From: Callorhinchus milii
Taxonomy: Eukaryota
Direction of reading: 5' to 3'
DNA length: 64,000 nucleotides
Assembly: GCF_018977255.1 (NCBI RefSeq)
Contig: NW_024704742.1
Location: 127,598,001-127,662,000 of the forward strand
Shown here: positions 1 to 64,000 of the stretch, piece by piece
How positions within the stretch are numbered: position 1 is the stretch's first letter
Layout of the letters: each line of letters opens with the position of its first letter
Made by a program: the position numbers and the translations under genes
The notes under the pieces: generated by a model
Seen by the model: the letters and a program-made list of their open reading frames with translations, nothing else
What the model was told of the DNA's origin: nothing
Database searches by the model: none

Positions 1-1249
1 GTTAGCATCCCGGAGCGCTTCAAACCGGAATGAAAGGAACAAATCCAGTTTATGAATATCACATCTTAGACCGTGCTGTTTCTGTCTTTTGTTTTAGTTC
101 TTCAGTTTTTCTTTTCCTTCAGTACAACACTACATTTAAAAAAAATGTTGTTCATTGATACTCTGAAATTTGGCTATAAAAAAAGTCACTATACAAATCC
201 ACTTTACAGTATATCCCGCAAAGTGTTTTGAGATGTCTTGATGATGTGATAAGGGCCTATATAAAATGCATGGATTATTATTATTATTATTGGTAGTAAT
301 TACCTGTGAAGTACTTTCAGATGTTTGAACATGATAAGGCCTGCTAGATAAAGTTTCTATTTACTGAAATAAGCCAGTCGTGTCAATGCTATAGTTCTCG
401 AAACCAAATCAATTTTAATTTTTTCACTTCAGTCAGGAATTGATACAATTGTTTGAAGCAGACAGTACCTCTTCTTTCTGGGTTACCTATATAGATTTTC
501 TGCTGATAATTTCATTCAACAAGACAATCCAAAGGTGGAGTGATATATAAGAGTGCATTTTAATTAGACAGGTTTCCTTCTTTACAATTCTTTTTGATTG
601 CTCCCTCAGCTCTTTAGATTCTGATGTGTGTTTATATGCAAACACAGAAATATAATCAAGTCTAAAGTTGAATATCAAATACAGCAGCAGTTTACAATTA
701 CACAATTACACAATTACAACTTACGGGAAACAGCTAGAAGATTCTTGGCAAATAGCACATCAGAATGAATAATTGTAGTTCATATGTGAATAACACTTGT
801 GATTAAATAGATTAAGAATTAAACTTGTTATAAATAGTATTATATAAAACATTCGAGTGAAAGGGATTCATTCATTTTTTTTGATGCAACATATTCAGGA
901 CATGAATTGGTTTGATGGTCATAGGTCACACAGCAAATGATCTTGAACAAAGTGCGTTTTGTATTTAAATTTGCATTTTGGTTTTAAACAGCGTTAAATT
1001 GAACAAGTTTATAAGAAGGTGATGACCTACAAATTAGTGTTAAATAACTACAACAATGCAAATGTGTTCTGGCCTAGCCCTAAATAAATTAATTTGGTTA
1101 GAACTCTCAGTAACCTAGTTTGCTAATTTCATCCAGCAATTTTATTTCTACATCCTGATTTTCAGCTCCTAGTTTGGGCTGACACTCCAGCAACAACAAC
1201 AACTTGCCCTTCATATTGCTGGGTACAAATTGGTACTTCATTTGCTTCC

Positions 1250-1572
1250 AATATTATAATCATTGCATTTGAAATAGAGCCTTATCACATTTTTGAGACC
1301 TCTCGAAGTGCTTCACAGAACATCCTATAAAGTGAATTGACCGTATATTTTGTGGTTGAAACACGGTAGCCCATTGCGCACAAGTGTCCCACAAACATCG
1401 TGGATTGAATGACTAAATTATTATTTTTAAAAACAACGGGTTCCTAATTACTGCTAGGTAAACAGAAACATGTGGAGTAAGGAAACTTGCCTAAGGTTTT
1501 GTCCTACCTGGGAATCGAGCCTGAGTCCTCTGACTTGCAAGGCGAGTGGTCTAACCAATATGCTGTAGGACT
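1250..1572 (-). mobile_element. SINE family A
   Basis: Reverse complement of the family A head, body and tail. Confidence 0.88.
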
Positions 1573-2432
1573 GTACGAGCCGAACACTAAAAACATCAGT
1601 GCAGATATGCAAGAGTAATTCAATCAATTCTTCCTACTTTAGGTGTCAGCCTAGCTGAGTGGGTAGAACTCTTGCTACTTCTTGGTAAAAGGATTAGGGG
1701 TTCAAGCCCCACATCTGGGTTTGAGCTAAATATCTCAATGATGTGATAAAGTGCTATTAAACTGCAAGGATTATTATTATTGTTATTATAAAACTAGTCA
1801 TCCACTTCATGCAAATCACTGTATGCAAATTGGCTGGTGCATTGAACTACAAATGCATAATCACAACAATTTAGGCAGACATTTTGATGCTGTTTCAAAA
1901 ATACTTTTTATGATCATTATTTTGAGAAGAACTGTCAGTGACAGTAATCTGTGACTCTTTTAGTGTGACCATCTATTCAATCTTATCCAACAGAATTTTC
2001 CAGGTTGCAACAGTACTAATTTTCATTACTGAAGCTCAAAAATGAAATACAGCAAAAAAAACCTTACAAAATAATCAGTTTGTGGATAAATTCAAGCGAT
2101 TGAGGGCAGAGAGGCTGTACTGTCTTATGAGCTATATCAGACAATATCAGACACAGATGACATTTCCTGCACATCACAGTGACATATTCCATCTGTGTTG
2201 CTTATGTGATATGGTAATGGGAGATCAAATGCCATCCCATGAAAGGAACAATCAAAAGGATGGTCGTCCACATGCTGCTGTCATACACTTTGCAGCACTG
2301 ACAGCCTGGAAGCAGATCACCTATCATTCTTGTGGTCCAAAGACGGGGAGACTGGGAGAGAGAAGAGCGTTGCACAAAATTCAAAAAAAACAAAAAGGCT
2401 AAAAGAGAGATTGAGAAATCTGCAAACTTTCA

Positions 2433-2515
<83 letters not shown>
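2433..2515. repeat. Perfect (ATT)n microsatellite, about 27 units
   Basis: Read directly from the sequence. It produces the poly-Y and poly-L ORFs in the track. Confidence 0.98.
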
Positions 2516-2517
<2 letters not shown>

Positions 2518-2925
2518 CAACTGTTGGCTTAGCTGATAGCTCTCTCACCTCACAGGTTTATGGGTTCAAGCTCCACATTGGGACTCCAAACGCATAAACT
2601 CTAGGCCTGCCTCCAGTGTTGGAGGTGTGCTGCATTTGATGAACTGGAGATGAGTTGCTAAACCAAAGACCCATCTGCCTGTTCAGGTGGTCATTAAAGA
2701 TCCCATGGCAATATTTAAAAAGGGGAGGAAGTTTTTGCTGGTGTCCTGGCCAGCAAACCTCTGGATAGAATTGATCATTCACTTCATGGCTGTTTGTGAG
2801 ACATTGTTGTGTGTAAATTGCCGCAAATGTGTTCACCTACAATTTACACAATCATTACACTTTACAGCATATCCTGTGAATGACGTTGAGACATCTTGAT
2901 AGGTGCTGTGTCGAATGTAAGGAAC
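2516..2925 (+). mobile_element. SINE family B
   Basis: Same head, body and tail as 40965-41400. Confidence 0.82.
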
Positions 2926-3009
2926 TTGTATCAGAAAACTTAAATTCAAGATAAAACTCGCATAAGTTGTATTGTAAAAAATGCAATTTAATCAATAATC
3001 TACACTGCG

Positions 3010-3280
3010 CACGCGTAATTCAATGAGGCCGGTAAGTGTGCATGTCACTGCAGCTGGTAAGTGCATGTGGTGACGGGTCAAGACTCCATTTCCCGCGATT
3101 CAATGTGTCTTGACCCGACGCCGCATGTGCACCTTCTGGCAAGCATTGGAATCGCATTGAATCACGGGAAATGAAATTCTGCTACATTTCCTGTGATTCA
3201 ATGCAGCCGGCTGGTAAGTGTACATGTGACGACAAATCAGGACATCATTTCCCGCGATTCAAAGCAGCTGGTAAGTGCAG
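3010..3280. repeat. Mixed direct and inverted short-unit repeat
   Basis: Modules catttcccgcgattcaatg, (ca)gctggtaagtg and gacgggtcaagac recur; the first and third occur in both orientations. Confidence 0.8.
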
Positions 3281-3415
3281 GAAGAATGGAGGACAGGGAA
3301 GTGGCGTTATGATTTAGGCAGTGAATAATACGGGTGGTGCAAAGAAATCTACTGGTTTTGATAGAAAACTGAATGGGATTTGCGTGAATGTACGACTTAG
3401 ACAATTATACAATTT

Positions 3416-3766
3416 GGAGTCCTGCAGCTTAGTAGTTAGAGCATTCGCATCACAAGCGAAAGACATGGGTTGAAACCCCGGGCAGAGCGAAATGTTAGGC
3501 AAGTTTTCTTTACTCCACACGCCTCTGCTTACCTAGAAGTAAGTGGGAACCCGGTTGTTAGTCGATTGGCGGATTGCTTTTCTGGGGGTAATAATCCCTT
3601 AAAAAAAAATTAGCCACTCAATCCATGACTGTATATGGGACACAATTTGTCTCTGGTTTCATCCACAAAATATACAGTCACTACACTTTACAATATATTC
3701 TGTGAAGCACTTTGAGATGTCTCAAAGAGGCGATAAGGCGCTATATTGAAATGCAATGATTATTAT
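3416..3766 (+). mobile_element. SINE family A (tRNA-Ala-like head, CORE-like and Deu-like body, L2-type tail), near full length
   Basis: Head ggagtcctgcagcttagtagttagagc with A/B boxes; ggcaagtt..ttactccacacgcctctg body; tail gtgaagcactttgag...ggcgctat...(ATT)n. Confidence 0.9.
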
Positions 3767-4711
3767 AGTTTATAAAGATAAGACTTTTGCAAGTTTTACT
3801 GTATTTAACAGAGGAAATAGAACACTCTGACTTATGATATAGTGGTCAAATGAAAAATAATCTCTCTGTAAGTTTTTCTTTAAATTGACTTCAAATTTAA
3901 AATGGAATTCAAGAATTTGCCAAATTCTGCAAGTTTTAAAATCATATATAAATAGAGTAAATGGAGACCCAGGTGGGATATTTCTCCACACATATATTTC
4001 TTCTCACAATCATTGGCATCAAAAAGACCTTGGGAGGAAAATAGTTTACCTAATCCAGGCTTTACTTGTCAAACATAAGACTTTTTTCCTGTTTGCATCG
4101 CTGTAAATGTCAACTGTGGTGCAATCTAGTCTATAAAGCTCTATGAACCTATTTGATGTGCTTTTTATTATTGCCTACTTTTCCTACTGCTCCCACTCAC
4201 CAATAGAGCAGATCTTTGTTTTGGTTAATAAATATTCTCTGTCAGATGCTATTTTAGGCAAGACTTCTATGCACGCCTAAAACATTGTACATGCGTTAAA
4301 GTAAGCAAATGAAATATAACAGCATCAAATCATCAGAAGTTCTTCAGGTGAATGGCTATTGAAATACCATACATGGAAAGAACAAGCAGACTAAGACTTG
4401 AAATGTAATGCTCTGAGTTGAGCCATTTGTCATTTTCAAAGCCACAAAATTGAGCTATTTAGATTTTCAGGTGCATTTTAAAATGACGGGGTATTTGAAA
4501 TTACTTGTACTTTCAGATGATGAAGGGGCTGTTACAAAAGGTGATAATATAGTTCAAGCGATTTACAAACTTACCAAGTCACACGAATATTCGTGTTGGT
4601 GCCTCCACCTTTTTTTTTAGCTGCTTTTTAGAAAAAATTGTAAATTATGTATAACCTTTGTGGCTTTCAGATGGTTTAAAAGAATCAGCGCACATGGCTA
4701 TTTGACTTATT

Positions 4712-4881
4712 TATTTACTCAACCCACGACTATTTGTGGGACCCTACTGTGCGCAATTGGCTGCCATGTTTGGCCCACAAAATACACAGTCACTACACTT
4801 GATAATATATTCTGTGACGTGCTTTGAGCTATCCCGACGACGTGATAAGGCGCCATGTCAAATGCAAGAATTATTATTATT
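4712..4881 (+). mobile_element. SINE family A 3' part (similar partial copies near 5295-5440, 6012-6180, 6402-6515, 8335-8500, 27000-27130, 27310-27422, 52250-52410, 58990-59107, 63612-63719)
   Basis: Deu-like segment plus tail without a head. Confidence 0.8.
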
Positions 4882-5429
4882 GTTTTGACGTAAGAGAGTG
4901 TAAGTTATCAACTGAATCGTCAGTCATTGGGATCAGATGTTTTGAGGTTGGTAGAGGATGAGAGCTGTATTGAGTAGTCACTGCAGACCACAGGATCAAG
5001 TTTGCATCTATTTGTTCTTTTAAGTAAAAAATTACATCCATAATGCCGACTTGAAGGAAAACTGCTCCCATGTATTCTATTTTGAGAATGTGATTTCCTC
5101 GCATTGTGTGTTTTGTCAGAAGAGGACGGCCTTCCATTGGAATTCTTAAATAATTTCTAAACTAATTCTTGATTAAGAAATACCTCAAATATATATTCCA
5201 ACATTAGAAGATGTTCTGTGTAGGATTCAGGGCTCCACATCACTCAGATATGCAGTGGTATCACCCTCCATTTTATCTCGTGGAGATTATTTAGGGGAGT
5301 CCTGTAGCTTGGGACACTGCTGTGCGCAATTGGCTGCTGTGTTTCGCCCACAAAATATACAATCAATTCACTTTACAGTATATTCTGTGAAGCGGTTTGA
5401 GATGTCTTGAAGACGTAATAATGCAAAAA

Positions 5430-5600
5430 TTATTATAATATATTATATTTGTTTATTATCTTATAAATTATATGTATTTATTTATTGTTATATTATATAT
5501 AATATAATACATATTATATAATATATAACATAACAATAAATACATATAATTTATAAGATATAATATGTATTATATTATTATATGTATCATTATTATATCT
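5430..5600. repeat. AT-rich low-complexity tract containing a long palindrome
   Basis: Almost pure A/T, with inverted arms at 5458-5500 and 5521-5559. Confidence 0.85.
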
Positions 5601-6804
5601 CAATCATTACTGCTGTTGCTCTGAGAACTTTGTCTAATGTTTCAATGTCCTTTGAAAGGTAAGGGTCCCAATTTAGCACCCAATATTCCAAACCTGGCCT
5701 CATCCCAGAATCTAAACAAGATTCAAATAACTTCTTTTGACATTCAATCAAATGCCCCGAAGATGCAGCCCAGTTTGATTAGTTTTGTTGAGAGCAGCTT
5801 GACATTGACTCTAAATCTTCAGTGAGTGATCAATAATACGGATAATTAAATTAAATCTATTTTTAGCTGAGCTTTAGTCCTCTAGAAATCGTTCACGACT
5901 TGTGCTAAGATTTCTTTCAGATTCCTCAAACTGCTGTAAAACTGATTCATGTTTATGTAACCTCATATTTTTCATGTGTGCTATATAGTTAACAACCTCC
6001 ACAGTAGTAACAATACTAATAATTCTTGCATTTGATATAGTGCCTTAATAAGTCTTTGAGACCTCTCAAAGCTCTTCACAGAATATACTGTAAAGTGAAT
6101 TGACTGACTATTTTGTGGGCAAAATGCGGCAACCAATTGTGCACAGCAGTGTCCCACAAACAGCTGTGGGGTTAAGTGAACATATTATTATTAATAATAA
6201 TAAAAATGATGTGGCTTTTTACTAAACAAAAAATTAGCGAAACATTGAATATTTGTCATATTGATGTGCCAAAGATAGACCATCACACTCCCCAAATGGC
6301 TTTCATGATAATGTCTGTCTTTGGCAAGTTTCAATTCAATGTGAATTCAATGTGTTCATTATAGGGAGGAAGGGTGAATTTGAGCTTGGAACAAGGCGAT
6401 AATAATAATATTAATAATCCTTGCATTTGATAAAGCGCCTTATCATGTCGTTGAGATGTCTCAAGGTGCTTCACAGAATATATTGTAAAGTGAAGTGACT
6501 GTGTATTTTGTGGGTTTTATTATTAAAATAATTAATAATCAAATCATTTCAATTATTAATTATTAATAATACTAAGACCGTCAGGATACTGAGAGACAGA
6601 ACTTCATGAATCCCCCACAATGATTATTAATGACGATTAATGATTAACAATGATTGATTAATAGTGCTTATTAATTAATAATGAATATTATTAATGATTG
6701 ATGATTAGGATACTGAGAGAAAGAACCTCATGAAACCACCAGAAGAAGCAAATGTACTGGTCTTTGGTTTAACTTTTCATCTGAAGGATGTCTTCTCAAC
6801 AATG

Positions 6805-7625
6805 GGTATCACATGAACATAGATTGAAAATTGGCTGAAGGAAAGGAAGCAGATTGTTATTGATAGGAGCTAGGTCAAATGGGGGAGATAATAAGCAGAT
6901 TGTCTCAGAAATCTGGGACCTCCTCTGTTCCTTATACAAATGAATGACTTGGATTCGCAGACCCCGTATAGGATAACTAACTTTACAAATGACACCAAGT
7001 GGGTGGTAATGGGGGAGAGGAGTAGAGAGAAACTATGGAATCTGAGGAGGCAGCAAAAGTTTAACAAAGATAGCTTGATACTGCTATAAACATGGGTTGA
7101 TAACATGGGTTGAAGTTCAATACAGATAGATACAAGATACAACATACAAATAGGAAGCAAGAATAGGATACACATGCTCCATGTATGGGTTAGAATTTAC
7201 CAAAGAGGGAGCTAAATGAAATCTAGGGGTATTGGTCAGCTCATCACCCATCATGTCAAAACATGGGAACAGGAAGACAAGGCCTTGGTTCTGCAGGACA
7301 GAGCCCCAACAAATCCCAACATCCTCCCAGCACTGCATTGGAGTGTTATCTTAGACGACAGGATTTCTAAGTCCTGACGTGGGGCTTGAACCTTCTGATT
7401 TAGAAGTGAGAGTGTTACCAACTGAACCAGGCAGACACACAAAAGAGGACACATGTTTAGGGTTGCAAAGGATAATTTGAGGATATTGACTGGAACAGGT
7501 TGGCAGGAAGAGGAGTTGAGGTCAGGTTGCTGGATTTATTTAAGAAACAGCTTGTTGCTGCGATAGAATGATAGTAGGGTGGATACTCTGGAAGGATAAA
7601 ATCAAATGGCCCGTCTTCATCCAAC
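6805..7625 (+). mobile_element. CR1 LINE 3' fragment with deletions, interrupted by a SINE at about 7270-7437
   Basis: Remnants IENWLKERKQ, LGPPLFLI..NDLD and FTNDTK (FADDTK), followed by the CR1 3' end (gactggaacaggttg...atggcccgtcttc...cttgtgatc). Confidence 0.8.
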
Positions 7626-7710
7626 TCTCTCTTGTGATCATGTGATGTAGAATGCTCTTAATACTCAATTGCAGCATCAATTCAGATTGCAGGTGTCATT
7701 GAAGCTAAAT

Positions 7711-8089
7711 TAATAATAATAATAATTCTTGCATTTAATATAATAATAATCCTTGCATTTGATATAGCGCCTTATCACATCTTCGAGACGTCTCAAAACG
7801 CTTCACAGAATATAATGTTAAGTGCATTGATTGTATATTTTGTCGGAAAAATGCGGCAGCCAACTGTGCACAGCAGTGTCCCACAAACAGTCGTGGATTG
7901 AGTCACCAAATTATTATCCCTGGAAAAGCGATCCACCAATCGACTAACAACCGGGTTCCTACTTACTGCTAGGTAAACAGAGGCATGGGGAGTAAGAAAA
8001 CTTACCTAAGGTTTTGCTCTGCCTAGGAATCGAACTCGGGTCCTCTCACTTGCGAGGCAAGTTCTCTAGCCACTATGCTACAGGACTCC
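7711..8089 (-). mobile_element. SINE family A, full length with duplicated tail end
   Basis: Head ends at ...ctatgctacaggactcc. The tail (taa)n-cttgcattt is present twice, at 7711 and 7741. Confidence 0.92.
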
Positions 8090-8909
8090 ATGTATATTTT
8101 GATGAACTGAATGATCTTAACAAATGCTTGTGATGAGAAGACCCCCTTCTTGAGTTTCAGAACACGCCTGGCAAAATAACAACAACAAAATTACATTTAG
8201 AAAGCACCTTTCATGTCGGAAGGACGTCCCAGAGCATTTACCCTTCTTAATAACTCTGATTCCTAACAGGTCTTTGTTTCAGTACATTTTATAGGTGAAA
8301 ATACCCTTTATACTCTGCAATGAGAGTGAAGAATAGTAATCCTCACATTTGATATAGCCTCTCATCATGTTGCTGAGACATCTCTAGGTGCTTCAAGGAA
8401 TATATTGCAAAGTGGATTGACTATGTATTTTGTGGGCGAAAGGCAGCAGTCAACTGCGCACAGTAGTGTCCCACAAACAGTCGTGGTTTGAGTGACCAGA
8501 TTTTTTTTTACATTACATTCAATTAATTTTTATGTGAGGAACGAAACACAGGCTAGTGTTACTGAACAACACAACATGGACCTCTGTATTCAGAATGGTT
8601 ATTTTAACCTTATTTTGCACATTTTAATTTTGGTGCAGAAATTGATCTTTCAAACCAGTGAGTGATTAGAACAAAATACCAAGCATGTGAATTATCAATA
8701 AATATTGATATTCAATTAATGCAGAGGCTACCTGCAGCTTCAGCTATTTATCTCTCCGTTACAAAAACAGAACGGTATATAATTCTATTAATGTGCACAT
8801 GGTACCGATCTCTATTCGTAACAGTGTTACTGTTAACACTCCTTGTCATGAGAGCAAAATCTTAGCAGAAAATGATGTTCAGGAGTTTCAATAATTGATA
8901 AATTATTAA

Positions 8910-9385
8910 GAATCCTCGCCTTTCACTTCATAAATACGCTTCACAGGAATTATTGTGAAATGCAATGACTGCATATTTGTCAGCGAATGCGGCAGTCAAT
9001 TTATGTACAGCAATGTCTTAAAACTAGCCATCAACTGAATGACCAATTTTTTTCTGGGAAATTGTTGGCCAGCACCCTGGAGGAAATTCCATTCTTTTTT
9101 GATTAGTGCCATAGGATTTTAACATCCACCTGAACAGGCAGACGGAAACCAGATTGAACCTACAAACTCGTTTTGACTCGTTTTATTGTTGGTCAGCCGG
9201 TGTTTGACACATGCAGAAACCCATCACCGTGTCCAAACCAAGCTGAGAATTCCATGCATCCCACCTCCACATGGAAATTCCAGAGATAGATTGCTGGAAT
9301 GGAATGTGCACTCTCTCCCTCGCATCCTGCTTACCTAATTCCGGAAAGAGGCGAGAGTGCTACTAACTGAGCCAGACTGCCACCT
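8910..9385 (-). mobile_element. SINE family B interrupted by an unclassified repeat (about 9170-9347)
   Basis: Family B body, then a foreign segment, then the head gaggcgagagtgctactaactgagccagactgccac. Confidence 0.75.
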
Positions 9386-10168
9386 AAAATATTTTATGCA
9401 TCCAAAATTCAGCTGTTAAAAGCGTTGGCCTGAGAGCATCCTGAGCCAATCTAATGCCTGTTATGCACAAGAAGGATTCCTTGCAATTTCCTTGTCGTGG
9501 GAGCAAAATCTTAGCAGAAAATTATGTTCAGGAGTTTTAATTGTTACATTGTTCAACCATATCAGCACTGAGCTAACATTGCTGTCGATTAGAATTATTC
9601 GAAGTATTTAATTTTTGGACAGATTTTTGCCTGTTTTTGAGCTCTTCAGTAACTGATGTGCCTTACCATTCGGTTGCCAGACTAAAAGCTTATTTTGATT
9701 TGTCGCTTCAGTAAGAGAGATATGAAAGGATTAATACATACAGCTTACCAGACTCCAGGTATCCAGAATTCGTACCCAGCTGGACCAGGTCCGAAACAGA
9801 AAAATTAAAAAAATGTCACGGACCTGGGTGTAGATTCCCGCTGGCTTAACTCTCCTAGCGCTCACCCCCACCTCACTGTCTGCCTCACCATCATTGCTGG
9901 GCTTCAGTGGCCGGGGATATTGACTTTGACTCAGTTTGAATCCCGTAAGCAGCAGATTGCAAACAATTAGACTGCCGGGCCTGGCATTTACTGGCACAAG
10001 CTCGGTCCTGGGATCCGTTACTGTGAAGGGCTCTACGACCCCGTCCGGGGTGGAGGGCGCTATATAAATCCAAGTTGTTGTTGTAGGCTTCTGAAATGTT
10101 GTCCTTGGAATTTAACTTTTTCCATAGGTTGGATGATATGATCTTAATTTGATTTCCTGTATTAGAAG

Positions 10169-11270
10169 AACAACAACAAAATTACATTTGTATTGCGCCT
10201 TTCATGTCGGGAGGATGTCCCAAAGCGCTGGACAGTCAGTGTTTTGGACCCGAGCTGGCGGTCAGGATTGGGGATGGTGGAGGGCAGGGGGGGGAAATAG
10301 GGTGATTGAAAGCACGGTTGAAGTGGAGGGTCTTAAGATGTGTCTTGAAGAAGGCAAGAGAGGGGATGAGGTGGAGGGACTGTGGGATAGAGTTCCAGAG
10401 GGTAGGGTAGAGTGTAGAAGGCCTGCCCACCAATGGTGGGGCAGGCGAGGCAGGGGACGTGAAGCAGGCCGGAGCCCACTGAGCGGAGGGAGCGGGCAGG
10501 ATGGTAGGGGTTTAGGAGGTTGCAGAGGTAGGGGGGTGCAAGGTCATGAAGGGCCTTGAAGGTGAGGCCAGGATCTTGAACTGTATCCTCTGAGTGATGG
10601 GAAGCCAGTGGAGATGGGCGGGATGGGGAGATAGGGTCACGAAGTCTGCTGTTGGAGAGGACACGGGCTGCAGAGCACTGGATGATTTACAGCATATGGA
10701 GGGAGGAGTTGGGGAGGCCGACAAACAAGGAGTTCGCATAGTGAAGCCTCGATGTTATGCATGTATGAGGGTTTCGGTGGCCTGTGGTGTGAGACAGTGG
10801 TGGAGTCGGGCAATGTTGTGGAGGTGGGCGAAGGCAGAACGGGTTATGGCAATGATGTGGTGTACAAAGGATAGTTGAGGGTCAAACAAGATGCCAAAGT
10901 TCCGAACTGGCTTAGCAAGGTGGAGTCTGTAACCATGGATGGTGATGCTGTCAGCGCCTAATGTGTGGAGGCGCTGATGGGAGCCAATCAGCAGAGCCTC
11001 CGTCTTGTTGACGTTCAACTGAAGAAAGTTGGCTATCATCCAGGACTTGATGTCTGACCGACATTCTGTCAGGACAGCAGTGTTCCTGGAGTCAAGGATG
11101 TAGGCAGAGAAATAGAGTTGGATGTCATCCGCATACATGTGGAAGTTGACCCCAAGTCTGCGGATGGTGTCACCAAGTGGGAGCATATAGATGTTGAAGA
11201 GGAGGGGACCAAGGTCAGAGCCCTGAGGAACACCGCACAAGATGGGCTAGAGAAGAAACCGTTTGAAATC
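10169..11270 (-). mobile_element. L2 LINE, 5'-truncated (RT domain to 3' tail)
   Basis: ORF 10755-11240 reads [21 protein letters not shown]...YADD...LQLNVNKTE. Downstream is LHWLPITQRIQFKI, then the stem-loop tail with (TTG)n at 10169-10230. Confidence 0.95.
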
Positions 11271-11606
11271 ATTGTGGTAATTCTATGAGAACATTTCCAT
11301 TAGTTATGTTTACTTTGGGTTCAGTGACTTAAACTATGTTGTGAAATGGTAACATCTACAGTTAATTTGATACTCAGGAATAAATACTAGTTTTTGTTTA
11401 TTGCTGTATGTTTACCACATCAATTACAAGTGTAATTAGCTGATGGTGTCTTAATGGACCACATCTCTTGTGTCTTATTGGACAACATGAAACATGTTAG
11501 AAGAGTTGATATCAACCAAACTGAGACACTGCACAATTGATAAGATAATGAATCTCAGACTAGCTTTAATGTTCAACTTTAAATTCTACCTTATTCATTT
11601 TTTTTC

Positions 11607-11900
11607 GTGTCAGCCTGGCTCAGTTGGTGGAACTCTAGACTGAGTCGGAAGAGTGTAGATTAGACTGACACTCCAATTCTGTACTGGGGAGTGCTACATT
11701 ATTGGAGATACTATCTCTCAGATGAGATGTTAAACCAAGGTCCCGTCTGTCTATTCAGGTGAATGTTAAAGATCCCAGAGCACTTACTTCCACAAATTGG
11801 TTGCCACCCATGACTACAAAATACAATTGAGAACACCTTAAAGGTTAAATTCTTTGAGATGAACTCCCAAAACGAAATCAAATACAAGGATTCTCATTAT
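11607..11900 (+). mobile_element. SINE family B with internal deletions
   Basis: gtgtcagcctggctcagttgg head and gatgagatgttaaaccaagg body. Confidence 0.8.
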
Positions 11901-12116
11901 TAAAAACCCATGTTGACATTTACAAATAACATTACAATATTCTTTGCTATTACTTTGACAATTATGCACATCCCTTGAGTCATAAAGTATTGATTACAAC
12001 ATTTACTGCTATGAAATTAGAGATACGATAATGATTTATGAACCTGTTTTGTAAGGATCCCATTTATTCACAAATCAATCAGTATGAGATGGATGCTGCT
12101 GTGTCCAAAAGTTTAG

Positions 12117-12435
12117 CTTGTGAGGCGAGTGCTCTAACCACTGAGCTGCAGGACTCCACTGTAGCTCAGTGGTTAGAGCATTCCTGGCAGATCAAAACCT
12201 TGGGTAAGTTTCCTTACTCCACACGCCTGATAATAATCCCTCAAGAGAAAAAAAATAATTTGGTCAATCAATCCACGACTGTTTGTGAGACACTGCTGTG
12301 CGCAAGTGGCTGCGCGTTTCGCTCACAAATATATAGTCAATACACTTTACAGTATATTCTGTAAAGCACTTTGAGTCGCCTAGAAGACGTGAAAAGCACT
12401 ATATCAAATGCAAGGATTAATATTATTATTATTAT
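12117..12435 (+). mobile_element. SINE family A with inverted duplicated head
   Basis: An antisense head at 12117-12158 abuts the sense head from 12159, followed by body and (ATT)n tail. Confidence 0.88.
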
Positions 12436-15400
12436 TGTATTTAAAGTTAATTACTGTAATTTATAGCAACATTAATTTCGAAGCTGATTCTTACTTCTGG
12501 TTACCAAGATGTCTCATTTGCAATTGCCTGCATTCCTTATTAAGGAATTCCATTAGAAATTCAACATTTAGACCCAACAGTGTTTTATATTTACGTATGC
12601 TACACGTAATTGATTGATCTGAAACTCAATGAGTTGAATGGTCTTTTCATGCTCCTATTTTCCTAACCTGTAGCTAGCCTGAAAGTTGCGGATGTTGAAA
12701 AAAATTCTAAGACTTCTCTACTTACACAAATTCTCCATCCTCCATGGAAAATTCATAGCAGTTCTTATAAATTAATGAGATAAATTCAGTCTATTCGAGT
12801 TGAAGAATTATGTGTGCAGCATAATGGAAAGTATTTGTAGTCAGTCTCCATAAATATTATATACTGGCTGGTGTATCATCCTGTAATTTAGCGCAGTAAA
12901 TGCTGTCACAAAGGAATCTGTGAACAACAGTCCACACTACACTGAGCCATTGAATCTCTCCCAAGAAAGCCAAGGAACATTGGAACTTGTCCAAAAAAAA
13001 AGTTGAATGGTTTAACTGCATACATGAAAAACGAATATGTATTGTATTAAATAAAAGGTAACAGGAAGAGAGAGTTAATCATTGGAAACTGATCTTAGTG
13101 TTCATATTCTGATGAGCCATTCAATCTTTAATTGTCAACTCGCTCCTAAATATTTATCGCTGTGAATTTCACATTGTCCATTGTCTCTTAGAATTAGTTC
13201 AGCATTGGTATCTGATGGCTACAATTGTAGAGAGGAGTAACTTATCCCTATTCACGTATTGCAATTGTATTTAGAATAAAAGGTAACAAAATCTGTGTTA
13301 CCAAGGTTTCCTGAAGGTAAGGGCTAATTTACAAAACCGAGAAATTTTACAACCATAAAATAATGCAATCATTCACTCCAGTCAAGGACATTTGGTACAG
13401 CCTTCATAGCACATTAGAAAACTTCTTTCAGGTCATTACACATTTGTTCTTCATGAATAAAATGTGAATTTCTAGAATCATGCTGTCTTGAACACTGGAA
13501 AGTATTTGTGCCCCGGAGTGTAGTGTTATGGCTCTGCACAGCTGAAAATTACTAATTGGAAGAGGCAAGGGACATCCATCCCAATTGTTGATTTGGATCA
13601 ATATACCGGATGTAGTAGACAAGATGTTTTGCTTGCATACTGTCAGGACCGTAGTTAGAAAGGGCAAAAAACACTCTGGTCACTCTTGTCTCTCGTCAAT
13701 GTCTGAAAGTCGTAATGTAGGTTAAATTTGTGGTGTGTAGAGAATGTGTCCAAATAGTTTTCCTTCATGGCTAAGAGCTCCTGGCTTTCCTTCAGCCTAT
13801 TTGGTAAGTCCAGCACTAAGCTGTGAGTTTGACTTGTGGTACAAAGCACATACGACAATACAATACAAAATTACATTTGTATAGCAGTCCTGACCCCAGA
13901 CTGTTCAGCGCCCTGGGATGTCCTCCCGATGTGAAAGACACTTTACAAATTTAATTTTGTTGTTGTTATTTCACATCGGGGACTGTGACTGCAGAACTGC
14001 AGAAAGGGAGTGCTTTGGGTTATCCTGACCTGCTGCTAACCACTCTAGAGGTGAAGTTAGCTTTACAATGGGCGCATCTCGTTGCCAAGGTCCCTTACAG
14101 GAGAACCTGGATTAAACAATTGATGATGGGAAACCTGGTCACACATTGTCCTGTGTAAGTCCTTTCACCCCACTGAGGGTAGATGTTCATTGAACAGCTA
14201 ATGAGAAAACTGATAACAGCTGATGGGAGGTGTTACCTGATGGAAGGGATCCAGGTTCGGGGTTTAATATTTGCTTTGATTGGTATATGGAGACATAAGC
14301 AGTTTTGCTACAAATATTCTCCAACTAATACTCAAAGCTCCAACATTGCTCAATGTGTGTCCAAGCTTTGGGCAGGATGATGAAAATTCTCCCATGCATT
14401 TCATGCTGAACTGTGGTGCTCACCATGATACTTGTTATCTAGCCACCTTGTGAGGACTCAGATTTGCACCCCTGACCAATGAGTGACTCTCTTCCTTGAG
14501 AGGATATAGCAGGATCTCTTTGGGACTGAGTTAGTACAAGGTGACATGCTATGCAATGGAATATACAAATTGAGTCAAACCTTTGTGGCAGTCTCAGTTG
14601 TCTGGTTCCTCACCTGTTTAACTAATTGTGCGCTGTCCACTTGAAGCTTAGAAATATATTAATATCTTAAAAACAAGGAAAAATAATTCTGACAGAAAAC
14701 TCAAAAATTTAATTGATTTTTATTTTATCATTGAATTTTGACCTGCAAGGGTATCTGGCTTCAATTCAATTAATACTTCTACAGCGCCTTTCACATTTGG
14801 GAGGTCGTCTCACAGCACTTGGATCCTGAACTGTCAAACAAACCCAAAAATAATACTCGATCGGGCAGATATGTGTCATCCAATACAGGCTTATTCAAGC
14901 TTATAAACCCAGGATCCAGAAGGTCTATTGTAGGTTTAAGAAGGTTAGATGTCTTTTAAACAAAATTGTTGTTCTACAGCTGTTTGCCTTTCTTCAGAAT
15001 GAGGTCGTGTGTGTGTATGTGTGAGGACACATGACACACAAAACCTTAAACCATCTTTCTCTTTCAGGTGCTGATTGAATTTTTGGCAAGTGATTCCTTT
15101 GCAAGTTTTAAGTTTAGCCTTTGTACACCAGGTGGCCTCAGTGACCTCATGTCCAATAGAAGATCATAAATGTTTTGAAATGTAAGCAAGCTCTATTTGC
15201 TAGGAGTGGTTATAAGTCCTGACTTGGGTCTATTTACATAGCACATTTTATTTTCACAGTAAAGGGAAACGGGAAGAGCTGCACCTGTGACACAGCTTGC
15301 AACAGACCGGAACATGTCAGTGATCGCCATGGCTGCCTCCTGAAGCATTTGCTTCTGATTCAGATCAATGCAGTGCAGAACACACAGAACAATTCTCATT

Positions 15401-15807
15401 CAGCTGGCGGCGTTAATACACACCTACACAAAGCAATTTCACACACAACAACTGAGACCTGTACGCTCTCCTCTCAACAGTCATATCGGCTGAGTTAGTG
15501 TCAAATTTTCTTCTTGAAAATCTATTTTTACGGAGGCCTGAATAATGCTTTAACCACTTGGTCTCTGGATTGAGTTTTTTGTTGAGTGGTACTAAACAAA
15601 TATTTAGATATTTTATTGCATTTTTAAAGCACAAGTGTATAAATATGAGGAAGCAGGGTGACCCCATTATAATTATAATAATAATAACAGTAATAATCCC
15701 TGCATTTGATATTGTGCCTTTCATGTCAGGAGGACATCTCAGAGTGCTTCACAGGATATGCTGTAAAGTGTGGGACTATATTATTTAGGCGAACGTGTAT
15801 TTTAATC

Positions 15808-16220
15808 ACAACAACTTGCACTTATATAGCGCCCTCCATGCCGGGTGGTGTCTCAGAGCGCTTAACAATGCTGGAGCCCAGGGCCGAGCCAGGGGGTGGG
15901 GGAAGGTGACCGTAGGTGCGGTCGAAGAGGAGAGTCTTCGGGTGCGACTTGAAGATGGGAAAGGAGGGGGCAAGGCAAAAGGGTTGAGGGAGGGAGGGAG
16001 TTCAAAAGTTTCAGGGTGTAGTGGCTGAAGGTACGGCCACCGATGGTGGAGCAGAGGACTCGGGGGACACGGAGGAGGCCGGATCCAGTAGAGCGGAGGC
16101 AGCAGGTACTGCTGTGGGGAGAGAGGGGGTTAGAGAGATAGGGGGGTGCCATGGAATGGAGGAATTTAAACACTAGAGTGAGGTTCTTGAAATCGATCCG
16201 CTCTGTGACAGGGAGCCAAA
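15808..16220 (-). mobile_element. L2 LINE 3' fragment
   Basis: FKFLHSMAPPYLS...LRS.GSGLLRVPR...GGRTFS, with tail acaacaacttgcacttatatagcgccc. Confidence 0.9.
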
Positions 16221-16529
16221 GGCTAATATTTTATAATGCAACTGTTCCATTGGTTCCCCCTCTCCTTGATTCTGTGTCGGTGGATGGGCCCAAAGCTACA
16301 TGAGGCTGAACCTGTTTTGAATTTAGTTAAGCTCGTGTCCAGCAAACCTGCACTCCAGCTGACATGATCCATGGACTGAAAGTGCGGTAGCTGCAGTGAG
16401 AAAATTTTCACAGAGTTTGGGGAGTGGGCATAGTATGATCTTGTTATTGACTTTCTCGCCCACATTTGACAAGTATGTTATACATCACACATCACAATTT
16501 TCACCCTATTAATCAAATCTACAGTGTAA

Positions 16530-16935
16530 AACCCTGGCTCAGTTGGTAGCAGTCTTCCCTCTGCGTAGGAAGGTTGTGGGTTCAATCCCCATGTTAAGAC
16601 TTGGAACTCCTATAGTCTAAGCTCCAACACTCCAATGCAGTGCATTGTTGAAGGTACCATCCTTCAGATGAAACATTAAACCGAGGCCCCGAGTGTCAGG
16701 TGGGCATTAAAGATCCCATGACACTATTCAAAAAGAAAAGGGAGTTTCTCTTGGTGTCTTGGCCAACAATCCCTGAGATTAAAATGATCCTGTTGTTTGT
16801 GGGACATTGCTGTATGCAGAAATTGGCTGCCCTGTTCACCCACAAAACACCCTTTACTGTAAAGTGCAGTCACTTGTCTTGTGAAGCTCTTTGGGACGTC
16901 CTCCTGACATGAGAAACACTGTAGCAAATGTAATG
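16530..16935 (+). mobile_element. SINE family B
   Basis: cctggctcagttggtagca...gggttcaatccc...aaagatcccatg...tail. Confidence 0.85.
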
Positions 16936-19488
16936 AAATTGAATGATGAAGTAATAAAATAAAATGAATAACACTTAACCTGTACCTTTATGAACTCAGT
17001 AATACCTGTAACTGACATATAAAATACCAGAAATTCTCCTCCCAGTTTACACCTTGTGTCGTAGCTGGTGGCTTCCAGTCAGATCTTCGCAGGACTGATG
17101 CTCCACTTCCTGCACAGCAATCAGGATCTCTGCATGAGATCATACACAGCACCCTGCTCCACCTGCTCTGGATTCTGTGTATTCACCGAGTGGCTCAGAA
17201 CGTGTGCAGTAACTGTAGCCATCCTGCCATATGCCATAGAGCAGCTGGAACTTCAGAGGGAGAAATAAGAGTTAAAGAGAGGATGGAATTTGCAACATGT
17301 GATGTGTTAACATACTGTTGAGAAGGGCATTTCTTCTGGTATGCTGGCCAATTTCCTAGGTAAAATTGGTCATTCACTTCATGGCGGTTTGTGGGAAATT
17401 GCTGTGCACAAATTAGCTGCTGCATTTGCTAACAAAATATGATCACTAGACTTTACAGTAAATATTGTGAAAATGTTTTGAGACATCCTCCTGAAAGGCG
17501 CTACATCAAAAATAAGGATTATTATTTTTGGTTATCAGACGTCCAGAAGACATGAAAAGCGCTATATCAAATGTAAGGATTATTCTTATTCTTATTAGCA
17601 ATAGGGTAGATATTTCAATGATGTATGAATGAACACATTGCAGATTAAAGGTTTCACTCCAAAGTGTGAGAGGTATAGAAGTTCCCAATCCCACTACCTG
17701 ATTTCTTAAAGAGTCATATAACTTACATCATTTGTAGGCCGAAACAGGACCTTTTCTGATCTAATGATATTCCTTGATTTTGATATAATCTTCAGACATG
17801 AGATTTTTAAAAAATGTTTAGATTTGGAGGTCGTAATAATGTCTGGATATTCATGCTCCTGAATAATAACCTCTGCTCCTGAGTTTGATGAGCAGCACTT
17901 GAGTCCCTAAATCATCAAGCACACTAACACACCTTACTTGTAGAATATTTCCATTCTGCTTGGCTTAGACACCATAGTACTTAGAACGTACATAAAAAAT
18001 ATGGCACAGAAACAGACCATTTGGCCCAACTATTACATACAGATGTTTGTACTCCACATGAGTCCCCACACTTCCATAGGTACTGAAATACACAAGTAAT
18101 TCAAGGTTATTTGTTATCTTTCCCATCCTCTATTATGTCCTCACTGCAGAATATCAGGGCTTTAAAATGATCAACCAAAACTGCTAAGGTCCAAACTATT
18201 GTAAAAATAAGGCTCCATCCATATATTATTGAAATGAATGGTGCAGAAGTTACTGTTATTGTGGAGGACAGTGAATAGGTTGGATTCTTCGCAACAAAAA
18301 GCAGGGACTGTCACTGGAAATTATTGAGACATTGACAGATCCAGACAACATGAAAAGCTGTGTGAGATGGCAGCTGATGGGGGGGATGCATTAAAAGGAT
18401 TAGTCTGAAAAGCCCTAAAAACAGGAAGGACATTTGAGAGAAGGTTTTAATAGATGACAGCGACGGACAAAGAACAGAGAGCAGAAGGAAGGCATAGGAA
18501 GATGCAACACCTGACATGCTGGCTTAAAATGTCTGCTAAAAAGACACATGCAGAGAGGCAGGAGGGTGGTAAGCAGAGAGAGATTTGACAGTTAAATCTG
18601 GTTGTGAGAGAAATAAGACAGCAGAGCAGGACTCTAGGCCTAGCACAAAATAAAATGAGACACATAGGAGCAGACATGAACAAAGAGACAATTTTGACAT
18701 ATGTAATCTGATTAAAACTGCTGGAATATACACGTTTAGGTGTACGTTCTTGCAACCAGAGTGAAACAAGTGTGCTTGGCTTTGTACAGCTGTGGGGTGG
18801 GGGGGGAATTCTTAACAGATAATTCATGTTTGTTCCCTTCCCATTTTCCATCAGGGTGAAGTAAGCCGTCTGCACACGCACGGCAAGCATTGGTATAGTG
18901 TTCCCTTTGTCAGACTTCATTTCGGAAAGAATGATGTCACTCCCAAGCAATCATGGCTTGACAATCCATGTACACACTAGTTTGACAGCAATGCTGCTTT
19001 CTCTGTAAGAGCCTCAACAGTAAGAGAGATTCAGAATGTAACATCAGAACTACTGTAACAAATGTAGTGATTGTCAAAACTGGGTATAATAATATTATGC
19101 AATGATAATATTTGCATTTGATATAGCGCCCTTCGGTTCAGGAAGGCGGCTCAGAGTGCTTTATAGGATTTTATAAATGAGTATTTGACAGGATTAATTG
19201 TAATCTCCAAAATGTATTTTGTAGGCAAACACAAAGTAGTGAATTTGCATGTCTCAGAAACAGCTATGAAGTCAGTGATCAATTCTATCTGGGGAATTAT
19301 TGGCCAGGACACTATTGGTGGGAAACTATTCTCTTTTCAAATTGTGCCGTATAATCTTTGATGTTTCTCTGAGCAGGCAGATGGGACCTCAGTTTAACGT
19401 CTCATCCGAAAGTCGAAACTTCTGACAATGCAACACAACACCCATTGCACAGCACTGCATTGGTGTGTCAACTTAGACTATGTGATTC

Positions 19489-19797
19489 TAATAATAATAA
19501 TAATAATCCTTGCATTTGATATAGTGCTTTTCATGTCTTCTAGACGTCCCAAAGCGCTTCACAGAATATGCTGCAAAGTGAATTGACCGTATATTTGTGG
19601 GCGAAACGCGGCAGCCAATTACGCGCAGATAGTTGTCCCACAAACACTCGTGGATTGAAAATGACCAATTTATTATTGTTTTGTTTTGGAGGGATTATTA
19701 TTAGGCGTGTGGAGTAAGGAAACTTCGCCCTGCCTGGAATTGAACCCTGGTGTCTTGCTTGCAAGGCGAGTGCTCTAACCACTGAGCTACAGGACTC
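19489..19797 (-). mobile_element. SINE family A nested in a family B SINE (19105-19488 and 19800-19860)
   Basis: The family B minus-strand sequence is split at this point and resumes with gggatttgaacccacaac...ctgactcagaggcgagag. Confidence 0.85.
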
Positions 19798-20794
19798 TCG
19801 ATATGGGATTTGAACCCACAACTTTCTGACTCAGAGGCGAGAGTGCAACCACTGAGCAAGCAGATGGGACCCTGGTTTAACTTTAGTGGTACAGCGCTGT
19901 GAAACGCTTTGAAGTGTCTGAACAATGTGATAAGGCATTATATCAAATGCAAGAATTATTATTCATTATTATATTCTATCTTTGTGGGATAACATTATAA
20001 TGATTGAATTCTGGTTACGTGTCTTTGCATAGACTTGTGGTGACAGCTATAATTCCCGGGTGTTTTAAAACTTGCTACACACGATTAAAAGTAATTGGTA
20101 CCGTTGTTGGGAGAAAGACCGTTGTTTAAAAGGGTTATTGCGCTTGACGTATCTCAATTGATCTTCGGAACAATTAGGTAATAGGGCCACATGATGACTA
20201 ACGATCAATACAGAAACAGTTTAATTAAACAGAACCAGCTCTGACCAGCGAACATCGATCAAATGTAATAATTAAAGATCATCTCCAGATTCATCTCAAA
20301 TTGACCTCAGAATTATTTCAATCAATATTTCAGGCAGTATCACTCGGAGTTCTGGGCATACATTAACTGCCCTAAAGCAGACAACAGCCAATTTAACCTC
20401 ATGAGATATGATTGCTGTTTAAATAAATCTCATTTCAATCTCTCTTATAGACTGTGGGTAAATTAAGGGAATATGGCAGAACAAGGCTCTATGATAGTCT
20501 TGTCCTTGAGCTAGCTCAATCTTAATACTACATTATATGGAATTGATTTTTAATAATAATATAATAATCTTGCATATGATATACTGTAGCTCTTTTCATG
20601 TCAGGAGGATGTCTCAAAGTACTTCACAGGATTTACTGTAAAGTTTTGTCACTGTATTTTGCAAGCAATTTTGCTATTTAAAGAAAGATTTCAAATTCTT
20701 CCTCATATTTCATAAGGTCTGTCAAGCTGCCATTTTCTTTTGTGGTTTTACCATTCTGGGCAAATTGTGTGCTATGCTGCCCAGTAGTCCTTGT

Positions 20795-21165
20795 GTGTGA
20801 GCCTGGCTCAGTTGGCAGCACTCTTGTCGGAGTTGGAAAGTTATGGGTTCAAGCCCGCCACGTTAGGGCTTGGAACTCATGTCGTCTAAGGTCATATTAC
20901 GATGCTGTGCTGAGGGTGTGTGCTCTATTATTGGAGGTTCTATCCTTCGGATGAGATGTTAACTGAAGTCCTACCTGCTTGTTCAGGTGGACATTAAAGA
21001 TCCTGTATCACTATTTGAAAACGGAGATTCTTCCCCAATCCTGGTGTCACGGCCACAAATCGCCAGAAGAAAACTGATTATTCGCTTCATAGGTTTTGTG
21101 GGATATCGCTATGCACAAATTGACTGATGTGTTTGCCTACAAAATACACAGTCACTAAACTTTGC
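20795..21165 (+). mobile_element. SINE family B
   Basis: gtgtgagcctggctcagttggcagcactc...ttcggatgagatgttaa...gttcaggtggacattaaagatcc. Confidence 0.85.
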
Positions 21166-22189
21166 ATCTCTTGCCTCATTGCAGTTTACAAAAATGAGAA
21201 TAGTTACTTGAACAAAGCCAATTGTTTTGTGTTTTTTTGCTTTCTTTTGATAACGATTTTGATTGAATTGCCATGTTTATGAAACTTGCTGTGGCATTAC
21301 TGTTGGTTCTTAGCCAGAGCCAGGATGCACTCAGGAGATGGGCTATGATTTTGAAGTATAAAAAAAACAATTTAGAGAGAATAGTACAGTTATGAAAGAA
21401 GCTTAAACATTTTTTCATACCATTCTCTTCCCTAATCCAAGAAATGAAACAAACTTTATCCAACCACTTAAGTGAATCACTGCATAGCTAAGAACATATG
21501 AAAGCTTAAGGCATATAAACCTTCCAATAAAATCAGATTGTTCTTGGACACTTTATTGCATAAGAATAGCCTTTTCGCAAGTAATATCTAAACTCTCTCC
21601 ATGTGAAAAGGTAGTGTCCAGCTTCAGTAAATGGTTCCAGGAGTAAGATAAGTTGCTTAAATATAAACTTATTAATGATTTATAGTTTTTAGCATCCAGT
21701 TTGGGTTGAATTTTTGTGATTCCTTGGGAGTACAATTTTCTAGTATTTTAGTATTATGGATAAAGCACATTCTGTTTGTACTGTAGATTCAAGATGAATC
21801 CTTATGATTTCTACAGTGAATCCTCACAGAAAATGAGTACGTATCTGGGTTGTGCAGTATGATGTCAAAGCGAATTTCACTGGATGCCTTTTGCAGACTA
21901 TCCTGAGAAGATAATTTTGTTTGCAGTTTGGGATCTGTTTAATGCCGATAATTAAAGACTGATCTACTTGTAAAGTAAAAAATCAAACTTGTTATGGATT
22001 AACTATCCATTATTATTATAGACTATTTGATTCAAAATATTGATGCGTAAATACATCGGTGCAGATCAATTCCAGCTTCTCTCCTAAATAAGCCCTTAAA
22101 AGTCCAATGGACAAGCTCGCAATTTTTCAAGAGACCATATTTTACTGTTATTAAATAGCTGGCTGTGTGGAGCAGTGATGGTGGTAGAC

Positions 22190-22340
22190 CCTGCTCTTCG
22201 ACCTCGCCTTCGGTCACCCTCCTTCCCCCACTGGCCTCCACCCTTCCCAATTCTGACCTCCAGTTCGTGTCTGAAACACTGATCGTCCAGCACCTTGGGA
22301 TGTCCTCCCGCTCTACAAATGCAATTTTATTGTTGTTGTT
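22190..22340 (+). mobile_element. L2 3' end fragment
   Basis: ctcttcgacctcgccttcggtcacc...cagcaccttgggatgtcctccc...aatgcaattttattgttgttg. Confidence 0.8.
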
Positions 22341-22778
22341 ATTGGTATGTCCAGGGTTAACAATTATTTAGAAGAGCTGAGATCCCTGCACATTAGAGAT
22401 TTGACCTTCACTGCCCTTTCTTGAAGCCGGCAGCAACACTGGTAGATATTGATATTGCATGAGGAGGGGGAGGCTGAAATCAAGTCATCACTTTGGTCAA
22501 ATTAATGACAGAATTTGGAGAGTATTTTAATGTAAACCAGTCTTAAAATCCTCACAAAATTCCAATAAGCCTTTTTACCCCCATTGTAAACATTTCACGT
22601 TATCACTGCAAAAGCCTTAACTGGTCTTTGTTAATGGGTGGGGTTCTAATCACCTTTAGATAACTCTGTCAATTCCGTTGATTTATGCCTGATATATCTT
22701 GGATATCTCCATCAAAGATATGGGGGAGCAGCAGGCAAGATTCTCAGGCGGCTTAAAGGAAGTTCTGGTGTGTATTGT

Positions 22779-23148
22779 GGAGTCCTGTAACGTATTGGTT
22801 AGAGCAATCATCTTGCAAGCGAGAGGACCCGGGTTCAAATCCTGGGCAGGGCGAAATGTTAGCCAAGTTTCCTTACTTCACACCCCTCTGTTTACCTACC
22901 AATAAATAGGAATCTAATTATTGGTTGATTGGCAGATCGCTTTTTCGGGGGTAATTATCCCTTCAAAATAAATAAATAAAATAATAATTTGGTCACTCAA
23001 TCCACGACTGTCTGTGGACACTGCTGTGCGCAATTGGCTACCGCGTTTCGCCCACAAATATACAGTCAATTCACTTTATTAAGTATATTCTGTGAAGTGC
23101 TTTGAGATGTGATAAGGCTCTATATTAAATGAAAGGATTATTATTATT
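22779..23148 (+). mobile_element. SINE family A, full length
   Basis: Head with TTGCAA anticodon loop and B box GGTTCAAATCC, Deu-like ctgtgcgcaattggct..cgcgtttcgccc, and (ATT)n tail. Confidence 0.92.
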
Positions 23149-24039
23149 GTTACCTTGTTGGCATAGGCTGCAGGAAGAACCTTCCCCCATTTTCTTAAAT
23201 GCAAGCTACAACTTGAAGCTTGACAAGAATAGAAATGAACGCAAATTACTTATTTCTATTGGCGACTGCTTTCCATTTGAGTTCCACAATGCCAAGAGAT
23301 AACTTGGAAATTGCTTTTTGACTTGGGTCTAAAGGTTACAGCTTCAAAAGTTTGTCCTCAATTGTTGATGAAGAAAACCAAACTTCACCTACAAAGAATT
23401 GTTGCAGATTTACAGTATATTGTTTGAGACCGATTTTATTTTAATGTGCAAATAATCTACTATCAGGGGACGTCCTCCTGACATAAAAGGCGCTATACAA
23501 ATCTAATTTGTTGTTGTTATCAACTTTACAAAAGATTTTCATGTTTGTTTTGGTCAGCTGAGTGTCTGACAAATATCATAATTTTTAACAGTATTTAAAG
23601 ATGACTGACAGGTCCACATTTGCATGCCACCTACACATCTAATTTCCAGACTAACTTTCTTGAGTTGGAGGTAAGCAGGGTTTCCTTGGAGCTGAGCTGG
23701 TTCCTATGCTTGGCAATGGAATATCGGATTTGAGTCAATCCTCTGTGACGGTCTTGGTAATCCAGTTTCTGAACCAGAATTTGGACAATACTGTCCAAAT
23801 AATTAATGTTTTCTCTCTAAATTTCTCCCCTTCTCTCTAAAAGTCACAGACTCATGCTGGTTTCAATTTCACAAGTAGCACTTACTCTTTGGTTCCTATT
23901 CCAGTTGCTTATCACGTGAAAACCTAGACGGTGAGTTTTGGAAAGATGTTTGACCTTCAAGGACTTTATAGCCATGTTCTGTCTTGTCCTCACCTGAAGA
24001 ACAACATTCCCACAGAAAACTGGCTTCCAAATTAAGATT

Positions 24040-24870
24040 CCTGCAAATAAGTTGAGTTCAGATACTCAGATGTAATGCTCAAGTTATACACTGGTCAAAT
24101 CAGGCCTGACGTAGCATACTGTGTGATGTTCTGATCGCTGTGACATAAAGGCTTGCTCAGGATCTAGAACCAATGCAGAAGAGAGCAAAGAGGATGATCT
24201 CCCATGTTAGAGAAATGAGCTATGAACAGCAAAGGGACAAGTTAAGACTCTTCAACCTTGAAAAGAGATGTCTCAGAGTGGACCTGATGCAGGTGCATAA
24301 GAATGGGATCGAGAAAGAAACCCCAAACAATTGTTTCAAATACAGCTGGGCAGCAAAATAAGATTATAATAATAATAATAATTCTTGTGTTTGATTTAGC
24401 GCCTTATCACATCTTTGAGACGTCTCAAAGCACTTCACATAATATATTCTACATTGAATTTGTGGGCGAAACGTGGCAGCCAATAGAATGGATTGAAGTA
24501 ACCAATTTATTTATTTATTTATTGATTGATTGACTGATTGATTAATTGAAGAAATTATTACCCCGGAAAAGCGATCCACCAATCGACTAACAACTGGGTT
24601 CCTGCTTACTGCTAGGTAAGCAGAGGTGAACAGTTTCACCAAAGTAAAGTGCAGATTCAGGACAGACAACAGGGAACATTTCTTTGCCCAGATGACAATT
24701 AACAACATGAAATGGTTACCAGAATGGATGGCTGAGGTCAGAAAGATGGACTGATTTAAGAAGCAGCTTGTTTCTTTTGTTGGGAGGATGGTAGGGTGAG
24801 TATTTTGGAAGAATGAGATCAAATGGGCCAAAGGAGTTTCTTTATTCAAATCAATCTTGTGATCTTGTAG
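24040..24870 (+). mobile_element. CR1 LINE 3' fragment interrupted by a SINE at 24363-24627
   Basis: QKRAKRMISHVREMSYEQQRDKLRLFNLEKRCLRVDL. It resumes after the SINE with FR.D.R..FF and the CR1 3' UTR. Confidence 0.88.
24363..24627 (-). mobile_element. SINE family A, 5'-truncated, inserted in CR1
   Basis: Family A tail and body on the minus strand, with CR1 sequence on both sides. Confidence 0.85.
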
Positions 24871-27800
24871 TGGTTTTACCCAAGTTTGCCACTGGGGGAG
24901 TCAAAGACACATCTCTTTGTTCATTGATTCATTTATTAAAAATGTTTTTAACATCCATGAAGAACAGCCTGAGAGAACACAACATAATTTTCACAGATTT
25001 CAGAGTGAATAAAAACTTGTCAAAAATAAGTATGCAGTGTTTTGTCAGGGTTTGCATGGAAACATCCAGTAACACATCATTTGAAGCCAAAGAAATTGAC
25101 ACATTTACATTGTCTGGTTTAGAATCGACTTTCAGGCTTTCCCCTACTTCTTGTAGGAATCGAAGCATTGAATTGATTTTTTTAAATCAAAATATATATA
25201 CTTATTTGTTGATATATATTTATGTCTGTCTCATACAGTATCAAACCTGTTACAGACAAGAAGACACAACATATTATTGTCCCGTTACAGAACGCAATAA
25301 GTCTGGCCCCTTGTGTTGGTGGAGGGGTGGGGGGGAGAGGTGGTGGTGGGGGAGAGGGCCTCTGCGCATTCTACTTTGCTGAAGGGACCAAGGGTTCTCC
25401 GCCACGGGGTTCTGCCACCCTTTGCAGGGAGCAGTTATAAGTGGGGTCTTGTAGCCCCCTCCCATCTTAGTGGGGAGTGAGGACAGGTGTACAGCACACA
25501 GGTTGTGCACACATGTTTTTTGGGACGCTCCCTTTAAGACAGTCGGGAATCGCGCCTGTATGCACTACACTCACGTGCGCGCCTGCATAATCCCCGATAA
25601 GGCACACTTGCTGCTTTCGGATGGCGCCCCGATGTGCACTGTAAGCACCCATGTTTACCCAAACACACGCCCGGAAACTTCGCAAACAAAAAAACCCAAA
25701 CACATACATTATATACCCAACCAGTCCCACCCCTGTCACTGCAGCTTCCCTGAAGATACAATATATAAAATTAAATACTCCGCTATCAGTGTTTATTTAA
25801 GGACAAATATAAATGTGACAAATTTGTTGGCTAAATCCAGTTTATCTAATAAGTGAGTCACCTCCATGCATATACCTGTGTGTACACAGAGCCATTTTTT
25901 CAAAGACTGTTTGCACAATTGCTTTTCCTTGCACAGGCTGGAATTTGATAAATATTATGTAAATCTTGTGTGCCTGGAGCATAAACTTCACACACATTGT
26001 AAAATCCCTAAAGGTCTTTTATTGGGTGAATTTTAATGGATATAAAATACATCTACCAGTGGTGAGGAATGGAACATTTTTCCACTTTTTGAAACAATGT
26101 CACCAAGAACTCCCAAGTTAACTACAACAAGGGTCTAATACAATATAACGTTTTCTTTACAGTTTTCAACAAATTCAGTCTCACAAAAACATTTCCTGTG
26201 TTGAGTGTTAGTTACTCCACTGGCCATAGAAGTCACCCTCTGGGTGATAGTAGCAAATCTATACCAAATCCTAAATTATGAGCAGTTTGTTGCATGGAAT
26301 AACACCTATTAGGAACTGAATTGTGATGACTTAAACACATTTCATGTACAGCTGGCGGTGAGATTTGACTCTCAATTGCCTGGAGTGTGTTCAAACTCAA
26401 GTCCCAGAGTTTTAATCCAGTGTACGTAAGTTCATTGCAATAACTTGCTTGCAGAAATAGAGCATGAGAATAAGAAAAAGTTGAGAAGAATTAATGTTAT
26501 TGCTTTGGGCAATTGTTTATATTATATAGACTTTTGTCTGAGATGATTTGCACAATAGGCTGTTGATCATAGAAGGTATGGTATTGAAACCATAGTTGCT
26601 AGTTGTTAGCTTTTCCTATATCATTGTGAAGCAGAATTCTCCAAGCATTGGATTGTTCATCCACAAAGAGGAAACGTGAGCTGAGTTTAGACTGCTTTTC
26701 TTTACCCAACTGATGATGTGTTGTTGCAATAGTAATCCTTAGTCCCTCAGTGGTGTGAAATGCTTTGAGACAACCTTCTGACATCAAAGGCCCGATATAA
26801 ATGTAAAAATTGGGGTTAAATAAATTCAGTTTGGTGCAAAAAGGAATCAATAAAGTAACAATTCTTGAAATCCTTCATGCATCTGAGGCTGAATCTATGA
26901 CAGTATTTGGAGTTTCAATGAAACTGAAGTTATGAACCAAGTTATCAGCAACATAATTTGCATGACTGAGCATTTTACAATCATTGATTTCTTTCATTCT
27001 CTGCGCAATTGGCTGCTGCATTTCGCTCACATAAACACAGTCACTACACTTTACAGTGTATCCTGTGAAATGCTTTCAGACGTCTCAAAGACGTGATAAG
27101 GCGCTGTATCAAATGCAAAGGATTATTATATTCAATAAATCTTACATACGGGAATATAAATGTAATGTTTTTATTAAGAATTGATTCTAATAATAAGATG
27201 TACTCAAAGTGTTGTTTTGTTTTGCATTCATTTTCTAAGGCTTAAAAGATTTTAATTAAAACTGAGTCCAATCTTGCATTAATTTTTTTAAAAATTTAAC
27301 GTTATAATGTTTCACCCACAAAATTCACAGTCACTACACTTTATAGTATATTCGGTGAAGCGCTTTGAGATGTCTTGAAAACTTGATAAGGCGCTATATC
27401 AAATGCAAGGTTTATTATTATTAAAAATGAAAGTACCAGATGATCTGATGCAAAACTTGCAAAAGGATTAACATTGGAATTTCTATGTTAGATTACATGT
27501 TGGAACTCTCAGTGTGGTTTGAATATTCAAATGCACGGTGATGAGTTTCCACATGTGTCAAAACACCCAACTGACTAAGAAAAACCTAGGATAAGGTTCA
27601 ACAGGCACTGAGCGCTCTCCAATAACACACTAAAGTGGCCATTATTCATGTGTGAGTGGTGTGAATTTTTTAAAAGCAGGATATTCAACCACAGGGAGCA
27701 ACAATACCCATGAATAAGGCTGTCTTCACTCATCTTCCATACAAATGCACACTGTGTGGTGAGGGACAGTGGGTGAAGGGCCTGGATATTTGATGAGGAG

Positions 27801-30800
27801 AGAGAACCATAGTTAATTTTCTCCTCCTAGGGGCTCTGAGTGCAATTGTAGCACCCACCTGTTTCCCCAGTTAACACGGTGCAAAATAGAATTTGATTCT
27901 ACCATCTTCCCTTCTGAATGAACGAACGGTGCATCAGGCAGTACCTATTCTCAGCAGGCTGTCAAGGGAACACAAAAAGGATCATTTTGGTTGATAGACT
28001 TGTAAGAGGTCCAGAACATTGGAAAAATGTCATAAAATGAATTTGTTTTGAACAGCAGGGAGAATCTTTACTTCAGTTGTGTTACATTGCACTGATTGAG
28101 TGCATGAAATTCCGCTTCATATTTCTCTCCCGAGAGGTATTGCAATCTGTCCGCAATAGGCCGCCTACTAAGATATTACAAACAAATGCTGAAGGAAGGC
28201 TGCCTGTAGTTTACCTTGCTAATGACTTTATTGCACGATTTCAGAAAATCCCATTAATGCTACGATAAGGGACCTTGTTACCTTACAGAAAGCTTCCTGT
28301 ATCCCAGTGGGTTATTGTCAATTGTTGTTCTTCCTCTAATACTGTTACAGATTATTTAACCAGTGCAATAAAAACAGTGATAAAAGATTCTAACCTTTAG
28401 ACTGCTCAGTTTCTGCCTCGTGTGAAAGATCTAAGTTATAACCAGTTATTGAGTCCCCAAGGACTCAACAACTTCAAAAGCGGTGTTGGACAACAGCAGG
28501 CCTCCTTTTCCTATGGGTCTGCAGGTCATTTCCTGTCAGTTCAGAAGGATTATGAAGTAGTTTTTTCAGAATAGCTGGGGCCTCTTTCTCACTTGTATCT
28601 CACTGATGAATCGTACTGTGTAACCAAATGTGCTTTCCTTTGTACTTTAGATCATTTTACATACAAGGAGGAATGTAAAACTAGATTGAGTGCATTCAAT
28701 CAGAGTAACGTAACAGAACTGAAGTAAAGATTCTCACTGCAGTTCAAAACAAATTCATTTTATGACACCTTTCCCATGTCCTGCACCTCTTGTATATCAC
28801 TCATAGCCTACAAATACTGCCACTACTCTTCACAGTTAATCCTATGAAGCGCTTTGAGACATTTTGATGATGTAATAAAAAGCAATATCGAAAGCCAAGA
28901 TTATTGGTATTATTTATATACTGTGTATCCCTTCTGAACATCTGTTCTGCACTATACATTATATCAATCCTTCCATTTAATACAACATTTATCACATCAG
29001 AAGAACATCCCGAAGCATTTTGTTTCACAAGGGGACATTTAGCCATTCCGTGTCTATGCTGGCTCTTTTAAAGAGTAATCCATTCTGACCCAATGTACCT
29101 GCCTTTCCACTAATCCGGATTAAGAAATTTCACTGGAAAACTCGTAAATTTGCAACAGTTCCTCATTGGAAGCTTTTGCATTAAATCTATAAATATTGTG
29201 TATCTATGAAGTGCTGTATTTCAAAAATGTAATTTGCACTTAATCAACTCATGGTAACTTGTACATTCTCTTATCTGGAAAGGTGGGTATTAAAACTACA
29301 ATATCAAACTCCATTGTTAGATGCTGTATATCAGATTATTGCTCAATGTCCTTTGTGGAACTAGTTCAACAGTAAAGTAATGGGTCAGTAAAAAGCAGCG
29401 CGGTTTACTCTTAACACCATCAAAATGGCAGCAATTCACACTAACAAAAAATAAATATGGAAGGTAATTTAGAAAGCGCTTACTTAATATCAAAAATTGG
29501 ACCTAATCGCTTACATTTTGTGAATGTCATATAAAACCGATTATCTAAAGGGATCTTGATGGAAATTATTGTGCTATTTATTAAGTTACAAATTGGACAT
29601 TGCTATAGCTTTCGCTTGATGTGCTTTCACTGCTTGCAGGCAATTTCCATTTCAATTGCTGATTTTTGGTGGAACAATGCAACCTACTTTTTTAGTATAA
29701 ATGAGGAAAACAACAAAAAAAACACAGTAATGGCACTATTAAGGCTATTTTCTTTTTAGCACAGTTTAAGTACCTGCTCTACTTGAGAATGAATTCAATG
29801 TGAATTGGAAAGAGACCATTACAAGAAATGAGAATTCATATGGTTTTCATTGAACTATGTTAAACATAAAATGAACATATAACACTTGCCTAATTTGCAA
29901 GTTTGGTTAACAAATCATGTGCAAAATTAGCACAATGTGCATATGGGGGGAAATACAGATGATCTTAATTGTATTATTAATAATTAATGTCAAGGATTAT
30001 AGGTGAGTTTATAATAATAACATTTGATATATCACCTTATCATGTCGTCAAAATGCCTCAAAGTGCTTCAAGGGTTTTTACTGTGAAGTGGAGTCACGGT
30101 GCATTATATAGGCAAAATGTATTTTGACACCTTAGCCAGGAGTAGAAGAATATTAAATCAAAAAAGCACATGCTTTGTTAAAGTCAATTATCACTGAGCA
30201 TGTCTGAAATGGGTTAAGCAAATTCCTTCATGCTTAGGTTATGGTAAACCTGTGAGTACTGCACCATTGTAAATGTTGTATTACTTTAGAGTTAGGGAAT
30301 TAAGAGAGGATTTCCAAATGTTCTTGAAGAATATATGACAGACTCTAGCAATGGTTAATATCCGATTTCAATTAGATTCTTGCCATCATGTAGACATCCG
30401 AATAAACCTCTAGTTGGTTTTCACAGATTCATTGAAAAACAATATCAATATCTATTGCTTCACAAGCACATTTGAGACTGGAGTTTTGCCAATTTATATT
30501 AAGACCTAATTAGTTTGGTGCTGACTCAGAGGTCGTAAGATCTGCTAAAAGGATATCTATTTTCTGTGTGTAGCCATTTCTGTAAATCAATGAGTCTGCT
30601 CCAAAGACAATGCGTTAGCACACTGATTCTTGATTCAATTTGAATTCAAGTAAACCACAAACAGTGAACCAAATGTAAGAACCAGAGGCTTGAACTTTCT
30701 CCCAGTCATAGCATTGAGACCACCGTCTTAAAATTTAACACTGTGCGGAACTTTGGCAAAGGTGGTCAATGAGGCAATTTAACTAATTTATATCCAGATA

Positions 30801-31545
30801 ATTGAAGACTGGAATGTGAGATGTTATTGTTTCCCCCTGACTCTCACAATGGTTGGGCTTGAAACTGGCTTACACTGCAATGTACGCCAAGCATGATGTT
30901 TGTGGAATATGAGTGTCGATTCATGAGATGCCGTCTTAAAAAGCTGTTATCCCACATTCCCGCACTGCTCCAATGGTGCGTCTCGGGAGCTGAAAACACA
31001 ATGCTTTGGGCTCAACCACTATGATGGACTTGGGGAAAGGCAGTATCACACCCCATAGCACCAGTTTTTAGTTATAAGCTGTCTGTGGTTATCAATTGGC
31101 CTCTTAAACCGCATTGATCAATGATATAATATTTATCACCGGTGATAATGACACATCACCGGATGCAAATAATTTTCACCTAAACATTCTTTAGCCTGGT
31201 CATGCACAGCAGTCAGGGGAGGTAGAAGGAAAATTGTTTGATTGTAGAGGTAGCTGCCAGTCAGTGGCAGCTCTGTACTGAGTGTCACAGGAGCTATTAA
31301 CCTCCGACATTAGATGGCCAATTTCATGTTTAAGAATTCACAAAGGGTGGATTACACATCTGAATCTGTGTTTGTACAACATGAATTCTGTCTTTTCTGT
31401 CAATGTTGATTTCTTCACTGATATGCAACCACCTTGACCTCTATAAACAAAATGCAAAATACTGCAAATGCTGGAAAACTGAAAAAAACAGAAGTCCCTG
31501 GGAACACTCAGCAGGTCAGGCAGCATCTTTGGAGAAAGGAAAGTG

Positions 31546-31582
31546 AGTCAACGTTTCGGGTCCACGACCATTCATCAAAACT
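31546..31582 (-). ncRNA. Minimal hammerhead ribozyme motif, degenerate (CUGAUGA reads UUGAUGA)
   Basis: Minus strand reads AGTT-TTGATGA-A-TGGTC gtg GACCC-GAAA-CGTT-GACT. Confidence 0.65.
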
Positions 31583-31743
31583 GGGGTATGTGGAAGGGAG
31601 AGGCTTTTAAGGGCTAACAGAGAGGGGGGAGGCAGAGCAAGGAAGACAAAGGAGAAAATGGGGTAGAGGACAGGGAATGATGGGCTAAAGAGGTGTTAAT
31701 GATGCATAACAATGGGGGGTGGAAATTGCGGAACATTTTTCCT

Positions 31744-31892
31744 GGGGAGACAAAATGCAGATTGGATGATTGATTTGCCAAACACCTCCGTTCTGTCTGC
31801 AAGCACAACCCTGAGCTTCCGTTTCTTGCCACTTCAACTCTCCCGCCCACAATATCGGCCTCAATATTGATTTCAACAATTTCAGACCATAA
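31744..31892 (+). pseudogene. Decayed GIY-YIG endonuclease C-terminal fragment (Penelope-like ORF end)
   Basis: Manual translation gives GETKCRLDD*FAKHLRSVCKHNPELP, then a frameshift to CHFNSPAH, then a deletion to GLNIDFNNFRP*. This matches the GxT.R.L..RF.EH...HF...H...GLN pattern of PLE endonucleases. Confidence 0.8.
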
Positions 31893-32188
31893 CAGCTCAT
31901 CTTTCCCCTTCCCCTCCTCTGTGACCATTCCCACATCATCTGGGTTCCAGACACACCTTTTTCTCTCTCTGGTCTGCCTATTTTGTTGCAATTCCCCAAC
32001 CCCGCTTGTTGTGCATTATTAACACCTCTATTCCCCAGTTTTGTTGCAATCCACCACTTTGTTTTGCATCATTAACACCTCTTTAAACCATCATCCCCTG
32101 TCTTCTACCCCATTTTCTCCTTTGTCTTCCTTGCCCTGCCTCCCCCCTCTCTGTTAGCCCTTAAAAGCCTCTCCCTTCCACATGCCCC

Positions 32189-32225
32189 AGTTCTGATGAA
32201 GGGTCATGGACCCAAAACGTTGACT
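32189..32225 (+). ncRNA. Minimal hammerhead ribozyme motif, degenerate (GAAA reads AAAA)
   Basis: AGTT-CTGATGA-A-GGGTC atg GACCC-AAAA-CGTT-GACT: helix I, intact CUGAUGA, helix II and a palindromic ACGT in place of helix III. Confidence 0.65.
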
Positions 32226-32644
32226 CACTTTCCTTTCTCCATAGATGCTGCCTGATCTGCTGAGTGTTCCCAGCGACTTCTGTTTATGCTTCACCTTGAC
32301 CTCTATTTCTATCTCAATACTTTGGCCAAAATGACTTCTGAGTGGGATCCACAGTAACAAGATGATGTCAGAATTATATCAGGAAATCAAAGTTTTTTTT
32401 AAAATTCAATAGAAAACAGATGTAAACTCAAGGTTTTCAATTGACCATTTAAAGTTGACTGTTTTAAATTCACTGCAGATGAAGAAGTCAGATTGAATGT
32501 TATCCTGGATTGTTCCCCTCTTTCCTGGCGGTGGACACAATTAGATTGATTCACATCAAGGAACATACTGAGAAATGACTGCCACGGGAGGAAAAGCCTC
32601 CAAGATCTAAAGCTCTTTTAACATAACTGACCAAATAATTATTC

Positions 32645-33210
32645 ATGTTTTCATCATATCAATGCTTGACTACTCCAAATGCCCTGCTCACACGACTCCC
32701 CAGCCCTCTCCTTTATGAACTACAGACTATCCAGAACTCTGCAGCCCACGCTCTCTTCTGCACCAGCCGATCCAAGCCTATCACTCCCATCCTCACTCAG
32801 CTCCATTGGTTCCCCATCCCCCAGCGTATCAAATTTGAGCTCCTCAATCTCACTTTCAAATCCCTCCACGAATGTGCACCACCTGCAGTCTCCTACAACT
32901 GTACACACCAGGTCACTGCCTTTAGTCAGTGAATACTGACCTGCTTCATGTTTGCCACTGTATCTGCCCCAACATTATCAGGTGAGCTTTCAGCCATTCT
33001 GCCCTCGTTTGCTGGAACTCAATCCGAATCCTTCTGACTCGACCCTCCCTCACCACTTTCAGAGCCCGCCCCAAGACTTACCTCTTTGACCACGCTTTTA
33101 TTCACCTTTCCCTTACCCACCCTCTTCAACTTCCACCCCTGGCTTAAGTGCCCAGACAATAGTTGAAAGTGGTTTGAGACATCCGCCCAACACTATAAAT
33201 GAAGGCTCTA
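32645..33210 (+). mobile_element. Older L2 LINE 3' fragment
   Basis: LQTIQNSAAHAL...ITPILTQLHWFPIPQRIKFE, with a degenerate tail. Confidence 0.85.
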
Positions 33211-33567
33211 TATTATTATAAATTGTATTGTAACGTGGACACAAGGGCATCCAAGAATTTCAAATGGAATGTTTACTGTACAGTGGAGGTTATTCTATGC
33301 CTCTCATCTGGCTGGTGCTATCTTTTCCGCTGGAGTTATGTGCTTTAATTGCTGTTTTTCCTCAGGTATCTAGCCAATTCCTTTTAAAATGTTATTGCAG
33401 ACTCAACATTAATAGCCTTTTGTGGTAATCGATTTCACATTTTAGCAACCCTCTATGTTAAAGAAAAGTTCTAACCTTAGTGCCTGGAGCCAGTGTTTTG
33501 AAAAAGCTGAATTAATCTAAGTCACCTCTACTTTTCGGCCAACATGCTTCATAAGGATTGGAAAATT

Positions 33568-33805
33568 AGAGGTAGAATTCCACCTAAGTCCAGGTTTACT
33601 CTATTAAAGTAGCACGTCAGGGCATAGAGATTTTGGCAAATTCTTAAAAGTAGCCTTAATTTGAAACAGTTTTTCTGTAAATTCTTTTAAGAACTTTTAA
33701 GAACTGTAGAAACCTGACTTCAGAGTTAAGACTGAATTCAACAATTTGGCAGATGCTGGACATTGTGCAATACTAGAGTAAATCTAGATTCAGGATATTT
33801 ACCCC
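33568..33805. mobile_element. Foldback MITE-like relic
   Basis: The left end cctaagtccaggtttactcta is an imperfect inverted match to the right end tagagtaaatctagattcagg. Inner gattttggcaaattctt and aattcaacaatttggc are also inverted. The right half recurs at about 3885-3985. Confidence 0.6.
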
Positions 33806-33829
33806 ATACATTGACTCACTTTATGTTTG

Positions 33830-34033
33830 TAACCATTGGCAGCTGTGCTTTCATCCACTACACCCCGAATCTCTGCAATCCCATGCCTCAAACCCTCCTT
33901 GCCCATCTTCAAATCACACCTCTTCAAACTATGGTCACCTCCCCTCTCTCCACGGCTCGGGACCAAACCTCGGCATTGTTGAGGCTCTGAGACGCTATCC
34001 TGCGTGAAGGGCTATATAAATGCAAATTGTTGT
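33830..34033 (+). mobile_element. L2 3' end fragment
   Basis: ccattggcagctgtgctttc...cactacacccc...gctctgagacgc...gctatataaatgcaaattgttg. Confidence 0.75.
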
Positions 34034-35689
34034 AATTATAACTAGAGAAACAAATATTTCTCTCGTCACTATTTTAAACGTGATGTTGAAGTTATCCCAG
34101 ATGCAATCTTTATCCTTCATTAGGGAGTTAACTGGCAAACTGTATTAATGTTAGACCTGGGCAGATCATGTGCTCTGAGTATTACCCCAGACAAAGATAC
34201 ATTGGGATCTCATGAATTTATGTGAAATATATGTTCATTTGATGCCTGGTGAATGTAATCTTTCAAGCTGTGATTGAACATTTTTTCTTTCCAACATAAA
34301 TCTTATTTATGCATGAATACAAGTTAAATTTCTACTTCTATTGCAAATGGCCTCAGGAAGGCAATTGATTGATATTGTTAACATTTCCGATTGTGCTTCT
34401 ACATGGAGTGATGATGTGATGAATGCTGAAATCTCTCAGATTGAAGCTAAATGAGCTTTTACTTCAACAAGAAGGCTATAAAAATGTTAGCCGCTGAGTT
34501 TCACAATTATTTACAATTTATTAAAATTCCCAAAGTGACAGTACCTATTTCCAGGAGATAGAAAACACCTACCTTTATTACTAGCTTATCCATCTCACCG
34601 GGAAAAAGAGTAAAGGTTCAAAAGCTCTCCGTTTTGCTAACTTTACCAATGTGCTCAGCATGGTGGGTTCCTATTTAAGACGTCATTACAGAAAAGGAAA
34701 CAAATTATAAAACTAGCTGTGTTTTGTCCATGGGATGGTTTATCATGATCAGTCATCTCATAAAGTAAATTTAGGATTTGGAAAGACCAAAGTTTCATTA
34801 CCTCCAGCTCCAACTTGTCAACTTCAGCTTATCAGCTACAGAGCCAACAGTCAAGAAACGCTGGGAAATGCCAATCAGATAAATGTTAGAGATTTCTGCA
34901 AAAAGCAATTTGGGAGACCTGCTGCTTATCACAACACTATTTTTCTTCGGGGTGGGTGAGTTGAGAAACACGGAGCATAGAGGATAATATAATTAGCGAA
35001 TCACAGGCCTGGTTAGAGATTATGAAGCAAGGCAATCTCTGAATGAACGTGTACTTATTTGAATGTATTAAAATTTTGATTGTTCATCAACCACTGTATC
35101 CCTTTGCGAATGTTTGATAGCATATATTAGAAGTTTGCCATTCAGGTTCCCAGGTTCGATGCTGGTTTGGGTTGATTTAGCTGATATCAGTGTGAGTTAC
35201 GCAAACGGTCTCAGTATCCCTGGATGAGGGAGGGGAATAATGAGGGGTTCCTGCTTTATCCTGTAACTCTTGCTTCAATGAATAAATGAATGGAGTATTA
35301 GCTGAGGCCAGGTAGAACTTTGGCTTTGGTTGAATAGCTCATTCACTAGACTCACAGATAAAGAATGACTGCTTAGGCGAGGTAGGTCCTGGTGCTTGTG
35401 TAGCATAATCATAACCTGAGTCAAACAGAAGAAAGTGAGAGGGAAAAACACACAAAAATACACTAAACCCTCTTAGCTTGTAATGCATGAGCACATTCAT
35501 AAGAAATTAGGAACAGTAACAGGATATTTGATCGAATAAGCCTACACTTTGTTGGATGATATCAAACCTACCTTTTCAGCTTCTCAAATATTCCTCAATC
35601 ATCCGTTTCTCTAGAAATAAATCTATTTGTTTCTTCAACCAATTTAAGCTATTACATTGCAATACTTGCCAGATATTTCTTCGAGATAA

Positions 35690-35830
35690 ATCATAGTACC
35701 ATACAACATTTACAGCACAGAAGGAGGCCATTTGGCCCAATGAGAGCTATCTACTCTAATCCAATTCCCCTGCTTTTTCCCCATAACCTTCAATATTATT
35801 TTTCAACGAGTATTTATCCAATTCCCTTTT
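35690..35830 (-). mobile_element. CR1-type 3' terminal fragment (similar ends near 17985-18060, 41410-41525, 43255-43350, 49985-50127, 62268-62400, 63500-63595)
   Basis: acagcacagaaggaggccatttggccc is the reverse complement of the gggccaaatggcctccttctgtgctgt terminus shared by CR1 LINEs and their SINEs. Confidence 0.7.
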
Positions 35831-38800
35831 ATTGCTATTGTAGACCCAGTTTGAGTGGCAATTTGAGGTTAAGGTGGCCACATACTAACAACCCTCATTG
35901 CAAAACATTTTGCTCTAGTTTGGCTTATTTTTCTTCTGGCCTCTATTATAAACCTATAATTCTTCTATTTGCAGGTATATGTTTTTCAAGCTTCTTAAGG
36001 AATTTTCTGAGTAAATGATTCTGGAAAGAGGAAGCGGATAAACCAATGTCCTGAACAGTTTGCACCCTTGAGAACTACAGTGGTATGTGATTCGAATATT
36101 AACATTTGCTTCACCAAGCTGAATCGTACAGCTTTTATGTCATTGAAAGTTTCCTCATATAAAATGCATTGAACTACACTCAGATGCGATGAAGGTGTTA
36201 TATCTGCTGATAAGATCTTATCTTCTATAAAACATCAAACTTATAAAAATATGGTACCCTATTGCCCTAAATTCAACCGCTAACCTCTGTCTCAAACCCT
36301 CTTTATCTATCTTTAAATCTCTTCAACTGTACCAATGGTCATCTCCCCCTTTTCCCTTGCCTGGTGTCCAACACTGCCACTATGTAATGCTTCGGGATGT
36401 TATCCTGCCTGAAGCACACTATCTAAATATGAGTTGTTAAATTGTTGTTAAATTCAACATGGTCTTAGCCTTAAACCCATTGTCTTGAAGCTTAAGATTG
36501 TGCAGAATTTTAGAAAAAGTTTAAATTCAGTCTTAACTTGAAAGTTGTTTTTTCTAATGGTCTTAAAAGAATTGCCCAAATTCTTAAACATTAAAACAAT
36601 GGTCTAAGAAAAAATCATCTGCAATTTCAGGCCTCTAATATCCATTATTGGAATCATGAGGGTTGGGTGACTAAATGTACAGTGTATTTTCAGGTTATTG
36701 CTCAGTGAGGAACCAGCTACAAGTTAATAGGTTTCTCGGTTTATTCCTTTGATGTGACTCACAGTTCCTTTTTATACACTAGATTAGATTTGTTTTTTGT
36801 CTGAAATGAATCTCCATTTCTGTGGAAGATGCCTTTAACTTTACTCATTTTAGTTTCATGCTTGGTTTGTTTGCTGAAAATGAAACAATGTAATCTAAAT
36901 ATTTGGTTTTGTTTTGTTCTTTGCCCTAGCTTTAAAATTGGTTTGAAATTCAACACCTCAATGCAATGATAAAATATTTTATGAATAGGAATGGTGCTAT
37001 CAACAGAAACTAATCCGATGTACAGCCACTTGCATAATATCAGCTACTGGTCTCTGAATATTGGGATGTATTAAAATGGCTATTTTCTTCAACTCTTCAT
37101 GGTTTAAGGAGGCAAGTATACTGTTGACGTCATTTTGAGGGCAAGGATTCTTCCCATTTAGCTCCTGTTAACCCTGCAAGTCAAAGCCCTTATGGTATAG
37201 GGTGGTCCTTGCTGAATAAGCAGTAGAAAGCTTGCCAGACAGTGCTTTCAATGGTTGAACTCCAGCAGTAAGAATGTCGGTGGACCTGGGCCATGACTAG
37301 GAGGAGAAAAAGTAGATTTGGATGTCATCCATAACATGGAGGGAGAGAGTGTGCATTTTATTCCAGACACAGGGAAATTTCTATGTATCTGTGGCATACA
37401 TACATTGAACTGTCAGTCTGGTTTGGGTAGTTTTAAACATGGAAGTGGGTTTCCACATGTATCAGATCTGACCCCAAAAACTCAGGAACAGCCTCACTTC
37501 CAATATGTAGTTCATGTTCACCATATTGGGTGCCAGGAACATTTGAGCTGGAAGAGGATGCTTATTTGCTGGTGTGGTAACTGACTGCTCTGTGGTTTTT
37601 TTCTTGAAGATAAACTTTAAACAAACAGGAGATCATTACAGCACTATGTATTTCTGTGCACACACACCTATATAAGGACAGTTAAATCGCTCTGCACTAC
37701 CCCAAGTACCATTCTGGTCACGGATGTTAAAGGCAATGAATCAATATGTTTGACAATAGGATTTACGCCCACTTCTTTTCCAAAAGTGGTAAACTCCCAT
37801 TTTTCCATTCTGCTGGAACACACAGTATTATTTTCCTAAATTCCAGTCGATAGTGGAAGCAACTAAACGTTTTATGGCCAGCTGCTTTTAATAAATCCAC
37901 TGAGATTTCACAAATTCTGGGAACGTTCCCAGGTATAGAGAGCCAGTCTGGGGGCTTGTCCAAGGTTTAGAGATGATATAAGTGCCTATTTCTTTCTTTT
38001 TACTTTCTCATGTTCCTTTTTAAAAAGAAAAAAAAAGTAGATCCCCTTCCCATCCAGTCCCTCGGCCTCTGTTCTGTTACGGCTCAGCCTGAGCTCACAG
38101 ATTTCATCCTAGCCTCCACCCAAAAAGGACATTCTTTGTTCTTTGGGATAGTTTACCCTCATAATTATTCTCCTCTCCCTAATTCCCCCTCCCCCAGATA
38201 CAGCTCTATTCATGCTGCAGCTAAGTATTCACACTCAACCATGGGAGACTCCTGAACTTGATTAGCAGTCAAGTTCAGCATTAATATTCTGCTGATGCCC
38301 AGTAAGGGAGTCAAGTAGGCCACTGGTTAACTGCTGGCTAACCTCCAACAGTTTTCTGTGAGTAAATCTTTGAATATGAGTTTGGGGAGGAATGGAATGT
38401 AGAGGTTTTTGCAAGAATTTGTTCCACTATTTAAGTTGATCTGGCAACACTGTAAGCTATTCACCACTAGCAGATGTTTAGGTGCAATTTTTTTTTGTTT
38501 TGTTTTATGCTCTTTTACATTTTTTTTCATTAGTTCGAGCACAGTCTTTGCACTGTTTCTCGCAGCTGCTTTTTCAACATCTGTTTCTTTAATTATCCCA
38601 GTTTGTCTTATTCCTTTGCGCAAGCACATTTGGTCGTGTTTTGAGAATTACCCCATTGTGTGCCGAAACAACTACAATTAAATTGTAATAAAGCAGAAAA
38701 GGCATCGATACAAAAAGTTTTTTTTTAAAAAAGTGCATTCTGGCTGGACTTTCAATCATATCATTATTTCAGACTTCTAGAAATGATTTAATTCTGCCTC

Positions 38801-39409
38801 CCAGCACCCTCTTTTTCACCCCATGGGTCTTAAACACAGGAGGTCCAGGAGCCGGGCACTTACCCAGGTACTGGAGGTGCACTTTCAACAGAATAAAGCT
38901 TGAAATGCCAATTGTTCTCCCTTCAAGAAGGAATGTTCCTTCATTGCAAAACAGAAAAGACTGTGAAGTGCTTAAGCATAACAGTCTGTCTTGGAATTGG
39001 CTGAAGCATATCCCAAACTGTGAGATGCAAGTTTAGTAATGCAATCTGGGGGGTTATTTTCCTTATTGATTTTGAATAGAGGAGCATTCACTCACGAAGT
39101 CCAACCAATATGAGTACGCTTGTTGTCACTGCAAGCTTTCTACTTCCCAAACAATATCCAGTTGTTAGAATATGGGCAGTTTTACCCATGGTTTAAGGCA
39201 TGTGGAGTGAAAATGAGGGCATTGGGGGGCAAAATTTAATCATTTCAAGAAGTCTGAATAATGATAAATTTAAAGTCTGGCCAACATGCCTTGACTGTGT
39301 TGGTGGTCACCTCTCCCAGCTCAGCAACAGCTCTGCCACTGTTAAACACTCTGAGACACTGCCTCGCGTGAAGGCCGCTATATAAATGCTAGTTGTTCAC
39401 ATCGGGAGA

Positions 39410-39792
39410 AATTCTCAAAGTGCTTCACAGGATTTAAACGTAGTGACTGTGTATTTTGTAGGCGAATGAAGCAGCCAATTTACGCACTGTAATGACCCAC
39501 AACAGCCATGAAGTAATTGACCAATTTTATCTGGCAAACTGATGGTCAGGACATTAGGAGAAGCTCCTTTCTTTTTATAAATAGTGCCATGGAATTCACA
39601 TCCACCTGAACAGGCAGACAGGGCTCAGTTTAGCATCTCATTCAAATGATGGCACCTCCCATAAAGCAACGCATCCCCAGCACTACATTGAAGTCTCAGT
39701 CTGGATTATGTGAGTTCAAAGTGCGGACACGTAGTGTGAGCCCATAATTTTCTAACTCAGAGGTGAGAGTGCTGCCAACTGAGCTAGACCGA
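39410..39792 (-). mobile_element. SINE family B
   Basis: Reverse complement of family B, ending ...gagagtgctgccaactgagctagacc. Confidence 0.85.
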
Positions 39793-40964
39793 CACATGGT
39801 TCCTAAAAAGAACTTGATTCCAAATAAAGACATGTCCACAAATCTTACATCAATTTTACACGAGGTGGGATTTTGACTTTTAGTTGGTAGGTCAAAGGAA
39901 ACAAGCATGAGAAATAAGGCTTTCTGCCCCCCATGCCTCTCCTCCACCCCCCCCCCCTAGAGAAAAGCTGTCCTTCAATTGCAAATGCATTTCTCTGTTT
40001 TCTAAATGAAATATTTCACTTAAATTCCTCTTGGTGAATTCAAAGTAAAATGAGAAACAGATTCCATTTCAAAGCAAATCATGTTCTGACAAGATGGCCT
40101 GCCATGCAAAACTGATACATATGGAGAATCTTTTTGTCTGTGTCATACGTTTTTACATGGATTACAACTCTCATCTTTGACTTCCTTACACTTTTATCTG
40201 TCAGATTTTCTGCTTATCTTGATTAATATCATGCTGTATAAATAATATAGACAGTGCAACAAACTCTAAGGTTTCTGCTTTCCATTAATCATGTCTTCTG
40301 TGCCTTAAAGGATGACAGAATAAAGGCGACGAATGCCCAACATACCAAGCACCCTGGGGGAAAGATAATGTTGGAAAGCTTAAAGGTGGAGGAGGGCTTT
40401 GATATAAGAGTGTTTTATTTATTCAGATATTTATCTGTATAGATATTTGCAGAAAAATGGCAAAAAAAATTACACTGATGATATCATAATCAATTTAAAA
40501 ATAGTTAATACAAACAAACTAAAACCTTAAACAGTCCACCTTCTAGTTTGAATTTCAAAATTGACTGTCCAGTCTCCATCTTTTCAATAGAGTAACCTGT
40601 TATAAAATGCTATTTTGGGACCATAATATTAGACAGTGTGTTATAATGGGAAAAAAATCATGGGTCATCAAGGTCACCACTGACATCATTTCCAGCTTCT
40701 GGTGTGAACTGGTGATCCTGTGTGTATGTGCATAGTGCGCAGGAAATGGCTAGTTATTCGTGACTGCTCTTGCAAGTATTTCTAGCAAGACTTCTTATAA
40801 CACCTTCACCTTGTATTCATGCCATCTAAACATTGCAGAGCATGCCACACTGGGTACGATAGCTGTAGGTACAGCTTCATCTGTTTTGAATAAAATCTGC
40901 ACTAACATTTCTAACTGTTTGTTTCTTGAACGGTGGTGTTACAGTGCTGTACTAAAATATGCCA

Positions 40965-41400
40965 GATTAGTTCAGTTGATAACACTCTTATCTCCGAGTC
41001 AGAAAGTGTTGGGTTCAAGCCCCAAGTTGGGACTTTGAACTCATATAGTCTAAGCTGACACTCTGATGAGTGCTGGGGTGTGCTGCATTGTTGGAGGTAA
41101 CGTTGTTCAAATGAAACGTTAAACCAAGGCACCATCTGCCTGTTGAGGTGGATGTTAAAGATCCCATGGATTCAGAAAGATAAAGGAGTTTCTCTTCCAG
41201 TGTCCGAGCCAACAATCCCCCAGATAAAATTGCTCATTCACTTCATGGCTGTTTGTGGTACATTGCTGCGTCCAAATTGGCTGCTGTATTCAGTCACAAA
41301 ATACAGTCAATGTACATTACAGTAAATCCTGTGAAGCGCTTTGAATGTCCTCCAGATGTGAAATGCCCTATACCAAATGTAAGGATTATGAGTAATAATA
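40965..41400 (+). mobile_element. SINE family B (tRNA head, Deu-like domain, L2-type tail; resembles shark DeuSINEs such as SacSINE1)
   Basis: ttcagttgataacactc...gagtcagaa..gggttcaagccc...ctgacactc...gttaaaccaaggc..tctgcctgtt.aggtggatgttaaagatcccatgg...ggctgtttgtgg...tail. Confidence 0.88.
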
Positions 41401-43834
41401 TTATTAAAAGGTACAGGAAAACAGCAGGGCAATGGAATTGGAGTAGGTGGCTCCAATGGAGGAGCTAGCACCAGCGTAAGAGTGCAATGGGCTGAATGGC
41501 CTCCTGTGCTGTGAACTTTTTATGCTGCCTACTGGGTTCGTTCACAGTGTGAAAAAAAAGCATTGAAAACCTGAACCCCATTAAGGAGGTGAAAATTGTA
41601 ACCTGTAATGTATTGATTAACACTGGTAAGAATTAACATGGGTGTTAATTATTACGTCATTGAAGAATGCAACACATTTAAAACTATTGATTGTGTTATA
41701 TCCCCTCCCTGATTCTGTCACAATAGTTTGGTTTGAAGCTTTCTCAAGCCTCCATTGTGCCCACAGATTGTAACACGGAAGTTCTAGCAAGCAGCCCATC
41801 ATCTTAACTCAACATACTTTTCAGACAGTGCTATCAATAACAAGCTACGCGGTCTTAGCTGGTTAAACTCCAGCAGTTATCCCAACACACACTCTGGGGT
41901 TCCCAAGTCTTGGCTCTTGCCAACCTGTGCCTAATACTTTCCGAATTTTGGTAAGTAGGATGTGTCCCTCCAGGAAGAGAGTGCGCATTCCAATGAACTC
42001 CTCTGGAATTTCCACATGTAGGTGGGATGCATGGAATTCTCAGTTTGATTTGGATACTCTTAAGCATGGTGATGGGTTTCCGCTTGTGTCAGACACCCGG
42101 TTGACAAAAAAAACTCAACAAATCAGAGTAACCTCACTATCCTTTGAGTGCTAGAGACTCCTGTAGCAGTTGGAATAACAAATTTAGCTTCTGTCTCCTT
42201 ATTGTATTCCTTGCACTTGATATAGTACCTTATTACATCATTGAATTGTCACAAAACAATTTACAGGATTTACTGTAAAGTTTAGGGAATGTGTATTTAT
42301 AGGTAAAGGAGGCAGCCAATTTGCACAACAACAGCCATGAAATGAATGGCCAATTTTACCTGGGGGGTTGTTGGCCAGGGTTATTGAGCCAGAGCTTCAA
42401 CATACAATACAATACACTACAAATTTACATTTATATAGCACCTTTCATGTCGGGAAGGCATCCTAAAAGCATTTAATAGTATTGGCTGGGCACCGAACAG
42501 GGGGTGGAAGCCAAGGGGCTGGGGGAAGGGGCTATTATGGATTATCAAGCATTCAACTGGGTCTAATTATTAATATAAATATTTTCCTTAATGAAGGCTT
42601 AAGATCCCTTTCTATGAGTGACCAAATCTGAACGTATAGATATTATGTGTCCCATTCTCCCCACATTGTTAACACTGTGTATAAGCTACAATTCCAGTAA
42701 ACCACCCTTTCATGAGCTTGTTATGCCTTTTGCAGTAGTGTACTTTCAACTCGGCAAACCCTAGTTTTATATTTATGAACATTGGGGGAGAGCTTTTGCC
42801 AAAACTGATTCCACACATCCTACTCTTTAGCTGTGCCAATCTCGCTGCTCCACGCTTGTCTCCCAAAAGTGATTTTAATCATGATTTTGATTCATAAGTG
42901 AAGTCATGCAGCTACTTAATGGTACAAGTAACAACAAAGGCATTGTATATTTCATCCTAAAGCATTCGTATCTCCTTTTCATCAAGTTTCTAATGCAGTA
43001 TTAATGGAAAGCATTGTTAATGTTCACTTTAGATTTATTGACAATGAAATACTAATATTTGAAGAGGAACTACAGTGTGAGTGATCAAAGCTGAAAATTT
43101 TCCTTAATAAATAGATGGTTTATTTAGATTAAGATACAGTACTTTTAGTTTTTGACAGGGTTGCAGTTACATTTTGTTCACAAATAAGTCATTTTGTAAA
43201 TCATCTGACTTGAGTGGATTTCACTACCGTGCACCCAGTTTATAATAATAATTCTAGTGGGATTGATTTGGAAGCTCTTTTCAAAGAAACGGCACAGACA
43301 CGATGGGCTGAATGGCCTCCTTCTGAGCTGTATAATTCTATGATTCTACCCTAAATATTATAACGCCATTGACTGAGGTTCAGCCGTAGTGAAGCCAACC
43401 CTTAACGTGATCGCTAGCCTTTGTCTGGACGTTTCTGCGGCTTGGGATTTGCTTGTTGGAAATACATGTTGGAAATATCGCGAATAAAACTACAAGTATC
43501 AACAAATTTGTTTTTTAAACATTGAACATGAGACGTCATTGTGTAGTTGAAGACCTCAGTTCTGTAATATTGGCACAACAAAGTGCACACAGTACCAGTC
43601 ACACCCGATGGAGGAATGGGGTCACCTCCTTCAACTTCCACCTCAAGCTCGGATGCCCAGCCAGCAGTGATAAGCGGTTGAAAGGTTCTCTCCACATGAA
43701 AGGTGCTATATAAATGCAAATTGTATTGTGTTCACTTCCAGTTTCGAAAGTCAATAACCACAATTTTAGAGCATGCTCCCACGCCATCAAAGATTCATCC
43801 TTTAAGCTTCCCTGTGCCTCATTTGGGAGAGCGC

Positions 43835-44660
43835 TAATCCAGGACTTGATGTCTGTGAGGACAGCAGTGGTCCTGGAATCGAGGGTGGATGTAGAGAGGA
43901 AGAGTTGGGTGTCATCCGCATACATGTGTAAGTTGACCCCATGTCTGTGGATGATGTCACCAATGGGGAGCATATATATATTGAAAAGGAGAGGGTCAAG
44001 GATGGAGCCCTGAAGGACACCACATGTGATGGTGCAGGAGCTGGAGGAGAAGCTATTAGTGGCGACAAAATATAGACGGTGGGAGAGGTAGGATTCAAAC
44101 CAGGCAAGGGCAGTTCCGCAAAGATTGAGCTGAGAGGAGAGGTGGTGTAGGAGGATAGAGTGGTTGACAATGTCGAAGGCAGCAGAGAGGTCGAGGAGGA
44201 TAAGGAGGCAGAGAGAGCCCTGGTTACAGATGTTCAAAATGTCGTTAGTGACTTTGACCGGAGCTGTTTCTGTTCTGTGGACAGCATGGAAACCCGATTG
44301 GAGGGGTTCAGAGAGGGAATGGCGGGAGAGGAAGAGCAAAGCTGGGACACGACAATTTGTTCCAAGGCCTTGTAGAGGACTGGGAGGTTGGAATTTTAGG
44401 CGATAGCTGGAGAGTAGGGACGGGTCCAGGGAAGGTTTCTTGAGGGTGGGGGTGATGACAGCTGTTTTTAGGGAGCTGGAACGAGTGCCGGTGGATAAGC
44501 AGAGGTTGATAATGTCGGTTAAAAGAGAGACCAGGAGGTAGAGTTGGGAAGTGAGGAGAGGGATGGGGATGGTGTCGCAGGAGCAGGTGGTGGGTTTCAT
44601 TTTTGAAATGGTGGAGGTGAGAGAAGAAGGGGAGACAGGGCCGAAGGTGGAAAGGGAAGG
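43835..44660 (-). mobile_element. L2 LINE reverse transcriptase fragment
   Basis: Within ORF 43599-44762: LQSGF...TETA...LLDLSAAFD...[17 protein letters not shown]...YADDTQL...DIKSW. Confidence 0.95.
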
Positions 44661-44725
44661 ATGGTGCTCTGAGACCCTACCCTGCGTGGAGGGCACTATA
44701 TTAGTGGAAGTTGTTGTTGTTGTTG
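44661..44725 (+). mobile_element. L2 3' tail fragment
   Basis: gctctgagacc...gtggagggcactatat...agttgttgttgttgttg, the same tail as other L2 copies. Confidence 0.8.
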
Positions 44726-44837
44726 AAAAGAAAAGAGAATTTCTCTCATTGACCCAGGCCAATAGTCACTTAAATGAAATTAGATTTTTATTTGGGTCAT
44801 TATTTTTATTTATATATTTTATTTGAAATAAAATTTT

Positions 44838-45360
44838 ATCCAAGCTCGACTACACTAACTCCCTACTTGTCAGTCTTCCCAATTCTTCCCTCCACAAGCT
44901 GCAGATCATTCAGAACTATGGGGCTCATGTCCTCTCCCCCACCAGGCTCCGTGACCCCATCAGCCCACCCTCGCCCGGCTCCAGAGGCTCCCCTTCCCCC
45001 TGAGGATGAGTTTAAAATCCTCATCCTCACCTTCAAGGCCCTCCACAGCCTTGCCCTACCTCTGTGATCTGCTAACCCCATATCAATCTGTCGCTCCCTC
45101 CGCTCAGCGGGTTCCGCCCTACCATCGGCGGTCGAGCCTTCAGACTTTCTGCTCCCACCCTTTGGAACTCCATCGCACATCCGTCTCAAAACCATCCTCT
45201 TCGGCCGTGCCTTCAGTCACCTTCCTACCCCCACCCCCCTTGCCCTCCACGCATCCTGATCCCAACCCCCAGCTCGGGTCCAAATCCCTGACTGTCCAGC
45301 ACCTTGGGACCTCCCCCCGATATGAATGGCGCTATATAAATGTAATTTGTTGTCGTTGTC
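44838..45360 (+). mobile_element. L2 LINE 3' fragment
   Basis: Remnants SRLDY, KLQIIQN and EFKILILTFKALHSLA, ending in ggcgctatataaatgtaatttgttgt. Confidence 0.9.
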
Positions 45361-48300
45361 ATCCACTTCATAACTGTTTGTAGGACAGCAATTGTAATAA
45401 ATTACATATTCTTTTTCATATCATAATAATTATCCTTGCAATTGATATAGCACCTTATCACATTTTCAATGTTTCAAAGTGCTTCTCAGAATTTACTGTA
45501 GTCACTGTGTTTTGAAATAATAATAATCCTTACATTTGATATAAATCTAAACATATAAATATGTTTATATTATACATATACACAGGATAGTCTGCAAAGT
45601 GTAGTGACTGTACATTTTTAAGGCAAACACGGTAGCCAATCTGTACAGAATATGTTTATTCAATTGACATTTTAATTAATTTCTTTGTCAATACCATTGT
45701 TGGAACAAATTAGAAAATGTTAACACTTGTAACGCAATATATAAGCGCCTTACACTATTGTTTAAAGGGGTTAATAAAAAGTGATCTGTTGTTCAGAAGA
45801 TAATGCATAACAATTGAAACTGGTAATTTTGAGGAACGATGACAATTAGCCAACAAAAATAGCTTGTTATTAATGGTTAGACAAAATGCGTTTTCTGCAC
45901 AGAGAGGTATTGTATTAATATAGATATTTACCTTGGGGACTTTGTGTATGAAGATTGCTGCAATTAGTGGTTTGTGAGCAACATTTTATATTATTCAGAC
46001 AGGATTTGACTCAGATTTCTGCCAAACCTTTCCCCATTTCAACATCACTGTGAAGGAGTATACTAATAGTCAAGGTCAATTTATTTAAGAAAAATGGAGT
46101 TTCACAGCTCGTGTCCATCATTCCTGTTGCTGGCAATTATGTTGAACCTGGCAGTGTGCCCAGAATCCTACATTTACTCTAACCTGCTGATCAGTACCCG
46201 CATCGCAAAGCCAGAGGCTTGAGTATATCTGTTGGTGCAGGGCCCAGTAAATGACACGCAGAAAGGTCAAAATATTACAGAGAAATGGATTTGCTCTGCA
46301 ACTTTAACTGACAATGTGCACGTCCTAAAATGTACTGTAGACCTCAATGCAAATCATATTTCATTCCGCTTGCTGCTTGATTGGCACCCAGCAAGGGAGG
46401 TGAAAGCAGTCCATTCACTCAACAAAGGAAACTTCAAGTCAAAGAAGCCCCTCGGGGACATGTTAAATTTATAGATAAATAAAAAAAGCAGGGATCAAAT
46501 GAGGCAACATCAGCAGTTCTGCCACTCCAGGATGGACAGAGACCATCCTGTCTGCACGAACTTGGCTAGCATTTCAGCAGAACGGTTCACAGCTGTGGTG
46601 CAGGGCTCCAATAACACCATTTGTTTTCCACAGAAAAATAAATGGATTATAGAAGAAGGGGCCATTAGCAGACATTTAGTCTGGACTTGAAGCACAGATG
46701 GTTTGAAAAAAACGAGCCAAATTCATCTCAAGCCTATCTCTATCCACTCTTTGTTCTGGCAAAAAAACTTGATTAAGAGGTCAAGTAAAGGCCGTTGCAA
46801 CTTTGCACATGACTTACGACAAAGTCTACTCTGTACAAAGTAAGTCTGTCTATGCAGTGTAAATAGAAAACAAGTTATTCATTTCGGAATGCCCTCAATC
46901 AGGGCCTAAAAGCTTTACTATCTGTCTAAGTATAATACTCGTGACAGATATTTACACAGAAAACGGAGTGAAGGAAAACAGACCCGTAGCGGTACAAAGA
47001 GAAAGCAGGTGAAATTTTAACCTTTAAAAATAAAGGATTATAATTTCTTCAGCTCTGGCAGTGTTTTGCGATGTGCTTTCAGTGCAGCTGTGTGTGGCCA
47101 GTGAGAGAGTGAGAGAGAGCTACTGCTGAAGTGGAAGGTAAAGGATAGTGACCCTAATGACACTAACTGTACTCTAGTATATACTGCAATTCTTCCCTGG
47201 AAACAAATTAATTCTGAGCCTTACTGCGTTTTTTTATATATTTTTTTGAAAATAGTGGTGGTGGCACAGTAGATTTCTCGACAAGTTTACATGCGAGACT
47301 TTACAAAAATATAAAGCATCCATTGAACACATGCCATTCACTACTGCAGCTGCTAACGGACTTACTGGCCACCTTGTGCTGTTTGAATAAGACATGCTCT
47401 AAGACAAACAAGCCAGTGCAAGAAGAGTGACAAACACACATTAACATTAACCTTTCTGTCCCTTTCAATGTTGTTATCACTTGCAGGATCATGATCCAGT
47501 ATTTCCGCAGTGTGCTTCTCACAAGGGGTATCTCTTGGATAATCCATCTATTTTGGTCCATTGCCAATACTTTTAGCTCATCTGGCATCAGGTTGCTGCT
47601 CTTCGATTGTTATTGTTCTCCACAGTCTTGTGCATCATTTATCTTCCAACCCCTTTACACCACATGCCGAGGGTAACAAAATTTAGAATCAGGTGTACTC
47701 ATCACCAGTGAAAGTGTTGACCTTATCGTACCATAGAAACATGGCCGTCAGTGACAGATGGGCAAAGAACAGAGGTGTTTTGAGTGTTCTATGTGTGACA
47801 GATATCAATACAGCAAACTGTTGGAGCAGATGGTAGAGTATTGTTGGTGTGATATGACAGCTGTAAAATAAGGATAGGAGAGGAGATGGCAGGAGCATTG
47901 CAGGTAGAAAGTAGCATTGAAAGGAAAACTGAGCAGTAATTGTGAAGTGTTAGTTCAAGGTGACCATGCAGGCATAAAAGTGTTCATCCTCGTAAGAGAG
48001 GCTGCAGCAGATTGTAATGTAAGAATCGTGTGGGATTTCACCATCCCGGAGGCAGACAAAAAGCGATCCAAAGGGAGGAGTGAAAATACAAACACGTCAT
48101 AGAGGTAATCAGTAACTGCTTGACACAACATATAAAGCAGGCCAAAAACAACATAGATGTGCAAAAGTTTAGGAGAACAAGCTTTGGGCTATGAAAAGAG
48201 AAGTGTGGACATGGAAAGGAAGTATGGGGTAATATTCCACTTGGCAGTAATTTTCACGCTGACTCATGTTGTGTTTCTATTGCTGGAAGCAAAGGCACTT

Positions 48301-48914
48301 CACAAACAGCAGTTGAATCACGTGTGTCGGAAAGCCTGACAAGTTCCCACCTCCTGTTTGTGTTTTGATTCTGTACGTGACATTGATCTGATCACACTTC
48401 CAGAAGCGCCGCACACCCCCAGCACTGCATTGTAGTATCAACCTAACTATGGGAGGTCAAGGGCCTTGAACACACAACTTTCTGTTTCAATGGCAAAAAT
48501 GCTACCAACTAAGTCAGACTGACCAAAGTATCTAGCATAGCAGTTGAGGAAGGAGCCCCACCCCCTACCCACACCACCCCCTCCCAACACCCACCCCCAA
48601 CACCCTCCCCCGCTCCGGATTAAAAAAGAAAAGACACAAAGCAAAAACAGACAGAAGAGGATGGCAGGAGAGAAGGAAAACACCAAGGGGGAAGAATACA
48701 TGGAGATGGAGGAGTAAGAGCTGAAGGCTCAGCAAAAGGGAAGAAAGAGTAAAAGTGGCTTCTTGTTCCAGTGAGGTTTAGTGCTCAGTCCGTCCTGTCC
48801 GCCCAGGTACTCAATGCTATTTTACAATAAATGTTAATAATCCTAACATTTGATATAGCGCCTTGTCACATTGTTGCGACGTCTCAAAGGATGTTACAGT
48901 GAAGCGTAGTGACT

Positions 48915-49733
48915 CAGGCGCTGGCAGTATCAGCCTCCATGGCTGCACACTCACCCTCACTAAGCCAGTCAGGAACCTGGATATCTTGTTTGACTTTGAA
49001 CTGTCCTTTCTCCCCCACATCCACGCCATGACCTGCACTGCCTATCACCACCTCCGCAACATTGCCAGACACCGCCACTACCTCACCCCTCAGGCTGCCG
49101 AAACCCTCACCCACGCATTTGTCACCTCAAGGCTCGATTACGGGAACTCCTTCCTCATCGACCTTCTCAACTCTTCCCTTCACAAGCTGCAGATCATTCA
49201 AAACTCTGCAACTCGTGTACTCTCACGCACCAGGCTCCGTGACCCCATCACTCCCACCCTCTCATCACTCGCCTGACTCCACTGTCTCCCCATCCCCCAG
49301 AGGATCGAGTTCAAGATTCTCGTCCTCACCTTTAAGGCCATCCACTGCCTTGCCCTCTCCTACCTTTCTGACCTGCTGACTCCCTACCAAACTGCCCACT
49401 CTCTCCGCTCATCGGGCTCCGGCCTGCTCCATGTCTCCCACCCGACCCGCCCTACCATCGGTAGCCGGGCTTTCAGCCTCTCTGCCCCCACACTTTGGAA
49501 CTCCATCCCACGGTCCCTTCACCTCACTTCCTCCCTTGTATCCTTCAAGGCCGGTCTCAAGACTCTTCTCTTCGACTGTGCCTTTGGTCTCCCTCCCACC
49601 TCTCTGCCTTCCCTCACCCCTACACCACCCCTCCCCCATGCTCGGACCCTGACAGCTGACTGTTCAGCGCTTTGGGATGTCCTCCCGACGTGAAAGGTGC
49701 TCTACAAATGTAATTTTGTTGTTGTTGTTGTTG
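48915..49733 (+). mobile_element. L2 LINE, 5'-truncated
   Basis: ORF 48863-49276 reads VRNLDILFD.ELSF..HI...HAFVTSRLDYGNS...KLQIIQNSA. The 3' tail ends in (TTG)n. Confidence 0.95.
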
Positions 49734-51157
49734 TATATTATTCTCACGCTGGTTTGAGCCCAACTTGACACTAGGTTGCCATGTATTATTTTAAAGTGAT
49801 TGAGGCATTGGGAATCTGAAGAGTATTGTTTGACAGAGGTGCCAAGATAACCTGAACCTATGTTTGAACTGAACTGAAAACCAATGGAAAACTAGGAAGC
49901 TGGTTAGTAATGCCTTATTAAGGTCCATTCTTGTGCTGCTCTACTACCAGCAGCTTGAATCTACCTTATCTTTTCTTTTCACTCAGGAAAGGCACATGAA
50001 AGAGAAGGGCTTGCAGAGGTATGAGGATAAGGTTGGGTGGTGGGATTGAATTGATTTTCTTTGCTCTGTCACTCAATGGGCTTAATGGCCACCTTTTATG
50101 CTGTAGATTTTTATGCTTCTATGTTCTTAAATGGGAAGAAGTTGTAATTCTACATCTCACATATTTGCTGATACTATCCAAACCCCAACAAACGATACTG
50201 GCAGGAATCCTGTGCCGTGTTTGATTTAAATACTTGGGCTATCTAGGTTAATGACTATATTGCTATGATAGAAACCATGTGTAATAATGTACCATGTGAA
50301 ACATGGCCGTATAACATTACTCTCTTAGAATGTATAATATACCTGTTATAATTGTTATGAATATAATGATTGTTCGCAAAGATATATTCTATTGCCCAAG
50401 GTCTGCCTTGAAAACATGCTTTCTATTAAATGGAATAGAGCTTATCCTGTGTTTTTCTTAAATAAATAATGGGTTTGGAGACAGTTCTATATTTTTTGGA
50501 GAAATGCATTCAGATGCAAATTGGAAATCTGAGATTGTTTACTGTGTCTTCTTAACAAATGAAATCAAGAGTATTCCATAACACTTTTAAGTTCTAATTA
50601 TAATCAATTTAGAGACAGAAATCTGTTGAAAGCATTTCCCGTCTTTATTTTCTATTTCCTGAGGATGATATTCCACCTACTCTTAGCCTGTAATAAGACC
50701 ATTGATTCTTACAATTTAAGGTTGTGCAGAATCATTTCACACAATTCTGCGTGATCAGAATTTTTGAGGCTTGCAGACCAAGACCAGGTAGAATTTCAGG
50801 CCCTTGGTGTCATAATACACCAATGGTTGTGAACCATACATAAGTCTCGCAATCCAGTATTCACAAACCATAAGAAACAGGGTCATTTAGGGTGACATTT
50901 GTAACAATGATCATATTGAATCTGTTATGAAGTGTCTAAAATTCAGTCTTTAAGGATAAAACAAGGTATGTTTTAAAAAACTTTTTTTTGCCCCTAGTAA
51001 ATATTGTAAAGTCAATTAAGGCAGATGGGAAGTTCTGAATGGTTTATAAAGATTTAAAGCTCTTGTTTTAATAGTTTCTAACAGTGCCTTTGGACATCTT
51101 CCCGACGTGAAAGGTGGTTTACAAATGTAATTTTGTATTGTGTTGCTTGGAAAGGAG

Positions 51158-51470
51158 GTGTCAGCCTGGCTCAGTTGGCAGCACGATTCTCTCTGAGTCA
51201 GAAGGTTGCTGGCTCCAGACTATATGAGCTGGGGTGTGCTGTGTTGTTGGAGGTGCCGTACACCGAGGTCCTGTCTACCTATTCAGGTGGATCTGGCACT
51301 TTTTGAAAAGAGAAAGTTTATCCCAGTCTTGGCAGCAAAAAAAATTATCATTTACTTCATGGCTGTTTTGGGGACATTGCCAAAAATACACTTTGCAGTA
51401 AATCCTGTGAAATGTTTTGAGACCTGATCCTAACAAGAGAGCTATATCAAATGCAAGGATTATTATTATT
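51158..51470 (+). mobile_element. SINE family B, deleted copy (similar copies near 1642-1785, 48410-48520, 53900-54335, 54420-54682, 56488-56835, 57702-57990)
   Basis: gtgtcagcctggctcagttggcagcac head and aaatgcaaggattattatt tail. Confidence 0.8.
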
Positions 51471-53069
51471 TTATAATAAATAAATAGATGGGTTGAAAGG
51501 AATTTCTCATCCTTGACTTTCTTTGTGTTGTAATACCTTGTCACAAATTATTACCTCCAGGAGAAGAGGGGAGTGTCTATATTAATTCATTTTTGTTTCT
51601 TACTAGTAAATATTTTATAGCAAGCCAGGACCTTTTACACAAAACACACAGGAACTTTCCTTTGGTATTTTTCTAAATATGATGGTTGTGGATGGCTTAC
51701 AAATAAATAAAGCCCTCGTTACAGTGGTTTTGAAAAGAAAAAAATGTCAGAGGTGGTTTAGTGGAGGCAATAACTCCTAATGTAGAGGGTGACATATCTC
51801 GCATTGCAAGTTTAGTGACTTTGATGATGCGCCCTTATTAATGTGCATCATCAAAACCACTGGTTCTAATGGTGAAAGGTATTTTATTCAGCAAATCTGT
51901 AATGCATTCTTGCAGCAACATCTGACAGTGTGGGGGAGTACGTGCGAAACTAGACCAGCCTGATCGAATCAACGTGAGGTCAAATATACAATTCAATCAA
52001 ACAATTACAGGCACGGCAGAGATATTGCTACTATACATTTAGCAGCGTTCCCACAAATGAATTGCAATTCCAGGTCTTCAGTGTTCAAATAAGCCCATGA
52101 ATGAGGTATGAACAATGGAAAACAGCATTTGGTAGCCTTCCTTCCGTATGATCGAATTGAATGCAGTTCATATGCCATACAGTTATGGCAATTCTAATAT
52201 ACCATGACTGATTACCTATACTGATGTATAATAATAAATTAATTAATTATAATAATAATCCTTTAATTTGATATAGCACCTTATCACATCGTTGAGCCAA
52301 CGACAACAACTTGCATTTATATAGACATGTCAAAGCGCTCCACAGGATATACTGTAAAGAGTAGTGACTGTGTATTTTGTGGACGAAATGTGGCAGCCAA
52401 TTGCGTGTCCCTGAATACTGCCGTTATCTTAACAGCTGTTTAATATTAAAAGCAAAATGTGTCTTTCTTAAAAAACGGAACTACTTTTAGCCCTTTAAGG
52501 CATCTCTGAATCTTTGGCTTAAAAACATCAGATATCTGTCCCGCAGTTGGTTACTACAGATGACTCGTGGGAACAGACGCAGGATTTTGACAGTGAAAGA
52601 AAACAGCTGGTGGAAAAAAACATCAATTTTATGTAACAACTGTCAAAGGACCATCGTCCATTTGAGGTTGAATTAAGATCAAATATCCTGTTTGGTCACA
52701 ATCAGGGGGAGGGCGGGGGTGGGGGCGGTGGTGGGGGGTGTGGGGGTTCCTGCATCAAGCCAAATTGAAGTGGGGCTGGTATACTGAATTTATTTACACA
52801 AGTCTTATGAATTTTTTTATGGGACTTAAGTTGAAAACTTTATAAATTTTAAATGCTCCCACATGTTCCAAGAAAAGGAGAATCTGAGTTTAGGTCAGAG
52901 CATTTAACATTGAATACAAGTTCCAGAAAAGCCTATAATTTATATCTAACATAATACGCCAGTTGTGTTAAAAACAAAGCCCTGGTGCTGACGCTGGTAA
53001 TAATGGGTTACAGAAAGTTGGGCAGAATAGGGTAATTAGGGGTGGATTGGCAAAATTACAAGTTCAACA

Positions 53070-53427
53070 GAGTCCTGAAATGTAGTGGTTAGAGCACTCA
53101 CCTCACAAGCGAGACGACCGGGTTTGATTCCTGGACGGGGCAAAACCTTAGGCAAGTGTGCTTACTCCACACCCCTCTGTTTACAACACAATAAGTCAGA
53201 ACCCGGTTTTGTTAATCAATTGGCGGATCGCTTTCTTTTAAAAAAATAATAATTTGGTCACTCAATCCACGATGTTTGTGGGACACTGCTGTGTGCAATT
53301 GGCTTCCACGTTTCATTCACAAAATACACAGTCAACTCACTTAACAGTATATTCTGTGAAGCGCTTTGAGATGACTCAACGACGTGATAGGGCGCTATAT
53401 CAAATGAAAGGAATATTATTATTATTA
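53070..53427 (+). mobile_element. SINE family A, full length
   Basis: gagtcctgaaatgtagtggttagagcactc...gggtttgattcc...gggcgctatatcaaatg...(ATT)n. Confidence 0.92.
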
Positions 53428-54846
53428 ACAATTTTAAATGCAACTGAGAAGCAACCAATGGTAACTGCTTGACACTGAGTACTTGACTTTCTGTTTCCCA
53501 GTGTTAACCCAGAGGCTGACAGAGGAAGGGATGATCAGGACACTTACCAGGTTGCAATTTGCAAGACGGCCTAGGATGAATTTTCTGACTTCTCAACCTT
53601 CCAGCTGTGGCTGTGTTTTTAACACAAACACCACTGAAACATTGCTGGGCAGCAATTTGAATTTTAGGATCTAATGATTTCTGCAAACACTCGGTGAACT
53701 GTCAAGAAGGTGGATTTACTGGAAGTGGAAACACATGGTAAAAGAAAGTTCAAACTCCACAAAGTATATTATCTAAAATTACTTTGAACAGAAACAGATT
53801 ATTAGGGATTAGTATGCTGCCCTCAATATTTATGATTGTTTTTATATGTATTCATTTGAAGCTGTGGGACATTGCACCTGGGTATAAGCTTGCCTCATTT
53901 TGTAGCACCTCCTTTACCTAGTCAGATGTTTCTGAGTTCCAAGCCCACATCAGGACTATGAGCTCAGTCAATGTCAACAATCCAATGTTGTTGGATGAGA
54001 TGTCAAACTGAGGTGTCATTTGCCTGGTCATGTAGACAATAAAGATCCCATGCCGCTATTTATTATTTATTTATGCATAATGTTTTCAGTAAGACCTTTC
54101 AGAGCATGATGATTTCCTTTCACATTATTCGCTTAGAAATGTGAGAGGGAGTAAGTTTGCTCTTTGTGCTGCACTTGAACAAATCTATTAGTATGAACAG
54201 ATGCAACTATGAATTTACACTTCTGTGTAATGTATCAACAAAATACTCAGTTACTTCACACAGTAAATCCTATGAACATTTTGAGATGTCCTCCTGAAGT
54301 CAAAGATACTAAACCAAATGCAAGGATTATTATTTTAACAACCATCCCTTTACATATAACACTGTAATTTATAAATAATTAGATCAAAATAAGTTTCTAA
54401 CAAAACGGTGTCAGAATATCTCAAAATTCTTCACAGGTAATTCCTTTTTTGTGGAGTGATAGTTTTTGTAGGTAAATGTCATTTTGATCAGTAAGGCCCC
54501 ATAAATAGCCATTAGGCAGAAGAAACTCTTTTTGGAATAGTGTTATTTGATGTCCTCCTGACCAGTCAGAGGGGATCCCAGTTTAACATTCAGTTTTACA
54601 GATGCACCTCCAACAATACAGCATTTTCTATGATTGAACTTAGAACCTTCTGAGCCAGAGGTGAGAGTAGTACCAACTGAGTCCTTGGTGGGAAGATAGG
54701 TAGGTTCTCTGTGGGGTTAAACTGGCTCCAAAATTACACTCATGGTATTGCTAGAGGTTAACCTGTCTGATCCATCAATGACTTGGATATGTGGACATGC
54801 CGTTAACTGCAAACCAAACTTGCAATGGGTAAGGTCGATCTAAGTG

Positions 54847-55420
54847 ACAACAACAACAACAACTTGCACTTATATAGCACCCACCATGCAGGGCAGCATC
54901 TCAGAGCACTTAACAGTGGCAGAGCCTGACTCTGAGCTGGGGGTGAGGAAGTGACTGTAAGCACGATTGAAAAGAAAGATTTTCAGACTGGACTTGAAAA
55001 AGAGGAGCGAGGGGGCAAGGCAGAGGGATTGAGGCAGAGTGTTCCAGAGTTTCGGGGTGTAGTGGCTGAATGCGCGAGGGGCAAGCAGGAGCCAGTGGAA
55101 TGGAAGCACCGAGTTGTGGATTGGGGAGTGAGGAGGTCGGAGAGGTAGGGAGGTGCCAGAGAGTGAAGGGATTTGAACACAAATGTGAAGATCTTGAATT
55201 CGATCTGTTCGGTGATGGGGAGCCAGTGGAGCCTGACTATAACTGGAGAGATGTGGGTACGGAGTTTGGTTTGGGTCAGTAGGTGGGCGGCAGAGTTCTG
55301 AATGAGCTGGATATTTTGAATAATAGAGCTGGGGAGACTGGCGAGGAGTGTGTTGGAGTAATCCAAGCGGGAGGTGACAAATGCATGCATGGGGGTTTCG
55401 GCTGCATTTGGGATAAGGGA
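54847..55420 (-). mobile_element. L2 LINE 3' fragment
   Basis: HAFVTSRLDYSNTLLASLP...QNSAAHLLT...LHWLPITEQIEFKI, with a (CAA)n tail at the left end. Confidence 0.93.
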
Positions 55421-55509
55421 TTGTGAAACCATTGAATTTACTAATGGAAAAACAGGGAGGGGATTTCTCTTGGGGGAAGCACAGTGAAGCATTGAGGCTA
55501 TGATCCAGT

Positions 55510-55960
55510 GATATAAAAAGGCATAAAATGCAAAGAAGCCATTAAATTGCTCAAGCCTGCTCCTCCACAGAATGTGCAGCCTATCATGCTCTCAGCCCAA
55601 TTTATTTAATCTCCTAAGGGACAATTTCTTCCTGATCCCAAAGTATTCAAATAAAACAACATCTCCACAACATCTACCCAACCTTACAATCTAAATTGTT
55701 CAATTTGTTTGGGTACTTTCATTGGATCACATTAGCCTCGTCCCAGGACTGCATAAATCAGGTATTTAGTCACCTCTGTCAACATCCCAAATAAACTTGG
55801 AACGTTTATTTCAGTTTCTAACCAGATATGTATGTAGTTTCTTTCTAAAGGAGATATTTGCACAATATTAATTGCTTTTGCTGGAAATCCGCTCCACATA
55901 TTTACTACTCTTTGGGAAAACAAATCTAATCTCCCGTCTCACTTGGGGCTTATTAATTTT
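55510..55960 (-). mobile_element. Old CR1 3' fragment
   Basis: FSQRVVNMWSGFPAKAI in ORF 55732-55923, plus a CR1-type 3' UTR. Confidence 0.6.
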
Positions 55961-57239
55961 GTATTTTGTGTCCTCTGGTTCTGGGCTCACAGCCCAACTT
56001 AAGGAACTTGTTCGTATTTATATTATCCATTCCTCTCAGCGTTTTAAATCTTGGATCAAGTTTTCTTGCACTAATCTATATTCCAATTTTTTTTTTCTTT
56101 TTCAGTATCTTTTCATCACTTGGGGGCCAACGGACTGCAATCATACTCGTCACTCTGTCTGAACTCTTTCCAAAAACATCAGTGGGCCCAAATTCCCTCT
56201 CCTCTCTAACGGTAGTGAAACTGTAGGAATCGGTGGAATTTTAGGAGTTTATGCTAACAGATTTGTCCAATTTTAGCTTAAATGTTAAACTTTCTCCTCC
56301 TCACAACTCAGAGCAAACTGTGTTTGTGAAATAAATAGTTGAGTCGTACTTTTGAAGACATTATATTAAATAGGAATATGTACAACATTCATTCACATTG
56401 AATGGTGAATTTAAAATCCGAGTCCACTCCTGGAATTAGTGAGGTACTTGTCTGATAACTTTATATTGGTTTTGTAATCGTAGCAAGTATCAGCCTGGCT
56501 CAGTTGGTAGCACTCTTGTTTCTTAGTCAGAAGGTTATTTGTTCCATATCAGGACTTTGAACGCATATAGTCCAGGGAGACATCCAATACAGTGTGCTGT
56601 TTTGTTGGAGTTGCTGTCCTTTAAGTAAGATATTAAACTAAAGTCTCACCTTCCTATTTAGGAGATGGTAAAATTCTTATGAATATGAGAGAAAATAGGT
56701 TGTCCTGGTGTCCTGGACAATAATCTATATAAATTGTCTTTCACTTTGGGGCTGCTTCTTGGATCTTTGCAATGTTGCCAGGTTTACCTACAAATACACA
56801 GTCAAAACACCTGCTATATCAAATGGAGGGATTATTAAATTACAACCAGCGCTCTCCCTCCAAGTCGTTTATGAATAGTTTAAACTGCAGAGAACCAAAG
56901 AGCAGGCACCTGTAGGCAGTATGAATCGTGTTGAGCCATGTGAATTGAAATCACAGTGGTAGTTTCTTGGACTGCCCGTGACTGTTTAGTTATTAATTTG
57001 TAATGTTATTGAGAGTACTTAGTTACACATGCACAGAACTCATCTCAGGCATGGGCAAAAGAGATCAGGAGTGGGTAGTATAAATCCTGTTCCCTGCCTC
57101 GAATCGCTCCATTGCTATAAGTAATTTTGCATTGCTTCTAGCTGAATAAAGTCAGTACTGTTTTCTTCTCATAGAATTCCAGCAGATTAGTGAGGCATAA
57201 CCTACTGCTTATAAATCCATGCTGACTGCTTCTTACACC

Positions 57240-57665
57240 TTATACGCTCTTTCGATGAACATTGAACTGATCCTGCATATTTGCTGTAAGCTTTATTTGC
57301 ATCAAACTCAGCTGCGAGTATCCTCACCCATACCAAACTCCACCCGTCCATTACTCCAGCCCTTGCTAAGATTCCTGTTTCCCAATGTATTGATTTCAAG
57401 GTGCTCACTTTCACCTATAAATTCCTTCACGTCCGAGCACCTTCTTAGTTCTTTGATCTTCTACAGCGCTTTGAGACGTCTTTCTGACGTGAAGGTCGCT
57501 ATACAAGTGTAATTTGTTGTTGTTGTTAGCTGCATTCCTCTGCTCACTCTTCGCTCAGCTAACCAGGCTTGCTGCGTGTCTCAACTCTCCACACCACCAT
57601 CGGTAGTTGAATCAGATACTACGTCCTTAGCCTCTGGAACTCCCTCTCTCTACCTCTGTCTTTAG
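57240..57665 (+). mobile_element. Old L2 fragment interrupted by a short L2 tail (about 57460-57528)
   Basis: caaactcagctg...ccattactcc...tgatttcaaggtgctc resembles the L2 3' ORF. A younger cagcgctttgagacg...ttgttgttg tail lies inside it. Confidence 0.65.
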
Positions 57666-58269
57666 TCTCTTCTGTATCTGTTTTTAGGATCAGTTTTTTT
57701 TGTGTCAGCCTGCCTTAGCTGGTTTCAAGCTTGCTTCTGAGTCAGAAGGATTGTGGGTTGAAACCCTATGTCAGGACCCTATGAACTCACAGCCTAGGCT
57801 TGCACTCCAGTGTGTTGCATTGTCGGAGGTGCTGTCCTTTGGATGAGACATCCCTTGTGGGACATTGCTGTGCACATATTGGCTACTGTGTTCACCTGCA
57901 AATACAATCCCTTCACAATAAAATCCTGTGAAGCACTTTGCAATGTGTTGACGACGTGCTAAAGTGCTATATCAGATGCGAGGATTATTATTTATTGTAT
58001 CCTGCCTTAAATCTACCTCTTCAACTTTGGTCACCTCTCTTCCTCCCCGCCCCCCCCATCCCCATCCCATTCTATCCTGCTTGCCATCCAACCCCATCAC
58101 TGCAAAACGCTGTGCTATGTAAATGCTGTTGTTTAAAATTATAAGCCATTTTCTACAAAAATCTACATTTTGGCTTGGATTTAGATGTAAGTTCAATAAT
58201 AATTAAAATTGTTAAGAAAAACTTTTTTTTGCATAATCAAAATTAGTTATGCGACATTTTCAGTTGATG

Positions 58270-58622
58270 CAATACAATATTACATTTGCAAAGTGCCTAT
58301 CATGTCAATAGGACGTCCCAAGGTGCTGAACAGTCAGGGATTAGATATTAGGACCCAAGCGGGGGCAGGGGTGGGGTTGGGATCAGGGGAGTGCAGGGCA
58401 GAGAGGTAGGAAGGTGGCTGAAGGCACTGTCGAAGGGGAGAGTCTTGAGACGCGCCTTGAAGGAGGCAAGGGAGGAAGTGAGGAGAAAGCAATGTGGGTT
58501 GGAGTTCCAGGGTGGGGGCAGAGAGGCTGAATGGTGGGGCGGGCTAGGACGGGGGACATGGAGCAGGCCGGAACCTGCTGAGGGTGGGTAGCGGACAGGT
58601 TGATAAGGGGTTAGCAGGTCAG
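58270..58622 (-). mobile_element. L2 LINE 3' fragment
   Basis: SDLLTPYQP...GSGLLHVPRP...FKARLKT, with tail caatacaatattacatttg. Confidence 0.88.
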
Positions 58623-59186
58623 AGTGTTGCCTTTCAACACAAAACCGCAACGGATGTCATAGCAACCAGTTTGCAAACCCCATAAATCTGAAATCCATTT
58701 AGACTTTCTGTGTATGCAGAAGGCAGCAAAACAGACAACCCTGAAATTTACAACTGAGACAAACTGAAAAGCATATGGGTCGAGTCAGTCAAGTAGTAAG
58801 TTGACGTGTTCTTGCTTCGTGAAGTTTGCAGAAATTTGAATGTACAAAACAAGACATTTGTACTAATTCATTGTGCAAACAGCAATTTAATTACAAAAAA
58901 GATAATTACATACCAAATTCAAATCATCATCATATGTTTGCTCCCAATAAACTTGCTACGCTTACCCTTTCTCGCTCCCGTAAGATGTATTTCACCCGCA
59001 AAAATATACATTTAATTCACTTTATAGTATATTCTGTGAAGTGTTTTGAGATGTCTCGGCGATGTGATAATACACTATATCAAATGCAAGGATTATTAAT
59101 ATTATTAGCTTTTCAACAGCACTTTTGGCCTTGCTAAAATTATGAGTTTTAGGCATAGTGCATAGGCATAGGCATAGACTTTCAAA

Positions 59187-59612
59187 ATAATATAATCCTT
59201 GCATTTGATATACCGCCGTTCATGACAGGAGGTTGTCTCAAAGTGCTTCAGAGAATATACTGTAAAGGGTAGTGACTGTGTATTTGGTAGACATTGTGGC
59301 AGCCAATTTGGGCACAGCGATATCTCACAAACAGCCATGAAGTGAATGAACAATTTTATTCGGGGACTTGTTTGCCAGTACATTGGGAGAAACACCCTTC
59401 TCTTTTAAAATAGTCCACCTGAACAGGTAGACGGGATTTTGGTTTAACATGTCATCTGAAGGATGGTACATCCTACAATGCAGTACAACCCCGACACTGC
59501 ATTGGAGTGTCAAACAAAAGTATATCAATTCAAAGTCCCAAATGTGCGGGTTTGAATTTACAGCCCGCTGACTCAGAGGTGAGAGGTGCTAGTAACTGAA
59601 CCAGGTTGACAC
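59187..59612 (-). mobile_element. SINE family B, full length
   Basis: Tail aatccttgcatttgatat at the left and head ...ctgactcagaggtgagag...aactgaaccaggttgacac at the right. Confidence 0.88.
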
Positions 59613-60339
59613 TTGAAGGTGCCATGGGACTTGTATATCTTTATTATTGTTGTTGAATTTGCCTAAAATGATGTTATTTAGGATTAACTATTTATAGTGT
59701 TGTATATTTTGTATATATTTCTTATTGTAGATTATTTTTGTCATTAACGTTACAAATGACACAGGATGCAAACCTTTCCTTGTGCTGTTATTCTGTTGCT
59801 AGCAAACACACGTTTGTTCAACAGATGGGTAAGAGACCAGCAAGGATATTGTGTTTTGATTTGTTACCCTTTAACCTGGTTAGAGCAGCCCAAGCTGCAA
59901 AACAAGCACAGTATTATTGCCGCATTTCATTAATCATGGGCTGGGCCATAACAAAAGTGCAGACACTTTTGCAAAAAATTGTGGAGCACTTTACAAGTCT
60001 TGCGAGGAATTGCAAAGGGCTTTGATAGATTTTGCAGGAAAATTGTGGGGCTTGGTTGGTGCTATTGAGGTACATTTTACTGCTACATTTGTTCACTTTA
60101 TTGATAAAAGCTAAACATAAGGAAATAACACATATTAGATTGTTGCAAAAAAAATTATTAATTGCTTCATTAAGAAAAACTGGGTGGCCTTTTTTTTGGG
60201 GTGGGGAGGGGGGACACTAGCGAGGCTATAGGAGCTCACCACTTCCTGCCTCTCAGGGCCGACACCCCACACAGACAACAACAACAAAATTACATTTGTA
60301 TAGTGCCCTTTCATGTCGGGAGGACGTCCCATGGCGCTA

Positions 60340-60865
60340 GAAACAGACACAGAGACGTAGAGAGAGACACACACACTCAGAGACCCAGAGAGAGACACAC
60401 ACACACTCAGAGAAACACAGAGAGAGAGACACACACTCAGAGACACACATACACTCAGAGACACAGAGAGAGACACACACACTCAGAGACACAGAGAAAC
60501 ACACACACACTCAGAGACCCAGAGAGAGACACACACTCAGTGACCCAGAGAGAGGCAGACATGTACTCAGAGACACAGAGAGCAAAAGACACACACACTC
60601 AGAGAGACAGAGATACACACTCACAGACACAGAGAGAGACATTCTCAGAGAGAGAGAGAGAGAGAGACAGTCACAGAGAGAGACACATTCTCACAGACAC
60701 AGAGAGACACATTCTCAGAGAGAGAGAGACACGCACACACTCATAGACACAAAGGGACATACATACACACATACACAGAGACATACATTCACACAAAGAC
60801 ACTCATAAACACACACACACATAGAAGAGACAAACACACTCACCGAGAGCCACACACAAACAATC
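60340..60865. repeat. Compound (AG)n/(AC)n low-complexity minisatellite
   Basis: Recurring unit close to CACACACTCAGAGACACAGAGAGAGA. Confidence 0.95.
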
Positions 60866-61354
60866 ACAACAGAGGGGCCTCTGAGTGTAGCCCATTTGCC
60901 TCTTGCGCCATATTGCACAAACGTGCCCGGAGCTGCTCCACCCACAGTAACGCCAGGTAAACATCACGAGCATCCTGGAGATCTGAAACTATATTTATGG
61001 TGGGTTTGTAACAGACGGGATCGTTGTAGTGGAAAAAGCGGAAAAGGTGCAGCTGCACTTTTCTATTGACTCTAGTCATGGGCATCAAACAAATAAGCCT
61101 TTTGCATCAGACTAATGCATTTGGGATGTCGTCCCAATGGGGAAGGTGCTATATCAATGCAATTTCTTGTTGTTGTTATCAGATCTGTTTTTCGGTGTTA
61201 AGTAAATCAAAACTGTAAAATTTTATGATTGAAATCACCAAAATGAGGTCTAATTTGCAATATTTCATAACGGGATTCCTTAATAAGAAAGGAATCACGT
61301 TAGAATTCCTCTAAGTCTATGGGAACCCCACTCGGGAAGTAAATCCAGCCAGGG

Positions 61355-61995
61355 AGGAGATTCACAAGATCGGTTCAGATGAAGAAAGCCCTTTGGTCCA
61401 TCCGATCTCATCCTAACAGAACCCCCATCCTACTGTGCTCCTATCACAGCATCAAGCTGTTGTTTAAATGAGTCCAGTGTCCTGACCTCAACCACCCTTT
61501 GTGGCAACCTGTTCCAGTCATTTATTATTGTCTGGGTAAAAAAAAACTTCCTTGTATCTGCCCTGAAATTGCCTTTTGCAACTCTAAAACTATGAACTCT
61601 TGTTCTACTATCCGGGTGCATCCTAAAGTATTATTCTGGGTTTACTTTTTCAATCCCATTAAAAAAATTAAAAGGTTCCCTTTGAGACATGTTCTGTCAA
61701 GACTGAAGAGCCCTAGCTTCTCCAATCGTTGTTCATAATTCATTCCTCTCACACTGGGGATCATCCTTGTTGCTCTCAACTGGCTGCCTCTAGGCAGCCC
61801 CTCTATGTCGCGGTGACCAGGACTGTATGCAGTACTCCAGATGCAACTTGATGAGAGCACTGTATCATGCTTCAATATGATGTCTGGGAATCTAAACTAA
61901 ACTGGTGCAGTGCAGCATGCTGTTTCCCTTGTTTATTGCTGCCTTACACTGTTTTGACCTGGTGAATGATACGCCAACTAACATCCTAGATCTCT
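61355..61995 (-). mobile_element. CR1 LINE 3' fragment
   Basis: RATRMIPSVRGMNYEQRLEKLGLFSL and SRTRVHSFRVAKGNFRADTRKFFFTQTIINDWNRLP. Confidence 0.92.
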
Positions 61996-64000
61996 TTCAT
62001 CTTTGAGACATGACCCCACCTGAAAGGCACTTTGTGAAAGCAAATTGTTGTTGTTTCCAGGTGATTTTATATTTTGGATTTAGTAAAAAAGCTTTTTTTT
62101 ACAAGAAATGAAGAATGAACAGGACACGCTGTGCCATTAAGTAAGATCACAGGTCTTTCATTGCGTCTTCAGAGGAGGTGTGTTCTGGAGCTCCAATTCT
62201 ATGTGCCTGGCAGGTTACTTCTCAGTCTATTCTCAGTCTCATGTCATGGTTACACACTTGTACATAAAACCATAGAACCATAGAAATTGACAGCACAGAA
62301 GAAGACCATGTGGCCCAGTGTGTCTGTGCTGGCTCTTTTAAGAGCAATCTTTTTTTTCAGTGCCATTTAGCTGCCCTTTTCCCATACCCCTGTAGTTTAC
62401 AACACCACATATCCCTCTAATGAAACTAGAGTTTGCATTGCTGTTCATCAGTAATCATATTGATGGCTCTACTTCTTGCAACCTGCAGCATGTGGTGGTG
62501 AATCTACTGTCTTTGATGTGTTTTGCTGCGTTTTTTTTCATCTCTGTTAGAAGTTTAAACATGTTTGATACAATACAGCAAGTTGGCATTGGTTTGTGGA
62601 GAGAAAAGGCTTGAGTGTGGAGAAAAAAATAATTTCCAGTTATATATATTTTCTCATATTCCCGTAGAGGAGAATTTCCTTTTCAAAAACTTCAGCACTC
62701 AGCCCGAGTCCCTTAACTGTGATTCACAGCGGGGAGCTATCACGTGTGAGTCACTTGCTGTTACAATAACTTTGTTGCTCTCCTTAGTGGGACATTCCAT
62801 TACAAGCGTGCAATGAAATATTCACCATAACTAGGCAACAACGGACGACAACCCCTGTAGTTTTGCTTTTTAATTGACGGATACTATAATCATAGCCTTT
62901 GGCTCCTAACAAAATAGCCAACATCTGTATTAAGACACTCCTTCCTAATGAAATCCTATTAGCCTTGTTGAGAACTATTACTGAGTAATGTAGAACTACT
63001 GCATTCAGATTGAATAACACATTTTTGTTAAAGGTAGTTGTTCTTCTCACACCACCACCAAAAAACCTGAATTATTCCCAGCTTCCAGCTATCCATTACA
63101 CAGCCTCTAAGGATTTCACATTTCCTCTATTAACTCACTGGAGGTAAAGTTTGCAGCATTTCAAAACTATTGCTGGCATTAACTATTGCCCCCAGGTGGT
63201 AGTACATATGGGTTCCCCATTATTCAGCTCTCCACCATTTTTATTTCATTCTGAAGCGACCATTTCTCATGTTGCAAATTGTAGATCCTAGAGCAATTTC
63301 TAAGTTTTTTTTGTTTAATATTTATTTTTCAGAGTAGATCTGTCGAGGAGGCACCAAATGGGCGAAAAAATCATGTTTTTACAAACCGAGTAGGATAAGC
63401 CCTCAAGCCCCCTGACTTTCGAAATAAAAATGGGTGGCAACAACGGACGAAAACCCCTGTAGTTTTGCTTTTTAATTGACGGATACTATAATCATAGCTG
63501 GATTTGAAAGAGAGAAATAAGTATTTCAACTTGTGAGTATAAACACTGGCATAGACTAGTTGGGCCAAATGGCTGGTTTCCATGCTGTATAATCTAAATA
63601 TATCTTGTGAGTGCCCACAAAATACACACTTTACAATATATCCTGTGAAGCATTTTGAGCTGTCTTGACAACATGATAAAGTGCTATATCAAATGCAAGG
63701 ATTATTATTATTTATTATTGTGTAAAATGTTTCTCTCAGTTGGATCCAAGGAACTAATGACCCAGAATTTCATCTTGTCTTAGTGAATAAGACGATTTTG
63801 TGTTTAGATTTAAGATAACAGATAATTGCGGAAACCTCTTTACTTCAGCATTACTTCGGAAGCAGTCTTTCTGCTGTTGTGAAAATGTAACCAGCTTCTA
63901 CATTAAGACCAAATTTAAGTTTCTACAAATCTTTATAATCCTAAATATTAAGGCCATATTGTCTCAAATGCTAAAACTAGGTGGAACTAGGGAAGGTAGA

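What the first reader, a model, noticed from the sequence alone, without database searches (positions are those of the whole stretch)
31447..32285. Penelope-like element with paired inverted hammerhead ribozyme motifs
Seen: a decayed GIY-YIG tail sits between two inverted arms of about 250 bp. Each arm holds a 37-nt motif (31546-31582 minus, 32189-32225 plus) with consensus AGTT CTGATGA A GGGTC NTG GACCC GAAA CGTT GACT. Each copy has a different core lesion, C to T in one and G to A at a CpG in the other, so together they reconstruct an intact core. Established: Penelope-like elements carry minimal hammerheads with a palindromic ACGU in place of helix III, proposed to cleave as dimers, and often insert with inverted pseudo-LTRs. 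Inference: this family had a self-cleaving ancestor, and a read-through transcript here would form a long dsRNA stem.
Basis: partly seen in the sequence, partly recalled or inferred. Interest (0 to 1): 0.72.

Follow-up and report, generated by a model that had tools for sequence, protein, structure and literature searches.

The report
Dead Penelope retroelement with inverted hammerheads
This 847-base insert is a broken, inverted tail-end copy of a very abundant Penelope-like jumping gene; each arm carries a mutated copy of that family's small self-cutting RNA motif, so the catch is real but of an already described kind.

Summary
The insert is 31445-32291 (847 bp). One contig of another organism bridges the site with a single copy of that 15-mer (empty site). 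The arms are 227 bp at 94% identity, and the left arm adds a 41-nt tail. Both 37-nt motifs fit the published minimal-hammerhead consensus: the only 2 hits in the window, 0 in 20 simulated windows. Both are damaged: right G12A; left C3U plus G10.1U (the latter missed). Being antisense to each other, they cannot complement or dimerise; a read-through RNA buries the sense copy in the stem. The endonuclease remnant matches Neptune-type PLE endonucleases by eye only; no database search confirmed it. The family is very high-copy in all 4 runs laid. Opposite-strand hammerhead pairs, inverted pseudo-LTRs, tail and TSD are all published, and this scan noted the same kind of insert before, in this genome and others. 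One lead: many short copies seem to begin at the first base of helix I.

The parts
31430..31444 (+). Target-site duplication, left copy (15 bp, perfect)
   Evidence: present once in the empty-site contig of run X6 (table 8, record 25; arithmetic)
31445..31485 (-). 41-nt 3' tail of the element, present on this arm only
   Evidence: Not matched by the right arm; family contigs run on behind 32285/32293 with similar letters (table 7)
31486..31737 (-). Inverted, 5'-truncated pseudo-LTR copy (227 bp align without gaps to 31712; the inner end near 31737 is read by eye)
31546..31582 (-). Minimal hammerhead motif, left copy, with C3U (31578) and G10.1U (31570)
   Evidence: consensus in PMC4209133 Fig. 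S3
31744..31892 (+). Remnant of the C-terminal part of a PLE GIY-YIG endonuclease, starting at the G of YIG; in-frame stop at 31771-31773, one-base frameshift near 31820, internal deletion near 31850, natural-looking stop at 31890-31892
   Evidence: a base put in behind 31820 in family contigs (table 4); by-eye match to Neptune rows of PMC8557442 Fig. S2; automated searches negative
31893..32291 (+). Sense pseudo-LTR / 3' region, without the tail; holds a decayed tandem duplication of about 53-59 bp (about 31980-32082)
   Evidence: family D2; table 5 joint 31997-32057
32189..32225 (+). Minimal hammerhead motif, right copy, with G12A (32214); helix I 32189-32192/32222-32225, helix II 32201-32205/32209-32213, predicted cut site after 32221
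32292..32306 (+). Target-site duplication, right copy

Best explanation
A dead-on-arrival insertion of an endonuclease-positive Penelope-like retrotransposon, probably Neptune-type, made after the window's lineage split from at least one relative. SHOWN: insertion into an empty site with a 15-bp duplication; head-to-head geometry with 3' ends facing out; a tail on one arm; a high-copy family; later point mutations in both hammerheads. INFERRED (from PMC11167929): the element's protein cut both target strands 15 nt apart and primed two cDNAs, one per strand, from two start sites about 40 nt apart on the uncleaved RNA. One cDNA (about 290 nt, with tail) and the other (about 550 nt, without tail, reaching into the endonuclease) stopped early and were joined at about 31737-31743. 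The hammerhead was copied twice as a passenger of the pseudo-LTR. It has since decayed with no sign of protection and does nothing here. In the active family it most likely is a weak, dimer- or protein-assisted self-cleaving motif.
For: Empty site: one 2261-nt contig of run X6 joins 31432 to 32295, a skip of 862 nt that equals the offset of the two 15-mers. Filled site at both junctions in run X1 (records 1 and 7). Arms differ at 14 of 227 (about 3.1% each), less than half the 10.7% flank difference to X6, as expected for a later insertion. 13,560, 26,961, 26,928 and 4,264 contigs laid in X1, X5, X6, X15. Inverted pLTR, one-sided 30-40 bp tail and TSD are typical of PLEs. Opposite-strand min-HHR pairs 100-700 bp apart are published. 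The motif fits the published consensus. The hammerhead differs at 4 of 37 against 10 of 190 elsewhere in the arms, p 0.25, so it is not better conserved.
Against: No automated search tied the interior to a GIY-YIG protein. No reverse transcriptase and no full-length family member could be retrieved. Rfam has no hit. The family consensus at the core positions was not displayed (278 rows cut). The empty site rests on one bridging contig, with a second run (X5) only implied by depth arithmetic.
Confidence: 0.92

Rival explanations
1. A non-autonomous miniature inverted-repeat DNA transposon (MITE) or fold-back element that moves as one unit; the hammerhead-like motif is only part of its terminal repeats.
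For: Long inverted arms and a clean TSD; head-to-head pairs are frequent in the family (table 5).
Against: The arms are unequal at the outer ends by 41 nt, so there are no matched termini for a transposase. Depth over the arms' outer part is about a hundred times or more that over parts of the interior, so the unit is not amplified whole (table 2). The interior reads like a PLE endonuclease end.
Confidence: 0.03
2. The insert has been co-opted: a read-through host transcript forms a 227-bp dsRNA stem that is edited or diced, or a surviving hammerhead cuts it.
For: The hairpin would be very stable (-501 kcal/mol, z -36, 0 of 20 shuffles as good); longest perfectly paired run 48 bp.
Against: Both hammerheads have core lesions and are buried in the stem on either strand. 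The insert is lineage-restricted. No host exon was recognised nearby: 1 of 150 frames of 61 aa or more in 14-50 kb hit Pfam, a LINE reverse transcriptase (a weak test for short exons).
Confidence: 0.04
3. The inverted copy arose after insertion, by a local DNA rearrangement or a second independent insertion, not in one retrotransposition event.
For: Arms differ at 6% and the right arm has a tandem duplication the left arm lacks.
Against: One 15-bp TSD encloses both arms. The left arm has tail sequence that the right arm lacks, so it cannot be a copy of it. The same geometry is common in the family (tables 5, 5c).
Confidence: 0.03

Closest known systems
Minimal hammerheads (min-HHR) in pLTRs of metazoan PLEs (Cervera and De la Pena 2014, PMC4209133; read: main text parts 1-2 of 4, supplement 2 parts 1-2 of 3)
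   Same: Type I layout, CUGANGA-H, extra base before helix II, G10.1-C11.1, palindromic 15.2/16.2 in place of helix III, NUH, short helix I. Dual motifs 100-700 bp apart on opposite strands (Schistosoma) and a truncated PLE with a second motif on the opposite strand (Cotesia bracovirus) are described there.
   Different: No cartilaginous fish is among the alignment rows that I saw. Both copies here carry core lesions.
Insertions of endonuclease-positive PLEs: Adineta vaga Penelope (PMC3846280, passages) and the general scheme in PMC8557442 (passages; supplement parts 54-55 of 59)
   Same: 5' truncation, adjacent inverted truncated copy, 30-40 bp tail on one end, TSD, empty-site proof.
   Different: TSD here is 15 bp against 8-10 bp in the Adineta examples; only the last 150 bp of the ORF remain.
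Poseidon of Anolis carolinensis, PAc (Frangieh et al. 2024, PMC11167929; read parts 1-2 of 4)
   Same: Two reverse-transcription start sites that bracket the tail; both target strands cut and extended; hammerhead upstream of the start sites; uncleaved RNA is the main template.
   Different: The endonuclease remnant here looks closer to Neptune rows (HFxxPxH, GLN) than to Poseidon, by eye. The PAc ORF starts at helix II; not tested for this family.
Non-LTR retrozymes (bioRxiv 10.64898/2026.07.22.740005; read passages and part 2 of 5)
   Same: Non-autonomous PLE-derived sequences with hammerheads; reported in the one chondrichthyan genome sampled.
   Different: Those are head-to-tail tandem repeats that can form dimers; this is a head-to-head pair that cannot.

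Membership tests
Endonuclease-positive PLE (truncated copy) | C-terminal GIY-YIG endonuclease with CCHH residues | tested here: inconclusive
   By eye 9 of 21 residues identical to Neptune1_Nv after YIG, plus HFxxPxH and GLN in the right order; Pfam, two word searches, phmmer and PDB gave no true hit on these short pieces.
Endonuclease-positive PLE (truncated copy) | Telomerase-like reverse transcriptase upstream of the endonuclease | not testable with these tools
   This copy ends at about 31743; no genome is held and no longer family member was retrieved.
Endonuclease-positive PLE (truncated copy) | Pseudo-LTR in direct or inverted orientation | tested here: met
   227-bp inverted arms, 94%.
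Endonuclease-positive PLE (truncated copy) | Tail of about 30-40 bp at one end only | tested here: met
   41 nt at 31445-31485.
Endonuclease-positive PLE (truncated copy) | Insertion with target-site duplication | tested here: met
   15-bp repeat and empty site in run X6.
Metazoan min-HHR | Intact catalytic boxes CUGANGA and GAAA in this locus | tested here: not met
   0 hits at zero mismatches; right copy G12A, left copy C3U. These are relics, not filed as active ribozymes.
Metazoan min-HHR | Intact boxes in the family consensus | tested here: inconclusive
   Each box is intact in one arm; 3 of the 12 junction rows shown table 5c give an intact box in other copies (546 rows not shown); no consensus could be built.
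Metazoan min-HHR | Helix II with extra base before it and G10.1-C11.1 pair | tested here: met
   Met in the right copy (5 bp); the G10.1-C11.1 pair is broken in the left copy.
Metazoan min-HHR | Palindromic 15.2/16.2, NUH triplet and short helix I | tested here: met
   Both copies; same CGUU arrangement as several rows of Fig. S3.
Metazoan min-HHR | Covariation in helices I and II across the family | not testable with these tools
   Only two near-identical copies held; collection scans gave no family loci.
Metazoan min-HHR | Self-cleavage as a dimer or with the element's protein | not testable with these tools
   Needs an in vitro assay.
Rfam hammerhead families | Score against a curated covariance model | tested here: not met
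   No hammerhead model among the hits at E up to 10 or at gathering score.

The most novel reading that the evidence does not exclude
The family's commonest product is a short run-off cDNA with a fixed 5' end at the first base of hammerhead helix I. In one search, contigs begin at 32189/32190 with unrelated upstream letters (80 in X1, 132 in X5, 128 plus 193 in X6), and head-to-head joints land on 32188-32191. If that point is the RNA's 5' end or a splice junction, these elements make strong-stop-like cDNAs on both strands of a roughly 15-nt staggered cut, from uncleaved RNA. The palindromic hammerhead might then serve to hold two template RNAs in a dimeric particle. Tens of thousands of such stubs would map the PLE insertion cycle in vivo.
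Probability: 0.2. Interest if true: 0.45.

Novelty: new member of a known kind. Interest (0 to 1): 0.13.

Why it matters
As a locus it matters little: it is one decayed copy of a very abundant family. It is a tidy specimen of the PLE insertion signature (15-bp TSD with empty site, one-sided tail, head-to-head arms) and a presence/absence marker between related species. The open question it touches is what PLE hammerheads do in vivo. This copy cannot answer that, but a genome-wide survey of the family's ends could.

Tried and rejected
No whole genome is held, so no genome-wide consensus. Rfam: no hammerhead in 29-35 kb, in 32150-32300 or in the whole window. Pfam on 3 interior pieces: one chance hit at E 0.2. 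Word-based protein searches with two interior frames: no candidates, weak evidence for 40-44 aa queries. phmmer against 1.84 billion representatives: 2 hits, both repeat proteins that score by summing repeats (a NACHT-LRR protein and a 421-aa repeat protein), rejected. PDB sequences: 2 chance hits. The look-alike search by language-model features was not obtained, so that route is untested. DNA pattern scans: 0 in viral contigs, 0 in prokaryotic genomes, 6 in metagenome contigs, all 59-66% GC loci with no similarity beyond the 21-mer by eye, rejected. No RNA holder is listed for the stretch, and the one RNA-guess run laid (X15) has no cover on most unique flank bins; neither is evidence on expression. 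A-to-I editing could not be tested because the contigs come from copies all over the genome. An initiator-like motif at 32187-32193 is weak: 9 such matches in 399 bases. Isolated hammerhead folds are no better than shuffles (z -0.64 to 1.41), and the active fold has pair probabilities of 0.01 or less in local context; minimal hammerheads are not expected to be stable as monomers. Lunse et al. (PMC5785218) is not held; I saw it only as cited in passages of PMC6765202. Supplements of the bioRxiv preprint were not seen and may list the chondrichthyan families. Searches for a paper on shark PLE hammerheads showed none in their listings; the library lacks most subscription journals, Repbase and Dfam.

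Full report
1. What is in the sequence. Two inverted arms, 31486-31712 and 32059-32285, match at 213 of 227 bases with no gap. Each holds the 37-nt motif at the coordinates given; the two differ at 4 of 37 places. The element has no other copy in the window. I wrote a descriptor after the published minimal-hammerhead consensus (PMC4209133 Fig. S3). It finds no site at zero mismatches, the right copy at one and the left copy at two. It finds nothing else in 64 kb, and nothing in 20 of 20 simulated sequences of like composition. The right copy has G12A at a CpG (32214). Rfam finds no hammerhead.

2. Limits and insertion. A perfect 15-bp direct repeat lies at 31430-31444 and 32292-32306; about 6e-6 such repeats are expected in two 60-base windows. 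The insert is thus 31445-32291, 847 bp. I laid 4 of the 24 listed runs on 30900-32900. In X1 (organism A), contigs cross both junctions with 1 other letter each, so the site is filled. In X6 (organism C), one 2261-nt contig runs to 31432 and goes straight on at 32295. That skip of 862 equals the offset of the two 15-mers: an empty site with one copy. X5 (organism B) probably shows the same, but this is implied only by depth arithmetic. The arms differ by 6.2%, about 3.1% each, and the flanks differ from X6 by 10.7%, consistent with insertion after the split; CpG decay makes this rough.

3. Anatomy. The left arm extends 41 nt beyond the right arm's end (31445-31485). Family contigs continue behind 32285 and 32293 with similar letters (table 7), so this is the element's own 3' tail, present on one arm only. 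By eye the left arm runs inward to about 31737 and the sense copy starts at about 31743. The sense copy reads GETKCRLDD-stop-FAKHLRSVCKH, then after a one-base loss CHFNSPAH, then after a deletion GLNIDFNNFRP-stop. Family contigs have the extra base behind 31820 (table 4). Against the endonuclease alignment of PMC8557442 Fig. S2, 9 of 21 residues after YIG equal the Neptune1_Nv row. The three histidines marked there and GLN come in the right order. The conserved arginine is the stop codon, and the stretch with the conserved glutamate is deleted. This is a by-eye match. Pfam, two word searches, phmmer on 1.84 billion proteins (2 hits, both repeat artefacts) and PDB did not confirm it; the pieces are 24-44 aa. 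No reverse transcriptase remains.

4. The family. Contigs laid: 13,560 of 6,906,335 in X1, 26,961 of 13,493,220 in X5, 26,928 of 7,114,053 in X6, 4,264 of 1,663,283 in X15. These are not copy numbers, but they show a very abundant family in three organisms. Summed depth peaks over the hammerhead and the stretch 3' of it, roughly 5 to 30 times or more above the upstream pseudo-LTR, as expected for 5'-truncated retrocopies. Head-to-head joints are common (15 rows shown, 967 not). Of the 12 junction rows shown in table 5c, 3 give an intact CUGANGA or GAAA box in other copies. The table of other letters was cut before the core positions, so the family consensus and covariation were not tested. That the host is a cartilaginous fish is my recollection of this repeat plus earlier scan notes; it was not tested.

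5. How it most likely arose. Shown: insertion, TSD, geometry, tail, decay. Inferred from the in vitro work on the anole element PAc (PMC11167929): the protein cuts and extends both target strands, and reverse transcription starts at two sites that bracket the tail. Two cDNAs primed on opposite strands of a 15-nt staggered cut, one from each start site, both stopping early and joined head to head, give this structure. Both copies include sequence on either side of the predicted cut site (after 32221), so the templates were uncleaved. That agrees with the finding that unprocessed RNA is the main substrate and that the PAc hammerhead cuts only with protein.

6. What the pair can and cannot do. 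A transcript of either strand would fold into one long hairpin (-501 kcal/mol, z -36; longest perfect run 48 bp). In that fold the single sense hammerhead is paired along its length to the other arm. Dimeric hammerheads need two sense copies (PMC4209133). In the domain-swapped model both catalytic boxes of one active site come from the same monomer (established model, recalled), so the two lesions could not complement even in trans. The hammerhead region is not better conserved than the rest of the arms (4 of 37 against 10 of 190, p 0.25). No host exon was recognised in 14-50 kb: of 209 frames of 55 aa or more I scanned the 150 longest, and 1 hit Pfam, a LINE RT. Transcription of the locus is unknown.

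7. Comparison with what is known. Minimal hammerheads in PLE pseudo-LTRs, including pairs 100-700 bp apart on opposite strands and a truncated element with a second inverted motif, are in PMC4209133. Inverted pseudo-LTRs with a one-sided tail and a TSD are in PMC3846280 and PMC8557442. A 2026 preprint reports PLE-derived retrozymes in one chondrichthyan. I saw no paper on shark PLE hammerheads in the listings, but the library is partial and Lunse et al. is not held. This scan has noted the same kind of insert before: 9 notes fit in this genome, some with 14-15 bp TSDs, and more in other genomes. These are unchecked notes, not support. It works like a PLE min-HHR relic and is filed as a truncated PLE copy. 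It is not filed as an active ribozyme, since the intact-core test fails in both copies.

8. One lead. Contigs begin at 32189/32190 with heterogeneous upstream letters (agreement 0.34-0.36; 80 in X1, 132 in X5, 128 plus 193 in X6), and many joints land on 32188-32191 (only the best-supported rows are shown). This is the first base of helix I. It may mark the RNA 5' end or a splice acceptor; in Drosophila virilis the intron ends at helix I. It may also be only the point where subfamilies diverge, or where local alignments break. The initiator-like motif there is weak (9 matches in 399 bases). I give the strong-stop reading a probability of 0.2.

9. Verdict. Observation confirmed; interpretation partly supported; new member of a known kind; interest 0.13.

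Noticed in passing
family contigs laid on window 32188-32191: Many contigs begin at the first bases of hammerhead helix I with unrelated upstream letters, and head-to-head joints land there too (tables 5, 5c, 7). It may be the RNA 5' end, a splice acceptor (a pyrimidine run then CAG precedes it) or a subfamily boundary.
   Followed up: partly
window 31980-32082: Decayed tandem duplication of about 53-59 bp in the sense pseudo-LTR; some family contigs skip it.
   Followed up: partly
window 32640-33150: A second, C/T-rich high-copy repeat about 350 bp right of the insert (depth rises at 32709-32842); looks like a LINE fragment (recalled, not tested).
   Followed up: no
window 43602-44765 (minus): 388-aa open frame with a reverse-transcriptase hit (RVT_1, E 8e-17); related LINE pieces near 10166-11245, 44844-45359, 48916-49729, 54856-55418 and 58274-58624.
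   Followed up: no
window 3422-3486 and 19725-19796: tRNA-like Rfam hits within a dispersed repeat of up to about 350 bp with some 20 copies in the window: probably a tRNA-headed SINE.
   Followed up: no
window 28004-28104 / 28691-28791: Inverted repeat of 101 bp, 88%, about 590 bp apart, with a 6-bp direct repeat near both ends; MITE-like.
   Followed up: partly
window 38735-38835 / 39191-39289: Inverted repeat of about 100 bp at 79%; no flanking direct repeat found.
   Followed up: partly
window 62834-62896 / 63436-63498: Direct repeat of 63 bp at 98%, 602 bp apart, with unrelated sequence between; unexplained.
   Followed up: partly
window 60135-60960: Long degenerate CA/GA-rich simple-repeat tract that gives spurious open frames.
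   Followed up: no
window 31124-31177: Small imperfect hairpin in the left flank with a weak microRNA-model score (E 0.13, far below gathering); probably chance.
   Followed up: no
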